DNA from: Bdellovibrionales bacterium
GTDB taxonomy: Bacteria > Bdellovibrionota > Bdellovibrionia > Bdellovibrionales > JAMPXM01
NCBI GenBank assembly: GCA_043739185.1
Contig: JAYUEN010000286.1
Location: 1 to 64,000, forward strand
DNA: 64,000 nucleotides
Reading direction: 5' to 3'
Shown one piece after another: positions 1 through 64,000 of the stretch (its first letter is position 1; every line of letters begins with the position of its first letter). The notes beneath the pieces were generated by a model. It was not told where the DNA came from and did not search any database. It was given only the letters and a program-made list of their open reading frames with translations. Both the position numbers and the translations under genes were made by a program.

Positions 1-654
1 TGTTGATTGCAATCTGTTTTGGATCGCTCCAAAGTCAGCTCGCATTGCACTCACGCTCACAAGAGCAGAATCGATGGCTGCTAAACTATTCTGTGCTGAT
101 GCCTTGTCGGCGACACTTGTGAGGTTCACTCCAAGTGCAGCAGAGTTTGAATCTGCTTTCGACGCATCAAAAGATAATCTGTCAATATTGGGATCGTTTC
201 GGATACCGACTTGAAAGTCGAGAATTGAACCGGTTCCACTTAAGAGTGGTGTCCCGTTGAATTCGGTACCTGCGGATATTCGATCAATCTCGGATACGAG
301 CTGATCATACTCCACATTTAGAAACTGTCTCTCGACCGGCCCAATCGTATCAGAAGCTGCTTGCACTGCAAGTTCGCGCAATCTGATTAAGATCGTACTC
401 GTTTCGTTCAATCCGCCTTCTGCGACTTGCACGAGCGAGACACCGTCTTGAGCATTTCGTGATGCTTGTTTAAGACCTCTTGTTTGGGCTCTTAAGTTTT
501 CTGAGATTGCCAAACCGGCAGCATCATCTCCAGCGCGGTTAATCCGGTAACCTGAAGATAATTTCTCTAAACTCTTGTCCAAACCCATCTTCGTGCCCAC
601 CAAATTTCTTTGGGCATTTATCGAAGCCGTGTTTGTATTAATCCTTAAACCCAT
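1..654 (-). CDS. fliC: Flagellin (5' part; runs off the window start)
   Basis: Own translation from ATG 654: MGLRINTNTASINAQRNL...LEKLSSGYRINRAGDDAAGLAISE...NAQDGVSLVQVAEGGLNE, the flagellin N-terminal domain; GGAGGAG RBS at 661-667. Absent from the ORF track because it is truncated. Confidence 0.97.
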   Translation of the reverse strand, partial: MGLRINTNTASINAQRNLVGTKMGLDKSLEKLSSGYRINRAGDDAAGLAISENLRAQTRGLKQASRNAQDGVSLVQVAEGGLNETSTILIRLRELAVQAASDTIGPVERQFLNVEYDQLVSEIDRISAGTEFNGTPLLSGTGSILDFQVGIRNDPNIDRLSFDASKADSNSAALGVNLTSVADKASAQNSLAAIDSALVSVSAMRADFGAIQNRLQST

Positions 655-746
655 ACAATCCTCCTCCTTGAAGACAAATCACATTGTTCAGATGTGATTG
701 GGAGCTCATACTAAGCTCAATGGGTGTAACTTTACTTCCAACAAGC

Positions 747-773
747 TAATCGGTGCTTCATTGTGAGACTTGA
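747..773 (-). promoter_or_regulatory. Sigma28 (FliA) promoter of flagellin
   Basis: Minus strand TCAA-N15-ACCGATTA versus consensus TAAA-N15-GCCGATAA, about 93 nt upstream of the flagellin ATG. Confidence 0.75.
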
Positions 774-961
774 GAGTTATTATCTCATTGTGGGAATTTC
801 TAGACTTTTGACAAGATATTTCAAGCCCAGATCTGCTATACGCGTCCCCACAGCCAAAAAACTTTATAACTAGACCCGAGGGCCCTCCCCTCGCAATGCC
901 TTTGGCACAAAAAAATCGACTCAAACGTCTATTAAATGAGGATTTCGGAGGCGTCTTATAT

Positions 962-2074
962 ATGCCAAAGCTCACTCTTTCATATTCACTCGTTTTTTCT
1001 GTAGCTCTATGTTCATTATCTATCAATTGTTCGAGTCCATCTTCTGAAAGCAATTCGCCAATTACTCCTCCGAATACAAATGAGTTGAAAGCAGATCCCT
1101 GGAATGCACCCGTTTCTGATTTGGTTTTAGGCGCACAACTATCAGATGGTTGGAGTGACTTGAGATTGATTGCTGCTCCGGTAAATGTCTCTGGCGGCTG
1201 GACAGATTCAGCAGCGATATCAATTGATGGATTAAGTCTTTACTTTGCCTACGCCAGATTTAGTTTCAGCGACCTAATTGATAAGGGGCAATACAATATG
1301 AATGGACCGTTTCGACCAGGAATGACTGGCGACTATATGAAAAACTTTAAAGCCGATCTCACTCCAAATGGTTGGGTGGTCAATTACCTTTCAACCAATG
1401 GCGATATCCATCAAAATGAAGGCTCTCTTTCTACCAATGCGGAGCAAGATCTACGTGTCTTCGCTAAATTTAATTCATCAGGAGATATGGCAAGCATTTA
1501 CTATTCGGCAAAAGATTCAACTGGCAACTGGTCAATACCCCTGATGTTGGGTGGCCCTATTAATAATCCGAACTGCAGCAATGACAATCCCTTCATTCTT
1601 GGAAGTTTAAAAACAGGTGTGGATATTTATTTTGATTCGGATCGAACTGATCTCGGTTGTTCTTCAAAAGGAACCGCAAAACACATCTATCATTCTCTTT
1701 ATAATCCGACTCTCAATAGCTATTCGCCGCTAGAACTAGTGGCTGGTATCAACGGCACCACTCTGGGTGATAGTGACTATCAGCCATTTATCACCCAAGA
1801 CAAAAAGCATTTTTACTGGACCGGCGTACGTAGTACGGCTTATGCCATTTTCACTGCAGATCTAGTTGGCGGAAGCTATGCAAATGTCAGGGCGGTGGTT
1901 CAGCCCAATTATACGGCGCCCTTTACTGGCAAATTGGTATTTGTTGGTGAAGCCAATATCGCCGAAACTCCCCAGGGCTCACTTATGTATATGATTTGTG
2001 GACTTGCCACCAATGAAGTTGGCATCACTCACGGTGCCGATTTGAAAATTTGTCGAGCAAAAAAGAGTAAATGA
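962..2074 (+). CDS. Lipoprotein with TolB/PD40-like beta-propeller repeats
   Basis: Probable start ATG 962 (GGAGG upstream; ORF track starts 896). Hydrophobic signal ending SINC; repeats such as GPINNPNCSNDNPFI, GINGTTLGDSDYQPFITQDKKHFYW, AISIDGLSLYF. Confidence 0.6.
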   Translation: MPKLTLSYSLVFSVALCSLSINCSSPSSESNSPITPPNTNELKADPWNAPVSDLVLGAQLSDGWSDLRLIAAPVNVSGGWTDSAAISIDGLSLYFAYARFSFSDLIDKGQYNMNGPFRPGMTGDYMKNFKADLTPNGWVVNYLSTNGDIHQNEGSLSTNAEQDLRVFAKFNSSGDMASIYYSAKDSTGNWSIPLMLGGPINNPNCSNDNPFILGSLKTGVDIYFDSDRTDLGCSSKGTAKHIYHSLYNPTLNSYSPLELVAGINGTTLGDSDYQPFITQDKKHFYWTGVRSTAYAIFTADLVGGSYANVRAVVQPNYTAPFTGKLVFVGEANIAETPQGSLMYMICGLATNEVGITHGADLKICRAKKSK

Positions 2075-2084
2075 TTTAAAGCTA

Positions 2085-3068
2085 CTAAGGTATGCGCTCT
2101 CTCAAATCATCAAAAGACATTTTTCTAATTTGGGCTTCGAGTTCAGCTCTTTGATGTGGATCATTGGGGTCATTTAAAAACGGCAGCGTGGCTTCAAAAG
2201 CCAAGTTTTGCAAATGAGTTCGGCTATAAAAAGTTTTGAGCCAAAGAGAATCGACCGCATCTTTGACTTCGATTAAATCTGATCCAAATGGAGTGTATTG
2301 ATCTACCGAATGGAGTACGGCCGGAGAAACTGCAACCATATAGAGACCCGCAACGAGTGAAAGTCTCCAAAATATCTTTTGAAATCCATTGTAAATCCTT
2401 AGGCCATTACCACCCGGAATTCTTTGATTGATATACTGAATCGCCTCAGCTTGAGTCATAACAGGCAGCCTTTGTACAAGCTCAGCCTTTTGAGCCTTTG
2501 ACATAAAACGATTGAGTTTAGGCAAATAAATTGGAATGAAGCTTCGGCTCATCAGGCCGACAGTTATCCACGCTGCCACTGCCGCAGTCGCCTTAAAAAT
2601 ATTTCGATTTTTTTGATAATGAATTCGCAGCGCCGAGGACTTCAATTCAAGTTCGGATCGATTTCTTATCTGCAGTTTAAGCTGCTCGCTCAGTACTTCT
2701 TGTAATATAATTAAAGCTTGCTCTGGAGAATTAGCCTTTTGCTGTTTAACTCGTTCAACTGCGTGTGTGTAGGTCTGCAGATTCGCTTTTAAATAAGAGC
2801 CAACCAAGTCATCGATCTGACGTCCATGCAATTTTTCAAGGTCAAGTTCTTCGAGATGATTTAAAAAGTCTGCGAAAGCACCTGGATTGTTTTCAATCGC
2901 TTCGTTTTGAAATAGAAACTCCGAGACATCTTCCGAAAGCTCTCGGAGTAAATCGAGCTTTTGCTTCACGTTAGAATTCTGAACCGCAAACAAATCCTGA
3001 CAAGTTTGTGCTTGTACAAGACTTGTTTGAAGCAGAACCATAAAAATGAAAGCCAAAGCAAATTTCAT
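2085..3068 (-). CDS. Hypothetical exported protein with two internal hydrophobic helices
   Basis: 327 aa; signal peptide ending VQA, then QTCQDLF; hydrophobic stretches AAVAAWITVGLM and LSLVAGLYMVAVSPAV; 5 bp downstream of 3074..4315. Confidence 0.75.
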   Translation of the reverse strand: MKFALAFIFMVLLQTSLVQAQTCQDLFAVQNSNVKQKLDLLRELSEDVSEFLFQNEAIENNPGAFADFLNHLEELDLEKLHGRQIDDLVGSYLKANLQTYTHAVERVKQQKANSPEQALIILQEVLSEQLKLQIRNRSELELKSSALRIHYQKNRNIFKATAAVAAWITVGLMSRSFIPIYLPKLNRFMSKAQKAELVQRLPVMTQAEAIQYINQRIPGGNGLRIYNGFQKIFWRLSLVAGLYMVAVSPAVLHSVDQYTPFGSDLIEVKDAVDSLWLKTFYSRTHLQNLAFEATLPFLNDPNDPHQRAELEAQIRKMSFDDLRERIP

Positions 3069-3073
3069 TATAA

Positions 3074-4315
3074 TTAAATCTTCCCAACACTTTTAATCAG
3101 TTTTTCTTGTTCGAGCTGGGTAATGGTATCCACGATGATCGCTTTGGTTGCTTTTGTCGAAAGTCGACTGCCATCAAAGTTCAATACAAGATATAGTCCA
3201 AAGCTCGCATAACCCGAACCGGTCTTGAGCTCTATGTTTTGCGCTCTTAAATCCTCGCTCATTCTCTCATTGGCACGTTGTTTTAAGGTGATTGCTCGCC
3301 AAGCAAGCGTCGTGCCCAAAGCAATTGAGATAGCCGAAACAGCGGCCTTGGCTTGCATCATTTGCTTGAAGTTTCGCGTCTGCGGAAACAAAATCTTAAA
3401 TAGGCGATCATACAGAGCACCTAGCTGTTTAAAACCAGGAACCGCCGAAGCGTCGGTAGCGTAAATGAGAGCTCCATTATTAAAAAGGCCAATTCCTAAA
3501 GCCAAAGTAGCCTTAGCCTCAAAATCAGACTGAGATAATTTTGCTAAAACCTTGGTGTTCATCGAATCTTCAAGCGCAGACAAGTCCTTTGCTCGATAGA
3601 AATTAGCTCCAATGACACTACATTTTTCAAATGCGACGTCGACGTTGTATTGAGTCCCTAATTTATTTTCAGAAATGGCCGACGTAGGGCACTCACGAAA
3701 GCCAAATAGCTCAGTATTGTCTTTTGAGACACTGATTTTAATCAAAGTACTCGGGTCATCTGAAAATCGCATGACCGTAATTTTTTTCTCCAGAGCATAA
3801 TCGAGATCAGCTGCCACTTCTTTTGGACTAAACACTTGCTTTGAACACTCAAATTCATCGCCTTCATTTTTGGTTTTGCGAAAAATTTCATGTGCGACGT
3901 TTTTATTAAAACCCACTGGATTTTTGCCAAAGGCCGCATCCACTCGATCACAACGTACTTTGATCGCCTTAAGATCTTTTTGTAAAAACATCGCGATTTC
4001 GGGATTATTCAAATAAGTAAGTGGTTCATTTGGAGTCAGATACTGTAGATCTTTTTCGACCGGTACGAGTTTGCGAAATTCCACACCAGTCATCGCACAG
4101 CCTTTTTTCATTCCTGGCCCATTGGCATCCATCCAGAGAGCAACTTGCTCAGCACCCGAACGAATGGTCGCTCCACAGCTGGTACCGCCACCACTGCCCA
4201 TCCCGCCACCGCCTGCATTGCCAGAGTCTGAACCTCCGGCAGCCTGTAGATGAACCGATACAAAAAGACCAGTTAGGGCAGTCAAAACTCGTGTTATATT
4301 AATTAGATGCTTCAT
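3074..4315 (-). CDS. Hypothetical secreted protein with Gly-rich mature N-terminus
   Basis: 413 aa; signal peptide, AGGSDSGNAGGGGMGSGGG, several Cys, two C-terminal hydrophobic helices; GGAGA RBS at 4321-4325. Confidence 0.8.
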   Translation of the reverse strand: MKHLINITRVLTALTGLFVSVHLQAAGGSDSGNAGGGGMGSGGGTSCGATIRSGAEQVALWMDANGPGMKKGCAMTGVEFRKLVPVEKDLQYLTPNEPLTYLNNPEIAMFLQKDLKAIKVRCDRVDAAFGKNPVGFNKNVAHEIFRKTKNEGDEFECSKQVFSPKEVAADLDYALEKKITVMRFSDDPSTLIKISVSKDNTELFGFRECPTSAISENKLGTQYNVDVAFEKCSVIGANFYRAKDLSALEDSMNTKVLAKLSQSDFEAKATLALGIGLFNNGALIYATDASAVPGFKQLGALYDRLFKILFPQTRNFKQMMQAKAAVSAISIALGTTLAWRAITLKQRANERMSEDLRAQNIELKTGSGYASFGLYLVLNFDGSRLSTKATKAIIVDTITQLEQEKLIKSVGKI

Positions 4316-4361
4316 ATTCGTCTCCGTTTATTAAATAGGGTTTAAGTGCAATTGAAAGACC

Positions 4362-4440
4362 AATATACGCGACGCGTCGTTCGGGCGATAGGTTTGCTTA
4401 GTAAAAAATCAGCAACATTTGTTACCAAATAGTCATGAGT
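4362..4440 (-). promoter_or_regulatory. Conserved promoter/operator element, copy A
   Basis: 47/76 ungapped identity (4365-4440 vs 5665-5740) concentrated in blocks; inverted repeat TTAGTAAAAAAT-N7-ATTTGTTACCAA (4398-4428, 10/12); minus-strand -10 TATATT at 4362-4367. Confidence 0.7.
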
Positions 4441-4459
4441 ATCCTTAAAACGCCGATAT
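4433..4459 (+). promoter_or_regulatory. Possible sigma28 promoter of the DUF4423 gene
   Basis: TCAT-N15-GCCGATAT ending 9 nt before ATG 4469; would give an almost leaderless mRNA. Confidence 0.4.
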
Positions 4460-4468
4460 TACATAGGA

Positions 4469-5278
4469 ATGACAATATTTGAATTTAAAGATGAACGCAG
4501 TTTTCTGCGCGAATACATTCAGCATCTACCCAAAAATGGGCGCGGCGAAATCAGTCGAATTGCCACTCATTTGGGAGTGCACTCAAGTTTCATTAGCCAG
4601 ATTTTAGCAGGCACCAAAGACTTCAATATTGAGCAAGCCCAAGATTTGGCGGGCTATCTGGGATTGAATTCACTCGAAACAGATTATTTTATTCTCCTCG
4701 TTCAAATTTCAAGGGCCGGAACCAATAATCTCAAAACTTACTTTCGCAACAAACTCAATATACTTAAAAGCCAGTCGCTCGAGATCGCCAAAAGAATTCC
4801 TCAGGATCGAAAGCTAACAGAATATGAATGTTCAATATTTTATTCGAGTTGGCTTTATTTGGCGGTTTGGCTTCAGACATCTATTGACGATGGCCAAAGC
4901 CTCGATAGTATCGCAAGCCGCTTTGATGTACCCAGAGCGCGCATCTCAGAAATTTTAGAATTTTTAATTTCTACTCAATTGGTTCGCTTAGAAAAAGATC
5001 TCTACGTCATGGGACCACAATTGATTCACTTGGATCGGAGCTCCCCGTTTCTCGTCAAACATCATATCAATTGGCGGGTAAAGGCGATTCAAAGAAGTGA
5101 GGATATTGCGAGTGAAGAAATGATGTTCACGTCTCCGCTTTCGATTAGTCGAAAAAATTTTACTGAGCTTCGCGAACAGATTGTGGCACTCATCAAAAAC
5201 GCTTCTGCACTTGTTACCAAGTCTCCCGCAGAAGACTTGGCCTGTTTAAATCTTGATTTATTCTGGATTAAAAAATAA
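4469..5278 (+). CDS. TIGR02147-family protein (N-terminal XRE-like HTH, C-terminal DUF4423); putative transcription regulator
   Basis: 269 aa; HTH ISRIATHLGVHSSFISQILAG; family-like motifs YFILLVQ, FYSSWLY, HHINWR, C-terminal LNLDLF. Confidence 0.85.
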   Translation: MTIFEFKDERSFLREYIQHLPKNGRGEISRIATHLGVHSSFISQILAGTKDFNIEQAQDLAGYLGLNSLETDYFILLVQISRAGTNNLKTYFRNKLNILKSQSLEIAKRIPQDRKLTEYECSIFYSSWLYLAVWLQTSIDDGQSLDSIASRFDVPRARISEILEFLISTQLVRLEKDLYVMGPQLIHLDRSSPFLVKHHINWRVKAIQRSEDIASEEMMFTSPLSISRKNFTELREQIVALIKNASALVTKSPAEDLACLNLDLFWIKK

Positions 5279-5286
5279 TTCGGCTT

Positions 5287-5601
5287 TTACAGCATTGGTC
5301 GGCTGGCTACACATACGGACTGAGCTGGACGATACACATTTGTCATAAAACAAGCGGTTGTTTGTGGATTACAAAGTTCAGCACTGAATCCTACGCAAAG
5401 TTGTTCAGCGTAAGCTGAATCTGGCTTTGCATGGCAACCAGGGCGAATCTCTGGCGAATACGCTTCCTGACAAAAGCCAACACTCACACAAACATGCGGA
5501 TTGGCGCTCAAACTTCTACAAATTTGGTTTAAAGTATAACCAGGATCTGCAGACGCGATTGCAGATACTAAAAATGCGATTGAGAAAAATAGACTTTTCA
5601 T
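5287..5601 (-). CDS. Small Cys-rich secreted protein
   Basis: 104 aa; signal peptide ending ASA; 8 Cys in the mature part; AAGGAG RBS. Confidence 0.8.
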   Translation of the reverse strand: MKSLFFSIAFLVSAIASADPGYTLNQICRSLSANPHVCVSVGFCQEAYSPEIRPGCHAKPDSAYAEQLCVGFSAELCNPQTTACFMTNVYRPAQSVCVASRPML

Positions 5602-5661
5602 AAAAACTCCTTTGAAAGTTTTGCCTTCAATAAATTTCGAAGGGTTTAATTTGTTTTCTCG

Positions 5662-5740
5662 ATAATACGCGATGCGTTAAATATTGGATAGGTTTTGTTA
5701 GTAATAATTTATGCTAAATCATGACCAATTGCTTATGATT
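5662..5740 (-). promoter_or_regulatory. Conserved promoter/operator element, copy B
   Basis: Same blocks as copy A (ATACGCGAyGCGT, GATAGGTTT, TTAGTAA, ACCAA, ATGA); inverted repeat TTAGTAATAATT-N7-AATCATGACCAA (5698-5728, 9/12); minus-strand -10 TATTAT at 5662-5667. Confidence 0.7.
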
Positions 5741-5805
5741 TTTTATTAAACTTATTAATTTCAATATATTATGGCTTAATCAAAGCCCTTAGTTTTCGCC
5801 TATTT

Positions 5806-7719
5806 TCAGTAGTAATAGAGCAGTTGTCCATCAAAAAGCGCCTTTGAATTTTCACTCTTAACGGTCGCGCGCAGAGCCCAATTTTTTTGCGGAGTCCATT
5901 GCGCACCAATAGTGTTTTGGCGAAATTCAGAAGCCTTCGACAAATAGTCATAGCGCAAATAGCTTTCTGCGAGGAGCGAAAGCGCATGGTGATTCCAGCG
6001 AAGCATAAGTGCTGGACCGGCACCGCCCCGAAATGCCCAAGTTTGAAAATTGGGATTTTGTTGAACCCCCATTCTCAACCAAAGTGACATGTCGAAATCT
6101 TTAAACCAGGTTTTGGTAGCAGCAATTCCTCCACTCATTTCACTGACATTACAAAGTGAGCTGCAGTCATTTTCAAAGCTCCGCTCGTTTGCAATCTTAA
6201 GGCGCCAGGAAGGATGCACTGAAAACTCATCGATAGGTGCTAATGAAAGCACCTCAAAGATTACGGCCTTTTCAAGACTCAAAAGCTTGGTAGCTGAATT
6301 GAGACCAAGAGCAAAATCGCCCATGGTAATTTGTGCACCCGAAGGATAGCCAATTTTTGGATCGAGCAAATCGTGGAGGGCAAACTTATAACTGAATAAT
6401 AATCCGTCACCGTCATCTGGCCAATGTTTGTAGCCAAAACCTAGGCGCCGTGAACCTTCGGCATCATGAGGGGCTTCGGACCAAGGGATGCTGATGGGCA
6501 ATACAGGCGAAATTCCGCCCACCTCCGAACGCGCGAACAGAACTTCTTTCTTCAAAGAGTATTTGCCAACCTTTTTTAAAATATCATTTGGATAGCGAAA
6601 ATCGAGGTAATCCATAACTGCGTCCAGTGTTTCTCTTTTAGCTTCGCCTTCCAAACCTTGTGTGAGTTCACTTAAGGATTCGCTTTGTGCGAAATTTTTA
6701 ATACGCTCTTGGGTACTCGCCGATATTCGCAAATATCTATTTTGAAAGCTTGCGCGAACAGAGGGCCGATAATGAATATGGCTGACGAGACCAGGCACTT
6801 CGTAGATCGTCTGAACAGTATCTGCCGGCATGACTTGAGTCTTTAGTTGATCAACCAAGTGGAGCTCTGGGCGCGCGAGCTCTAGTACTGCCAAAATGCG
6901 ATAGGAACAATTTTGCGAGAAGTAATGATAGTCAAAGTTGACATCTGAGAGCTCCCAAATGAATGCAATGATGAGCTCAACTTCTTCAGGCGTAAAGCTC
7001 AAATCATATTCCCAAAGATCACGGGATTCGAAATCATTGTATTCGCGAACTTTAAAATAATATGGATTAACATCAAAAGTTCCCGGCATAAATCCTGAAA
7101 CGCCGAGAATCGAGTAGACCAAAGGATTGTCGGACACCTGCAAGGCAGCATATCCAATCCCATAGTCAGCAAGTTCAAAGCGCTCGCCTGTTTGCGCTGA
7201 TGGCGCTTTATTCACACGTAAAAAAGTATGTCCAAAGCCCGAAGCCGGATTATTCAGATAATAAGACGAAAAAACATAGGTAAGCGACTGGGCCTGTAAA
7301 ATTTCTTTGAATCTGCCAAAACGCTCACATGAAATGGGGCCAAGCTTTTGGCCAAGTTTTTTTTCTAACCAAAGTTTTCGGGCCGGGAATACACAAGCCA
7401 CAGGGTCATTAAATTTTTGATCGCGCGATTTGATCAAGCGCTTGTTTTCAAAAAGACTTTCAATCGTGGCCGCAAGTTCACGCTCAGGTTGAGTGGCTCC
7501 CTCAGGACTTAAATAAAATTTTTCGGATCCCGCCTGACTTTTGAATCCGCCCCAAATATTTTTTTGATATTGTAAGAGCCTTAGCCATTGAATGTCTTGA
7601 GACCAATGTTCAGCGCGAGATTTTTCAAGAACAGAATTCAAATCTAGAGTAGAAGTGAGAGCATTTGAAGAAAGCCCCACGAGAGTGAGGCTCAATAAAA
7701 TAAAAATTAGCCGTGGCAA
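5806..7719 (-). CDS. DUF4105 (Lnb N-terminal-like) domain protein with probable C-terminal beta-barrel
   Basis: Signal peptide; W-x-x-LL-x-Y, CVFPARK, NPASGFGHTFLR, YNDFESRDLWEY, YHYFSQNCS; beta-strand-like C-terminus ending QLLYYY. Confidence 0.85.
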   Translation of the reverse strand: MPRLIFILLSLTLVGLSSNALTSTLDLNSVLEKSRAEHWSQDIQWLRLLQYQKNIWGGFKSQAGSEKFYLSPEGATQPERELAATIESLFENKRLIKSRDQKFNDPVACVFPARKLWLEKKLGQKLGPISCERFGRFKEILQAQSLTYVFSSYYLNNPASGFGHTFLRVNKAPSAQTGERFELADYGIGYAALQVSDNPLVYSILGVSGFMPGTFDVNPYYFKVREYNDFESRDLWEYDLSFTPEEVELIIAFIWELSDVNFDYHYFSQNCSYRILAVLELARPELHLVDQLKTQVMPADTVQTIYEVPGLVSHIHYRPSVRASFQNRYLRISASTQERIKNFAQSESLSELTQGLEGEAKRETLDAVMDYLDFRYPNDILKKVGKYSLKKEVLFARSEVGGISPVLPISIPWSEAPHDAEGSRRLGFGYKHWPDDGDGLLFSYKFALHDLLDPKIGYPSGAQITMGDFALGLNSATKLLSLEKAVIFEVLSLAPIDEFSVHPSWRLKIANERSFENDCSSLCNVSEMSGGIAATKTWFKDFDMSLWLRMGVQQNPNFQTWAFRGGAGPALMLRWNHHALSLLAESYLRYDYLSKASEFRQNTIGAQWTPQKNWALRATVKSENSKALFDGQLLYYY

Positions 7720-8195
7720 GATTGAGACATTGCAACGATTTTATCAGAAACTTCAGTTCCCAAAGTAGCGTTGCCATAAATATTTTTATAATTTTTTTGG
7801 AGTGTATTGCTAAATTGAGCATCACATCCCAGCATATTATTCAAAGTACTCAAAGTTTCACCCTGACCGCGAACGATATCATTTTCAAGTGCTACTGAGT
7901 TGGATTGAATATAGGCATTTATTTCGGCCTTTGCAAAAACTCCGGCTCCACAATTAGATGTACCAGAAGTGATCCCGAAAGTTTGCACGCCAGTGCCGTT
8001 TAAAGTCGCAGCAAAAATCTGCATTGCACCTGGCTGAGCACCAAACGCCAATGAACCAAGACCACAACCAGCAACGCCATAAGTACCTGACGCTGCAGCC
8101 TTAGGCTCCATTGCTTTGGGTGCTGTTTTGGTATCTTTTGCATTTGCAAGCGACCAACTACCAATTGCTAAAATCATTACGATAAATAATCTCAC
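7707..8195 (-). CDS. DUF3015 family secreted protein (copy 1)
   Basis: GTG start with GGGGAG RBS; YGVAGCGLGS, QTFGITSGTSNC, DIVRGQGETL motifs. Confidence 0.85.
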   Translation of the reverse strand: MRLFIVMILAIGSWSLANAKDTKTAPKAMEPKAAASGTYGVAGCGLGSLAFGAQPGAMQIFAATLNGTGVQTFGITSGTSNCGAGVFAKAEINAYIQSNSVALENDIVRGQGETLSTLNNMLGCDAQFSNTLQKNYKNIYGNATLGTEVSDKIVAMSQSCHG

Positions 8196-8297
8196 GATGT
8201 CTCCCCTAAAATGAATCCGACACCATGTCGGATCAATAGTTAGTGAATAGTATGTAAAACAAATTTCAAGTGCGCAAGTCTTTCTCTAAGCTCGCGC

Positions 8298-8765
8298 TTA
8301 AGAAGCATGGCAAGATCGAGACATTTCAACGATTTTATCAGATAGTTCAGTTCCCGTTCTGCCTGCGCCGAATATGCTTCGGTAGTTCTTTTGAAGTAGT
8401 TCGTTGAAGTGCGCATCGCAGTTCAACATTTTATCAAGTGTACTCAAGGTTTCGCCCTGACCTCGAACGATATCATTTTCAAGGGCTACCGAATTGGACT
8501 GAATATAGGTATTGATTTCTTCTTTAGCAAAAATTCCGCCTCCGCAATTAGAGGTACCAGAGGTGATACCAAAAGTTTGAACTCCGGTGTGATTGAGAGT
8601 CGCAGCCAAAACCTGAATAGCTCCCGGTTCATTGCCAAATGCAAGTGAGCCCAGACCGCATCCTGAAACTCCATAAGTTCCTGAGCCCTTCAATGCGTCC
8701 GAGCCACTAGCGTAAGCACTGACCAATCCCGATACTGTCACCAATAAAACAAATAGTAATTTCAT
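8298..8765 (-). CDS. DUF3015 family secreted protein (copy 2, tandem paralog)
   Basis: Probable ATG 8765 (GGGGAG RBS); YGVSGCGLGS, QTFGITSGTSNC; long stretch identical to copy 1 (YIQSNSVALENDIVRGQGETLSTL). Confidence 0.85.
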   Translation of the reverse strand: MKLLFVLLVTVSGLVSAYASGSDALKGSGTYGVSGCGLGSLAFGNEPGAIQVLAATLNHTGVQTFGITSGTSNCGGGIFAKEEINTYIQSNSVALENDIVRGQGETLSTLDKMLNCDAHFNELLQKNYRSIFGAGRTGTELSDKIVEMSRSCHAS

Positions 8766-8942
8766 AAACACTCCCCTGGCTGATAATCTAACCATAGGTC
8801 AGATTCATATTTTTATAAAAACTTCGTCTATATTATGTAATAAGAAACAAAGGGCGAGCAAGTCTTCATTTTGAAACTTCGAGTAATTCTGATAGATCTG
8901 ACTGCGAATTGGTGGCGTTTTTATTTTTCAGAAAGCTTTATC

Positions 8943-9797
8943 GTGACAAAGTCCCAGCTATCAAATTTATTTTTTTTGTTAATTTGTTATTTACTTACGA
9001 GCTGCGGGGGTCTCTTTTATTATCCAGATAATCGCTTGTATGTAGATGTGAAAAAACTTGAGATTCAACCTCAACAAATTGAACTCAAAACTACGGACAA
9101 TAAAAAGTTTTTCGGCTGGTACTTCAAAGCTTCCGATCATCCTCTAGGTAAAATCTTATTTTTTCATGGCAATGCACAAAATCGCTCTTCGCATTTTTAT
9201 TCTTTGTATTGGATATTAAAAAATAATTACGACTTTTTTATTTTTGACTATCCCGGATATGCCGAGAGTGAAGGAACGCCTTCACAAGCAAGCACGACCG
9301 ATGCAGGAACAAAAGCCCTTGAATGGCTCGTTCACACCGAACCCACAATACCCTTTATCATTTTTGGACAAAGCCTCGGCGGCAATATTGCCCTTTTTAC
9401 TGCCGCACAAAATAAGGCCTTAGTAAAACCCTGTTTGATTGCGGTAGACAGCAGCTTCAAGTCCTATCGAAAGGTGGCGCAAAGAGTTCTCGCAAAGCAT
9501 TGGCTCACTTGGCCTTTTCAAGGTCTCAGCTATTTACTGGTTCAAGATTCTTTTTCAGCCGATGATCGCATCACTGAAATTGCTCCAACGCCGCTTCTCG
9601 TTTTTCATAGCCGTGAAGATCCGGTAGTAGCTTATGAAAATGGCGAAGACATCTTTGCTAGCGCCCTTGAACCCAAGCAATTTTTTCAAGTTCCTGGCAT
9701 GGGTCATATCCTAAGTTTTACCGGACCTGATCACGAAAACTTTAGAAAAATATTTTTAGATGCACTTGCAAAAAATTGCTCTCAAAAAAGCAATTAG
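8943..9797 (+). CDS. Alpha/beta hydrolase lipoprotein (YfhR/ABHD-like)
   Basis: Lipobox LTSC; FFHGNAQN, DYPGY, nucleophile GQSLGG, D-P-V-V and GH. Start uncertain (GTG 8943 or TTG 8871). Confidence 0.85.
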   Translation: MTKSQLSNLFFLLICYLLTSCGGLFYYPDNRLYVDVKKLEIQPQQIELKTTDNKKFFGWYFKASDHPLGKILFFHGNAQNRSSHFYSLYWILKNNYDFFIFDYPGYAESEGTPSQASTTDAGTKALEWLVHTEPTIPFIIFGQSLGGNIALFTAAQNKALVKPCLIAVDSSFKSYRKVAQRVLAKHWLTWPFQGLSYLLVQDSFSADDRITEIAPTPLLVFHSREDPVVAYENGEDIFASALEPKQFFQVPGMGHILSFTGPDHENFRKIFLDALAKNCSQKSN

Positions 9798-9802
9798 ACT
9801 GC

Positions 9803-10174
9803 TCATTCTGTCGCTTCGGTTTTTTTACTTGGTATTTTTTGTTTCAATGGGACTAATTTTGCTGAGGTATTGGTTTCGGGCTTGGTTTTTACCCTTGCCT
9901 TTTGCGTGCTTTTTTTGGTTTTCTTACAATCGCCGGGATCACTGTTTCCCTTACAAATAGCAATTTGCGAATCTTGTACAGTTTCCTTAGCGGAGGATTT
10001 AGCCGTAGCTTTGGAATCATTATCTAATGTCAGTTCACTTTCGCCCTCAGCCGCTGGAATCACCGGCGTACTCTCGATATTTTGGCTTGAATTCTGAGAT
10101 TCTTCTTCAGCCATAAGCAATGTGCTCTTGAGATTGAATATCAATACCAACATCAATATTAAAAATATTTTCAT
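9803..10174 (-). CDS. Hypothetical exported low-complexity protein
   Basis: Signal-like N-terminus, acidic then Lys/Thr-rich halves, Cys pair; 4-bp overlap with folA. Confidence 0.65.
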   Translation of the reverse strand: MKIFLILMLVLIFNLKSTLLMAEEESQNSSQNIESTPVIPAAEGESELTLDNDSKATAKSSAKETVQDSQIAICKGNSDPGDCKKTKKSTQKARVKTKPETNTSAKLVPLKQKIPSKKTEATE

Positions 10175-10674
10175 GCTTTATTACCTCTTTCATAAACAAC
10201 ATAATCAAAAGAAGGATTCCCACTGCGCTTTTCGCGGCTGACTTCTTGAAAATCTGTCACGGCATCAAACTCCGGAAAATAGGTGTCCCCTTCGAATGCC
10301 GCATTTATTTCGGTCAAATAAATTCGACTCGTAAAGGGCAAAAGCAAAGTGTAGACTTCAGCTCCACCAATACAAAAAACTTCATCTCCCCAGCCGCCCG
10401 CTCTTGCGGCGCAAAATCTCATGGCCTGCCTCGGCTCATGAAATACATGCGCTCCCGGAAATGCAAAATCTTTTTGTTGGGTGAGGATAATGTGTAGTCT
10501 ATTGGGCAAGAGTTTTCCGCCAAAACTTTCGAAGGTTTTTCGTCCCATCACAATGATATGGCCCTTGGTTTTGGTTTTGAAATACTCCATGTCTTCAGGA
10601 ATATTCCAGGGCAATCCGCCGCTTTTGCCGATCACACGATTGCTTGCACAGGCGGCGATTGATGACAAAATCAT
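10171..10674 (-). CDS. folA: Dihydrofolate reductase
   Basis: NRVIG...[35 protein letters not shown]. Confidence 0.96.
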
Positions 10675-11465
10675 ACAGCAACTTCTGCCCGAATAGCTGG
10701 GTGTGGATTGTAATTTTCAAGTACAAAATCTTCGAGTTTAAAATCAAAGATCGATTTCACTTCTGGATTTATTTTCATCAATGGCAAACTTCGCTCTTCT
10801 CGAGACAGCAACAATTTGGCCTGCTCAAGATGATTTTTGTAAAGATGGGCGTCGCCAAGCGTGTGAATAAATTCACCTGCCTTGAGGCCCGTTACTTGGG
10901 CGACCATCATAGTAAGAAGAGCATAGCTTGCGATATTAAATGGTACGCCTAAAAATACATCGGCTGATCTTTGGTAGAGCTGACATGACAATTTGCCGCT
11001 TGATACGTAAAACTGAAAAAAAGCATGACAAGGCGGCAAGGCCATTTTTTGTATTTCACCTGGGTTAAATGCCACTACCAAGAGTCTTCGAGAATCAGGA
11101 TTGTTTTTGATTTCCTCAATGACATTTGCAATTTGATCAATCTGCCCGCCGTCGGCAGTCTTCCAGGAGCGCCATTGTTCTCCGTATACTGGGCCAAGAT
11201 TTCCCTGCTCATCTGCCCACTCATCCCAAATCGAAACCTTATTGTCTTTTAGAAACTGGATATTCGTATCCCCCTTAAGAAACCAAAGTAACTCGACAAT
11301 GATCGACCTCAAATGAACTTTTTTTGTCGTGAGCAGCGGAAAGCCTGAAGCTAAATCAAAGCGCATTTGATGTCCAAAGAGACTCAAAGTTCCCGTACCG
11401 GTACGATCCGACTTCTCATCACCTTGAGCCATAATTTTACGAACGAGATCAGAATAGGCTTTCAT
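10671..11465 (-). CDS. thyA: Thymidylate synthase
   Basis: [40 protein letters not shown]. Confidence 0.98.
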
Positions 11466-11623
11466 AAAGGATTTCCCTCCATTTTAGACAACATATCGAG
11501 GCTAAGTAGCTTTCTCAAGTCCGGACGAAAGATTTTAGCACCTTCAATTTATGCCTGATGAATGAGCACAATTATAGATGTATATTGCCTCCGCGGCTAG
11601 GCTCGACTAGTGTTCCTTTAAAT

Positions 11624-12919
11624 ATGGATATTAAAGACCCAATTCACGAAAATTTAGAAATTGATGAGAGCGAAATCCCAGTATTGGATAGCGCGGCATT
11701 TCAAAGACTTCGTCTCATCAAACAACTTGGTTTTGCAGAATTTGCTTTTCCTGGCGCTACTCACAATCGATATTTGCATTCTTTGGGAGTTTTGCACTTA
11801 AGCAGCAAGGCATTTGACTCAATCTTCGCTGATTTTCATTTTTCGAAGGCAGAGGTTCGCCAAAGACTTAAACAGTGTCTTCGTTTGGGTGCATTACTTC
11901 ATGATATTGGTCACGGGCCCCTCAGCCATACAACTGAAGAAGTCATGCCGCCGATTAAAGATTTAAAGATTGCGGCCTATAAAAATCGAAAACACCCATA
12001 TGATGAGAATGAAAAAGCTTCTCATGAAGACTATTCAATCAAGACCCTAACAGACTCAAATCTAACGAAAATTTTAAAAGATCAATTTCAGGATATGGAT
12101 CCTTACCATATTGCATGTTTGATCGATAAGAGCCTGCCATCCAAAGATGATTTCTTCAGCGATGCGGGCTTAGATTTTCGTCCGATCTTGAGTCAAATCG
12201 TTAGTTCTGAGCTAGATGTCGACCGCATGGATTACCTCGAGCGCGACGCCTATTTTTGTGGAACATCCTACGGAAAATTCGAACTCACCTGGCTGCTTGG
12301 GAATTTGAGTTATCACATAAAGGAATCTAAAGTATTTTTGGCACTTGATCGCAGAGCACTCTATACCTTCGACGATTTTTTACTTTCTCGCCATCATATG
12401 TATCTCATGGTTTATTTTCATCACAAAAGTATAATTTACGAAGAGATGCTAACTCGCTATCTAACTTCACCTGACTGCAAATATTTTTTACCAGCCAATA
12501 TTGAGGATTACGGAAAGTTTACCGACTATTCATTGTACGAACATCTTTCTCAGGTCGATAATATTTGGGCCAAACAAATATCAGAGCGCAGGCCTTATAA
12601 AATGCTTTTTGAACTACATTCAGTTGAAGAGACCCATCGCCCCGAGGAAATGAAGCGGGTTTTATTAACCGAAGGTATTGATGTCATCCTGGCGAGCTCG
12701 CGAGCTCGACTCTCGAAGTATCATTCGCCACATCCTTCAGAAAAATCCACCACTATTTTTGTGGTCGATCATTTAGATTTTTTGGGAAAGCCTATCCCCA
12801 TTGAGCAGTGCACTGAAATTTTTCAAAAGTACGAAGAGACGAGACGCATTGAGCGTCTTTATGTTGAGCCCGAAAAATATTCAGCGGCACGCAAGATATT
12901 ATTGGAGCGATCGCTTTGA
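11624..12919 (+). CDS. HD-domain phosphohydrolase (SAMHD1/dNTPase-like family)
   Basis: IKDPIH, FQRLRLIKQLG, ATHNRYLHSLG, LHDIGHGPLSH, LDVDRMDYL. Probable start 11624 (track 11558). Confidence 0.9.
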   Translation: MDIKDPIHENLEIDESEIPVLDSAAFQRLRLIKQLGFAEFAFPGATHNRYLHSLGVLHLSSKAFDSIFADFHFSKAEVRQRLKQCLRLGALLHDIGHGPLSHTTEEVMPPIKDLKIAAYKNRKHPYDENEKASHEDYSIKTLTDSNLTKILKDQFQDMDPYHIACLIDKSLPSKDDFFSDAGLDFRPILSQIVSSELDVDRMDYLERDAYFCGTSYGKFELTWLLGNLSYHIKESKVFLALDRRALYTFDDFLLSRHHMYLMVYFHHKSIIYEEMLTRYLTSPDCKYFLPANIEDYGKFTDYSLYEHLSQVDNIWAKQISERRPYKMLFELHSVEETHRPEEMKRVLLTEGIDVILASSRARLSKYHSPHPSEKSTTIFVVDHLDFLGKPIPIEQCTEIFQKYEETRRIERLYVEPEKYSAARKILLERSL

Positions 12920-13138
12920 TTTTGCTCTTTTAGTATAGTCTTCTCGTGTTGCCCGGCGAATGCGTTCGACGCGCCATCTAATATCGCTTTCAATTTCTTC
13001 TTCGGCACGATCTGCAATATCTCCCTGACTCTCAGGAATTCTTTCTTCTATTTTCTCTGCTGCAGAAATTAAGCCCTCAGGAATCGGATTTGAAATTTTT
13101 AATCTTTTTTTCGTTTTAATTTTTTTCATATTTCTCAC
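12899..13138 (-). CDS. Small charged hypothetical protein
   Basis: 79-aa ORF downstream of and co-oriented with the CBS gene; no recognisable motif. Confidence 0.45.
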   Translation of the reverse strand: MRNMKKIKTKKRLKISNPIPEGLISAAEKIEERIPESQGDIADRAEEEIESDIRWRVERIRRATREDYTKRAKSKRSLQ

Positions 13139-13188
13139 TCACTTCCCATATTGTTTCGCTAAGCCATTAAGCAAATTCTCAGCCAAGC

Positions 13189-13683
13189 CTAATGCTGCAA
13201 GAAAGCCTCAAAAACCTTTGAGAGTTTAGGCGGCTCATTTTTTACTTCATGCGAACCAGTGATATAAGTTGTCAATTCATCAATCATGAATTCATTGCTA
13301 TCGATAAGCGCAAAAGCAATATCTTCAATTGCTAAAAGTGCCATCACTCGCTCGTCTTTCACCACCGGAAGATGCCGAATATGGCAGGCGGACATAAGAG
13401 CCAAACATTCAGTCAATCTGTATTCGGGAGTTACGGATATGAGGTTGGTGCTCATCACCTCATATACAGGTGTAGTTAAAGATGATCTCCCTTTTAAGAG
13501 AATTTTCCGAGCATAATCTCGTTCAGAAAAAATTCCGACCAGATGATTGAAGTCCATCACCAGCAAGGCTCCTGAATCATGCATCTCCATTTTTTCTAAT
13601 GCCGCTTCAACACTCGCGATCGGAGAAATACTTTGAGATTGAATATCAAGACAATGTTGCACCATGCTTTGAATCGATTTCAC
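13189..13683 (-). CDS. CBS-pair domain protein
   Basis: GALLV, LVGIFSERDYARK, IRHLPVV, C-terminal LTTYITG; probable GTG start 13683. Confidence 0.9.
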   Translation of the reverse strand: MKSIQSMVQHCLDIQSQSISPIASVEAALEKMEMHDSGALLVMDFNHLVGIFSERDYARKILLKGRSSLTTPVYEVMSTNLISVTPEYRLTECLALMSACHIRHLPVVKDERVMALLAIEDIAFALIDSNEFMIDELTTYITGSHEVKNEPPKLSKVFEAFLQH

Positions 13684-13948
13684 GTGCCCACCCCCCACTT
13701 AATATAAAATTAGCCTACTTAAAAATTGTATCACCATAAGCTTCTGCAAAATGCTTACCGCTTTTTTACTGCGTAAATTTTCGCATGGCTCAAAACTCGC
13801 CCCATTTGTCCCAGGTGATTTGCCAAATGTCCCCAAAATGCGAAATGACAGAAATTTTCTTTGTGTTTTTTTAAATACTTAGCCAGGCAAATTTTGGCCC
13901 GACCTATGCAGAGTAGCGGACTGAACATGGAACAATCTGGAGGGATGA

Positions 13949-14143
13949 ATGAACCATTCAAAAGGGCAGCACTTTGTCAAAACGACAAAAACAGATACCA
14001 ACTATAAATTCAAAACAGCAAATACCAAAATCTGCACGATATGCAGAGAACGCTTTCACTCGCTCTCAAAGTTTTCATTGTTTTGCAATGAATGCAAAGA
14101 GCACTGCGAGCGCTATCGCTTTGCCGATTGGTTAACAGCTTAG
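13949..14143 (+). CDS. Small putative zinc-ribbon protein
   Basis: 64 aa with CTIC and CNEC; GGAGGG RBS. Confidence 0.6.
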   Translation: MNHSKGQHFVKTTKTDTNYKFKTANTKICTICRERFHSLSKFSLFCNECKEHCERYRFADWLTA

Positions 14144-14144
14144 C

Positions 14145-15317
14145 TTATTTGTAAGCAGGAATTCCGGTAATATGTTCGCCTAAAATCAAACGATGAATAT
14201 CTTCTGTGCCTTCATAGGTATTCACACTTTCAAGGTTCATCATGTGACGACCCACTTGATACTCGTGAGTGATTCCTGAGGCACCCAAGATGTCGCGAGC
14301 CACACGCGAAATGCGAAGTGCCTGCGACACATTGTTCATCTTGACCATTGAAATATGTTGCGGAGTGGCCTTGTCTTGGTCTTTCATGCGACCAAGATGA
14401 AGTGCCAACAATTGCCCCTTGGTAATTTCAGTGAACATATCAACAAGTTTTGCTTGAACAAGTTGAAAGCTAGCGATTGGTTTATCAAATTGAATGCGTG
14501 TCTTCGCATACCTGAGTGCCTCATCATAACACCCCTGTGCTGCACCCAGTGCACCCCACGAAATACCGTAACGAGCATTGTTTAGGCAAGAGAAAGGACC
14601 TCTAAGTCCTGTTACATTGAGCATATTCGCAGCCGGCACTCTACAGTCTTCAAAGATCAATTCTGAAGTTACCGATGCACGTAGGGAAAATTTCTTGTGG
14701 ATATCTCTGGTACTAAAGCCTTTGAGGTCACGATCTACAATGAATCCGTGAATTTTGTTTGAATCATCAGGAACCTTTGCCCAGACGATTGCAAGATCCG
14801 CGATGCCTCCGCTCGTGATCCACATTTTGGCTCCATTTAAGACATAATGGTTGCCATCTTTTTTTGCGGTCGTAATCATTCCGCCTGGATTCGAACCGAA
14901 GTCAGGCTCTGTTAATCCAAAGCAGCCTATCAATTCACCCTTTGCCATTTTTGGTAAATATTTTTTCTTGTGTTCTTCAGACCCGAAGGCATTAATCGGA
15001 TGCATACACAATGCGCCCTGTACACTTACAAAGCTGCGCAGGCCGCTGTCGCCGCGCTCGAGCTCCTGCATGATAATTCCATAACTTGTATAATTGAGTC
15101 CGGCGCAGCCATAACCTTGAATTGTTGATCCGAAAGTTCCCATTTCAGCGAGCATCGGAATGAGATGCTTAGGAAAACTATCTTTCATAAAATGCTCATC
15201 AATTATAGGAACGATTTCTTTTGATACAAATTGCCTCATAGAATCACGAACCATGCGTTCGTCTTCTGACAAATGAGCATTGATATCAAAAAAATCTGGT
15301 GCATCGTATGGCTTCAT
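14145..15317 (-). CDS. gcdH: Glutaryl-CoA dehydrogenase (acyl-CoA dehydrogenase family)
   Basis: ELERGDSGLRSFVSVQ, GCFGLTEPDFGSNPG, CLNNARYGISWG, NLESVNTYEGT. Confidence 0.88.
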   Translation of the reverse strand: MKPYDAPDFFDINAHLSEDERMVRDSMRQFVSKEIVPIIDEHFMKDSFPKHLIPMLAEMGTFGSTIQGYGCAGLNYTSYGIIMQELERGDSGLRSFVSVQGALCMHPINAFGSEEHKKKYLPKMAKGELIGCFGLTEPDFGSNPGGMITTAKKDGNHYVLNGAKMWITSGGIADLAIVWAKVPDDSNKIHGFIVDRDLKGFSTRDIHKKFSLRASVTSELIFEDCRVPAANMLNVTGLRGPFSCLNNARYGISWGALGAAQGCYDEALRYAKTRIQFDKPIASFQLVQAKLVDMFTEITKGQLLALHLGRMKDQDKATPQHISMVKMNNVSQALRISRVARDILGASGITHEYQVGRHMMNLESVNTYEGTEDIHRLILGEHITGIPAYK

Positions 15318-15631
15318 TCAATTCTCCACGCTGTTTTTAAATTAACTTTGGTCTTAACTACCTATTATTTATTAGACTTCTATTCTTTTTATGTCCATTT
15401 GATTCTGTTAAAAATGGACTCCATATATATAGAGAGACTAACGCTCCCTCGCCATCTCGAAATACGAGGCCCTCGGCTAACTGTAGTTTATTGTAAAATG
15501 GTATTAAAACTTAAACAGATGTCAGAATCCTAAACAGCTGAATAAAAGAAACACGAGGAAATACGTCAGCCAAATGCAATCTATGAAGTACAGGTCTTGC
15601 TCTTTAAGCTTGTATTAGATCGGGGGTTGTT

Positions 15632-16681
15632 ATGAATACACTCTTTAGAAAAATTTTGGTGCTTGCCTCTGTAGCGCTCGCGGGCTGCAGCCAGAGTGAA
15701 TTTAAATTCGCTAGCAAAAATCCTGATTTAATTAATAATACTCTTGGCAATCCAGCAGCTGATCCTATGGGTCCCACATCTAGCGCACAGCCTATTCAAC
15801 CTCTAAACCCAGAAGGCAATCAACCTAAGGGCCCTCCACTGTCTCCAATTGAGCCACCGGTTGTAAGCAATCCGCCGCCGCCTATGAATCCTCCTCCTCC
15901 TGTTGCGGGCAATCCTCCGCCACCACCTGTGAATCCTCCCCCTATGAATCCACCACCGCCAGTGAATCCTCCTCCAGTTGCGGGCAATCCTCCGCCGCCG
16001 CCAGTAAATCCACCTGTAGATCCACCAGTTTATCCTCCTGTTGCGGGAGATCCCCCACCAAGTATCAATCCATGCGATCCTGACTCAGACATCACTCTCA
16101 TTTCTAAGGGAGATTTGGACGACGTTAAGAAGTTCACTTCAACTAAAGATTTCGATAAAAAGGATGAAGTGAGTGATCATACCGATTTTAAAAAGCGCGG
16201 TCGCACCGAAAATATTTCGGAAGAACTTATCAATCACTATACCCAAGCTAGCTCAGATGATTCATCTGATTATAAGCTTTGTGTAGTAGACGCAGACGAC
16301 AAAAAAGTCGTAAAAAATGATCGTGACGAAGATCATGATAAAGATCATGATAAAGATCATTCAAAGAAACACGATAAAGACAAAGATGATGACGATGATA
16401 ATAATATCATTAAACTTTGCATTGGTAACGCAATTGATGCCCGCGCTGATGAATTGGCGGCACATGGTTTTAAAGGCTTAAACGGTAAACACAAAAACAG
16501 ATTTATGTGTTGCACTGAAGTGGTAATTGAGAAAGACGAAGACCACGATAAAGATAAGGACAGAGACCATGACAAAGATCATCCCGTTGCAAAGGACGAT
16601 GACGACCACAAGAGCGATGACAAAGACTGTGATCATCACGAAGATGACGACCACTCTAAGGGTCATGGAAAAGATTCTTAG
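15632..16681 (+). CDS. Lipoprotein with Pro-rich stalk and His/Asp/Lys-rich C-terminal region
   Basis: Lipobox LAGC; NPPPP repeats; DKDHDKDH repeats; interspersed Cys. Confidence 0.8.
   Translation: MNTLFRKILVLASVALAGCSQSEFKFASKNPDLINNTLGNPAADPMGPTSSAQPIQPLNPEGNQPKGPPLSPIEPPVVSNPPPPMNPPPPVAGNPPPPPVNPPPMNPPPPVNPPPVAGNPPPPPVNPPVDPPVYPPVAGDPPPSINPCDPDSDITLISKGDLDDVKKFTSTKDFDKKDEVSDHTDFKKRGRTENISEELINHYTQASSDDSSDYKLCVVDADDKKVVKNDRDEDHDKDHDKDHSKKHDKDKDDDDDNNIIKLCIGNAIDARADELAAHGFKGLNGKHKNRFMCCTEVVIEKDEDHDKDKDRDHDKDHPVAKDDDDHKSDDKDCDHHEDDDHSKGHGKDS
15865..16062 (+). repeat. Coding Pro-rich imperfect tandem repeats (NPPPPM/V, PPVAGNPPP)
   Basis: CC-GTTGCGGG unit three times and repeated AATCCNCC units. 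Confidence 0.8.
16331..16360 (+). repeat. 12-bp coding tandem repeat GATCATGATAAA x2.5 (DHDK)
   Basis: GATCATGATAAAGATCATGATAAAGATCAT read directly. Confidence 0.85.
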
Positions 16682-16722
16682 GCTAATCCCGTATTGAGCA
16701 TTTCTGAAATTGCGGAGAAGAA

Positions 16723-17631
16723 ATGAGAACCGCACAAGATTTTAAGCCAGTCGTTTTGGTTACTGGAGTAAGCTCAGGCATTGGGCTTGCGCTGGCCCGT
16801 CTTTTGTGGATCAGAGACGAATATCGCGTGGTTGTAACGGCTCGAGAGCAATCCCTTGAGCGCATCAAGAAAGAAAGCTTTCACAATACAGAACGATTTT
16901 GGATAAGGCCGTTAGATGTTACATCTGTCGAGCAGCGCAAACAACTCATCGAAGAAATCAATCGTGAATGGGGCGCCGTAAATATTTTAATTAATAATGC
17001 AGGTATTAGCTACCGTGCAGTCATCGAACATATGGATGACGAATCCGAATTCAATCAAATGAATACAAATTATCTTGGCCCCATGGCTCTGACTCGTTTG
17101 GTCCTACCGGGAATGCGAAGACGAGGTCGGGGTAAAATCATCAATATTTCTTCTGTGAGCGGTATGCTTGCTATGCCCACTATGGGTTCCTATTCAGCTT
17201 CGAAATACGCGCTTGAAGGCGCTAGTGAATCGCTATGGTACGAGCTTAAGCCACTTGGCATTCGCGTTTCTTTGGTGCAGCTTGGCTTTATTAAATCGAA
17301 TTCATTTCGAAACGTTTACTTAACTCAAGCTTCAAAGAGTTGTGAAATTGGATCGAAGGCGGCCTATTGCGATTATTATGAAAGCATGAGTCCTTTTATT
17401 GCAAGAATGATGAACTGGTCACAAACGACTCCCGAGCAAGTAGCCAAGAGAATTTTGAAAATTATTAAAAAAGAAAATCCGCCCTTACGTATTCCGGTAA
17501 CTTTAGATGCAAGCATCTTTCATTTATTGCGCCGATTTTTGCCGCGCTGGTTTTTTCATAGCTTTCTCTTCTGGATGCTTCCAAACTCAAAGCAATGGGC
17601 CACCAAATACACAAACGCCCGAAGAAATTAA
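16723..17631 (+). CDS. Classical SDR oxidoreductase
   Basis: TGVSSGIG, NNAG, NISSVSG, YSASK all intact. Confidence 0.92.
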   Translation: MRTAQDFKPVVLVTGVSSGIGLALARLLWIRDEYRVVVTAREQSLERIKKESFHNTERFWIRPLDVTSVEQRKQLIEEINREWGAVNILINNAGISYRAVIEHMDDESEFNQMNTNYLGPMALTRLVLPGMRRRGRGKIINISSVSGMLAMPTMGSYSASKYALEGASESLWYELKPLGIRVSLVQLGFIKSNSFRNVYLTQASKSCEIGSKAAYCDYYESMSPFIARMMNWSQTTPEQVAKRILKIIKKENPPLRIPVTLDASIFHLLRRFLPRWFFHSFLFWMLPNSKQWATKYTNARRN

Positions 17632-17673
17632 ATTTCACTCGGGCTCCTGTTAAAATTTAATTACGAAATATTA

Positions 17674-18201
17674 TTATTCCCAAACGCCTTCAGTAGGAAA
17701 TCCAGCAGGAAATTCAACTTTTTCCTTTTTGCCGACTTTGCTTTTCAAATCGTCCCATCTACCTTCTTTGTCTTTTGTATATTTGCTTTGTTGGGTTTCG
17801 TAAGCATGACGAATAACATCCAAAAATACATCTAGATCCTGAGCCAATAAACTGTCTATTGAAATCGTGTAACGAGCGACATCCGAAAGAGCTTCTTTCT
17901 TTTGTGAGTTGTCATAGTTCAATTGGATTGCAGATTTACTTCTTAGCAAAAATCTCAACAACCAATTGGCCTCGTCTGCAGTATGAGCTGTAATTGCAGC
18001 ATTTTGCATTTCGCTTCCCATAAGTTTGATGTTTACGGTTTTCTTATCAGCTGGATCTAAGGCAATTTCGCTCGCCTTCAGAGAGAGCGTTTGTTCTCCA
18101 ACTTTTGTAGAAACCGCAGTGCTCGAAAGAGACGCGAAGCTCATTTGCGCACTCATTAGTAAAGCTGCAATTAGAGTCGATTTAAAAAGTGATAATTTCA
18201 T
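17674..18201 (-). CDS. Hypothetical secreted protein
   Basis: 175 aa; signal peptide ending SFA; AAGGAGG RBS. Confidence 0.8.
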   Translation of the reverse strand: MKLSLFKSTLIAALLMSAQMSFASLSSTAVSTKVGEQTLSLKASEIALDPADKKTVNIKLMGSEMQNAAITAHTADEANWLLRFLLRSKSAIQLNYDNSQKKEALSDVARYTISIDSLLAQDLDVFLDVIRHAYETQQSKYTKDKEGRWDDLKSKVGKKEKVEFPAGFPTEGVWE

Positions 18202-18232
18202 AATTCCTCCTTAGGGTTTTTCTATTTAGAAG

Positions 18233-18248
18233 TGCAACCCCTATACCA
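18233..18248 (-). promoter_or_regulatory. Sigma54 -24/-12 promoter
   Basis: TGGTATAGGGGTTGCA (GG-N10-GC), GC 33 nt before ATG 18201. Confidence 0.6.
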
Positions 18249-18411
18249 GTAAAATTTAGCGCCAGCTTGGCCTAGAATTTCTATTAGCAAACGGGGTGTC
18301 CAATAGTAAAACACTCTCAAGGCGCAAATTGGGCCAGTTCAATTTAGAAAGAGTATAAAACTTATTTGAAAGCTATTTCAGCCCTCTATCTTCTTTTTGT
18401 AGGATTTAACG

Positions 18412-19299
18412 CTAATCCGCGCAATCGCCGACTGGAATTGTAATGAGATTATTTATAGCAATGGCGCTTGTTGTCTGAGTATTCGCATTTACAAATTGTC
18501 CCTTGCCTACACTCGCCATATTTTGCAAGGTATTTGCGGCTGTTGGATCATTGATGGTTCCGTAATAAACCGCACTGAAATAAATGCGTCCTGATGCAAG
18601 ATTTGAAATATCCGATATCGCGGCATTGATACTTGGGAAATCTACACTTCCGTCACTCATAAGAGCATCACTTGGATATCCATCAGATAAAAAAATGATT
18701 TCATACAATGGCGCCAGTATTCCTGAGGCAACTAAACCAGAATCATTTGAGACAACAGATTTAGCGTAATTCAAAGCCGCAATATAGGGCGTGCCGCCCT
18801 GATCGGTATCAGAGCCAAAGCTAGATATTGCAGACTGCATGGCAATACTATCGCCAAAGCTAGGCATAGAGTTTTTCATAATATAGGACTGAGCGCTACT
18901 TCCGGAAAATGTCAGAAAGCCCCAAGAAAACATTGAGCTTGCTTGATTGGCATTGAAGAATGTTGAAATCGATCCTCCGCGAAAACTCTTTTTTGGGTCA
19001 GTCGGAGGTGCACAACCTGAAAGGTCGGCAGTTGCACAATCTTTTGTTCCTTGATTTTGAGTTTCTTTAACATTTGAGCCTGAAGCATCCACTACAAACA
19101 ATACTTTAATAGGAGACTTTACCTTTGCAATGCTACAAGTCCCACCACCTGCAATTGCGACATCTCCCCCCCAAGCCAAAATATGAGTGGTATTTGGAGT
19201 ACTACTAAAATTAACGCCTGAACAGTTTTGAAAAAATTCAAATGTCAAAAAGAGCACCGTAAAAAGCGTTAGTTTTTTCAAAATAGATTGGGCTCTCAA
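18412..19299 (-). CDS. VWA-domain lipoprotein (FQNC-type signal)
   Basis: TTG start with GAGGAG RBS; FFQNC; MIDAS residues VDASGS, GGTPY, FLSDG. Confidence 0.85.
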   Translation of the reverse strand: MRAQSILKKLTLFTVLFLTFEFFQNCSGVNFSSTPNTTHILAWGGDVAIAGGGTCSIAKVKSPIKVLFVVDASGSNVKETQNQGTKDCATADLSGCAPPTDPKKSFRGGSISTFFNANQASSMFSWGFLTFSGSSAQSYIMKNSMPSFGDSIAMQSAISSFGSDTDQGGTPYIAALNYAKSVVSNDSGLVASGILAPLYEIIFLSDGYPSDALMSDGSVDFPSINAAISDISNLASGRIYFSAVYYGTINDPTAANTLQNMASVGKGQFVNANTQTTSAIAINNLITIPVGDCAD

Positions 19300-19341
19300 A
19301 TTTGCTCCTCACCTTTGAAAAGTACTTTCATATCAATATGG

Positions 19342-19357
19342 AGCAATATTCGTGCAG
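19342..19357 (-). promoter_or_regulatory. Variant sigma54-like promoter
   Basis: CTGCACGAATATTGCT: GCAC-N5-TTGCT intact but -25 G replaced by T; GC 44 nt before the start. Confidence 0.4.
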
Positions 19358-19422
19358 GCTAAGAATGTTCTGAGGGAAGATGGCTGAATATGAATCACAT
19401 TTATGTTATGGATCTGAACTAA

Positions 19423-19454
19423 ATCTCATAGTGAGATTGATCTCATTTTGAGAC
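19423..19454. promoter_or_regulatory. Tandem palindromic sites ATCTCA-TAG-TGAGAT and ATCTCA-TTT-TGAGAC
   Basis: Two 15-bp dyads at 19423-19437 and 19440-19454 upstream of the VWA lipoprotein gene. Confidence 0.65.
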
Positions 19455-19566
19455 ACCGAATTAATTGCAGGCCTCCGGGCCATATATTTTATGAAGCTTT
19501 GGGCCGGCAAGCGAAGTATTCTTGAGAGCCGCGCAAATTGTCAGGCTTAAATGTGTCGCAAAGATC

Positions 19567-20370
19567 TTAGGAAGTCATTGAAAGACCCTGGTTCACGGCA
19601 ATTGTTTGACCCGTAATTCCCGAACCAAGAGGGCTTGCAAGAAATGAAACCAAATTGGCAATTCGTTCTGAATCCATAAGTTGAGCCTCAGGAATTTTCT
19701 TCTGCGCAATTTCAAGTGATGCTTGAAGACTTTTTGATTCTGGCGATTGCGCCAATAAAAATTCTTCACTCAAACCACTGGCTACACAATTGACCGTAAT
19801 ATTACTGGCCTGAAATTCCCGGGCAAGTGATTTTGCAAAATGAATGAGGCCTGTTCGCGTGGCCGCTAACAATGAGTTTTGTGCCAAACCCATTCGCAGT
19901 AAATCTGGAAGAAGATAAATAACTCTGCCGCGCTTTCGACTTTCGAGAAACTTAAATGCGGATTGCGTAAAAAATATCGGCGCTCTCAAATTCACTTCAA
20001 TGAGCGTCTCAAGACTTTCATGAAGTTTTATGTCCTTAAAGTTTTCAATTTTATTGGCGCTCGAATTATCAATAAGGATATCCACTCCACCAAAGCTTTC
20101 GGCTACTTTTGAAATGGCATCTTGATAATTTGAAATTTTGCTAAAATCTGTTTTGATCGCGACGGCTTTACCATATTTATCATTCACCTCGTGATTATTC
20201 ATGAGCTGCTCACAGTATTTTTGGGCGCGATCGATATTGGTGTTAAGGAAGGCTACGTCAGTTCCTAACTGAGTGAGCTTGCGACCAATGGCTTGATTGA
20301 TGCTTTCACACTCACCAGTAATTATGGCCGTGCGATCTTGTAGTCGAAACGAATTCTCAACCAACTCCAT
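19567..20370 (-). CDS. FabG-like SDR-fold protein with degenerate catalytic motifs
   Basis: SDR pattern (FGGVDILIDN, NITVNCVASG, ITGQTIAVNQG) but TGECESIN replaces TGxxxGIG and LAATR replaces YxxxK. Confidence 0.8.
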   Translation of the reverse strand: MELVENSFRLQDRTAIITGECESINQAIGRKLTQLGTDVAFLNTNIDRAQKYCEQLMNNHEVNDKYGKAVAIKTDFSKISNYQDAISKVAESFGGVDILIDNSSANKIENFKDIKLHESLETLIEVNLRAPIFFTQSAFKFLESRKRGRVIYLLPDLLRMGLAQNSLLAATRTGLIHFAKSLAREFQASNITVNCVASGLSEEFLLAQSPESKSLQASLEIAQKKIPEAQLMDSERIANLVSFLASPLGSGITGQTIAVNQGLSMTS

Positions 20371-20382
20371 CGATTTCCTTTT

Positions 20383-21567
20383 TTAAGTTGAACGCTCAAT
20401 TATTATAGCGATTCCTTGACCACCACCTATGCAAGCACTGCCCACTGCAAATTGCGCATTTCTCCTGCCGAGCTCATACATCAAATGATTCATGATTCGC
20501 GTTCCACTTGCGGCTAATGGATGCCCAATTGCAATCGCGCCACCATTGACGTTGGTTCGCGTTCGATCGAGACCCAATTCTTTTTCGACTGATAAAAACT
20601 GTGCGGCAAAGGCTTCATTCACTTCTATAAGATCCATTTGTTTTAAGCTCATATTTGCATTTACAAGAGCCTTTTTTATGGCTCCCACAGGGCCAATCCC
20701 CATAATCTTGGGATCACAGCCGACCGAAGCCCAGCTCACTAATTTTGCGAGAGGCTTTAAACCTCGCTTTTTAGCTTCGCTTTCAGTCATAAGAATACTA
20801 GCCGCGGCACCATCAACAATTCCTGAAGCAGTAGCGGCGGTCACACGACCATTCTCTTTAAAAAGCGCTTTTAGATTTTTAATTTTTTCAAGCGGCACAT
20901 CTGGCTTTGGATGTTCATCTAAAGTGATCTGCAAAGTCCCTTTTTTATTTGTAACTTCGACTGCCGCTATTTCGTCTTTAAAATAAGATTTTTTCAAAGC
21001 TTCCGCGCATCTCGTTTGCGAAAGAAAAGAATATTCGTCGCAAGCATTTCTCGAAATATCATATTTTTCAGCCAAGTTTTCAGCCGTGATGGCCATTGGC
21101 ATTTTGGCATAGGCATCGGTTAAGGCTGAAGTCATATAATCTTCAACCTGAACATTGCCCATACGGTAGCCTTCAAATCTTGCTCCCCTTAATACATAGG
21201 GAATTTGCGACATCTGTTCGGTGCCGCCTGCTAAAACGATATTGGCCTCGCCAGTTAAAATCATTTGAGCTGCACTTACCCAGGCTTGAAAGCCGCTGCC
21301 ACAAAGTCGATTGAGCCCAAGTGCGGGAGTGCCCTCTGAAATTCCGAGATGAAGGCCAATGTGCCGAGGAACATAGGCCGCATCGGCTCCGCTCTGCACG
21401 ACGTTTCCGAAAACCACATGATCAATATCTGTAGCTTTGATATGAGCTTGTTCGATTGCCTTTTTACTAGCTGCTACTGCAAGCGTGGTAGCTGAAACAT
21501 CTTTCAATGATCCACCAAAAGCACCGAACGCAGTTCTCTGGCCAGAAACAATGACAATTTTTTCCAT
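20383..21567 (-). CDS. Thiolase (acetyl-CoA C-acyltransferase)
   Basis: NRLCGSG, EVNEAFA, NVNGGAIAIGHPLAASG, ACIGGGQG. Confidence 0.95.
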   Translation of the reverse strand: MEKIVIVSGQRTAFGAFGGSLKDVSATTLAVAASKKAIEQAHIKATDIDHVVFGNVVQSGADAAYVPRHIGLHLGISEGTPALGLNRLCGSGFQAWVSAAQMILTGEANIVLAGGTEQMSQIPYVLRGARFEGYRMGNVQVEDYMTSALTDAYAKMPMAITAENLAEKYDISRNACDEYSFLSQTRCAEALKKSYFKDEIAAVEVTNKKGTLQITLDEHPKPDVPLEKIKNLKALFKENGRVTAATASGIVDGAAASILMTESEAKKRGLKPLAKLVSWASVGCDPKIMGIGPVGAIKKALVNANMSLKQMDLIEVNEAFAAQFLSVEKELGLDRTRTNVNGGAIAIGHPLAASGTRIMNHLMYELGRRNAQFAVGSACIGGGQGIAIIIERST

Positions 21568-21667
21568 AAAATCCCCCAGTTGGTCTTCACTAGACTAAGT
21601 GGTCCATTGAAACTCGTCAATCACGCGTTGAAAATGCCGCTAATCTGGATCAAATTTAAGTTGTACA

Positions 21668-21778
21668 TTTTAGGGCGTGTCCTATAAAAGTGAATTTTGA
21701 ATCAGGTCGAGGCGCAGGAAGGCAGCTCAATTTAACCGACGCTGCGCCGACAAAATTGATTTTAGATTGGCACTAAAA
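21668..21778. repeat. Nested inverted-repeat element (MITE/REP-like remnant or structured leader) before purD
   Basis: TTTTAGGGC/GCACTAAAA (8/9), AATTTT/AAAATT, GTC/GAC and GGCGCAG/CTGCGCC form nested stems. Confidence 0.45.
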
Positions 21779-23029
21779 ATGAATTTTTTAATTATTGGGT
21801 CTGGCGGCAGAGAACATGCTATCGCAAAAGCACTTCGCCAATCGAAAATCCTTTCAGAGCTGTATGCAATTCCAGGTAGTGACGGCATCTCTGAAATTGC
21901 AATTTGTCAAAATATCTCGATTCAAAATCATGCGGCGATTAAAAGCTTTTGCTTTGAAAAAAAAATTACATGCGTTTTGATTGGCCCTGAAATTCCTTTA
22001 GCAGAAGGCCTCAGTGATTCACTAAGAGCTGCGAGCCTTCTTGTCTTTGGACCAAGCCAAATAGCAGCCGAGCTTGAATCGAGTAAAATTATTTCTAAAG
22101 ATTTTATGCTGAGTGCGAAAATTCCGACTGCTCGCTCTTGGGTTGTAAGTTCAGTTCAAGAGGTCGAAAGTGCAGCCTTGCAAACGAAGGCCCCATTTGT
22201 TTTGAAAGCAGATGGCCTTGCGGCGGGAAAAGGTGTTTTTATTTGCAAAGACAATACGAGCCTTTTAAAAGCCGCGCGCGAACTATTCGAAGATCGCATC
22301 TTAGGGGCTGCAGGCGATAAAGCTTTACTCGAAGAATTCACTTCTGGATATGAGTTGAGTTATCTTGTTTTAACAAATGGCAAGGATTACGAATCTCTAC
22401 CCTTGGCTCAAGATCACAAGAGATTACGCGATCTCGACGAAGGTCCTAATACTGGGGGAATGGGCACAACTGCTCCAATGCAAGTCAATCCAGAGCTTGA
22501 TCTTCAAATTAGAAAATTAGTTTTAGATCCTACGATGCTTGAATTGCAGAAGAAGAATTTATTCTATCGTGGAGTGCTCTTTGTAGGCCTTATGATAACT
22601 CCATCCGGACCGAGCGTCTTAGAGTTTAATACCCGTTTCGGCGACCCAGAAACTCAAGTTATTCTGCCACTTCTGAACGGAGATTGGGCCGAAGTCATGC
22701 TCAATGTTTCGAAAGGAATTGTGCCAAAATTAAACTGGCAACGAGATCTTTTCGCAACCTGCATCGTCTTAGCTGCTGAAAATTATCCTGAAAATCCGAA
22801 AAAGGATGTCCCAATCGAAGGACTGATGCCTGGCAATGACAGCCAATACTTTCTGCATGCGGGAACGCGCAAGAATGGTCAAGGCGAGTGGTTTACAAAT
22901 GGGGGGCGGGTCCTCAATGCCGTAGGTATTGCTCCGACCAGAACGCAGTCTCGAGAAAAAGCCTATCAATTTGCTCAAAAGATCAAATCTGAAGGAATGC
23001 ACTTTAGAAGAGATATTGGTAAGACTTAA
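21779..23029 (+). CDS. purD: Phosphoribosylamine--glycine ligase
   Basis: IGSGGREHA, KADGLAAGKGV, QDHKR, GPNTGGMG, EFNTRFGDPETQ, TNGGRVL. Confidence 0.97.
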   Translation: MNFLIIGSGGREHAIAKALRQSKILSELYAIPGSDGISEIAICQNISIQNHAAIKSFCFEKKITCVLIGPEIPLAEGLSDSLRAASLLVFGPSQIAAELESSKIISKDFMLSAKIPTARSWVVSSVQEVESAALQTKAPFVLKADGLAAGKGVFICKDNTSLLKAARELFEDRILGAAGDKALLEEFTSGYELSYLVLTNGKDYESLPLAQDHKRLRDLDEGPNTGGMGTTAPMQVNPELDLQIRKLVLDPTMLELQKKNLFYRGVLFVGLMITPSGPSVLEFNTRFGDPETQVILPLLNGDWAEVMLNVSKGIVPKLNWQRDLFATCIVLAAENYPENPKKDVPIEGLMPGNDSQYFLHAGTRKNGQGEWFTNGGRVLNAVGIAPTRTQSREKAYQFAQKIKSEGMHFRRDIGKT

Positions 23030-23038
23030 AGTCTCGTA

Positions 23039-23641
23039 TTAAAATCCAAGCTTCAAACTCACAACATCGCGTTGATCATTCGGATTGCTAATGTGATTGT
23101 ATGCAAGCTTCACGTTGCTGGTAATTTTTCGAAAGACCTCAAGATTCACTTCTGAAGTCGATGCGCTAAATGAAAGCTGGGCATTGGTATAGCCGGTATA
23201 ATCAATAACTGCTTTCCCCTGAGTCGCTTGCATATTGAATTTAATATTGTGTTGAATCGCATTTGGAGACGATCCCACAATAGTTACGTCTTGTTGCATT
23301 TTCTTTTCAACCTGATGCGAAGTTTTACCTATGTCCGTCGATTTAAAAGATTCTGAATTGAAATAAGCTTGCATACTTTTATCAGCAATATGAGACGCCA
23401 CTTGCCCACCACTTGCCGAAGCTGGAATATCAGTAGGAATCAAGCGAGAGACATCATCATAAGAGATTCCATCCGGAAATATCTGTGCAACTCGACTAAA
23501 ATCGATACCTGTCTCAGAATAAGAACTTGAAACTATACTTAGATCAAGGCCAACGCCTCGATCATGGCGCGGAATACTTGCAAAAATCTGGGCTGCCAGA
23601 AATTGTGTCGCTATAATTGTACTTATTAACTTAAGTCGCAT
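23039..23641 (-). CDS. Hypothetical secreted protein, possibly with C-terminal beta-strands
   Basis: Signal peptide ending IFA; alternating pattern in the C-terminal half; ends LKLGF. Confidence 0.75.
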   Translation of the reverse strand: MRLKLISTIIATQFLAAQIFASIPRHDRGVGLDLSIVSSSYSETGIDFSRVAQIFPDGISYDDVSRLIPTDIPASASGGQVASHIADKSMQAYFNSESFKSTDIGKTSHQVEKKMQQDVTIVGSSPNAIQHNIKFNMQATQGKAVIDYTGYTNAQLSFSASTSEVNLEVFRKITSNVKLAYNHISNPNDQRDVVSLKLGF

Positions 23642-23669
23642 TCAGCACCTTGCCTTTATTGTATATAAG

Positions 23670-23685
23670 AGCAAAGCAAGTGCCA
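23670..23685 (-). promoter_or_regulatory. Sigma54 -24/-12 promoter
   Basis: TGGCACTTGCTTTGCT, an exact TGGCAC-N5-TTGCW match; GC 30 nt before ATG 23641. Confidence 0.75.
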
Positions 23686-23893
23686 CTGGACACTGGTCTA
23701 AGTATTGATTCTCCCTCAAAGAATGTCGCCAGTGACGGTAAAGGGCTGAACAGCTGTCTTTAATATTTACAGAATCTTTTGAATCGAAATGTCTCAATCT
23801 AATACAATTCTTCTGTCGCCAACAATATTACTTAAGTACGTATTCGGAAAGCTTCCTATTGTATCGATTAGAATCAACGAGGTAGTTCAATTT

Positions 23894-24013
23894 ATGAATC
23901 ATTTTTACAAACTCTTTCTAAGTTCTCGAATTCGCAATAGCTTCTTTGTAGTCTTAGCCGTGCTTTTTGTTTCTTTTGGCTTTCAAAACTGCGGACAATT
24001 GGGTGCGGGTTGA
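23894..24013 (+). pseudogene. Truncated FQNC-type lipoprotein gene
   Basis: GAGGT RBS, ATG 23894, full signal ...LFVSFGFQNC, then only GQLGAG before TGA. Confidence 0.55.
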
Positions 24014-24139
24014 CCCTTTGATATGGAATATTACCTCGACGGCTTGGCCTCAGCTGCTTTGGCTGAGCCATTTGAAGCCTTAAAGTCCACTTACAATTCT
24101 TTACTTATGCAGTGCGCCTCCAAAACTAAGCAGGTACAT

Positions 24140-25546
24140 TTAGGCGGATGCTTCTGGTGGGGGCCGCAAACCTTTCTTTTTGATTTTTTCAACCAAGGTG
24201 GTGCGATTGAGCTTCAAAAGAGTGGCAGCTTGGTTGCGATTCCAGCCGGTGCGTTCGAGTGCTTGCATAATCAAAGCATTTTCGTAGGCATCGACAGCAG
24301 AATTGAAATCCATTCCCAATTCGGGCAGAGCGAGACCGAGATTCATACCCGAATTTAATTCGTCTGAAATTTTATATTGTTCTGGTAGATCAATCACATC
24401 AATTTGACCTTCGCCTTTTAAAATTGCCAAACGCTCAACCAAATTTTCAAGTTCGCGAATATTTCCTGGCCAGGCATATTCAAACAAAGCTTTGAGAGCT
24501 TCGGTTGTAATGCCGGTGATATTTCGATTTTTAGTTTTATTAAAGTGACTAATAAAATGTTGAAGCAAGATTGGAATATCTGAGCGCCTCTGCTTCAAAG
24601 CCGGAATTTGTATTGGGATCACATTTAAACGGTAAAACAAATCTTCGCGAAATTGCCCCTTGGCCACTGCCTTCTCTAGATTGACATTGGTAGCGGCGAT
24701 GACACGAACTTCGGCGTTTTGAGTTTTCGCGCTGCCGACGGGTTCAAATTTTCGCTCTTGCAATACCCGCAACAATTTCACTTGTAGAGAAAGGCTGAGT
24801 TCGCCAATTTCATCTAAAAAAATTGTTCCACCACTAGCGAGCTCAAAGCGCCCGATTCGATTGGCCACAGCGCCAGTGAAAGCTCCCTTGATATGGCCAA
24901 ACAATTCACTTTCAAGCAATTCACTTGGAATGGCTCCGCAGTTAATTGGCACAAAGGCTTTATTGGCGCGATTCGAATTGTAGTGAATGGCTTTGGCTAC
25001 AAGTTCTTTTCCGGTTCCACTTTCGCCGGCGATTAAAACGGTCGAATCGGAATCTGCCACGCGCTCAACCATTTGCAGAACTCTGCGGATCTCATCACTT
25101 TGCCCGATGATATTATCAAAACGATATTTTTTAGAAAGTGCAGAGCGCAACTGTAGATTTTCCTGCTGAAGATTTTTATGGGCTAGAGCTCTGCCTACCA
25201 AACTATTGAGTTCTTCCATATTGAATGGCTTGGGCACAAAGTGAAAGGCTCCACATTGGGTGGCCCGCACCGCAGTTTCAATGGTTCCAAAGCCCGTCAA
25301 AATAATGACTTGGATATTGGGATGAATGGCTTTCAAGGTTTGCATCAATTCAATGCCGTCACCATCTGGTAACTTCAAATCTATGAGTGCAAGATCTATT
25401 GCCAATTCGCTTTGTGATAGCTGCTCCGCCTCTTTACGATTGGTCGCGGTAATAACTTGATAGCCTTGGCGATCCAAAATTCTAAAAAGTGCAGTTCGCA
25501 GCGAAGACTCATCATCTACAACTAGTATTCTTTGCAGCTTCATCAA
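24140..25546 (-). CDS. Sigma54-dependent response regulator (REC-AAA+-Fis HTH), FleQ/NtrC-like
   Basis: ILVVDDE, DLKLP, GESGTGKE, ESELFGH, intact GAFTGA, FLDEIG, WPGNIRELEN, LNRTTLVEK. Confidence 0.95.
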   Translation of the reverse strand: MMKLQRILVVDDESSLRTALFRILDRQGYQVITATNRKEAEQLSQSELAIDLALIDLKLPDGDGIELMQTLKAIHPNIQVIILTGFGTIETAVRATQCGAFHFVPKPFNMEELNSLVGRALAHKNLQQENLQLRSALSKKYRFDNIIGQSDEIRRVLQMVERVADSDSTVLIAGESGTGKELVAKAIHYNSNRANKAFVPINCGAIPSELLESELFGHIKGAFTGAVANRIGRFELASGGTIFLDEIGELSLSLQVKLLRVLQERKFEPVGSAKTQNAEVRVIAATNVNLEKAVAKGQFREDLFYRLNVIPIQIPALKQRRSDIPILLQHFISHFNKTKNRNITGITTEALKALFEYAWPGNIRELENLVERLAILKGEGQIDVIDLPEQYKISDELNSGMNLGLALPELGMDFNSAVDAYENALIMQALERTGWNRNQAATLLKLNRTTLVEKIKKKGLRPPPEASA

Positions 25547-25624
25547 AGCGTCCCTTCCTGGGGTTCAGGACTTCCATCAAAGAAATCCTCTTAAGTACCT
25601 TTTTATAGTAATTGATTTTTTGGC

Positions 25625-25654
25625 GCCGTCAAAGTGGGCCGTCAAAAAATTGGT
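25625..25654. promoter_or_regulatory. GCCGTCAAA direct repeat and FleQ-box-like GTCAAAAAATTGGT upstream of the regulator
   Basis: GCCGTCAAA at 25625 and 25638; each gives a minus-strand TTGACG (-35-like). Confidence 0.4.
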
Positions 25655-25739
25655 CCTAGAGCGGGTTTCAGGCCATCTAGTTTTCGGCTTCGAAAGAGCT
25701 CAGAAAAAAATAAACTCACTGAAAAACGATGACAAGTGC

Positions 25740-27644
25740 CTAAGATCGCAGAGTTTCAGCGGCGTCTGGGGCTTTTTTGGGCAGGGAAATCTTTGCCAGG
25801 ATCTGATGATCGTCGGGGGTCAAAAATTCAAGCTCGCCGCCATTTTCGCGGATTACATCGAAAGCCATCCCCAGACCTGTGTCGTCTTTGGTCTCAATAC
25901 TTGGGTTCGGGCTTTTAGCAGGCAGAAATGTTTTTTTATTTATAAACTGAATTTCAATAATATATTTGTGAATATCTGAAAGAAGCTTAAGAGTAATCTC
26001 GCCTTTGAAGAGGGCGGCGCCATTTTCTTCTGATTTAAAGGTGTTCATGCCTTGATTCATAATTTCTTGCAGAGCTTGAGACAAAAACGTACTCCGCCCA
26101 TAAATGATTGTCTCCTCATCCAGCATTTCGGTATGTATAACCAAGCCTTGAGATCTTGTTTGAATCTCAATTATCTTGAGCACTTGAAAGATCATCTTCT
26201 TGAGATCAATTTTACCGTAGTCTTCAAGACCGGATTTGCGAGTAAAGCCAAGCAAATTCTGAATAATATCCTTACAGCGAATCGCACCCTTTTCCATTTC
26301 GACAATATCAGAATAAAAACTCTCATCCCCTTTCAGATCCATTTTTATAAGTTGCAGAAAGGAAATGATCCCGCCGATGGGGTTGTTGAGTTCGTGAGCG
26401 ATGCTACTACCAATGATTCCGAGCTCGGCTATTTTTGCACTTTCGACGATTTGTCTTTCAAATCTTAGTCTTGTGCTTATGTCTTTGTATATATTGACAT
26501 AAACTGATTTGGTTTGATTCGGCAAGTTTACATTTTGACTAAAAACCTCAAATACAGAATTTTGCCCGCCTTGAGTTCTCAAAGGATCCAGCCGGAAACT
26601 ATTTCCGAGTCTACAGTTTCGGCAAGGCCGCTTTTTACCTAAGAAAATCTCATAGCATTTTCGACCGATAATTTCATTGGGTTCGGAATTACTTTGATCG
26701 GCAAAAGTCTTGTTCACTCGCAAAACTTTATAGTTTTCATCAATTAGGCTGACGGGTTGCAAAATGGCATCGAAGGTTGCATCCCACTCTTGCTTAAAAA
26801 TTTCAGATTGCTCTAATTTCGTCAGCCTATCGATGGCAAGTGAAACGGCCTTGATAACCTTTCCTAAAAATGAAATCTCATCACGTTGAAAGGGTAGGTT
26901 GAGGTCACGAATGAAATAAATGAATCCAAAAATTTGCTGTTCACTCATGATGGGAGCTTTATGCAAAGAAAACTGAGTGAATTGTTGCTCGTGAATATTG
27001 GCAAAATTTTTGAAAAAAATGCGAGTTGAAATAAGCGAGAGTGTTTCTTTCAAAGCTTCATTCAAAAGACTTTCTAGCTCTGCAATAGAGTTGGCACGGT
27101 GAACGGCAAAAAGACAAAGATGCAAAGATTGTTGGCGCTTATTTGTAAGCAGTAGCTTGCGCCTGCTCTCTTCGAGAAGTTGTTGTCGCTTTTCGACGCG
27201 GATCTCGAGTTCTTGTGATATCTTTTTTAAATTTTCATTTTGTTCATTTACTAACTCAACCAACTTAAGGTTTTGTTGATCCAAATCATATTCAGCAAGT
27301 GCTCCTTGAACACTCAATTCAAATTCTTCAGGTAAAAAGTCCGGCAAAATTCTAAAAAGATTCCTTTGATTGATAATAGTCGCTAAAATTTTACTCGACT
27401 CAAGAGTGCTCCAATCATGAATGAGAATTTTCTGACTATTTTTCAATTTTTCTTCAATGATCAAGAGATACTTTAGATTTTCACTCTTTTTAAAAATATG
27501 TGTGGGATAAATTACGACACGGTAATGGTGCGTCTCTAAACTTTTTTGTAGTTCCGAAAGATCTTCAAGAAACTCTGCGCCGAATTGCACTTGGCTGGGC
27601 TCCGGATGCGAAATAATCAATACGCTTGGTTTTAAAGTCGACAT
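25740..27644 (-). CDS. Cytoplasmic sensor histidine kinase-like protein (coiled coil, GAF-like, PAS, HisKA, degenerate HATPase)
   Basis: EWDATFDAI/GRKCY PAS, H-box IAHELNNPIG, LLGFTR, TGLG; no clear N or G1 box. Confidence 0.85.
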   Translation of the reverse strand: MSTLKPSVLIISHPEPSQVQFGAEFLEDLSELQKSLETHHYRVVIYPTHIFKKSENLKYLLIIEEKLKNSQKILIHDWSTLESSKILATIINQRNLFRILPDFLPEEFELSVQGALAEYDLDQQNLKLVELVNEQNENLKKISQELEIRVEKRQQLLEESRRKLLLTNKRQQSLHLCLFAVHRANSIAELESLLNEALKETLSLISTRIFFKNFANIHEQQFTQFSLHKAPIMSEQQIFGFIYFIRDLNLPFQRDEISFLGKVIKAVSLAIDRLTKLEQSEIFKQEWDATFDAILQPVSLIDENYKVLRVNKTFADQSNSEPNEIIGRKCYEIFLGKKRPCRNCRLGNSFRLDPLRTQGGQNSVFEVFSQNVNLPNQTKSVYVNIYKDISTRLRFERQIVESAKIAELGIIGSSIAHELNNPIGGIISFLQLIKMDLKGDESFYSDIVEMEKGAIRCKDIIQNLLGFTRKSGLEDYGKIDLKKMIFQVLKIIEIQTRSQGLVIHTEMLDEETIIYGRSTFLSQALQEIMNQGMNTFKSEENGAALFKGEITLKLLSDIHKYIIEIQFINKKTFLPAKSPNPSIETKDDTGLGMAFDVIRENGGELEFLTPDDHQILAKISLPKKAPDAAETLRS

Positions 27645-28318
27645 ACGGACTCAATCTCTGTGACTTGTTTCACTTTAAAGTCGGGCTCCTCAAGAGAGTT
27701 CAATGGTTTGAGACGAGCATACTCGCCCTTTGCCACTAAGCAAGCCTTCATCCCGAGAGCTTTAGCGCCGGCGATGTCCGTATCGATACGATCTCCAATG
27801 CTTAATATACTTGAATTCGAAACCTGACTCAAATTTGAGACTTCACGAAATGCCTGCTCTTTGGTTTCACCTTTTGAAAGCTCAACATAAAAAAGCTTTC
27901 TAAAATAACTTTCGATTTTTAATATTTCGACTTTCTGCTTCTGGGTTGAAGCAGATCCCGCAGTTACTAGATAAAGTTCGTATTTGGCTTTTAGTCGCTC
28001 AAGTAAATTTAGAACCTCAGATTCGAGCCTTATCGAACTTTCAACTTTGCGCTCATAAAAAGCCCGATGGCCGGCCGCCGATACCGCTTTGGGATCGGCT
28101 TGTCCCCGTGTTCCCAATTCACGAACGATCCACTCAAAGGCTTGCGTCCGCAAATTCCGCGCGATCAACTCTTTTCTCTTTGCTAAACAAGTCTCGAGAT
28201 CCGAATTGAGTCCTGCTTGAATCATTGCAAGACAGGATTCTCTTTCAGCTTGTGGAACTAAAAGTCGGCTCGTATCGAGTAGCGTATCATCTAAATCAAA
28301 TATCAGTGCACCAAGCAT
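27632..28318 (-). CDS. HAD-superfamily hydrolase
   Basis: FDLDDTL, LVT, K, IGDRIDTDIAGAK motifs. Confidence 0.92.
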   Translation of the reverse strand: MLGALIFDLDDTLLDTSRLLVPQAERESCLAMIQAGLNSDLETCLAKRKELIARNLRTQAFEWIVRELGTRGQADPKAVSAAGHRAFYERKVESSIRLESEVLNLLERLKAKYELYLVTAGSASTQKQKVEILKIESYFRKLFYVELSKGETKEQAFREVSNLSQVSNSSILSIGDRIDTDIAGAKALGMKACLVAKGEYARLKPLNSLEEPDFKVKQVTEIESVCRL

Positions 28319-28325
28319 GGTTTTC

Positions 28326-29021
28326 CTAAGGAATTATACGTTCGGATCGATCGCTAAAAATTTCTTTCATTGCGGTTTCAAAGCGCGGCCAAATCTGAGA
28401 AAAATCTTTGAGATTTTCTTGCTCTTCAATACAGATAATCGGAACGCCAGCGTCGAACCAGCCATATTGTCCCAAGCTTCCTGGAGTTTTATAACCAATA
28501 TCAGGACGTGATACATAGCCCGAACTACGGGTCAGCCGCTCACTATCTCGTCTCCCACGCTCCCCGGTATAGACGATGCAGGGTTCCCAAGAGTGACAGT
28601 GAATGAGCAATCTCGGCTGAAGATCCTTTATGAGTTGAACAAGCGCATAAACCTCTGGCTCTGAGTTTGGGCGCTGACCAGGATAATAACGCTCTTTTTG
28701 AAATTCGGCGGACCAATCGCTTGAAGGAAAATTTCGATTGAGATCTACGCCATTCGCATTGACTCTCTGCTTTTTATTGAATCCATCGATATTCAAACAG
28801 GGAATGACCACCCAATCTACAAGTTGAGATTGATCTGAAACTTTGAGCCACTCGAGGCACTGCTTTGCCAGGTACACACCCTCAGGCTCATCACCATGTA
28901 CGCCGCCTACTAAAATGATGGGATTCTTAAGCCGAGCAAACTCCGACTGTGCACATATAGATACACAAGTTCCTATTGAGGTTTTTATCCAACAATCTAA
29001 TGAGAAAATCATTGTTTTCAA
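28326..29021 (-). CDS. mpaA: M14 zinc carboxypeptidase, murein peptide amidase MpaA-like
   Basis: GGVHGDEPEG, NANGVDLNRNFP, HCHS, IGYKTPGSLG; no signal peptide. Confidence 0.75.
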   Translation of the reverse strand: MKTMIFSLDCWIKTSIGTCVSICAQSEFARLKNPIILVGGVHGDEPEGVYLAKQCLEWLKVSDQSQLVDWVVIPCLNIDGFNKKQRVNANGVDLNRNFPSSDWSAEFQKERYYPGQRPNSEPEVYALVQLIKDLQPRLLIHCHSWEPCIVYTGERGRRDSERLTRSSGYVSRPDIGYKTPGSLGQYGWFDAGVPIICIEEQENLKDFSQIWPRFETAMKEIFSDRSERIIP

Positions 29022-29069
29022 GTTACTCGAATCTTGACCTAGTTGTCGAGTTGCGATTAGGCTTGGCCA

Positions 29070-30491
29070 ATGGCAAAAAAAGAATTTTCAGTTATTATTT
29101 TGGCTGCTGGTAAGGGCACGAGAATGAAGTCCCCCTTGCCCAAAGTCCTGCATCCGGTGGCTGGCACACCCATGATTAAAAAGGTGATCGACGCTGCAAA
29201 AGCCGCGGGCGCACACGAAATTCGCATTGTCTTAGGTCATGGGGAAAGTTTGGTTCGAAAAGTAGTCGAACCAATGGGCGTCACTTGTTTTACTCAGGCG
29301 AAGCAACTTGGCACTGCCGATGCTGTAAAGTCTGCTGAACCCAAAAGCCTTCAGGGAACTGTCCTCATATTAAATGGCGATCACCCTTTGATTTTAGCAA
29401 ATGACATTGAAAAAATTCTCACTGAATTTCATGAAAATTCTTGTGCCCTGGCCGTGGTGACAGCAGAACTGAAGAACCCCGGAAGCCTCGGTCGAATTGT
29501 GAGACATCAAGGCGATCTGCATTCAATTGTTGAAGCCGGCGATGCCTCGAGCGATACATTAAAAATTCGCGAAGTGAACAGCGGGATTTATGTCACCAAA
29601 TCGCAAGTGCTGGTCGAATATCTTCCGATGATTAAAAATCTAAATTCAAAGCAGGAATTTTACCTTACGGATTTGCTCGAGGTTTGCAAAACCGAAGGTG
29701 AAAAGATCATTGCAATAAAGACTTTGCCACAAGTGGCCTTTGGCGTGAATAACCAAAAAGAATTGGCTCAAGCCACAGGAGTATTGTTTAAACGCAAACG
29801 TGAACAATTGATGAGTGAAGGCGTATTATTTATTGATCCGAAAACGACTTATGTTGAAGAGGAATGCTTTGTTGGTCCTGGTAGCGTTCTTTACCCAAGC
29901 GTCTATTTGCGTGGCCGCACTCAAATCGGTGCCTACTGTGTCCTTGAACCAAACTGTTACTTGGCTCATTCAAAAGTCGACGATGGTGTACATATCAAAG
30001 CAGGATCTTATATTGAACAAGCCGTCATCTCAGCGCGGGCTTCGATAGGTCCTTATGCCCACCTCCGCCCAGGAACTGAAATCGGCGTTGAGGCTCATAT
30101 CGGAAATTTCGTTGAATTGAAGAAAACTAAGTTTGGAGCGAGATCCAAAGCCGGGCACCTCTCCTATTTGGGCGATGCCAGCGTTGGCGAGGACGTCAAT
30201 ATCGGTTGTGGGACGATCACTTGTAATTATGCTCCAGATAAAAAGAAATATCGCACTAAAATTGGCGATCGCGTTTTTGTCGGGAGCGATACCCAATTCG
30301 TAGCGCCTGTTGAAATTGGCAATGATTCTTTAATTGCCAGTGGTTCAACGATTACCAAAGATGTTCCTGAGAAATCTTTTGCAATTGCGCGTGGTCGGCA
30401 AGAAAATAAAGTTGGCACTGCCGCGAAATACTTAAAAAAAGATGAAGAGGAAATTTCGAAGTCCAATTCTCCCGATATCGCAGATCGATAA
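29070..30491 (+). CDS. glmU: Bifunctional UDP-GlcNAc pyrophosphorylase / GlcN-1-P acetyltransferase
   Basis: LAAGKGTRMKS, QLGTADA, EFYLTD, hexapeptide repeats, HLSYLGD. Confidence 0.98.
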   Translation: MAKKEFSVIILAAGKGTRMKSPLPKVLHPVAGTPMIKKVIDAAKAAGAHEIRIVLGHGESLVRKVVEPMGVTCFTQAKQLGTADAVKSAEPKSLQGTVLILNGDHPLILANDIEKILTEFHENSCALAVVTAELKNPGSLGRIVRHQGDLHSIVEAGDASSDTLKIREVNSGIYVTKSQVLVEYLPMIKNLNSKQEFYLTDLLEVCKTEGEKIIAIKTLPQVAFGVNNQKELAQATGVLFKRKREQLMSEGVLFIDPKTTYVEEECFVGPGSVLYPSVYLRGRTQIGAYCVLEPNCYLAHSKVDDGVHIKAGSYIEQAVISARASIGPYAHLRPGTEIGVEAHIGNFVELKKTKFGARSKAGHLSYLGDASVGEDVNIGCGTITCNYAPDKKKYRTKIGDRVFVGSDTQFVAPVEIGNDSLIASGSTITKDVPEKSFAIARGRQENKVGTAAKYLKKDEEEISKSNSPDIADR

Positions 30492-30502
30492 AAGAGGCAA
30501 TA

Positions 30503-32389
30503 ATGTGTGGAATCGTTGGGTACTTTGGCCCTCACAATCCTAAAGATGTCATTATCAACGGACTTAAAAAATTAGAGTATCGGGGCTATGATTCGGCTGG
30601 TGTTGCCATTTTAGATCATGGCAATTTTAAAATAGTGCGCGCCTCTGGCAAACTCTCTGAACTCCAAAAAAAACTTGAAACCGAAAGTTTTGATGGTCAC
30701 ATCGGCATAGGACATACGCGCTGGGCAACCCACGGCGTCCCAAGTGAACGCAATGCCCATCCTCACTCAGTTGATGGCGTTAGTCTTGTACACAATGGCA
30801 TTATTGAAAACTATCAAGAGATTAAAATTCAATTGGCAAAAGAAGGCGTCAAATTTTCTTCGGATACGGACTCTGAATTGGTGGCCCACCTCATTGCACG
30901 AGATATTTCTAAAACTCAAAATCTATTAAAATCAGTTCACAATATTTTGCCCAAACTGCGCGGAGCTTATTCGATTGTTGTGGTATGGAAGAATCAGCCC
31001 GACACTTTAGTAGCTTTTAAAAATGGTCCACCACTTATTTTGGGTATCGGAGAAAAGGACGTTGTCCTAGCTAGCGATGTTCAAGCCATAGTTGAGTATA
31101 CAAAAAATATTTTGTATCTAGAGGATTTTGAAAGCGTTGAAGTACGAGGAACTTCTTTTCAGGTCTTCAACGGACAATTCAAGCCTATAACCAAAAAACC
31201 CCATGTGATTGAGTGGAATTCTAAGGTCATTGAAAAGGCCGGTTTTGATAGCTTTATGTTAAAAGAAATCTTTGAGGAACCCCGTGCCGTTGCAAGTGCT
31301 ATGGCCCCGCATATCAACCTCGAAAAAATGCATGTGCAATTGAGCGGCTTAGGCTTTTCAGTCGACAGTTTTGAAAAGCTTTCGAAATTAGATTTGAAAC
31401 TTGATCATCTCAAAACCTTAGAGGTTTTTCGCGAGATCGATCGTATCTTTATCATTGCCTGTGGCACGAGCTTTTATGCAGGCCAAGTCGGCGAATATTT
31501 GATTGAGAATTTTGCAAAAGTGCCGGTTGAAGTCGATATTGCCAGTGAGTTTCGCTACCGTGATCCGGTCATTCCTAAAAATTCAATGGTGATCGTAGTT
31601 TCTCAAAGTGGAGAAACCGCAGATACACTCGCAGCCCTTCGCCTTGCGCGGCAAGCGGGCGCACGCACCCTCAGCATCACCAATGTCAAACACTCAAGTA
31701 TTGACCGCGAAGCTCAGGGACATCTCTATCTCAATGCAGGCACTGAAGTCGGAGTCGCCAGCACCAAGGCTTTCGTTGCCACTCTCGCGATATTCAATCT
31801 CCTTGCTTTGCAAATCGCCAAAGCAAGAGAGCAGCTAACTGAGCAGCAAGAAAATCACAATTTACATGCCTTGTTGGCCGCACCCTCACAGATGGAGGGC
31901 GTTCTTTCCTATGATAAATTTTTTAATGAAGCGGCCAAGCATTTTAAATCCTTTAAGGGTCTGCTTTATATGGGGAGAGGAATTAGCTTTCCACTCGCAA
32001 TGGAAGGCGCCCTTAAGCTCAAAGAGCTTGCCTATATGCACGCAGAAGGCTACGCCGCAGGTGAAATGAAACACGGGCCCTTGGCGTTGATTGACGAGCG
32101 CATGCTGATTGTAATGGTTGCTCCACGGGACAAGCACTTCGAGAAAACCTTAAGCAATTTACAAGAAGCCAAAGCCCGAGGCGGTAAAATTATCTCGATT
32201 GGAACTGGCGAGTGTCGTGAGCTAAAAGACTTGAGTGAATACTATTTATCACTTCCCCAGGCCGACTGGTTCATAAACCCATTACTTGAGGTTATTCCAC
32301 TCCAGCTCTTGGCTTATCATGTTGCCCGCGCTCTCAACTACGATGTTGATCAGCCACGCAATTTAGCGAAATCTGTAACTGTTGAATAA
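30503..32389 (+). CDS. glmS: Glutamine--fructose-6-phosphate aminotransferase
   Basis: MCGIVG, LEYRGYDSAG, GHTRWATHG, SQSGETADT, PRNLAKSVTVE. Confidence 0.99.
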   Translation: MCGIVGYFGPHNPKDVIINGLKKLEYRGYDSAGVAILDHGNFKIVRASGKLSELQKKLETESFDGHIGIGHTRWATHGVPSERNAHPHSVDGVSLVHNGIIENYQEIKIQLAKEGVKFSSDTDSELVAHLIARDISKTQNLLKSVHNILPKLRGAYSIVVVWKNQPDTLVAFKNGPPLILGIGEKDVVLASDVQAIVEYTKNILYLEDFESVEVRGTSFQVFNGQFKPITKKPHVIEWNSKVIEKAGFDSFMLKEIFEEPRAVASAMAPHINLEKMHVQLSGLGFSVDSFEKLSKLDLKLDHLKTLEVFREIDRIFIIACGTSFYAGQVGEYLIENFAKVPVEVDIASEFRYRDPVIPKNSMVIVVSQSGETADTLAALRLARQAGARTLSITNVKHSSIDREAQGHLYLNAGTEVGVASTKAFVATLAIFNLLALQIAKAREQLTEQQENHNLHALLAAPSQMEGVLSYDKFFNEAAKHFKSFKGLLYMGRGISFPLAMEGALKLKELAYMHAEGYAAGEMKHGPLALIDERMLIVMVAPRDKHFEKTLSNLQEAKARGGKIISIGTGECRELKDLSEYYLSLPQADWFINPLLEVIPLQLLAYHVARALNYDVDQPRNLAKSVTVE

Positions 32390-32800
32390 AATTTGAATTG
32401 CCTAGCGTGTTCCGAGTGATTTTTGAGTAAAAAGCACATTTTTCTCGAATTTCTTTGCTTCATAAAATAATCTGCATTAACTCCTCCTTCACAAATAAAT
32501 TTGTCTCAATCATTTGGGGAAACGAACTTGGAAAAAGTAGTCTATATTTTTGCAGCCGCCTTGCTCATAAAGCTTCTTGCGGGTGTCTTAGTTTTGTTCT
32601 AATCCTTTCGAGAATTAAAGCTTATCACTTTTTAACTTTAGCAATTTGTGGCCCGAGCCTTGCTATCAGATTTGTAAATGCGACCAAAGCCATTGCTTTG
32701 AGTTCAACTAGTAAAATTTACCAGGCCCAAGTAAAAATTGGCTATAGAAATTAAAAAGCCTAGCGTTTTCAAAGCCTCAAGAAAGAAAGTAAGTAGCGAA

Positions 32801-33523
32801 ATGTCTTTTAATTTTCAAAGTATCGGGACTGTCGAATCCTCCTATAAAGAGCGTTTCGGAACGCCAAGACAGCCTGGCCTCGTACCTCTATCGCGGGCTA
32901 AAATTCTCATTCGGCCTGAGTTTCAAGGGGCCCTCGAGGGACTCGAAAGCTTTTCGCATCTCTGGATCATTTTTGTCTTTCATCAAAATACCAATAAAAG
33001 TATTAAAAACAAAATTCATCCTCCTCGGATGAACGGAGAGAAAATCGGCGTATTTGCTTCAAGATCCCCGCATCGCCCCAATCCCATTGGTTTATCTGGG
33101 GTTAAACTTTTGAAAATAACGGACAATGAACTTCTCGTTGGAGGAGTCGATTTTATCGAAGGGACTCCCATTCTCGATATCAAGCCTTATGTTCCGAGCT
33201 TTGATGCCATTAGCGAGGCCAACGAAGGCTGGCTCGAAACCAAACCGCTTCAGCGAATTTCTGTTGAGTTTGAAGAACTCGCACTTTCTAAAATTGCGAA
33301 CTATGCAGAAAGATCAAAGTATCATTCATCTGATGCCTTAAAAGAGCTAATTCAAACCAGTCTTGAGTTAGACCCTCGTCCGAATTTTTACAAAGGAAGC
33401 CTAGCGAATCCGGACCCTTACATGAGCGAGTATGGTTTTTGTTTGGAAGATTTTAATGTGGTTTTTCAAATGCGAAACGGAATTGCGTTCGTAACTGATC
33501 TGGTTTTGGATTTTCGAAAATAA
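32801..33523 (+). CDS. tsaA: tRNA m6t6A37 methyltransferase TrmO/TsaA
   Basis: FGTPRQPG, GVFASRSPHRPNPIGLS, GTPILDIKPY, DPRP. Start 32801 or 32738. Confidence 0.92.
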   Translation: MSFNFQSIGTVESSYKERFGTPRQPGLVPLSRAKILIRPEFQGALEGLESFSHLWIIFVFHQNTNKSIKNKIHPPRMNGEKIGVFASRSPHRPNPIGLSGVKLLKITDNELLVGGVDFIEGTPILDIKPYVPSFDAISEANEGWLETKPLQRISVEFEELALSKIANYAERSKYHSSDALKELIQTSLELDPRPNFYKGSLANPDPYMSEYGFCLEDFNVVFQMRNGIAFVTDLVLDFRK

Positions 33524-33566
33524 AACTGCTTGATTAAGGGTCATTGCGTCCAGTAAAAGTGTTTGG

Positions 33567-33579
33567 ACCGACCGTCGGT
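33567..33579. promoter_or_regulatory. Palindrome ACCGAC-C-GTCGGT, possible TetR-type operator
   Basis: Perfect 6-bp arms 30 nt before the oxygenase start. Confidence 0.4.
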
Positions 33580-33609
33580 TGCATAGTCTTTTAATCTTGA
33601 GGGGGATTT

Positions 33610-34599
33610 ATGGAATCAATGTTAAACACGACCATCGCTAAAAACCAATCTGCCAGTACGCTTCGAAAGGTTCCCGAACTCAGTTTGAATAGTTATTTAT
33701 TAGGCGGCGCAACCGATCGCGCACGCTTTATTGAGCAGTTCTTTTATGGACTCAAAGACTACGGCTTCATCGTATTGAAAGATCACAATGTTGAAGTGAG
33801 TTTACTCAAGCATGCGTACGAACTTATGCATAAGCTCTTTGATCTGCCCGTTGAGACTAAAAATAAATATGCGCTTTTTGATCATGGTTTTCAACGTGGC
33901 TATACTCCTTTCGGAACCGAGCATGCTAAGAACAATCCAATTTCAGATTTAAAAGAATTTTGGCATATCGGTCGCGAAATCACGAAGGGTCATCGCTACG
34001 AAAAGTTTTATTTCGAAAATGTTTGGCCAACTGAAATCGCAGAATTCAAAGCAGTATTCTCAAAGATCTATAAAGCCTTAGATGAGACTGGCCTGGCTTT
34101 ACTTGAAACCCTCGCTGGCCCTTTAGATGTCCCGAATGGTTTCTTAAGCTCCATGGCCAATGATGGAAATTCTATTTTGCGTTTACTACACTATCCGCCA
34201 ATTCCTGAAGGCGCTGATCCTCGCAGCATCCGAGCCGCCGCTCATGAAGATATTAATTTTATCACGATCTTGGTAAGCGCCACCGCGAGTGGCCTGCAAC
34301 TCAAGGATCATGACGGAACTTGGCTCGACATTGAATCAGATCCGAATTCATTAATCGTCGACGCTGGCGATATGCTATCACGCCTCACCAATGACGTAAT
34401 TCCATCGACCACTCATCGCGTGGTGAACCCGGTTGATTCAAAAACCAGTCGCTACTCGATGCCGTTTTTCATTCACCCTAATCCGGATGCGATGCTGAGT
34501 TGTTTGCCTTCATGCAAGGGTAGTGGCGCCAAATACGAAGACATCACTTCACAAGACTATCTTATGCAGCGCCTGCGCGAGATCGGCCTCTTGAAATAA
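33610..34599 (+). CDS. 2OG-Fe(II) oxygenase, isopenicillin N synthase family
   Basis: QRGYTPFG, DLKEFWH, LRLLHYPP, HED, HRV, RYSMPFF. Confidence 0.92.
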   Translation: MESMLNTTIAKNQSASTLRKVPELSLNSYLLGGATDRARFIEQFFYGLKDYGFIVLKDHNVEVSLLKHAYELMHKLFDLPVETKNKYALFDHGFQRGYTPFGTEHAKNNPISDLKEFWHIGREITKGHRYEKFYFENVWPTEIAEFKAVFSKIYKALDETGLALLETLAGPLDVPNGFLSSMANDGNSILRLLHYPPIPEGADPRSIRAAAHEDINFITILVSATASGLQLKDHDGTWLDIESDPNSLIVDAGDMLSRLTNDVIPSTTHRVVNPVDSKTSRYSMPFFIHPNPDAMLSCLPSCKGSGAKYEDITSQDYLMQRLREIGLLK

Positions 34600-34633
34600 G
34601 GCGCCTGCTAGCATTGCGATGGCTACTCAGACG

Positions 34634-37321
34634 TTATTGCAGTCGACTCAACGAATCTTGCAGTTTCAAAACTTGAGCTTTGAATTGCTCAATTAAAACT
34701 TTATCTGCTGCCACAATATCCTCGGGCGCATTTTTAATATAGTTTTCATTAGCAAGTTTGCCAGCGATGCTTGCAATATCTTTTTGAATTTTCTCAACAC
34801 TTTTGTAGATGCGCTTCACTTCTTCTTCAATATCGACAACGCCCTCGAGCGGCACGATGACATCCACGCCAGCACCCTGCATGCGTACTGGAGTCAAAGC
34901 ACATTTTTGCAAATTACCGGCAGCAGAAATTTCGCAGTCACTCACGCGCGCGAGCCTCATTATGACAACTTTATTATGTCCTAGAACTTTTTGCACACGA
35001 TCATCTAATGGCGCCAGCCGTACTTTGAGCTGGACTCCAGGTTTTATCTGATTCTCACCACGAATATTTCGGATCGCAGTGATAACCTCTTTTACTAATT
35101 CCATTTCAAAGGCAGCTTCTTTGCTACCCACCGCATACCAGGCTTTGTCATTTCTCAAAGTCGGAAACTGATCGACTATCAAAGCTTCACTCTTAATGGG
35201 GAGCTTTTGATAAATCTCTTCGGTGATAAATGGCAAAAACGGATGCAAGAATCTCATAATACGATTCAGTGTTTGCGCAAGAACCAATTGCGTGGCCGTA
35301 CGTTCACTAGATGCTTCTCCGTAAATAATTGGCTTAACCAATTCGAGATACCAATCGCAAAAGTCATTCCACACAAAAGCATAGAGAGCATTGGCCGCAT
35401 CGGCAAAACGATATTCCTCTAAGGCGGATTCAACCACTCTGGATACTTGAGATTGTCGAAAGATGATCCATTTATCGGGAATCGAAAGATCGACTTCAAT
35501 TGGCAAAGCCTTTACACCTTCTGTTGGAACTTTAAAATCAGCAAGAGCCGTTAATGAAAAGCGCGTCGCATTCCAAATCTTATTCATGAAATTGCGATAA
35601 CCCTCCAAACGTGATTCAGAAAATTTGAGATCACGTCCTCCTGAAACTTGAGCCATGAGAGTGAATCGCAAAGCATCGGCTCCGTATTCATTGATGAGTT
35701 CGACTGGATCAAGTGAATTGCCCGATGACTTCGACATCTTTTTGCCTTCAGCATCCCGAATCAGTCCGTGAACATAGACCTTTCGAAATGGAACATCTTT
35801 TTTAAACTCAAGGCCCATCATAATCATGCGAGCGACCCAAAAGAAAATAATGTCATGACCAGTGACTAGAACATTAGTCGGATAAAAAGTTTTTTGAGTC
35901 TCGGTGTCTTGTGGCCATCCCATTGTACTAAAAGGCCAAAGTGCAGAACTAAACCAAGTATCGAGCACATCTTCATCTTGAACAAGTTTAGCGCTTGTAC
36001 AATGAAGACACTTGGTTGGAGCATTTTCACTCACTGTTAAATGCTGATTTTCACAAGTCCAAGCCGGAATTCGATGTCCCCACCATAATTGCCGAGAGAT
36101 ACACCAATCTTCAATGATGCTCATCCAATGCAAATATATTTTCATATAGGATTCAGGTTCAAATTGAATGGTCCCGGTTTCGACTACACTTCGGGCGGCG
36201 GTTGCCAATGCCGAAACTCTCACAAACCACTGTTCACTCAAAAAAGGCTCAACCACCGCACCCGAACGAGAGCAGTATCCAATTGAATGTTTATGTACTT
36301 CTTCTTTTTGAAGAAGCCCGAGTTCTTTCAAATCAGCAATGACCTTCTTGCGCGCTTCTTGTACTTTGAGGCCCTTGTAAGCACCGGCGTTTTCATTGAG
36401 GGTGCCATTCTTATTAAGCAAATTAATTACTTGAAGCTTATGTCTGACTCCAACATTGTAATCATTGAAATCGTGCGCTGGCGTAATTTTTACGACACCA
36501 GTCCCGAACTCTCTTTCGACATATTCGTCCGCAATAATCGGGATTTTTCGCTTTGTTAATGGCAGCAATACATTTTTGCCAATTAATTTTTTATAACGCT
36601 CATCTTCAGGATGAACCGCCACTGCCGTATCGCCCAGCATGGTTTCGGGCCTAGTGGTCGCAACCGTTAATATTTCTCCGGTATGCTCAACAGGATAATC
36701 AATGTGAAAAAGCGTTCCCTTGGTTTCTTTGTGTTCGACCTCAAGATCACTAATCGCAGTCTCAAGTGGCCACGACCAATTGATGAGCTTGGTTCCCTTA
36801 TAAATAAGACCACGCTTATGTAAGTCGACAAAAACCTTTCGCACCGAACGACTCACACTTTCATCGAGAGTAAAAACCTGACGATCCCAGTCGCACGAAT
36901 CTCCAAGTCGTTTCATTTGATCATAAATGCGGGTTCCGTATTGGTGCTTCCACTCCCAAACTTTTTCAAGAAATTTTTCTCGGCCCATTTCTTTGCGATT
37001 GAGATTTTCTTTTTTGAGTTCACGTTCGACCACGGATTGAGTGGCGATCCCCGCGTGATCCGTCCCGGGAATCCACACTGCATTGAAGCCCATCATGCGC
37101 TTAAAGCGAATGAGCACATCTTGTATTGTGTGATCAAGCGCATGTCCGAGATGCAAATGTCCGGTTACATTTGGCGGCGGCAAAATAATACTGTAAGGCG
37201 GCTTGGTCGACTGATCTGCGCCTTTAAAATATCCGCCGGACTCCCAAAATTTATAGATACGCGCCTCGACTTCAGTCGGTGCATATCGATCGGTCAACGA
37301 ATTTGGATTGTTCTCGCTCAT
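34634..37321 (-). CDS. valS: Valyl-tRNA synthetase
   Basis: PPPNVTGHLHLGH, ATTRPETMLGD, WCISRQLWWGH, KMSKS, C-terminal coiled coil. Confidence 0.99.
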   Translation of the reverse strand: MSENNPNSLTDRYAPTEVEARIYKFWESGGYFKGADQSTKPPYSIILPPPNVTGHLHLGHALDHTIQDVLIRFKRMMGFNAVWIPGTDHAGIATQSVVERELKKENLNRKEMGREKFLEKVWEWKHQYGTRIYDQMKRLGDSCDWDRQVFTLDESVSRSVRKVFVDLHKRGLIYKGTKLINWSWPLETAISDLEVEHKETKGTLFHIDYPVEHTGEILTVATTRPETMLGDTAVAVHPEDERYKKLIGKNVLLPLTKRKIPIIADEYVEREFGTGVVKITPAHDFNDYNVGVRHKLQVINLLNKNGTLNENAGAYKGLKVQEARKKVIADLKELGLLQKEEVHKHSIGYCSRSGAVVEPFLSEQWFVRVSALATAARSVVETGTIQFEPESYMKIYLHWMSIIEDWCISRQLWWGHRIPAWTCENQHLTVSENAPTKCLHCTSAKLVQDEDVLDTWFSSALWPFSTMGWPQDTETQKTFYPTNVLVTGHDIIFFWVARMIMMGLEFKKDVPFRKVYVHGLIRDAEGKKMSKSSGNSLDPVELINEYGADALRFTLMAQVSGGRDLKFSESRLEGYRNFMNKIWNATRFSLTALADFKVPTEGVKALPIEVDLSIPDKWIIFRQSQVSRVVESALEEYRFADAANALYAFVWNDFCDWYLELVKPIIYGEASSERTATQLVLAQTLNRIMRFLHPFLPFITEEIYQKLPIKSEALIVDQFPTLRNDKAWYAVGSKEAAFEMELVKEVITAIRNIRGENQIKPGVQLKVRLAPLDDRVQKVLGHNKVVIMRLARVSDCEISAAGNLQKCALTPVRMQGAGVDVIVPLEGVVDIEEEVKRIYKSVEKIQKDIASIAGKLANENYIKNAPEDIVAADKVLIEQFKAQVLKLQDSLSRLQ

Positions 37322-37380
37322 GAACCTCGACCCCCAGTTTGGATTTAGAGTTTAACACTTTAAGCCGCGGGGAGACAACT

Positions 37381-37632
37381 TCATTCCGGAAGTTCTTCGC
37401 TTCTATTGATCTCGTAAAATTTAAAGTTGTGTTCATTTATTTCTTGGACTTGGTCGAGACTTTCGAGTTCGAGCCCCGCGTCAGGTCTAAAGGGATCCGA
37501 ATCATTCAGCCACGTGGCCCTTGCCCGCGCTTGCGAATTGAGATTTGAAACTTGTAGAAAGAGCGTTGCAACCAATACCGCGAAAAACAAGAGCGCGGCT
37601 GTACTCATTTTATATAGTTTATTTTCTTTCAA
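37381..37632 (-). CDS. Small single-pass membrane or exported protein
   Basis: Probable TTG start 37632 (GGAG 7 nt upstream) giving MKENKLYKMSTAALLFFAVLVATLFLQV; ORF track starts 37764. Confidence 0.55.
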   Translation of the reverse strand: MKENKLYKMSTAALLFFAVLVATLFLQVSNLNSQARARATWLNDSDPFRPDAGLELESLDQVQEINEHNFKFYEINRSEELPE

Positions 37633-37684
37633 AGCAGGGCTCCAGGTGACGTTCCATTTATTATTCTCTGACCTATTATCACGT

Positions 37685-37700
37685 AGCGAAGCTCGTGCCA
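37685..37700 (-). promoter_or_regulatory. Sigma54 -24/-12 promoter
   Basis: TGGCACGAGCTTCGCT (GG-N10-GC, one mismatch to consensus). Confidence 0.6.
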
Positions 37701-37781
37701 GCGTCTCTGCTTCTAAAAAGCTCCTCAAGCCATCAGCACGATTGAAAATTAGACAAATTTGCAATTTGGGTCACTGACTCT

Positions 37782-38174
37782 TTATCTGTTTAAAATGCGA
37801 GGGCATGAAGTCGCAGGCTTATTCGAACCAATATATCTTAAACTCACCAGAATGAGGTCCGTTGGATCTTTGCTCATATTATTGTAAGTTAGATTCGCCT
37901 GAAAAATTCCTGCAAGATAAACCATATCCTCAGGAAGAGAAGGACCAGACTTCATAAGAGTCTTTGAAACCACGGCGCCATTCATTTTACTTACGAGATA
38001 GATATTGCGAAGGCCTGGCCCTTGTTCAATTTCAACATCGTATTTCAATGGCTCTGCGACTTGAGTTTGTTTAGGTAACTTACTGCAATCAAAATCATTC
38101 ACAATCGTATGCGCTTGACTTGAAAGACTCATAAAAAGAGCCGCTACACTCGCCAGAAAAGCTTGTGCTTTCAT
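37782..38174 (-). CDS. Hypothetical secreted protein
   Basis: ATG 38174 with AAGGAG RBS; signal peptide ending SQA; Cys near both ends. Confidence 0.75.
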   Translation of the reverse strand: MKAQAFLASVAALFMSLSSQAHTIVNDFDCSKLPKQTQVAEPLKYDVEIEQGPGLRNIYLVSKMNGAVVSKTLMKSGPSLPEDMVYLAGIFQANLTYNNMSKDPTDLILVSLRYIGSNKPATSCPRILNR

Positions 38175-38220
38175 ATAATCTCCTTGTTTTGTTTGAATTT
38201 CATTCTTTGCAGGAGCTATG

Positions 38221-38236
38221 AGCAAATGCCGATCCG
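38221..38236 (-). promoter_or_regulatory. Possible sigma54 promoter
   Basis: CGGATCGGCATTTGCT (GG-N10-GC, TTGCT), GC 48 nt before ATG 38174. Confidence 0.45.
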
Positions 38237-38423
38237 TTTTTTTTGAGTTCTGTATAGGTTTTAATGATTTTAACAGAGTAGGAGCTGTTCAACTTATGAT
38301 GATGAGTGACAATATTTGTAAAATACTTGGTGATCGTTGGCATTAGTTTCAAATCAGTTTTATGGCAGCGGCGGCAGTCAACTGCGTTTCAGTTTCTGTG
38401 TTCAGTTTCTGTCAACCGACACT

Positions 38424-39485
38424 TCAATCAAGTGGCTCGAATCTTTGCTCGTCTTTGTACAACTCTGGATTGATGTTATTTTTTTCGGGCTCAAAATCAT
38501 TCAAGTCTTTTTGGCCTTTGCGACGGGCTGATGATTTGCTCTGTCGAAATTGCGCAAAGCCTTCGTCATCTGCACGCGGATCAAAGTTTAGCGAAAAGCT
38601 TAAAAAGAAAGATTGCCCGTACGACGCATTGGTTCCCAAAAAGCTTTGAGCATATCCCAATTTAAATTGCCAACCTGGTTCAGGCTTATAGCCAGCCCAA
38701 ATACGAGCATCAATAAAAGAAGGATTATAGGCAGCAAAATAGTGACTCCCGCCCATCACTTGATCCGTGAGTGCACTTCGATAAATTGAAGAATTTGTAT
38801 CCGAGAGAAAACTCAATTCGCCCTCAAAACCAGTTCCGATAAGAAAACTTTTCCCGAGAGGTTTCTCAAAACCTCCTCCATATAAAATCAGCTGTGAATA
38901 GCCCTGATCGCGATATTGAGCGCCGAGATGTACAAATGGATTTCCGAAACTGTAGGGCCGAAAAAAATAAAACTGCGCTCGAATTGAATTGGCTCCGTCA
39001 CTCAAAAGCGCATCGTTTGCGGTCGCACTATAGGGAGTTGCGGCATAGTCGGCTTCGAGCTCTCCGACCAGTCTTGAGAATTGACCCGACAGAATATAGT
39101 TCATACCTACAAAGGCTTCGCCCAGTCCTGAATTATTGCGCTGAACCGAACCGGTTACAGAACTCGTATTGACTATATTCCCGCCAAAATACAGTGATGA
39201 TTTTTCTGAAAAATTATATCTGAGCTTGGGGCGAACTGCATAAACTTGAACTTTATTTCCTGGAGGTAAGGTACTAAATGTACGCGTTCCGCTTGAACTT
39301 AAATTTGAATTGGATGAATAATAATCCGTAAAGACACTCATGCGCCAAAAATCGCCGCGCCAACTCCCAGGCGGAGTTTCACTTGGAGCTACTGCGTTTG
39401 CAGAAAGAGCAACGCCGACCCCAAAGAGAAAAACGCTTATAGTTTTATAGATTATCAAGAATGATTTGAGAATTCCTTTGATCAT
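38424..39485 (-). CDS. Putative outer-membrane beta-barrel protein
   Basis: Signal peptide ending ANA; many aromatic alternating strands; charged C-terminal tail. Confidence 0.65.
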   Translation of the reverse strand: MIKGILKSFLIIYKTISVFLFGVGVALSANAVAPSETPPGSWRGDFWRMSVFTDYYSSNSNLSSSGTRTFSTLPPGNKVQVYAVRPKLRYNFSEKSSLYFGGNIVNTSSVTGSVQRNNSGLGEAFVGMNYILSGQFSRLVGELEADYAATPYSATANDALLSDGANSIRAQFYFFRPYSFGNPFVHLGAQYRDQGYSQLILYGGGFEKPLGKSFLIGTGFEGELSFLSDTNSSIYRSALTDQVMGGSHYFAAYNPSFIDARIWAGYKPEPGWQFKLGYAQSFLGTNASYGQSFFLSFSLNFDPRADDEGFAQFRQSKSSARRKGQKDLNDFEPEKNNINPELYKDEQRFEPLD

Positions 39486-39552
39486 CTTTACAATTTAAGG
39501 GTCCTATGATCTCTTGTCATTGATTTCCTCAATCAAAGTTTGGTGCAAAGCA

Positions 39553-40776
39553 ATGAATCAAAAAAAATCCCCCTTGATAATAATTTTCATGACAGTTTTT
39601 ATTGACCTCGTAGGATTTGGAATCATTATTCCGCTCAGTCCATACCTCGCGCGACAATTCAATGCTTCTGCTGTTGAAATTGGCTGGTTGATGGCGATCT
39701 ATTCTTTAATGCAATTTTTATTTTCACCTTTTTGGGGTGGCTTGAGTGATCGCATCGGAAGACGTCCTGTGATTCTCATTTCATTAGCTGGCAGCTTTTT
39801 GTCTTATCTGTTATTTGCGTTTTCAACAAATCTGCCAGCCCTCTTCATTGCGCGTGCTCTTGCCGGCGGTTTTGGAGGCAATATCTCAACGACACATGCT
39901 TATATCGCAGATATTACGACAAAAGAAAATCGCTCTAAAGGCATGGGAATGTTGGGCGCTGCTTTCGGACTCGGATTTATCTTTGGCCCTTTGATGGGAG
40001 GTTTTCTTTCAATTATAGGAGAACATCTTGGTCAACTACCACCCTTCGGAAAAAGCTTTTCATCTGTTGGAGCAGCCGTCTTGTGTTTCGCCAATCTCAT
40101 ATTTGCTTTCTTCAAATTGCCCGAGAGTCGAAACACTTTACATCCTTCGACTTCAGCTGAACACAATCCAAAAGTAAATCGCCTGAAAAAAATCTTTCAA
40201 GAGGTCTTACGTCCGCTGACCGGTCCCTTGATGATTATTTTCTTTTTAACCGGCTTGGCAATGGCGCAAATGGAGTCGATGCTTTTTCCTTATATGAATG
40301 ATCGTTTTGGCTGGGATATGAAAATGTCGAGCTATGGTTTTGCCTATGTCGGAGTCCTGATGGTTTTAACTCAGGGTTATTTTGTAAGAAAGTGGATGCC
40401 ACGTTTCGGAGAAGTTCGAACTCTGATGATTGGCTTGGTTTTATTTTCAATTTCACTCGCAGGGATCTCAATGAGCGCAAACATCCTCGCCATGGGTATA
40501 GTGATGACTCTTCTCGCATTAGGAACGGGTTTGATGAGACCGCCTAACTTGGGATTGATCAGTCAATTGACATCTCCTGAGGAGCAAGGTCTGGTTTTGG
40601 GAGTTACCAATTCACTGTCTTCACTTGGACGAATTATTGGGCCGCTCATTGGTGGCTTTTTTTATCAACAGATTGCAAAGAACTCACCATTTTGGCTCGC
40701 CTCTATCGTTGTAATAGCCGCGATTTTTTTACTTGTTTTCGTCAACAAAAAATTAAGTCATAGGTTAAAAAATTAA
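39553..40776 (+). CDS. MFS transporter, TetA/DHA1-like
   Basis: DLVGFGIIIP, motif A GGLSDRIGRRPV, AYIADIT, GFIFGPLMGG; about 12 hydrophobic helices. Confidence 0.92.
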   Translation: MNQKKSPLIIIFMTVFIDLVGFGIIIPLSPYLARQFNASAVEIGWLMAIYSLMQFLFSPFWGGLSDRIGRRPVILISLAGSFLSYLLFAFSTNLPALFIARALAGGFGGNISTTHAYIADITTKENRSKGMGMLGAAFGLGFIFGPLMGGFLSIIGEHLGQLPPFGKSFSSVGAAVLCFANLIFAFFKLPESRNTLHPSTSAEHNPKVNRLKKIFQEVLRPLTGPLMIIFFLTGLAMAQMESMLFPYMNDRFGWDMKMSSYGFAYVGVLMVLTQGYFVRKWMPRFGEVRTLMIGLVLFSISLAGISMSANILAMGIVMTLLALGTGLMRPPNLGLISQLTSPEEQGLVLGVTNSLSSLGRIIGPLIGGFFYQQIAKNSPFWLASIVVIAAIFLLVFVNKKLSHRLKN

Positions 40777-40789
40777 ATTGGAGAAAATT

Positions 40790-41569
40790 ATGTCACTCAG
40801 CTGCTTTCATCTGGTTTTGCCCATCATTATATTTACCTCAATCGCTCATGCCAAAATCGTTCATAAAAAAATCGAGTACAAAGAGGGCTCGACCACCTTA
40901 GAAGGAGTCTTGGTTTTTGATGATGCAAAAACCGGCGCTCGTCCGGGAGTATTAATTGCCCACAATTGGATGGGAATTTCAGATGAAACCGAACGCAAAG
41001 CAGATATGATAGCTGAACTCGGCTATATTGCTTTTGCTGCTGATTTATACGGTAAAGGCGTTCGACCCAAGGATTCATCTGAAGCCGGAAAATTTGCCGG
41101 CGGATTGAAAGCAGATCGTAAAACTTTGCGGGCACGAATGAATGCAGGGCTCAATGAATTAAAGGACAGCAAACTTGTTAATAAAGACAAACTTGCAGCA
41201 ATCGGTTACTGTTTCGGCGGAACTTCGGCAATTGAACTCGCGCGTTCGGGTGCGGAAATTCAAGGCGTGGTCAGTTTTCATGGCGGATTAGATAGTCCCG
41301 CTCCACGCGACGGAAAAAATATTAAGGCAAAAATATTAGCCTTGCACGGAGCCGACGACCCTTTTGAAAAAGCTGAAGATTTGCTCGCTTTTGAGAGTGA
41401 AATGCGAACAAATAAAGTAGATTGGCAACTTATAAAGTACGGCGGAGCTGTACATAGCTTTACCGAAAAAGCTGCGGGCAATGACAACTCGAAAGGCGCC
41501 GCCTATAATGAGCGCGCCGATCGGAGATCCGTTCATGATATGAAAGAATTCTTTTCAGAAATCTTTTAA
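40790..41569 (+). CDS. Dienelactone hydrolase family protein, exported
   Basis: Signal ending AHA; GYCFGG, SFHG, HGADDP, HSFT. Confidence 0.92.
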   Translation: MSLSCFHLVLPIIIFTSIAHAKIVHKKIEYKEGSTTLEGVLVFDDAKTGARPGVLIAHNWMGISDETERKADMIAELGYIAFAADLYGKGVRPKDSSEAGKFAGGLKADRKTLRARMNAGLNELKDSKLVNKDKLAAIGYCFGGTSAIELARSGAEIQGVVSFHGGLDSPAPRDGKNIKAKILALHGADDPFEKAEDLLAFESEMRTNKVDWQLIKYGGAVHSFTEKAAGNDNSKGAAYNERADRRSVHDMKEFFSEIF

Positions 41570-42378
41570 ATTGTCGTAGTCGGTCTACCTGAAGTCGCTC
41601 GCTGAGGGGCTTCAGAATTTGTTCTTGCCGAAGTGGTGGCTGCTTGGTTCGCCTGAGCCTTTTGAGCTCCGGTCGCATTATTGTTTACAGGATATCCCGC
41701 ACTTATGATTTGAGTGTTAGTTTGTGCTCCAAAATTATGGGTGTGCGTCTGATTTGACTTTTGCTGAGGCTGCATAGTTGTACTTTGTGGCGCCATATTT
41801 TGCTGAGCAGAATGCGAATTATTCATGTTTTGGTTTGCCATTTGGCTTTGCATATTTTGGTTGTAATTGTTTTGCTGTGCCTGAGGTTGAGACATCCCCC
41901 AATTCATATTTTGATTTTGATAGTCTGGCATAATCTGGTGGCTTTGATCTAACATTGCTAAATGTGCCTGCGCAATTGAGCGCAAATTGGCCTCAAATTG
42001 AATTCGAGCCCGCTTCATTTCACCCACTTCTTGATAAATTCTTTTCAGCGAATCTCTGGCATCTTTGACAATCATTTCGGCTTTCTGATTGGCATCATGC
42101 ATGATGAGCTTGGCTTCACGTTCAGCGTCGACTCGAATTTGTTCTGCCATGCGAGTTGCAGTGGTAATCGTGGTTTTAAGAGTCTCGTCGCGCTCACGAT
42201 ATTCTAATATATTGAGTTCTTTTTCTCTCAAAGTTTCTTTGAGTGAATTTCGCTCTCGAATGAGTTCTTCCATTTGGTCGGCCATTTCACGCAGAAATTC
42301 GATTACTTCTTCGGAATCAAAACCCATGAATTTTTTCGAAAAGTTTTTGTGGGCTATATCGATTGGCGCGATTCTCAT
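41566..42378 (-). CDS. divIVA: DivIVA domain protein with Q/N-rich tail
   Basis: MRIAPIDIAHKNF...GFDSEEVIEFL, coiled coil; downstream of yggS-proC. Confidence 0.9.
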   Translation of the reverse strand: MRIAPIDIAHKNFSKKFMGFDSEEVIEFLREMADQMEELIRERNSLKETLREKELNILEYRERDETLKTTITTATRMAEQIRVDAEREAKLIMHDANQKAEMIVKDARDSLKRIYQEVGEMKRARIQFEANLRSIAQAHLAMLDQSHQIMPDYQNQNMNWGMSQPQAQQNNYNQNMQSQMANQNMNNSHSAQQNMAPQSTTMQPQQKSNQTHTHNFGAQTNTQIISAGYPVNNNATGAQKAQANQAATTSARTNSEAPQRATSGRPTTTI

Positions 42379-42576
42379 TTTTCCTCCTGGTATAAGGTAC
42401 CCACTTCCTTTATCGGATGCGTCGCGCCGTTTGAATCATCATTTGAAAATTAAAAAGGCGCTTAGCATCCGATCAAGGAAGCGGATACTTTTTCAGGCTA
42501 ACCGACTTTTTGACAGTATAGTAGAATAGCTTCAAAGGGCTGGGAATTCTGGACCAAAGACCGGCGGTCTGGACCA

Positions 42577-43407
42577 CTATTGCTTCTCAGTAGTTCGCGA
42601 AATTTCTTGATCGCGCAGTACGGCTTTTTCAAAACTATATCTTAAAGCGCGCTCAATTTCGAGTTCACGCATTGATTGCAATCCTGCGAAGGTGACTCCT
42701 TTTTTCGAAACAACTTTCTCTTGTAAATCAACCAAGCTCGTCTCAGGAGTTTTTTCTGCCAACATTGCTGCTCCTAAAAAAGTCTGTACCACCATTTCAC
42801 GTGCGAGTTTCGAGTCAAAATTATGTTCCTCAAGCCACTCTTGCCAATACTCCATTAACTCTAAAACAAAGCCAGTACCGCTGCCACAAGAAACTGTCAG
42901 CGCTTCAAAAGCTTCGCCTTCAGGTACCGGAACCAATAAGCCTAAGGGTTGAAAAATCTCAATGACTTGTACTTCGTATGAGGAAGCTTTTGGTCCCAGA
43001 CAATATCCAACAACAGCTTTGCGTATTGTCGATGGCGTATTGGGCATCACGCGCACCAGACCCGAAACCTCCGGCAATAATTTTTGCAAGGACTTTATCG
43101 AAAAACCAGCCGCCAGTGAAATAACAAGATGTCCACTCGAAAATGTGGTGGCGATGGGTTCGAGCACCAATGCGAGATCTTGAGGTTTAACGGCCAAAAC
43201 CACAGTTTCGCATTTCTCAACTAACTCTTCATTGGTCTTACAAATCTGAATTCCAAACTGCTCATTCATTTTTAGCAGTTTTCCGGGAGAGCGATTGGTC
43301 GCAAATATTTGAGCGGCTTCGTAAGTTTTACTTTCAAGTAACGCACGTACAATGGCCTGACCGAGATTTCCGATTCCGATAAAACCAATTTTTTTATTTT
43401 TTATCAC
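42577..43407 (-). CDS. proC: Pyrroline-5-carboxylate reductase
   Basis: IGFIGIGNLG, LAVKPQ, ISLAAG, RVMPNTP, GSG, VVSKKGVT. Confidence 0.92.
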   Translation of the reverse strand: MIKNKKIGFIGIGNLGQAIVRALLESKTYEAAQIFATNRSPGKLLKMNEQFGIQICKTNEELVEKCETVVLAVKPQDLALVLEPIATTFSSGHLVISLAAGFSIKSLQKLLPEVSGLVRVMPNTPSTIRKAVVGYCLGPKASSYEVQVIEIFQPLGLLVPVPEGEAFEALTVSCGSGTGFVLELMEYWQEWLEEHNFDSKLAREMVVQTFLGAAMLAEKTPETSLVDLQEKVVSKKGVTFAGLQSMRELEIERALRYSFEKAVLRDQEISRTTEKQ

Positions 43408-44111
43408 TGATTTTCCCTTTGCCCAAAGATAGCCGTGCCAATGCGAACATGAGTGGCGCCTTCGAAAATCGCAGACTCAAAATCATGGGTCGTCCCCATT
43501 GATAAGATCTTAAAATTTGATTTTTGGCTATCAGATAATTTTGGCTTTTGATCTTCCATAAAACTTCGCAAAGTTTGAAAATACTCTCGTTGCGCGGCCG
43601 GAGTGTCTACTAAAGGTGGTAAACACATTAGTCCACAAAGCTTCAGATTTTCAAAATCAAGAATTTGCCTGAACAGAGTTTCGGCCTCTTCAAATCGAAC
43701 GCCAGATTTTGAATCTTCGTCACCGACATTGATTTGCAGCAAAATGCTTTGAACAATATTTTTCTTTTTTGCTTCCTGATTGAGAACTTTCGCCAATGAT
43801 ATTCGGTCAACAGAATGGATCAAGTGAAATGCACCTACGACCTGATGAGCTTTATTACTCTGAAGATGGCCAATAAAATGCCAGATTGGCGGACTTTCGA
43901 GCTTTGAAAAATTTGAAATTTTTTGCAGAGCTTCTTGAACATAGTTTTCGCCAAAGTGTTTTTGACCTGCTGATATCGCCTCTGTAATTTGCTCTAATGG
44001 TTTGGTTTTAGAAACCGCAATCAGCGTGCAAGAGTCAGCTTCACGACCAGCTTTTTGGCAATTAATTGAGATTTGCAATTTTAGATTTTTAAGATTTTCT
44101 GCGATCGACAT
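43404..44111 (-). CDS. yggS: PLP homeostasis protein YggS
   Basis: LIAVSKT, FGENYVQE, WHFIGHLQSNK, LSMG, VRIGTAIFG. Confidence 0.96.
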   Translation of the reverse strand: MSIAENLKNLKLQISINCQKAGREADSCTLIAVSKTKPLEQITEAISAGQKHFGENYVQEALQKISNFSKLESPPIWHFIGHLQSNKAHQVVGAFHLIHSVDRISLAKVLNQEAKKKNIVQSILLQINVGDEDSKSGVRFEEAETLFRQILDFENLKLCGLMCLPPLVDTPAAQREYFQTLRSFMEDQKPKLSDSQKSNFKILSMGTTHDFESAIFEGATHVRIGTAIFGQRENQ

Positions 44112-44691
44112 GCCAATTATTTTCTCTCAAAATTTGCTCAACTAGACCAATTGAAAGCCCCATTACATTGTCAATATTTCCTTCTATTCGATCGATAAAT
44201 CCCTCTTCGAGAGTTTGAATCCCATAAGCACCTGCTTTGTCTAAGCCATCCCCGCTCGCCACATAACTAGTAATCTGTTTATTCGTGAGCTCTCGAAAGT
44301 GCACATATGACTCTTCGTGAACACAAATTTCACGGTTTCTTTCGGGTTCTAAAACGCAGATGGCTGTGATGACACTGTGCTTTCGTCCTGAAAGTTTCAC
44401 TAAATACTCTCTCGACTGTTCAAGGTCTTTAGGCTTGCCTAGAACTTCGCCATCTAGGACCACTAAGGTGTCTGCGGAGAGCACCAAATTATGTGGGGAC
44501 TTCGGGTACTTATCCGACTCGACCAAAGCATAGGCTTTTTGTCTGGCGAGATCCTCAATTTGTAAGGCCAAGCTTAGGTTTTTGTTTGGAATTTCCGATA
44601 TTTGAATAGAGTGAACTGAAAATAAAAAACCAGCTCTTTCGAGGAGCTCTCTTCTGCGCGGAGACCCGGAAGCTAAAATGAGCGTGTGCAT
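44089..44691 (-). CDS. maf: Maf family nucleotide pyrophosphatase
   Basis: LILASGSPRRRELL, SADT, LGKP, DKAGAYGIQ, NVMGL. Confidence 0.95.
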   Translation of the reverse strand: MHTLILASGSPRRRELLERAGFLFSVHSIQISEIPNKNLSLALQIEDLARQKAYALVESDKYPKSPHNLVLSADTLVVLDGEVLGKPKDLEQSREYLVKLSGRKHSVITAICVLEPERNREICVHEESYVHFRELTNKQITSYVASGDGLDKAGAYGIQTLEEGFIDRIEGNIDNVMGLSIGLVEQILRENNWHVDRRKS

Positions 44692-44721
44692 ACATTCAGT
44701 TACACCACAGAAAGGCTGTTA

Positions 44722-45621
44722 ATGGGAAGCAATATCAAACTCTATGTCGGAATTTTAGTATTTGGATTTGCGGTCTTTCGTTTTCTCTCCGCACTCTTTG
44801 CAAAAAACGAAGAAGCGAAGTCTTTGCAATGGGCCTCGGCAAGTGCTCCCGTTAAATCAAAATCTAATATCATCGAGTTCTCACGGCAACTGGCTCACCA
44901 ATTCACTTTGTCACATGCTATTCGCATGAAAAACCCAAGTTACCGAAAGAAGATCGAACATCTCATCATCACTTCGGGGCTATCGGCCGAATTGAATGTT
45001 GACGAGTTCATCGCACTTCAGCTCCTTTGGGGAATTATGTTTCCCATTTTGTGTTTGATTTTAAATTTCTCTTTGCAACTAGGTTACCCCTATTTCATTT
45101 TCCTTGCGATGATTCCCTTTGGTTACAATGTTCCCCGCTTTCACGCAAATGCACAGAGAACTTCGCGCCAACGATCGATTCTCATGGACCTCCCGTTCTT
45201 CGTTGATTTGATGTCGCTCGCTGCGGAAGCCGGCCTCGATCTACAAGGTTCGATGAAAAAAATTGTAGAAAAATCGAGTGAGGACAGCGTACTCGCCGAC
45301 GAATTCAATCGCGTTCTCGAAGACATCGCGATCGGAAGTTCTCGCATTGACGCCCTTAAGACTCTCGCAAAACGCATCGACTTGAATGAAGTAAATTCTC
45401 TAGTCAACGTCATCGTTGATTCAGAAAGCACCGGCGCCAGTGTGGTCAAAGTACTAAAAGAACAATCCATTCAAATGCGTCTCGAACGTTTTGTTCGCGC
45501 CGAGAAAGCTGGCGCCAAAGCTTCGCAAGCCATACTAGTTCCGATGATTTTATTTATTATGCCTGCAGTTTTCATAATGGTGTTCGCTCCTGTGGCTCTT
45601 AACATGATGTTTGGAAAATAA
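44722..45621 (+). CDS. tadC: Tad pilus inner-membrane platform protein (T2SS F family)
   Basis: DLPFFVDLMSLAAEAGLD, RAEKAGAKA, PMILFIMPA; probable ATG 44722. Confidence 0.85.
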   Translation: MGSNIKLYVGILVFGFAVFRFLSALFAKNEEAKSLQWASASAPVKSKSNIIEFSRQLAHQFTLSHAIRMKNPSYRKKIEHLIITSGLSAELNVDEFIALQLLWGIMFPILCLILNFSLQLGYPYFIFLAMIPFGYNVPRFHANAQRTSRQRSILMDLPFFVDLMSLAAEAGLDLQGSMKKIVEKSSEDSVLADEFNRVLEDIAIGSSRIDALKTLAKRIDLNEVNSLVNVIVDSESTGASVVKVLKEQSIQMRLERFVRAEKAGAKASQAILVPMILFIMPAVFIMVFAPVALNMMFGK

Positions 45622-45622
45622 A

Positions 45623-45973
45623 ATGAAACGGCTCTTGAATAAATCAAAATCAAATTCGCAAATCGCAGGCTCACTGCGCATTGCCGATTCTTTTTATTTA
45701 AGACTCAAAGGCTTAATGTTTGACCGCAATATGGCTCCGGGATCCGCTCTGTTTTTTCAGGACTGCCGTTGCATTCACACCTGTTTCATGAATTTTGCAA
45801 TTGATACAATTTTCGTTGATCAAAATTTTGTCGCTAAAAAAACTTTTGAAAATATTAAACCCTGGAGATTTTCGCAAATCGTTTGGCAAGCTAGTTCAGT
45901 CATTGAACTACCTGCCGGAACTTTAAAAGCAACACCCGTCGACATCGGAGATGTACTTTATGTGGGCGATTAG
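45623..45973 (+). CDS. DUF192 domain protein
   Basis: ADSFYLRLKGLM, IHTCFMNFAIDTIFVD, VIELPAG, GDVL. Confidence 0.88.
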   Translation: MKRLLNKSKSNSQIAGSLRIADSFYLRLKGLMFDRNMAPGSALFFQDCRCIHTCFMNFAIDTIFVDQNFVAKKTFENIKPWRFSQIVWQASSVIELPAGTLKATPVDIGDVLYVGD

Positions 45974-47651
45974 AATTTTGAGTGGAGCACAAGCGGGCCA
46001 GATTTATCCTTTGAAAATGGGAAAAAATGCAATTGGTCGCGCCCCTCAATGTGAAATTAAAATTCAAGCTCAAGGCGTTTCAAAAGAACATGCGCAAATC
46101 TTTTTAACGGATGACAAAATTATTTTAAGCGATCTCAATTCACGAAACGGCACCTTTGTTAATGGTGTCAAAATACAAAATCAACGAGTGAATGTAGGCG
46201 ATAAAATTGCACTTAAGGATATTATCTTTGATATTTTGAAATTGCCAGATGTTGCCCTCTTGTCGCAACATCAAAAGGCCAATCGTCCGCCAGGACTAAA
46301 CACTGGTGTGGGATCGCCGCAAAGCCATCCCCAAAGCTGGAATTCAAATGCCGCGCCTCAAATGGGCCATCACCTCAATCCTTTTATGGAAGCAAATGAT
46401 TTTGCTCATCCTCACGGCCATAGTCAATTTCAGCCCGAAATGCATCACTCGGACCCGGATCAACTAAGTCTCGAAAAGGGAAGCTTTTTTCAGAACCTTA
46501 AAAATCTGTTGGACAATTATTTCGAAACCGTTGCCATGCCAGGCATCTACTCCTTTGCCCAGTCCCTAGAATATCGATGGGTGATAGGAACTTTTGTTGG
46601 CATTTTCATTTTCTTGGTGACTGCACTTTCAACCGTGCCCATGACGACAACCATCTCTCATACTATAGAGGCCGAAAGTATGCGACGTGCTGTTACGATT
46701 GCTCGCGGTCTTGCGCAATCAAATAGACAAGCCGTATTAGATAATCTTGAGGTTTCAGTGAGCACTCGCACCGCTGAAATTGAAGATGGCGTTTCGGTGG
46801 CCGCAATCATTTCTGGTAAGGATGGCCATGTGATTGCACCGGCAAATTTGAGACAGCAAGAAGTTGAAAATACCTTTTTCAGAGAAGCTCGACGTGAAGG
46901 CAAAGAATTTCATAAGGCCCTTGGCCGCTCGCTTGTAGGCGCCAGCACGCCCATCATTTCTTACGACGCCCAAAGAGGCGAACAAACGCCGGTTGCTTAC
47001 GCGATCGTGATTTATGATCTCTCCGCTGTTGGCATTCGCACCGAACAGACTTTTAGTTTGTTCGTCGAAACTTTTGCAATCTCGCTTTTCTTTGGATTTT
47101 TGCTTTTCTTCATCCTTATGAAAATTATTGAGCATCCCATCGTGAATCTGAATGAACAACTCGACAGCGCCTTGCGAGATGGGCGCGACGACATCAGCAC
47201 AGACTATAACTTTCCTCTTCTGAAGAACTTGGTAACCAATATCGGGAGTACCCTAACCAGACTTGCGAGCTCCGGAGGAGCCGATGCTCCTCAAGTCAAT
47301 TTCCAACAGCGCCACGACGAAGCGGTTCATCTCATCTCGCTTATCGACAATCCCGCCATTGCGATTTCTGCAGTGGACTCCAAGATTATATCGGCCAATT
47401 TGGCATTTGAAAATCTTCTGGGATCGCAGCTCTCAATCGCCGGACTTTCAATAACCGAATTGTCCGATCCGGCATTGAGACAAAACATAGTTCAGATGAT
47501 TCATTCTTTACGGGGTCAACCGGATGAAAAAGTCTTAAGTCATATTCCTTTTGATGGCATTGATCATACTCTTTCTGGTCGCGCAATCTTTGCAGTCAAT
47601 GAACCCGTCTATTATGTTATTTCGATTCACAAAGAACAGGGGGGCCATTAA
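45960..47651 (+). CDS. FHA-domain membrane protein (2 TM, periplasmic domain, HAMP/PAS-like tail)
   Basis: Canonical FHA IGR...VSKEH...DLNSRNGTFVNG; two hydrophobic helices. Confidence 0.85.
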   Translation: MWAIRILSGAQAGQIYPLKMGKNAIGRAPQCEIKIQAQGVSKEHAQIFLTDDKIILSDLNSRNGTFVNGVKIQNQRVNVGDKIALKDIIFDILKLPDVALLSQHQKANRPPGLNTGVGSPQSHPQSWNSNAAPQMGHHLNPFMEANDFAHPHGHSQFQPEMHHSDPDQLSLEKGSFFQNLKNLLDNYFETVAMPGIYSFAQSLEYRWVIGTFVGIFIFLVTALSTVPMTTTISHTIEAESMRRAVTIARGLAQSNRQAVLDNLEVSVSTRTAEIEDGVSVAAIISGKDGHVIAPANLRQQEVENTFFREARREGKEFHKALGRSLVGASTPIISYDAQRGEQTPVAYAIVIYDLSAVGIRTEQTFSLFVETFAISLFFGFLLFFILMKIIEHPIVNLNEQLDSALRDGRDDISTDYNFPLLKNLVTNIGSTLTRLASSGGADAPQVNFQQRHDEAVHLISLIDNPAIAISAVDSKIISANLAFENLLGSQLSIAGLSITELSDPALRQNIVQMIHSLRGQPDEKVLSHIPFDGIDHTLSGRAIFAVNEPVYYVISIHKEQGGH

Positions 47652-47654
47652 TAA

Positions 47655-48839
47655 GTGTCAGCTCCAGCTGTTAATTTGCAAGCTAGTAAAGTAAGACTCA
47701 CTCTTACTATTACCGAAGGCCTAGACAAAGGTTCTTCGTTTCAAATCATTCCACCAAAGGTGCTGATTGGGCGAGATCCAAATTGCCATATAGTCTTGCA
47801 AGATTCAAAGTGCAGTCGCCAACAAGTTGCCATTCATGTACTCCCCGATCGAATTTCTATTGAGGACCTGAGCTCAAAGAAAACCACATTAGTGAATTCG
47901 TTTCAAATTAGTTCCGTCGACCTCAAACATGGTGACTCAATTGAAATTGGCGACACCGTACTTATTTTTAAAGCTGAAATTGTTCAGAAACAAAAGGGAC
48001 AACAAGAGCTTCAATTGGTTTCTCAAAATCCCGCAGCGGCTCAGAATGGATCCCGGCTACCCCAGTCAAGACAACAGGCATCGCCTGGTGTTCAAGGACT
48101 GCCGGGACGCTCAAAATCCTCGCGTCGTTCTCAACCCCAAAGCGGAAGTGGTGGCATTACATTTTATATTATAGCGGCTATATTATTGGGTGGACTGGTT
48201 TATCTTTTGTCGAGTTCACACGGTCCAAAGGTTATCGAGGCCACCACACGAAATCAGGACAAAGTAGACGCCGAAATAAAACGCGCGGAAGCTCAATCCG
48301 CAGAAGATTTAGCACTAAAAAAATTAGATTCCGCGGATGCAAAAGCTCACTATGAGCAAGGTAGTCGAAAATTCATGAACGGAAATGAGAAGTTTGCAAA
48401 GTCGGACTTTCTGGGTGCAACGAAAGATTTCGAAGATGCGATCGGTCTCTTTACTGAATTTTTTGGTGCCCGAAAATTTTCAACAGCTGAAGAGCATACC
48501 AAATATGTCGAGGCCAATAAACACTACCTAGAAGGATTCAGAGATTACAGCAAGGGGCAGTACTCGCGTGCCATTCGCTCCTTTGAAACCGCATTGGCCA
48601 TTGATCCCTCCCATAAACTTGCCGGAAGATATCGCGAATATGCATTTCGATCACGTGAGGAATTCATCGCCACCGCTCTCGAATTTGGCAAGCAATACCA
48701 CGAAAAACAAATGTATACGCGCTGCTCTGCCTCTCTTGAAAAAGTCCTAGTCGAAATTAAAAATGAAAGTGATTTACGATATAAAGAAGCCGTGTCTTTA
48801 AAGCGGGTTTGCGATTCCTACCTCAGAAAGGATGATTAG
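47655..48839 (+). CDS. FHA-TM-TPR protein
   Basis: GTG start; FHA IGRD...CSRQQ (degenerate); TM FYIIAAILLGGLVYLL; TPR-like YSRAIRSFETALAIDP. Confidence 0.82.
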   Translation: MSAPAVNLQASKVRLTLTITEGLDKGSSFQIIPPKVLIGRDPNCHIVLQDSKCSRQQVAIHVLPDRISIEDLSSKKTTLVNSFQISSVDLKHGDSIEIGDTVLIFKAEIVQKQKGQQELQLVSQNPAAAQNGSRLPQSRQQASPGVQGLPGRSKSSRRSQPQSGSGGITFYIIAAILLGGLVYLLSSSHGPKVIEATTRNQDKVDAEIKRAEAQSAEDLALKKLDSADAKAHYEQGSRKFMNGNEKFAKSDFLGATKDFEDAIGLFTEFFGARKFSTAEEHTKYVEANKHYLEGFRDYSKGQYSRAIRSFETALAIDPSHKLAGRYREYAFRSREEFIATALEFGKQYHEKQMYTRCSASLEKVLVEIKNESDLRYKEAVSLKRVCDSYLRKDD

Positions 48840-48844
48840 CTCTC

Positions 48845-50824
48845 ATGTTGAAGTTTAAGGTACGAAAACATGGTAGCGACTTCAAAGAGCTCATGCTAGA
48901 GCCAGGGCAGGAGTATGTGGTGGGCCGCGCTCCAAATTGTGATATTGTTCTTGACGATCTTCCCGGCATTTCGCGCCAACATTTTCGAATTAAGTTTGCA
49001 GAAGAAACATGGCAAGTTCAAGTTCTCTCGAAGTTTGGAAACTTAACCAAAGAAGGTGAACCCACCAATCATTTCAATTTGGGGCCGCAAGACTCATTTA
49101 AGATTTCACCATATGATTTCATCGCCCTAAATGAAGATGAACCCACACCTGAAGTGCCCGCACAGGAAGAGCCGCAAACCACATCAAAGGCGCTGGCCTT
49201 AATTGAACCAAGCTCGCCTCCAGAAGTTTATGACGAAAATTTTCAAGGTGATAATGAAATCACTTCAGTAGGCTCTTTTATTGGAATTCCTTATTTGCGA
49301 ATTACGGGACCACATCAAAAAGAGGATGAAGTTTTACGCCTTGAAGGCAAATCATGGATTGCCGGTCGCGATGAAAATTGCTCTATTATTTTGAACGACG
49401 CCACCGCCAGTCGCAAACAGTTTCGAATTGATTTAAATGAAGAAGAATATTTCATCACCGACGTCGGAAGCTCCAATGGCACTCTCATCAACGGCGCGAG
49501 AGTAACTACGAAGACGCCTTTAAAGAGCGGTGATATTATTTCCGTTCAGTCCTTGACCATTCATTTTGAATTGAGAGATCCAAACTTTAAAGAAAAAATT
49601 CAAGGGATATCAGAAAATTTTGTAAATACCCCCGCATTGATAATTGAAAAGGAACCGGTCTATCAGCACCCCAGCTTTTTACCCGCTTCTTATGAGGGCG
49701 ATGGCGGTGCTATTCCTCTTCATTATTCGCCACCACCCAGATCACATTCGCGTGCAAAACCTAAAAGCGGAGGCAAATTATTTTTCTATATGATCTTTGC
49801 CGGCGTGATTGTTTTGGGACTATTTTTGTTTTCTGAAAATCCTAAAAAGGGTGAAAATTCAAATCCAAATCAAAGCATTTCTAATAGTAAATTTGATCAT
49901 CTTTCAATTCCCCAAAAACAATTGGTGGTTGACTCTTATAATTTAGCTAACAATTTTCTCTTGCAAGGAAAATACTCAAATGCCCAAGCGCAATTGTTGA
50001 AAATCGCAGAAATGCTCGGCGACGAAGCCTATCAAGATTCGCGTAATTTAATGGCTCAATGTCAAACCGCTTTAGACAATGAAGGTAAGATTGCACGCAT
50101 TGAAATCGAAAGAAAACGCGCGGAGGCTGTGAGCAAACGGCTAAGTGAAATTCTTTACCGGTGCAATATTGTGTCGCAAACTGCAACTTCTGAGCAGGTC
50201 ATTGACCAATGTCTTGAAGAAGCACTCAATTTAGATCCTGGCAATGATGAAATTCACATTCAAAAGGAACGCGTTCACAAGCGCATTTCAGATGCCAATG
50301 AACTTGCTAGTCAGCGTGCCGATTATAAGGCGCGAGTCGAACGCGCCAAGGAAATGTACAATCATGCGCGCAGCCTTGAGTCCAAAGGCGAATTGCTTCA
50401 AGCCATTGAGGCCTACGAGAGACTTGCAAAAACAAATTTGCCAGATCCTGAGGACCGAAAAAAGGAAGCTCAAAGAAAGATTGCCTCGATTAAACAGAGC
50501 CTATCTCAAAAGGCCGAAGAATATATTCATTCTAGTCAGCGGCTTGCCGAACAAAATAATTTAAAAGGAGCGCTTACAGAACTCATCAAAGCGCAGAAAA
50601 TTGACGCCAACAATTCGCACGTTAACTCTTTGATTAAAAAATATCGTGGAGATCTCGACAATCAACTGCAAGATCTTTATGGCGAAGCCACCATCTATGA
50701 GGGAAACTCACGCCTCGAACGAGCAATGGAAATTTGGAAGAAGATTGTCGATTTGGATCGCCCCGACGGCGACTACTATCGAAAGGCCAAAAGCAAGTTG
50801 CACACTTACGGAAGTCGCCAATGA
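48845..50824 (+). CDS. Double-FHA, TM, TPR protein
   Basis: VGR...ISRQH and AGR...ASRKQ...SSNGTLING; TM; TPR-like helices (ALNLDP, AQKIDA). Confidence 0.85.
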   Translation: MLKFKVRKHGSDFKELMLEPGQEYVVGRAPNCDIVLDDLPGISRQHFRIKFAEETWQVQVLSKFGNLTKEGEPTNHFNLGPQDSFKISPYDFIALNEDEPTPEVPAQEEPQTTSKALALIEPSSPPEVYDENFQGDNEITSVGSFIGIPYLRITGPHQKEDEVLRLEGKSWIAGRDENCSIILNDATASRKQFRIDLNEEEYFITDVGSSNGTLINGARVTTKTPLKSGDIISVQSLTIHFELRDPNFKEKIQGISENFVNTPALIIEKEPVYQHPSFLPASYEGDGGAIPLHYSPPPRSHSRAKPKSGGKLFFYMIFAGVIVLGLFLFSENPKKGENSNPNQSISNSKFDHLSIPQKQLVVDSYNLANNFLLQGKYSNAQAQLLKIAEMLGDEAYQDSRNLMAQCQTALDNEGKIARIEIERKRAEAVSKRLSEILYRCNIVSQTATSEQVIDQCLEEALNLDPGNDEIHIQKERVHKRISDANELASQRADYKARVERAKEMYNHARSLESKGELLQAIEAYERLAKTNLPDPEDRKKEAQRKIASIKQSLSQKAEEYIHSSQRLAEQNNLKGALTELIKAQKIDANNSHVNSLIKKYRGDLDNQLQDLYGEATIYEGNSRLERAMEIWKKIVDLDRPDGDYYRKAKSKLHTYGSRQ

Positions 50825-51510
50825 TTTTCAATTTTTCTTACCGCCCCTACAGCGGAAAGCAATTTCGCCCAGTTCCTGAAATTCACTCAGATGAAAAGAC
50901 ATTGGTAGTCGCCACACCTTGGGGCAATCGCGATTCTGCCAAAAAAGCAATTGACCGGATACTCGAATATTTGATTCTTTGTAATGAAGATCGAGAAGCA
51001 ACAACTCCTTTTCAAAGGTTATCGTGTCTTTCGGTTGGCGCCAATAATTTGCGAATTGCGGCCTTACTTGCAAATGAAAGTATTTTCAGAGAAGACAACC
51101 ATACAGAATATCGAAACGGCACTGAATTGTTCGCAATGTCACTTTCTGAAGGAGAGCTGGTTTGGGTTCAAATCGGCCAGCCGCAAATATTACTGGTTCG
51201 TAAAATGAGGCAGGTGGTGACACTTGCTGGAGCCATGGATTTGTCCTTTGATATGAGTGACGGCGAAGAACTTCTACCCAGTCTTCCCAATCAACTCCTA
51301 GGCTTAGACTCTAGCTTGAATTTGACCATCAATAGTTTTCGCCCTCAGGATCTTGATCAGCTCATTTTGCTCAGTCACTCCCAGCTTCCTCGCGACCTTT
51401 ATCAACTAAATTCAAATGAATTTGAACTCGATAAAATAAGTCAAAGATTAGCTAAGTTAAGTCCCCAACTGGCCTTTTGGCTTGGATTGATCAAATTTTC
51501 AAAGACTTAA
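50821..51510 (+). CDS. PP2C/SpoIIE-fold protein lacking catalytic aspartates
   Basis: ATGA overlap with the upstream gene; PP2C-like spacing (ANESI, GTEL, QIGQ, QLLG, DQLILLS) but no DG motifs. Confidence 0.6.
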   Translation: MIFNFSYRPYSGKQFRPVPEIHSDEKTLVVATPWGNRDSAKKAIDRILEYLILCNEDREATTPFQRLSCLSVGANNLRIAALLANESIFREDNHTEYRNGTELFAMSLSEGELVWVQIGQPQILLVRKMRQVVTLAGAMDLSFDMSDGEELLPSLPNQLLGLDSSLNLTINSFRPQDLDQLILLSHSQLPRDLYQLNSNEFELDKISQRLAKLSPQLAFWLGLIKFSKT

Positions 51511-51557
51511 AGTTATATTGATCTATTTAGAAACTGAAAAAAGACCGATAGGAAGAT

Positions 51558-52373
51558 ATGTCAGAGGCTTTTGATTTTAAAAATGAATATGGACACTTAT
51601 CAGTTACCGACCCCAAACAGATGGGTATTTGCTATGGTCCCATCAAGCTCTTTGGCTTCAACTCTTCTCTCGGAATTAATTTACTAGGGCAAGGCAATAA
51701 AATTTGCTCCTTCGATTGCCCCTATTGTGATCTTGGTCGCACGAAGATGCGCCTCAATAGAGTTAAGAAAGATGGGCCTTACTCCAATTTAGAGGGACTT
51801 GAATTTCAATTGGATAAAGAATTCGCGGCCTACTCTGAAAAGAAAATTCAAATAGATGCCATTCATATTTCAGGAAATGGTGAGCCTACACTTTATCCCC
51901 ACTTGAGCGAGGCCATCGATATAATACTCAAACTTCGCGGAAAATATTTTTCGCAATCAAAGACTCTTTTACTTACTAATGGCGCACATTTGGATCAAAG
52001 AAAAGCCTTTGAAGCTGCCAGCAAACTAGACTCCATTGTTTTTAAATTAGATGTGGGCAATGATCGCTTACTAAAAGAAATCAATGCGCCGCTGGTGCGC
52101 TCGACAGTTTCGCACCTTATTTCAATTTCGCAGTCAGTAAAAAATTTGAGCCTTCAATGTTTTTTCGTTCAAGGCAGTATCGACAATACCAAACCGGCTG
52201 ACATCGAAGAGTGGATTGAAGTTATTGGACTCATTAAACCGCGAAGAATTTTTATTAATACTTTAAGTCATGTGCCTTCAAGTAGTGGGCTCATTGCTTG
52301 CGATGAAGATACTTTGTATACGATTGCTTCAAAGCTCGAACGCAAAACCGGCATTAAAGCTGAAGTCTATTAA
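51558..52373 (+). CDS. Radical SAM protein (uncharacterised Fe-S oxidoreductase family)
   Basis: SLGINL, CSFDCPYC (CxxxCxxC), SGNGEPTLYP, LLTNG. Confidence 0.9.
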   Translation: MSEAFDFKNEYGHLSVTDPKQMGICYGPIKLFGFNSSLGINLLGQGNKICSFDCPYCDLGRTKMRLNRVKKDGPYSNLEGLEFQLDKEFAAYSEKKIQIDAIHISGNGEPTLYPHLSEAIDIILKLRGKYFSQSKTLLLTNGAHLDQRKAFEAASKLDSIVFKLDVGNDRLLKEINAPLVRSTVSHLISISQSVKNLSLQCFFVQGSIDNTKPADIEEWIEVIGLIKPRRIFINTLSHVPSSSGLIACDEDTLYTIASKLERKTGIKAEVY

Positions 52374-54235
52374 AGCGAAAGCTCACTCAAGCGCCGGTTT
52401 AATACTTGGCGGTACTTTCTATTTTCTGGCAAAGCCAATACCAAATCGGAAATCGAAGGTTCTTTAGGGAAAGATAAACTAACATCCCAACTCATTGCCG
52501 TTAGATAATTGATTTCCGCTATACGATCCACCAGTATTTTATCAGTGTGAAGACGTAAAAAACTTTCCATCGCTTTCTGCCGCATAGACAAAGTCTGAGT
52601 CTCGTCTAACCAAGTGAGTAAATCCGAAAAGTCATCGGCATGACAATCTCTCAAGTTCGCAACGCCTTTTCCTAGCGAGTACTCTTTGACTAAATTCAAA
52701 CAAGGATCAATTGGAATTTCTGATTTCTCTTTGAGATTGCGATTGGCTACGAATCTCCAAATAGGATTGGACGCTTTAATACCTGAAGAGCGAAGCTGCT
52801 TCCAGCGATCTAGACGCAAGTCCCATATGGCTTTCCAATAGAGCAGTTGAGTATCCGTCGGATTTTTTTCGGCTAGATCAGACAAGCGGGTCAACAATTC
52901 ATTGCTTGGCCGAATGCCTCGCCACAACTCTTGAGCAATTAAAAATTTTGTCCGTTGCTCGCGCTTGAGGGGTTCGAAATGAGCGAGTTGGTGGCTTGCA
53001 AAGAAATTTCGAATACTCGATAAGGCATTGTGGTGAAAACTACCGTTCCCGAGGTTTAATAGTTCTGCGCTATCATCTAAGGTATCAAAAACTCTTTGCG
53101 ACTTATCATTGATGACAAGAAGATTGTTTGATCGAACAGCGAAACGAATCTCGCCCAGATTTCTCCATTTGGACCAAGCCGACTCTGAAATAATGAGTCG
53201 TTTGACTGGATCTAAATTTACTCTGTCTTTCAGTTGCTCTTTAAACGAGATGCCTTTCAAATTTGGATCATCTGATGGCAGAGTGGTGATGCCCAACCAA
53301 TCGAATAGCGTCACTCCCAAATCAACTAGACTCACATCTGCATCAAAATTTTTTAATAACTTCTTCTCTTCTCCTGCTGGCTTGATAAAGAGCCCGACAT
53401 GAGTACTTTCACTATACAAATTCAATGCCCTAATTTCCTCGTGTTCTTCAACGGCATGGCCATTGAGTCCCACGACTACAATATAGGTTGAGTCCCAGAT
53501 CTTTTTCTTTTTCATTTCTTGAAATAAAACTCCTAGTGATTCATCAACATATTCCATTTGACTCGAAAAAGATGCCTCTCGAACTTCTCCAAGAGAATTG
53601 GTGGTAGCGACGTCTTCAAACTGTAAATCCGCAAGATAAATTGTCGAAAAAAAAGAACGCCTTGAAGATTCTTGATCTTGCCAATTAAAAAAGGCGCGAA
53701 TGCTTTCTCCCGCTGGACGATAAAAACGCTTCATATTGACTTGAATATTGTCTTCAAAAACTTCAAAGCCCTGGCCCAAGCCTGATTTACGAAAAACAGG
53801 TGGGCCACCAGAATAAAACGTAGTTCTGTAGTTTTTGGTAATTGCAACATCGGCCACGGTTTTGTACTTTGCACTTAAAAACTGATTCCCGTTATGACGA
53901 AGTCCATGCTCAAGCGGATATTTTGCTGTAAGGATAGAGGCAATGGCGCTCATACTCATCGTTGAAGGCGTATAAGCGTGCGTGAAACGTACCGATTCAT
54001 TGCATAGAATTTGAAATCCCGAAAGTCCTTGCCAAGGATTATTTTTTGAACTTTCAGAAGAATTGTCGCCGCAAGAAACATTATGAAAACCCAACTGGTC
54101 AATCATGATTATCAAAATAGATGGCGGCCGGCTCACCTGAAGAGAACAAGATGATAGGCAAAGAATCATGGCACCCAACCAAGACCAAAGACTAATATTT
54201 TTTGTAGTCATAACTTTCATGCTCTCTTCAATCAT
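52370..54235 (-). CDS. Sulfatase/alkaline-phosphatase-fold lipoprotein with degenerate active site
   Basis: Lipobox LSSC; PSILIIMIDQL, RFTHAYTP, ASILTAKYP, GLGQGF, VSLVDLGVTL. Exact start uncertain. Confidence 0.8.
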   Translation of the reverse strand: MIEESMKVMTTKNISLWSWLGAMILCLSSCSLQVSRPPSILIIMIDQLGFHNVSCGDNSSESSKNNPWQGLSGFQILCNESVRFTHAYTPSTMSMSAIASILTAKYPLEHGLRHNGNQFLSAKYKTVADVAITKNYRTTFYSGGPPVFRKSGLGQGFEVFEDNIQVNMKRFYRPAGESIRAFFNWQDQESSRRSFFSTIYLADLQFEDVATTNSLGEVREASFSSQMEYVDESLGVLFQEMKKKKIWDSTYIVVVGLNGHAVEEHEEIRALNLYSESTHVGLFIKPAGEEKKLLKNFDADVSLVDLGVTLFDWLGITTLPSDDPNLKGISFKEQLKDRVNLDPVKRLIISESAWSKWRNLGEIRFAVRSNNLLVINDKSQRVFDTLDDSAELLNLGNGSFHHNALSSIRNFFASHQLAHFEPLKREQRTKFLIAQELWRGIRPSNELLTRLSDLAEKNPTDTQLLYWKAIWDLRLDRWKQLRSSGIKASNPIWRFVANRNLKEKSEIPIDPCLNLVKEYSLGKGVANLRDCHADDFSDLLTWLDETQTLSMRQKAMESFLRLHTDKILVDRIAEINYLTAMSWDVSLSFPKEPSISDLVLALPENRKYRQVLNRRLSELSL

Positions 54236-54318
54236 ACCTTGACCCTATATTTACACTCTAGAGATAATCGAGTGAAGGCAATTCTATAACGAAGCTAATT
54301 TAATTACGAGGAGAGTCC

Positions 54319-54951
54319 ATGCTCACAGAAAAACTTTTCAATATTGCACAAGGGGGCGCGGAAGCTATATTGTGGGTCATGGTGGCCATGAGCGTCCTCA
54401 GTATCGCCACGATCCTTGAGCGCCTTTTTTCATTGAGACAAGCAGCCTCGGCAAGTAAAAAAATTAAGTTGCGACTCAAAGAAGTTTTGCAATCTAATAA
54501 CCTTTCAGAGCTTGAGGACCTCAGTAAAGATCGCGATTCTTTAGAGGGCCGTGGTCTCTCTTATGGTTTAAGACATGTAAAAGAAAATGGTGTTAATGGC
54601 CTCGCCGAAATATTTAACTCCTTTGCGCTTATCGAAAAACCTGCACTTGAGCGTTCACTCAATTTTCTGGCTACAGTGGGCTCCAATGCTCCATTTTTAG
54701 GTTTGTTGGGAACTGTTCTCGGAATCATGAAAGCTTTCAAAGATCTTTCGGCCAATGTGACCGCCGGAAATGAAGCGGTGATGTTAGGCATTGCCGAAGC
54801 TCTTATTTCAACTGCAATTGGTCTTGTCGTTGCGATTCCTGCCGTCATCGCCTTTAACTATTTTCAAAAACAAGTAAAAGGCCATATGCAAAGTTTAGAA
54901 AGCGTAAAAGAACTTTGCATTGCCTATGCTAAAAACAAAGGAAAGGCCTAA
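54319..54951 (+). CDS. MotA/TolQ/ExbB proton channel protein
   Basis: LATVGSNAPFLGLLGTVLGI, GIAEALISTAIGL. Confidence 0.93.
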   Translation: MLTEKLFNIAQGGAEAILWVMVAMSVLSIATILERLFSLRQAASASKKIKLRLKEVLQSNNLSELEDLSKDRDSLEGRGLSYGLRHVKENGVNGLAEIFNSFALIEKPALERSLNFLATVGSNAPFLGLLGTVLGIMKAFKDLSANVTAGNEAVMLGIAEALISTAIGLVVAIPAVIAFNYFQKQVKGHMQSLESVKELCIAYAKNKGKA

Positions 54952-54953
54952 TC

Positions 54954-55361
54954 ATGGCTGGTCAACTAGGCGGAAGTGATGACGATCCAATTTCAGCAAT
55001 CAATGTAGTTCCTCTGGTAGATGTGATCTTGGTGGTTCTCATTATTTTCATGGTCACGGCACCTCTGGTTCTAAAGCCAAGCATCGATATCAATCTGCCA
55101 AAAGCGGCAAGTGGAGATACGACTCCCACCACGCCTTTAAATATTACAATTGGCCGAGACGGCTCAATTGCATTCAATGGCAAAGCCACTACATTAGAGC
55201 AAGTCACATCCTTTATTTCTCAAGTTATCAAAAGCAAACCAGATACAGCGGCGATTCTTGCGGCTGACAAAGCGGTAACACTTGAAAAGTTGACTGAGAT
55301 TATTGATGTCATCAAATCAGCCGGTGTGAAAAAAGTTGCTTTCTCAATAGAGAAAAAATGA
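54954..55361 (+). CDS. ExbD/TolR family protein
   Basis: INVVPLVDVILVVLIIFMVTAP, INLPKA, AADK. Confidence 0.93.
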   Translation: MAGQLGGSDDDPISAINVVPLVDVILVVLIIFMVTAPLVLKPSIDINLPKAASGDTTPTTPLNITIGRDGSIAFNGKATTLEQVTSFISQVIKSKPDTAAILAADKAVTLEKLTEIIDVIKSAGVKKVAFSIEKK

Positions 55362-56003
55362 GCTCTCCGCAGCCGTGCTGAGATTCTTTAAGAGGTTCAA
55401 GGCGAGTCTTTTTTCAATCTCTAATCGATTTACTTTGGCCCCCAATATTTCTTGTATCGAAATCATGGTTTCAGATTTAAATCCACATGGTTTTAGCCCT
55501 TGAAAGGCTTCGGCATCGCAATCAAGGTTGAGCGCCAAACCATGATAACTTATCCATTTGCGAACTCCGATTCCAATGGATGCAATTTTTCGCGAACCAA
55601 CCCAAACACCGGTTGCCTCGATCTCAAGATCGTCTTGCTTTTGCAAACTACGTCCAGCGGCTTGAATGCCGAACTCAGATAAAGTTTCAATAATTGAAAT
55701 TTCAATTTGTCTAAAAAAGCGATGCAGGTCCCGCCCCCTCAAATTCAAATCTAAAATAGGATAAACAATGATTTGGCTCGGACCATGATAGGTCGCGCGC
55801 CCACCGCGACTGACTTCAATTGTGGGCCCCATCCATGAGGTGACATCGCCACTTTGAGTGCCTCGCCCTAGAGTGACCACCGCAGGATGTGAGCAAAAAA
55901 TCAAAGTTTCTCGCGCAAGCTCTTGCCTGACCAAGCCCACCAGCTCAGTCTGTCTTCGAAGAGACTCTTCGTAATCGATGAGTCCCCAGTTTTGAATTGC
56001 CAT
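55344..56003 (-). CDS. lipB: Octanoyltransferase LipB
   Basis: HPAVVTLGR, RGGRATYHGPSQ, KIASIG, HGLALN, PCG; start 56003 or 56042. Confidence 0.94.
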   Translation of the reverse strand: MAIQNWGLIDYEESLRRQTELVGLVRQELARETLIFCSHPAVVTLGRGTQSGDVTSWMGPTIEVSRGGRATYHGPSQIIVYPILDLNLRGRDLHRFFRQIEISIIETLSEFGIQAAGRSLQKQDDLEIEATGVWVGSRKIASIGIGVRKWISYHGLALNLDCDAEAFQGLKPCGFKSETMISIQEILGAKVNRLEIEKRLALNLLKNLSTAAESSFFLY

Positions 56004-56048
56004 ATCACCTTCACGAAGATCCCGTGAAATCTCTAATTCCATAATACT

Positions 56049-57506
56049 CTATACCTGCGCTCGGACGCCGGTCGTTTCCTTCTTAAGGCCTAAAGGCTTT
56101 TGAATAATATGGATGGCGTGACCGAGGCTAGCTTCTGCAGCCTCCATCATAGTCTCACCAAGAGTCGGGTGCGGATGAATCGTCAATGCGATGTCTTCTA
56201 ATCGTGCTCCCATTTCGATTGCGAGGGCTGCTTCTGAAATCAAATTGCTCGCTTCAGGACCAACAATATGAACACCCAAAACAATATGGGTCTTAGCATC
56301 GGCAATTATTTTTACAAAACCATCGGTCTCCATCAAAGAGACGGCTTTGCCATTGGCCGCGAAAGGAAATTTTCCTATCTTTAAATCCGTATGTCCTTTC
56401 GCTTTACATTCTTCTTCTGTCCATCCGGCAGATGCGATTTCAGGATCAACGAAAATCACAGCGGGTACTGTTTTCGCATCATAAGCCCGATTATGGCCCG
56501 CACAGATTTCAGCCACCATCACGCCCTCATGACTTGCTTTGTGAGCAAGCATTGGCTGGCCGGCAATATCACCAATGGCAAAAATATTTGCTAAGTTGGT
56601 TTTTCTCTGCGCATTTACTTTTACAAAACCACGCTCATCAAGCTGAATGCCAATTTGTTTGAGATTCATTTGATCTGAATTGGGTTTACGGCCAATCGTT
56701 AACAATATTTTATCAGCTTTGATTTTCTCTTCTTTACCTGCACGATCAATGGTGAGCTCGACGCCATCTGCGGTTTTCTTAAAAGATTTTGCTTTGGCTT
56801 CAAACATCACTTCAATGCCATTCTTTTTCAGCTTTCGCGCAACCACTTGAACACAATCTGGATCTGCTAAACCAACCAATAAGCCTTTTTGCGCTTCAAC
56901 GACTGTTACTTGAGAGCCAAGCTTAGACATATACGAGCCAATTTCGAGACCGATGTAGCCACCTCCGATGACAACTAAGCGCTTTGGAACTTCACTTAAA
57001 GCCAATGCGCCCGTTGAAGAAAGTACGTTTTTTTCATCGATATCAAATCCCGGAATTTGAATGGGACGAGAACCCGTTGCGATTACAAAGTTTTTACTTT
57101 GAATTGTTTCCGTAGCGTTAGCAGTCTTCACCGTCAATTCGGTTGAGGTTTTGAAATTTGCTTCGCCGCGAATGATAGTGACGTTATTTCCCTTGAGAAG
57201 TTGTTCGACTCCGCCAGCCATGCGATCGCAAACGGATTGCTTCCAGCTTACTAACTTTTTCATATCTATTTTAACTTCGCCCTTTACCACAATTCCCATT
57301 TCGGGGGCGTCGTGCTCAATTCGGTGAAGAAAATGGGCAGCACTGATCATGGCCTTTGATGGGATACATCCGACATTCAAGCAAACTCCGCCTAAGTATT
57401 CCCGCTCGATAATACAAGTGCTGAGCCCAAGTTGAGCTGAACGAATGGCAGCTACATATCCGCCTGGGCCAGCGCCAATTACTGTTACATCAAATTTTTG
57501 TGCCAT
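56049..57506 (-). CDS. lpdA: Dihydrolipoyl dehydrogenase (E3)
   Basis: GAGPGGY, GGVCLNVGCIPSK, HPHPTLGE. Confidence 0.97.
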   Translation of the reverse strand: MAQKFDVTVIGAGPGGYVAAIRSAQLGLSTCIIEREYLGGVCLNVGCIPSKAMISAAHFLHRIEHDAPEMGIVVKGEVKIDMKKLVSWKQSVCDRMAGGVEQLLKGNNVTIIRGEANFKTSTELTVKTANATETIQSKNFVIATGSRPIQIPGFDIDEKNVLSSTGALALSEVPKRLVVIGGGYIGLEIGSYMSKLGSQVTVVEAQKGLLVGLADPDCVQVVARKLKKNGIEVMFEAKAKSFKKTADGVELTIDRAGKEEKIKADKILLTIGRKPNSDQMNLKQIGIQLDERGFVKVNAQRKTNLANIFAIGDIAGQPMLAHKASHEGVMVAEICAGHNRAYDAKTVPAVIFVDPEIASAGWTEEECKAKGHTDLKIGKFPFAANGKAVSLMETDGFVKIIADAKTHIVLGVHIVGPEASNLISEAALAIEMGARLEDIALTIHPHPTLGETMMEAAEASLGHAIHIIQKPLGLKKETTGVRAQV

Positions 57507-57517
57507 AAATAAATCCT

Positions 57518-58801
57518 TTACATCATATCGAGCATCAACGCGCCCGGGTTTTCAATTCGCTGAATAAATGCCTTTAAGAAATGGGCGGCAACTGCACCAT
57601 CAATCAAGCGATGGTCTGCGGTAATCGTAAAATTCATTACTTTGATCACATCAAGCTTGCCATCTTTAACAATGGGCTTTTCAGTAATCTTATACATTCC
57701 TAGTATAGCCACCTCTGGATGATTGATGATCGGGGTCGCATAAGTCCCGCCAACACTGCCGATATTTGTTATTGTAATCGTTGCATGTTTCATTTCTTCA
57801 AGTGCTAATTTGCCATCACGAGCTTTTTTCGAAAGCTCAATGATCTCGCGACTGAGGTGAAGAATACTTTTGTGATCGGCATCCTTTATGACGGGCACCA
57901 ACAAGCCATTTGGTGTATCTGCTGCAAATCCTAAATTAAAATATTTTTTATAAACAATCTCACTAGAGGCATCGTCTATGCTCGCATTGAATTGTGGGAA
58001 CTCACGAATCGTTGCAATCATTGCCTTCATTACAAATGGTAAATAGGTTACTTTTACATTTTGTTTTTCAGCAATGGCCTTAAGCTCCTCTCGCATTTTA
58101 AAAAGTGCTGTGACATTGGCTTCATCCATCAAGGTAAAGTGCGGGATGATGTGTTTTGCCATTTGCAAATTTTCAGCAATCTTCTTGCGAATTCCGCGAA
58201 GTGGAATGCGTTCTTCAAGTTGTGCCTGGTTACTTGTATAAGCAGGCTTCATCATAGGAGTTCCTGCAGAGGTTGCACCAGATCCCTTGGTACTCAAAAC
58301 ATCTTCTCGCGTGACTCGGCCTGCGATACCGGAACCGCGCAGAGAATTGATATCCACTTCCATTTCGCGCGCCAGTCTTCGCGTTGCTGGCGTCGCAAGA
58401 ATATTTGAACTCGCTGCTGGAGGATAAACATCCATGCCTGTTGTCGTTTGAGCAGGGGTAGTTGCCGACTGCGCTTTAGCCGGAGCCGCAGCCATAACCG
58501 GAGCCTGCGCAGTTGGTGGCGCCTTAGCGACCGGCACGGAGGCCGCTTTCGAAGCCCCTGCTTCTAAATCCAAAACCATCATGGTGATTCCGACTTTAGC
58601 AACATCGCCCTCTTTTAATTTGAATTCTTTGACAATACCGGCAACCGGCGTTGGCACTTCAACACTGGCTTTGTCAGTCATAATTTCGGCGATTGCTTGA
58701 TCTGCCGCAACCTTGTCGCCAATCTTTACCAGCCACTTGATCATTTCACCTTCGGTGACGCCTTCTCCGAGCTCAGGAAGTTGAATTTCTTTGAGTGCCA
58801 T
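57518..58801 (-). CDS. Dihydrolipoamide acyltransferase (E2) of a 2-oxoacid dehydrogenase complex
   Basis: Single lipoyl domain MTDKA, E3-binding ATPATRRLARE, catalytic DHRLIDG. Confidence 0.95.
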   Translation of the reverse strand: MALKEIQLPELGEGVTEGEMIKWLVKIGDKVAADQAIAEIMTDKASVEVPTPVAGIVKEFKLKEGDVAKVGITMMVLDLEAGASKAASVPVAKAPPTAQAPVMAAAPAKAQSATTPAQTTTGMDVYPPAASSNILATPATRRLAREMEVDINSLRGSGIAGRVTREDVLSTKGSGATSAGTPMMKPAYTSNQAQLEERIPLRGIRKKIAENLQMAKHIIPHFTLMDEANVTALFKMREELKAIAEKQNVKVTYLPFVMKAMIATIREFPQFNASIDDASSEIVYKKYFNLGFAADTPNGLLVPVIKDADHKSILHLSREIIELSKKARDGKLALEEMKHATITITNIGSVGGTYATPIINHPEVAILGMYKITEKPIVKDGKLDVIKVMNFTITADHRLIDGAVAAHFLKAFIQRIENPGALMLDMM

Positions 58802-58811
58802 ATTTTCTCCT

Positions 58812-59741
58812 CTAAAAATGACTAATTTGCTTATCTTCTTTATTTGAATCTAATTCTTGTTTTTCAATTACGCCCTTCATAAAAAACTCTCCCGCACGAT
58901 ATGAGCTTCGCACCAGTGGGCCACTGGCTACATACAAAAAGCCTAAAGATTCAGCTGTCTTTTGCCAATTTACAAACTCCTCGGGTGCTATATATCGCTT
59001 GAGTTTAATGTGCCGCTTTGTTGGTTGCAAATATTGACCAAAGGTAACGATATCACAACCAGCAGATCGCAAATCTTTTAGAGTCTGAAGTACTTCGTCG
59101 GGCTGTTCGCCCAATCCGAGCATAATTGATGATTTGGTGTATTTTTTTGGATCTATTTTTTTTACAAAAGACAATACCTTCATCGTTTGTTGGTATGTGG
59201 CCCGTGGATCTCGCACCGCTGGCGTTAGTCGCTCAATAGTTTCAACATTGTGTGCAAAGACATGTGGGCCCGAGCGAACTACAAGCTCAATGCAAGCTTC
59301 ATCCCCTCTGAAATCGGGGGTCAAAATTTCAACAATTAATTTTTTATCATTGGCGCGAATGCTGCGAATTGTACGAGCAAAATGTTCCGCTCCCTGATCT
59401 AAAAGATCATCTCGATTGACCGAAGTGATCACGACATACTCTAAACCCATTTGAGCGATGGCATAGCCCACTTTTTCAGGCTCATCATTGTCGATGGCAC
59501 CTTTGGGATTGCCGGTTTTGACATTGCAAAATCGACAGCCACGAGTACAAACTTCGCCCATGAGCATAAAAGTTGCGGTTCCACCGCTCCAACATTCAGC
59601 TATATTGGGGCAACGTGCTTCCTGGCAAACCGTAGCAAGTTTGAGCTGGCCAAGCATATCTTTTATTCGCAGATAATTTTCGCCGCTCGGCGCTTTTACC
59701 TTTAGCCATTCAGGTTTAATTAATTTTTCTTCAGTTGCCAT
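58812..59741 (-). CDS. lipA: Lipoyl synthase
   Basis: VCQEARCPNIAEC, CTRGCRFC, HNVET, PLVRSSY. Confidence 0.97.
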   Translation of the reverse strand: MATEEKLIKPEWLKVKAPSGENYLRIKDMLGQLKLATVCQEARCPNIAECWSGGTATFMLMGEVCTRGCRFCNVKTGNPKGAIDNDEPEKVGYAIAQMGLEYVVITSVNRDDLLDQGAEHFARTIRSIRANDKKLIVEILTPDFRGDEACIELVVRSGPHVFAHNVETIERLTPAVRDPRATYQQTMKVLSFVKKIDPKKYTKSSIMLGLGEQPDEVLQTLKDLRSAGCDIVTFGQYLQPTKRHIKLKRYIAPEEFVNWQKTAESLGFLYVASGPLVRSSYRAGEFFMKGVIEKQELDSNKEDKQISHF

Positions 59742-59832
59742 AATGACAGAATTCTAGACCCTTTTTAGCACTTCGTCACGAGGAGAAATTCGCTATCGAA
59801 AGACTGAAATACAAAGTGCTCACTCTAAACAT

Positions 59833-59857
59833 AAAAAAAGGGACCAAAAGGTCCCTT
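59833..59857 (-). terminator. Intrinsic terminator of the DsbA-like gene
   Basis: Minus strand AAGGGACC-TTTT-GGTCCCTT followed by a T run, 30 nt after the stop. Confidence 0.8.
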
Positions 59858-59887
59858 ATAAAAACAGAATTTAGGTGTTTTCGTAGA

Positions 59888-60667
59888 CTATGAGCCCTTC
59901 AATTGGCGCTCAATAATTTTTTTGAATTCATCAATTGGGTAAGCACCCTTTAAGGAAATTCCGTTAACAAGGTAGCCTGGAGTTCCGCTGAATCCAAACT
60001 TTTCGAATTCCTTTTGATCTTCATCGATACGCTTTTTTACTTCGTCACTTTGAACATCTTTATCGGTGATTTTAAGACCCAATTTTTTAACTGCGGCTTT
60101 CAGAAAAGCTTCGCCTTTTTCAGTAAGCTCTTGCTGATGTTCAAAAATATAATCGTGTAGCTCATTTGCCTTGCCAGGTTGCTTAATGGCTACTGCTTCA
60201 TAATATTGAGAAGCAATCATGGCATTTGGATGAATGCGAACGATCGGCGCATCTTTAAAAATAACTTTCACTTTATCAGGATATTCTTCTATCACTTTTT
60301 TCATTGTAGCATATCCACGGCTGCAATAAGGACACTGAAAGTCAGAGTATTCTATGATTGTAATGGTAGCGGCCTTATTACCTTTAATCGCGCGATTTTC
60401 ACCAATAACTGGCTTCTTCGGATTTTTGTACTCTTCTTCTCGAGCCTTAATTTCTTCTTCTTGATATCTTTGCTCTTCAACTTGACGGGCCTTTTGAGCT
60501 GCCTCATTGACCACTTTCATGAACTTATCTGGATTCTTTTCGATCACACTAAACATGATGTCTGGGTTATCTTCCATCACTTTTTTTAATTGGGTAGCAG
60601 ACGGTGCACAGGCAGATAATGCCAAGGCAACCAAAGTAAATCCGAGCGGTAAACTAAACTTTTTCAA
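59888..60667 (-). CDS. DsbA/BdbD-like thioredoxin-fold lipoprotein
   Basis: Probable TTG 60667 (GGAGG RBS); lipobox LSAC; EYSDFQCPYC; GTP cis-Pro loop. Confidence 0.9.
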   Translation of the reverse strand: MKKFSLPLGFTLVALALSACAPSATQLKKVMEDNPDIMFSVIEKNPDKFMKVVNEAAQKARQVEEQRYQEEEIKAREEEYKNPKKPVIGENRAIKGNKAATITIIEYSDFQCPYCSRGYATMKKVIEEYPDKVKVIFKDAPIVRIHPNAMIASQYYEAVAIKQPGKANELHDYIFEHQQELTEKGEAFLKAAVKKLGLKITDKDVQSDEVKKRIDEDQKEFEKFGFSGTPGYLVNGISLKGAYPIDEFKKIIERQLKGS

Positions 60668-60823
60668 GCGATCCTCCAGGTTCAAAACTTTTGTTTCGTA
60701 ATAACTTCAGAAGCTTGATACTGCCATAGGACTTGCTTTCTGCTAAATAAAAAACGCGCCTAACCCATCGCATCCTCTAGAGCTTTTGTTGCAGGAGCCA
60801 AAGCTCATTGCTAGAGTTTTGTC

Positions 60824-61450
60824 ATGAAACAAAAAAAGCTTTCGATCTTCTTCATATTAAGTTTACTTTTCGTATTGCTTTCAGGCCCTATCGCGCATGC
60901 ACGGCTCGAAATTACAGCTTCTGATTTGCTGCTTAAGAATTCCGAGCAGTTTAGCGACATAGTTCGAAGAAAAATTAAGAAAGCTCAAGACATACAGGCC
61001 AAGCAAGAAATTGAAGTTAATGACAAAGGCGAGATTTTTGCTGAACCTGAAGCCGTATCTTCGCTTCGAGATGCAATGCGAATAATCTTGTCTCGACCCG
61101 ATCAAGATGGCGCCAGGTCTAAATTGTTCAATAAAGTACGTCAGGAACTAAATGATCTACACTCCTTCGATCAAGCCTTAGTTGATATTATTAATGAGTC
61201 CTGTGCTGGACTTAAATCGCAGAGCATCAACATTAAATTTGAAGAAACTTATCTGGTGATCGTCGATAATTTTTTAAGCGAAGTTCGGCCAGAAGTGGGA
61301 AATAATGCCAACTTTAAGACTTTGGTCGAAAAGATTCGTGATTCAGATATACATGCTTCAGAAAAAATGAAGGGCCCAAATCGCAGTATTTCAATCAATG
61401 CCAATCCTTCAAAATCAGCCGCCGAGATTTTAGGCTCCAAAAAGAAGTAA
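60824..61450 (+). CDS. Hypothetical secreted alpha-helical protein
   Basis: 208 aa; signal peptide ending AHA. Confidence 0.75.
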   Translation: MKQKKLSIFFILSLLFVLLSGPIAHARLEITASDLLLKNSEQFSDIVRRKIKKAQDIQAKQEIEVNDKGEIFAEPEAVSSLRDAMRIILSRPDQDGARSKLFNKVRQELNDLHSFDQALVDIINESCAGLKSQSINIKFEETYLVIVDNFLSEVRPEVGNNANFKTLVEKIRDSDIHASEKMKGPNRSISINANPSKSAAEILGSKKK

Positions 61451-61621
61451 AGACGCAAACCTAGACCTTAGCCTAAACCTCGGGTCGGGGCACCGCCCTA
61501 AATAGACTCTCCCAATGCCCTTGTATCGCCGATAAGAGAGCAACGCAGTTTGGTTCGTATTTCTCTTTTGAAAAGCAGAAATAGACGAACCAGCAAACAC
61601 CCTTTACGGAGAGCTTTTAGG

Positions 61622-62134
61622 TTGAGCGAACTCACTCAAAGAAAAATTATCGGCTGGACGCTTGCCTTAGTCCTCGCCCTTGGCGGTATTGAGATTCGAT
61701 TATTTCTCATGCCCCCCTCTACCGTTGCAAAGGCTCTTGCAATGGCTCATAAATCTCGGTTGCCTGCAGGCGTTTCAAAAGGAAGTTTAAGTGAACGCGT
61801 TTTGGTCGATGTCGCCGACGAAATTTTAGATTTCAAATTGAGTTGCAATCGTAAATTAACCCAAATTAATGCCGGAGACGCCAGACAGATAAGAGTGCAT
61901 TACGAGGCCTGTACAAAAGAAGATGACGGCTATAGACTTTCAAGTATTGTGAATGAGACCAATCACTATCAAGCAACCATTTTTGATTTAGACAGCAGCA
62001 AACAAACTTCAGACTTCATCCCATTAAAAGAGGGCAGCAATCATATTAAAATGAAGCTTACCAATGGCGAAAAACAAACCAGCGAACAAGAATATGTTTT
62101 CAATCGATCAATGGCTAAAAGCCCGGTGCATTGA
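61622..62134 (+). CDS. Hypothetical membrane-anchored protein with beta-rich C-terminal domain
   Basis: Probable TTG 61622 (GGAGAG RBS); N-terminal TM; SDFIPLKEGSNHI. Confidence 0.65.
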   Translation: MSELTQRKIIGWTLALVLALGGIEIRLFLMPPSTVAKALAMAHKSRLPAGVSKGSLSERVLVDVADEILDFKLSCNRKLTQINAGDARQIRVHYEACTKEDDGYRLSSIVNETNHYQATIFDLDSSKQTSDFIPLKEGSNHIKMKLTNGEKQTSEQEYVFNRSMAKSPVH

Positions 62135-62321
62135 GTTCTTAAGTTTCATTCAAAGACTCAAGCTCGATTTCATCGCGGAGGAAGTTCACTTACCGCTTTT
62201 TGTCCTCCTTTTTGTTTTTCTAGACCCCTCGAAAACTTCCTCATTCCACCCGAAGTTTCTATGCCAAAACAGGCCATTCATCTGGCTTCAATCTTACGCC
62301 TTTTCTGATAAAATTAAGCTT

Positions 62322-63482
62322 ATGAAACTCAGCTTTCTTTTGATGCTTTTATTTTTTTCCGCACTTTGCAGAGCCTTCGAACTAGAAATTGTCAGTAGCG
62401 TTTCTCTTCGAAAGAGCCCAAATTTTATCGGTTATTCTAATTTGGCCGGACAAATACAAAAGGGCTCGATTGCGGAAGTTGTAAATGAGAGACTTCTGCC
62501 GAGCGGAAACAAGGCGTATGAAATCAGTCTCGATAGCATCAAACCAAAATCTGGTTTTCAATCCTCATTGAGTGCGAAAACTCTTTGGCTTTACGGAAGT
62601 CAAAAATTCGTAAAAGAAAATAGTAACAGGTTGCTTGAGGCAAGAGCGGCCTGTACAAATTGCGCGAAATCTCAACCAGCATCTACACGGGCATTGGCGG
62701 ACGTGACTGCAAGTTTAGAAAATAAGTTCAACTCACCTCAGCTTTCTATTGATGCGCAAACCCTAGTTAAAGCCCTGTCTAAACAGGGAATAGAATGCGA
62801 TTTGAATGAGGACAGTTTACAAATTCGTGGCATTCAATGCAAAGGACGAATGAGCTCATATCCAGAGCCAGTTCGATTTTATATTCCAACGAATTTTGTT
62901 AAAAATGGTGAAAATACCTTAAATTTTTTCTTTCATGGATATGAAACAAAGGCCGACGTCTATCGTATCAATACAAACGACACAAACGGAGGCGGCGACT
63001 TTGGAGCCCGATTGGCAGAGGCGAAGGTAAATAACCAAATCATCGTTGTCCCAGAAAGCCGCGGTCGAGGGGTAACTTATGAGAAGTTCAGTGACGGAAC
63101 TGGTAAGTTCTTTGAAAATTTTAAAGATCAAATCGTTAATATCACAGACACTCCATTTTCGAAAATGACTTTTGCTGCTCATAGCGGGGGTTATTTGCCT
63201 GTAACTGCTCTACTTGGTTATCCAAAAATAGCGGATACTGTTAAAAAAATTGCTATGTTTGATTCAACCTATTTGGGCTCTTTGCCCATTACGAGTTGGA
63301 TAAATAAATACCCTGATACACATGCGCAAGTTTCATGGACTACCACCGGCGAGGTCGTTGCGAAAACCAAGATTTTTGTGTCTAAAGTTGAACGAAAGGG
63401 CCAATTACAGTTGGTTGCTTCGAGTGGTACTCATATGGGCGATATTAAAGACGGTGGATATTCAGATTTTTTGAAAGACTAA
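62322..63482 (+). CDS. Secreted protein: SH3b-like domain, CxxC linker, alpha/beta-hydrolase-like domain
   Basis: Probable ATG 62322; signal ending CRA; VSLRKSP...IQKGSIAEV; CTNC; FFFHG, AHSGG, MFDS. Confidence 0.7.
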   Translation: MKLSFLLMLLFFSALCRAFELEIVSSVSLRKSPNFIGYSNLAGQIQKGSIAEVVNERLLPSGNKAYEISLDSIKPKSGFQSSLSAKTLWLYGSQKFVKENSNRLLEARAACTNCAKSQPASTRALADVTASLENKFNSPQLSIDAQTLVKALSKQGIECDLNEDSLQIRGIQCKGRMSSYPEPVRFYIPTNFVKNGENTLNFFFHGYETKADVYRINTNDTNGGGDFGARLAEAKVNNQIIVVPESRGRGVTYEKFSDGTGKFFENFKDQIVNITDTPFSKMTFAAHSGGYLPVTALLGYPKIADTVKKIAMFDSTYLGSLPITSWINKYPDTHAQVSWTTTGEVVAKTKIFVSKVERKGQLQLVASSGTHMGDIKDGGYSDFLKD

Positions 63483-63500
63483 AAAATAAGTTTTCATCTT

Positions 63501-64000
63501 TCAAAACGCAAGACTCATTCCTGCCAAATAAAGTGTTTCACGTACGGAAGCACCCGTATCGCCCGTACAGCCCGAGACCGTATAACTTGTTACCAAAGAC
63601 CGAGTTAGTCTTTTTGTAACAATTCCGGCAATCTTTTGATCTAACGCCAAGTAGCGCGCCTCAAGTCCGACCGTAGGACTCTGAGTTCTGGTAATTGAAA
63701 ACAATCTTTCATTCTGAGAAAAGGTAATTTTAGTATTGAACCATGGTGCTCTCGCCATCACATCTATCAGATTGCCAGGGAGAGAATATTTGATATCAAA
63801 TTTAACTTCCTGAACTTCAACTTTCACATTACTCAAGCGCTCTTTCGCTTCATAAACGGGGCGCATTTGAGGATCACTCTTTAAATAATTATCGGCATGA
63901 TATTCAACGAGTCTTGCCATCATATAGTTTCCAAATTCACGCTTTTGATCATCAACCTGCGCGGGAGTTCCCTGTAAAGTATAAAGATCGTCGTAATAAG
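63501..64000 (-). CDS. Hypothetical protein (3' part; start outside window), possible beta-barrel end
   Basis: Frame is open from the window end to the stop at 63501; ends LAGMSLAF. Confidence 0.65.
   Translation of the reverse strand, partial: YYDDLYTLQGTPAQVDDQKREFGNYMMARLVEYHADNYLKSDPQMRPVYEAKERLSNVKVEVQEVKFDIKYSLPGNLIDVMARAPWFNTKITFSQNERLFSITRTQSPTVGLEARYLALDQKIAGIVTKRLTRSLVTSYTVSGCTGDTGASVRETLYLAGMSLAF

Follow-up and report, generated by a model that had tools for sequence, protein, structure and literature searches.

A repeated element beside a TIGR02147/DUF4423 regulator gene of a Bdellovibrionales bacterium is a probable operator and sigma70-type promoter of predicted secreted-protein genes

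Introduction

TIGR02147/DUF4423 proteins form a heavily expanded regulator family without a described function in the literature searched, and how they act bears on how predatory bacteria switch on many uncharacterised secreted proteins. In the stretch of DNA analysed here (the window; 64,000 nucleotides of a Bdellovibrionales bacterium, contig JAYUEN010000286.1 of assembly GCA_043739185.1), a gene for such a protein lies between two copies of one non-coding element, each copy standing upstream of a gene for a predicted secreted protein. What is this element, which protein reads it, and with what effect? An earlier note on the window proposed an operator-promoter element flanking its regulator. 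Our analysis makes it reasonably probable that the element is the operator and sigma70-type promoter through which the adjacent TIGR02147/DUF4423 protein switches on predicted secreted-protein genes. The literature searched yielded neither a binding site nor a function for the family, DUF4423 occurring there as a table entry, in agreement with the earlier remark that no binding site had been described; the available part of PMC4704652 concerns other families.

Results

Two copies of the element in the window

The locus contains the following features. The target genes were recognised as open reading frames (ORFs), the regulator by HMM cut-offs, a predicted model and fold matches, and the promoter from its sequence.

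2085..3068, minus strand: secreted-looking gene (327 aa) that follows the 413-aa gene after 5 bp
3074..4315, minus strand: divergent putative target of 413 aa with a signal-peptide-like start and, after it, a Gly-rich stretch
4433..4459, plus strand: FliA (sigma28)-like promoter ahead of the regulator, with TCATG, 15 nt, CCGATA and 9 nt to ATG
4469..5278, plus strand: TIGR02147/DUF4423 regulator, 269 aa
5287..5601, minus strand: convergent putative target, 104 aa, signal-peptide-like, 8 Cys

Positions 4365-4440 and 5665-5740 aligned without gaps at an offset of 1300, with 47 of 76 positions identical, blocks conserved and spacers scrambled. When 1,625 upstream regions of the genome were compared, each copy had the other as its best non-self match, at 30.9 bits, the next-best matches of the two scoring 21.4 and 25.5 bits; 2 of 6,000 random pairs scored as high. 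The gapless repeat and its named blocks are upheld. A blastn search of both copies against the genome of the window (G000) found no third copy there. The element starts 50 and 64 nt ahead of the two target start codons, and its 12-7-12 dyads have 10/12 (copy 1) and 9/12 (copy 2) paired positions; these scores and distances, like the hexamers given below, matched the earlier description on recomputation. The parts of the two copies are as follows.

4362..4377, minus strand: copy 1, GC-N3-GC box and -10 hexamer (4362-4367)
4385..4397, minus strand: copy 1, AT-rich stretch and poor -35 hexamer (4385-4390)
4398..4405, minus strand: copy 1, inner half-site (II-left, -50..-43)
4421..4428, minus strand: copy 1, middle half-site (I-right, -73..-66)
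4429..4436, minus strand: copy 1, outer half-site (I-left, -81..-74), overlapping the FliA-like promoter of the regulator in its -35 region
5662..5697, minus strand: copy 2, promoter with -35 at 5685-5690, 17-bp spacer with GC box and -10 at 5662-5667
5698..5736, minus strand: copy 2, putative operator with I-left at 5729-5736, I-right at 5721-5728, 15-bp spacer and II-left at 5698-5705

I-left and I-right together form a 16-bp palindrome, and I-right and II-left an 8-15-8 dyad centred at -58. The -10 hexamers are TATATT (copy 1) and TATTAT (copy 2), the -35 hexamers TATCGC and TATCCA, and 17 bp separate the two in both copies; transcription starts are predicted near 4355 (copy 1) and 5655 (copy 2). 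A simple sigma70 scan listed neither copy, an outcome to be expected of a poor -35. The 9-mer AGGGTTTAA is indeed common to both copies, at 4337 and at 5641, but it is missing from the third copy, found in a sister genome (G002) and described below. Contigs of four DNA runs from one study carried three variants, at 4217, 5645 and 5684; the variant at 5645 alters the 9-mer in contigs of two of the four runs. The variant at 5684 falls within an unconserved spacer, four runs being too few to weigh.

The regulator and its predicted dimer

The regulator passed the cut-offs of both TIGR02147 (Fsuc_second; 68.2 bits, cut-off 50) and PF14394 (DUF4423; 58.2 bits, cut-off 30). Its predicted model (pLDDT 89.9, pTM 0.60) has an XRE (HigA-like) HTH domain at about residues 1-88, an ArsR-like winged helix at about 115-190 and a C-terminal dimerisation region at 196-269. 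Residues 7-88 matched the HigA/XRE fold (Z 8.1, rmsd 2.9, 76 aligned), and the best whole-domain fold match was Kfla_6221 (PDB 4g6q; Z 9.1, rmsd 5.5, 143 aligned, residues 118-267). Kfla_6221 shares the winged helix and C-terminal domain fold but is only 10% identical, has no XRE domain and is of unknown function; its Z lies within 1 of those of several ArsR/HxlR matches. Foldseek gave no match at E 0.001, and a PDB sequence search gave weak HTH hits only. As a homodimer the protein scored 0.87 against 0.26 for the best control (pLDDT 84), and the runs shared at least 90% of contacts; 20 of 30 solved homodimers, and 1 of 23 single chains, attained the mark for a homodimer. The predicted interface comprises residues 128-154 and 196-269 and no XRE residues, so the predicted homodimer is held together by the C-terminus, with both XRE heads outside the interface.

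The element recurs beside one subfamily of paralogs

TIGR02147 had 33 matches in the genome of the window, 27 of them over the cut-off. We took as the subfamily near the window regulator the 133 of 148 records with enough flank that scored at least 60 bits in phmmer; it was present in 34/44, 34/61 and 32/41 genomes in three samples of the order. De novo expectation maximisation (EM) from random starts on 118 divergent regions returned two blocks, one AT-rich with ATCTA at its end, the other GC-N3-GC; both window copies have these blocks in common. A two-block model trained on 97 regions from outside the genome of the window ranked copy 1 first and copy 2 third among the 2,323 upstream regions of that genome, and 10 of its top 12 regions had a paralog within 3 kb, compared with 118 of all 2,323. 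With a three-block model, whose training included the genome of the window, 45 of 71 loci fetched afterwards reached at least 20 bits, a score that none of 710 shuffles and none of 71 opposite strands attained; the other 26 loci stayed below 20 bits in the 190 nt scanned, and two of these have a site further out. Note that the seeds of both models were written by hand after the window copies had been seen, so that the held-out ranks carry the weight; only the de novo EM and the analysis of palindromicity and co-variation below are seed-free for the features tested.

Similar elements thus recur beside paralogs in both the EM and the held-out model, as the motif search proposed in the earlier note had anticipated, and the view of the element as an operator plus promoter tied to the regulator family gains from the unseen loci. 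The distant relatives behaved differently: 19 distant TIGR02147 records gave at most 13.2 bits, and 0/19 reached 20 bits. Judged by these scores, only the subfamily near the window regulator carries the element, and the proposal of a cassette type is kept for the family-wide element but narrowed to that one subfamily.

Anatomy and co-variation of the half-sites

Read on the target strand, the element consists of a half-site at -81..-74, an inverted half-site at -73..-66, 15 bp and a half-site at -50..-43, followed by 7 AT-rich bp and a poor -35; the 17 bp from there to the -10 hold a GC-rich box. With an anchor that ignores site I and the upstream part, palindromicity peaked exactly at -31 (3.74/8, z 5.9; ten neighbouring offsets, -2.1 to 1.9). 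Across 95 of 116 loci, I-right and II-left were the most strongly co-varying pair of half-sites (438 vs 366+/-10), ahead of I-left/I-right (355 vs 294+/-12) and I-left/II-left (354 vs 321+/-10). Site I is palindromic, and the halves of site II (the inner 16-mer) did not co-vary (221 vs 214+/-9), a point that enters the comparison with C-boxes below. The dyad centred at -58 that the earlier note had singled out is therefore the strongest pair, but its conserved arms are 8 bp rather than 12 (8-15-8 instead of 12-7-12), and it is not the whole operator: the extra half-site makes a 16-bp palindrome exactly 31 bp upstream. The A/T to T/A change in both arms, previously read as compensatory, falls within the 15-bp spacer, which is poorly conserved, and the position does not pair in the third copy.

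Promoter statistics were taken from the 87 of 116 sites with at least 20 bits, the -35 being scored against the hexamer consensus TTGACA. One of the 87 sites had five or more TTGACA matches, and TAnnnT stood 17 bp behind the -35 register in 42/87, each other spacing from 13 to 22 occurring 0-6 times; the poor -35 and good -10 noted in the window are thus seen family-wide. The region from -50 to -36 is AT-rich and adjoins the -35. TAnnnT at 17 bp, a poor -35 and the half-site at -50..-43 just upstream of it together make up the pattern of an activator-dependent sigma70 promoter. As for the GC box, ECF promoters have the consensus AAAC-N17-CGT and sigma54 promoters GG-N10-GC, and by eye, on both window copies and some rows of the family, its spacing was unfit for either.

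A third copy and selection on the element

The sister genome holds a 75%-identical ortholog of the regulator and a full third copy of the element 1.9 kb downstream of the regulator stop; this copy precedes a different first gene, two extra genes standing before the small secreted gene. A search of 384 genomes with the three-copy pattern matched only in the genome of the window (2) and the sister genome (1). In the three pairwise comparisons of the copies, identities were 11-12/13 in the -10/GC box, 15-17/20 in the -35 plus inner site, 10-11/16 in site I, 6-8/15 in the 15-bp spacer and 0-2/8 in the promoter spacer. Four-fold sites of the regulator gene agreed at 21/70 (30%; synonymous sites saturated).

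These values bear on an outcome that the earlier note had named as refuting its proposal, namely that the two copies stem from a local duplication and are decaying neutrally. The extra shared 9-mer AGGGTTTAA and the common -35 letters do indicate that copy 2 likely arose from copy 1. Nevertheless, decay alone is extremely improbable, as across the three copies the blocks are 75-92% identical and the spacer 0-25%, against the level at four-fold sites, and as the architecture is kept across 204 regulator records with 11 family codes. By these identities the element shows a pattern of purifying selection rather than neutral drift; neutral decay is refuted as the whole explanation, and a common origin by duplication remains likely.

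The recognition helix and variants of the operator

With overall relatedness removed, similarity between half-sites peaked at regulator residues 35-46, and in tree-distance bins it tracked residues 38-43 (z 5.1, family-wise p 0.003; 94 rows, one incomplete row dropped; tree built without the XRE domain). The recognition helix of the winged helix reached at most z 1.1 in the same test. Among 44 unseen sites, Q38 went with a non-C at position 5 in 4/4 (vs 5/40) and V40 with G at position 4 in 6/8 (vs 1/36), both rules having been visible in the first set; the association of H38 with TGAC (4/14 vs 0/30) was noticed with the unseen rows in view and is not blind. An independent-pairs test gave p = 1, with 4-8 pairs among the rows listed. 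Since kin share helix and half-site traits and independent pairs are too few, the protein-DNA link is suggestive: XRE recognition helix residues 38-43 may read the half-sites, an association confounded by descent. Among 140 primary sites ranked by similarity to copy 1, copy 2 was tied first and the copy of the sister genome was first; this resemblance ties copy 2 to the window regulator.

One could instead suppose a promoter class read by another shared factor, such as a sigma factor or global regulator, with the DUF4423 gene a passenger or co-regulated. Such a factor would suit the parts that are alike family-wide, the II-right/-35 block and the GC-N3-GC box, whose Mantel r with overall protein identity is 0.03 and 0.02, and the presence of the GC-N3-GC box in 30/87 family spacers against 1/66 generic TTGACA-type promoters. 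It fits poorly with the half-sites, which vary in concert at each locus and track the recognition helix of the neighbouring protein, and with the location of the hits: with a model trained including the genome of the window, 11/11 genome-wide hits of at least 27 bits lay within 500 bp of a paralog, only 3.4% of that genome lying within 3 kb of one. We consider a shared factor very unlikely, and the element very probably the operator of the window regulator.

Target genes and locus layouts

The 413-aa protein had no Pfam and no Atlas match, and two relatives besides itself; the 327-aa gene likely shares its operon, and the sister genome has a 333-aa gene at the same position. The 104-aa protein likewise had two relatives besides itself. 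In blastp the two targets hit neither each other nor any other ORF of the genome, bearing out that they are non-homologous, and Atlas, Pfam and NCBIfam gave nothing usable for them or for the neighbours in the sister genome. The nearest upstream ORF was divergent in 121/133 subfamily records and 66/71 unseen loci. By our own hydrophobicity heuristic, 99/121 divergent ORFs looked secreted, against 1,408/4,391 ORFs overall, which agrees with the description of the targets as secreted-protein genes.

Across the subfamily, one divergent copy of the element is the rule. Non-divergent copies were seen in the window, the sister genome and two further loci (L212, L219), with weaker candidates at L177 and L226; L212 and L219 have no divergent gene; in both, the element is found 1.7-1.9 kb downstream of the regulator, ahead of a secreted-looking gene in convergent orientation. 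Only in the window are both copies intact, so the earlier idea of two flanking copies as a cassette type does not hold; the window locus may instead be an intermediate between the divergent and downstream layouts. Consistent with this, a pairwise search for upstream elements that recur locally, up to 7 kb from each of 35 paralog records, gave three loci above 30 bits (controls, 2.6% of 192), no general two-copy layout, and the promoter architecture at the window locus only. A search for related loci gave one from genome contigs and one from metagenome contigs.

The divergent copy of the sister genome supplies counter-evidence to a role as target promoter. It retains the middle half-site and CCGATA, but the promoter on the target side is gone (9 bits); the divergent gene is nonetheless kept, 52% identical. 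Could copy 2 serve that gene too? Its transcript might run antisense through the regulator into the 413-aa gene, providing feedback and making copy 1 dispensable, as an addition to the main reading. The end of the 104-aa gene is 8 bp from the regulator stop (4 bp in the sister genome), no terminator-like site was found between the two, and in the sister genome copy 2 and the divergent gene persist while copy 1 has decayed. On the other hand, tail-to-tail gaps of at most 25 bp follow 26/133 family members, many with housekeeping neighbours, so that the 8-bp gap is not special, and a terminator-like hairpin lies on the minus strand at 4510-4495 (10 found vs 6.3 in shuffles). We regard such read-through as doubtful. 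The layout fits a noncontiguous operon, which the accessible part of PMC7154746 describes as one transcript spanning an oppositely oriented gene.

The regulator's own promoter

The -10 of the FliA-like promoter, CCGATA at 4453-4458, is retained in the sister genome, and its TTAAG-like -35 has 2/5 matches at 16 nt and 3/5 at 15 nt. The genome has a fliA gene (TIGR02479, 271 bits, over the cut-off). CCGATA occurred at such a position in 18/49 of the closest regulators, 11/154 of the others and 78/4,197 ORFs; beside copy 2 there is none. In the available part of Karunker et al. (PMC3627812), TTAAG-N16-CCGATA was mapped in 92/140 attack-phase promoters of Bdellovibrio bacteriovorus, one third of attack-phase promoters being left unexplained, and FliA-driven regulators were proposed to control non-FliA genes. 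The rows seen of its Table S2 include the Bd0931 promoter, mapped as TCATG-15-CCGATA with the same -35 and spacing as in the window, and several leaderless FliA-type promoters; further background on sigma70 and FliA promoters is found in the part of PMC12622784 at hand. The regulator mRNA would be nearly leaderless. As the -35 region of this promoter overlaps the outer half-site of copy 1, the arrangement suggests that the regulator represses its own FliA-like promoter.

Discussion

We propose the following scheme. Both copies follow the plan of the family: 8-bp half-sites at three places (-81, -73 and -50), then a poor -35 and, across 17 bp, a TAnnnT -10. The XRE recognition helix (residues 38-43) would read the half-sites, as their co-variation suggests, and each paralog would accordingly have its own operator variant. 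A predicted C-terminal dimer with free XRE heads suits the 8-15-8 dyad at -58, and a second dimer or an alternative register may occupy the 16-bp palindrome 31 bp upstream. Binding upstream of the core promoter would, to judge from its position, recruit RNA polymerase to the weak -35, and occupancy of the outer half-site over the FliA-like -35 region would bring about self-repression. Speculatively, the conserved C-terminal region senses a signal, and the module stays off until induced. Copy 2 would serve the same regulator as a further target promoter, at a distance of 1.3 kb and directed back toward it.

If the regulator does bind, activation is the probable sign, because all half-sites stand upstream of a poor -35 at rigid spacings. 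XRE domains often repress, and the same operator could work with the opposite sign, the protein covering the UP-like AT-rich region and repressing until a signal lifts the repression. The HigA-like XRE fold and the ArsR-like winged helix do match repressors, and the AT-rich stretch at -50 to -36 adjoins the -35. Against this, no conserved half-site lies over the -35/-10 core or downstream, and the rigid 31-bp and 17-bp spacings, with a poor -35 in 86/87 sites, fit protein-polymerase contact. Expression of DUF4423 genes and their neighbours in B. bacteriovorus, taken from the available parts of two papers irrespective of subfamily or gene orientation, has mixed signs. Bd3758 is up while its neighbour Bd3757 is down, later reversed (PMC12546842), and Bd1537 is present when its neighbours are all but silent (PMC12546842 and rows of PMC3627812), both of which speak for repression; Bd1901 and Bd1900, both growth-phase genes (rows of PMC3627812), speak against it. 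Repression is on balance fairly unlikely, and we retain activation as the working reading.

In its manner of working the system would resemble C-protein and LysR modules while belonging to neither. As far as the accessible part of PMC2275141 goes, the controller protein C.AhdI has more than one operator upstream of a weak promoter and activates from upstream, with sigma70 region 4 as the proposed contact. The window system shares with C proteins the XRE-type HTH, the multiple operator sites and the weak promoter. Unlike these small single-domain proteins, the window regulator has 269 aa in three domains with predicted C-terminal dimerisation, and its sites lie 31 bp from each other, each of them upstream of the -35. 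C-boxes comprise two complete operator palindromes, of which the proximal one represses; in the element here site I is palindromic and the halves of site II, as given above, did not co-vary. A C protein targets its own operon, which includes an endonuclease, whereas the target in the window is a divergent or convergent secreted-protein gene; Pfam and NCBIfam showed no restriction-modification families in the flanking genes at 896-8795.

LysR modules consist of a divergent pair around a common control region with a palindrome near -70 and a weaker site by the -35, combining self-repression with activation of the target. The divergent layout of most loci counted above is a likeness. The differences are that no LysR domain, HTH or substrate-binding, was among the 8 Pfam families matched at E 0.1, that half-sites and spacing are not those of LysR, and that a genome can hold a dozen or more paralogs, each with its own variant. 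A local HTH regulator with a divergent target is familiar logic; what is new is a sigma70 architecture that runs through the subfamily and was put to held-out tests, together with a third half-site and the suggestive link to the recognition helix. A putative operator resolved to single bases, along with predictions for the reading helix and the start site, makes the family testable and its targets assignable from sequence, and the many paralogs with distinct operators could serve as orthogonal engineering switches.

Tentatively, Bdellovibrio-type predators may run much of their orphan secretome through portable switches of one regulator and one operon, with private operators read by a code in residues 38-43, regulator-dependent sigma70 promoters, in this subclade FliA-made regulators relaying the attack-phase sigma to effectors, and antisense feedback from copy 2. 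The likeness to the FliA regulon lies in the CCGATA -10 a few bases before the regulator ATG, in the form seen for Bd0931 in the available rows. It differs in that the FliA-type -10 is a trait of a subclade, and the target promoters in the window are of sigma70 type.

Start regions and divergent targets of the subfamily regulators

In 23 of the 133 subfamily regulators, the sequence TAnnnT was found to end 6 nt ahead of the ATG. Furthermore, Shine-Dalgarno-like words were present upstream of only 19/133 of these regulators, as compared with 1,349/4,227 ORFs, and leaderless mRNAs would be expected for many members of the subfamily, as judged from their start regions.

Among the divergent targets, namely the genes facing a regulator upstream, 50 of 121 carried a Gly-rich stretch (GG..GG, GNG) after a signal-peptide-like start, versus 88 of 4,391 ORFs overall. 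This stretch is possibly a common processing or sorting tag. The example in the window is as follows.

4315-4180: signal-peptide-like start of the divergent target, with the Gly-rich stretch after it

Target operons and neighboring genes

In the sister genome G002 (locus L032), the element was separated from the small Cys-rich gene by two additional secreted-looking genes, both without a Pfam family.

5373-6034: secreted-looking gene
4373-5356: secreted-looking gene

From this gene order, the target operon appears to gain and lose genes downstream of a fixed control element.

A pair of subfamily regulators arranged tail to tail was observed in G000, the genome of the window (contig C398, 78053-79878); a separate divergent element with a high score (41 bits in one case, 39 in the other) accompanied each of the two, with a secreted-looking target behind it.

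Small ORFs that look by eye like a second HTH protein adjoin the regulator at three loci, raising the possibility of regulator cascades.

L219 and L221 (subfamily loci), positions +795 to +1285 relative to the start of the regulator: convergent ORF
G000 contig C255, 1959-2279: ORF in the position of first target gene

Two other features of the window were as follows.

1-654: ORF truncated by the window start, which we take from its sequence to be flagellin-like
5806-8795: Lnb_N/DUF7840/DUF7843 gene (Pfam domains) behind a DUF3015 tandem gene pair
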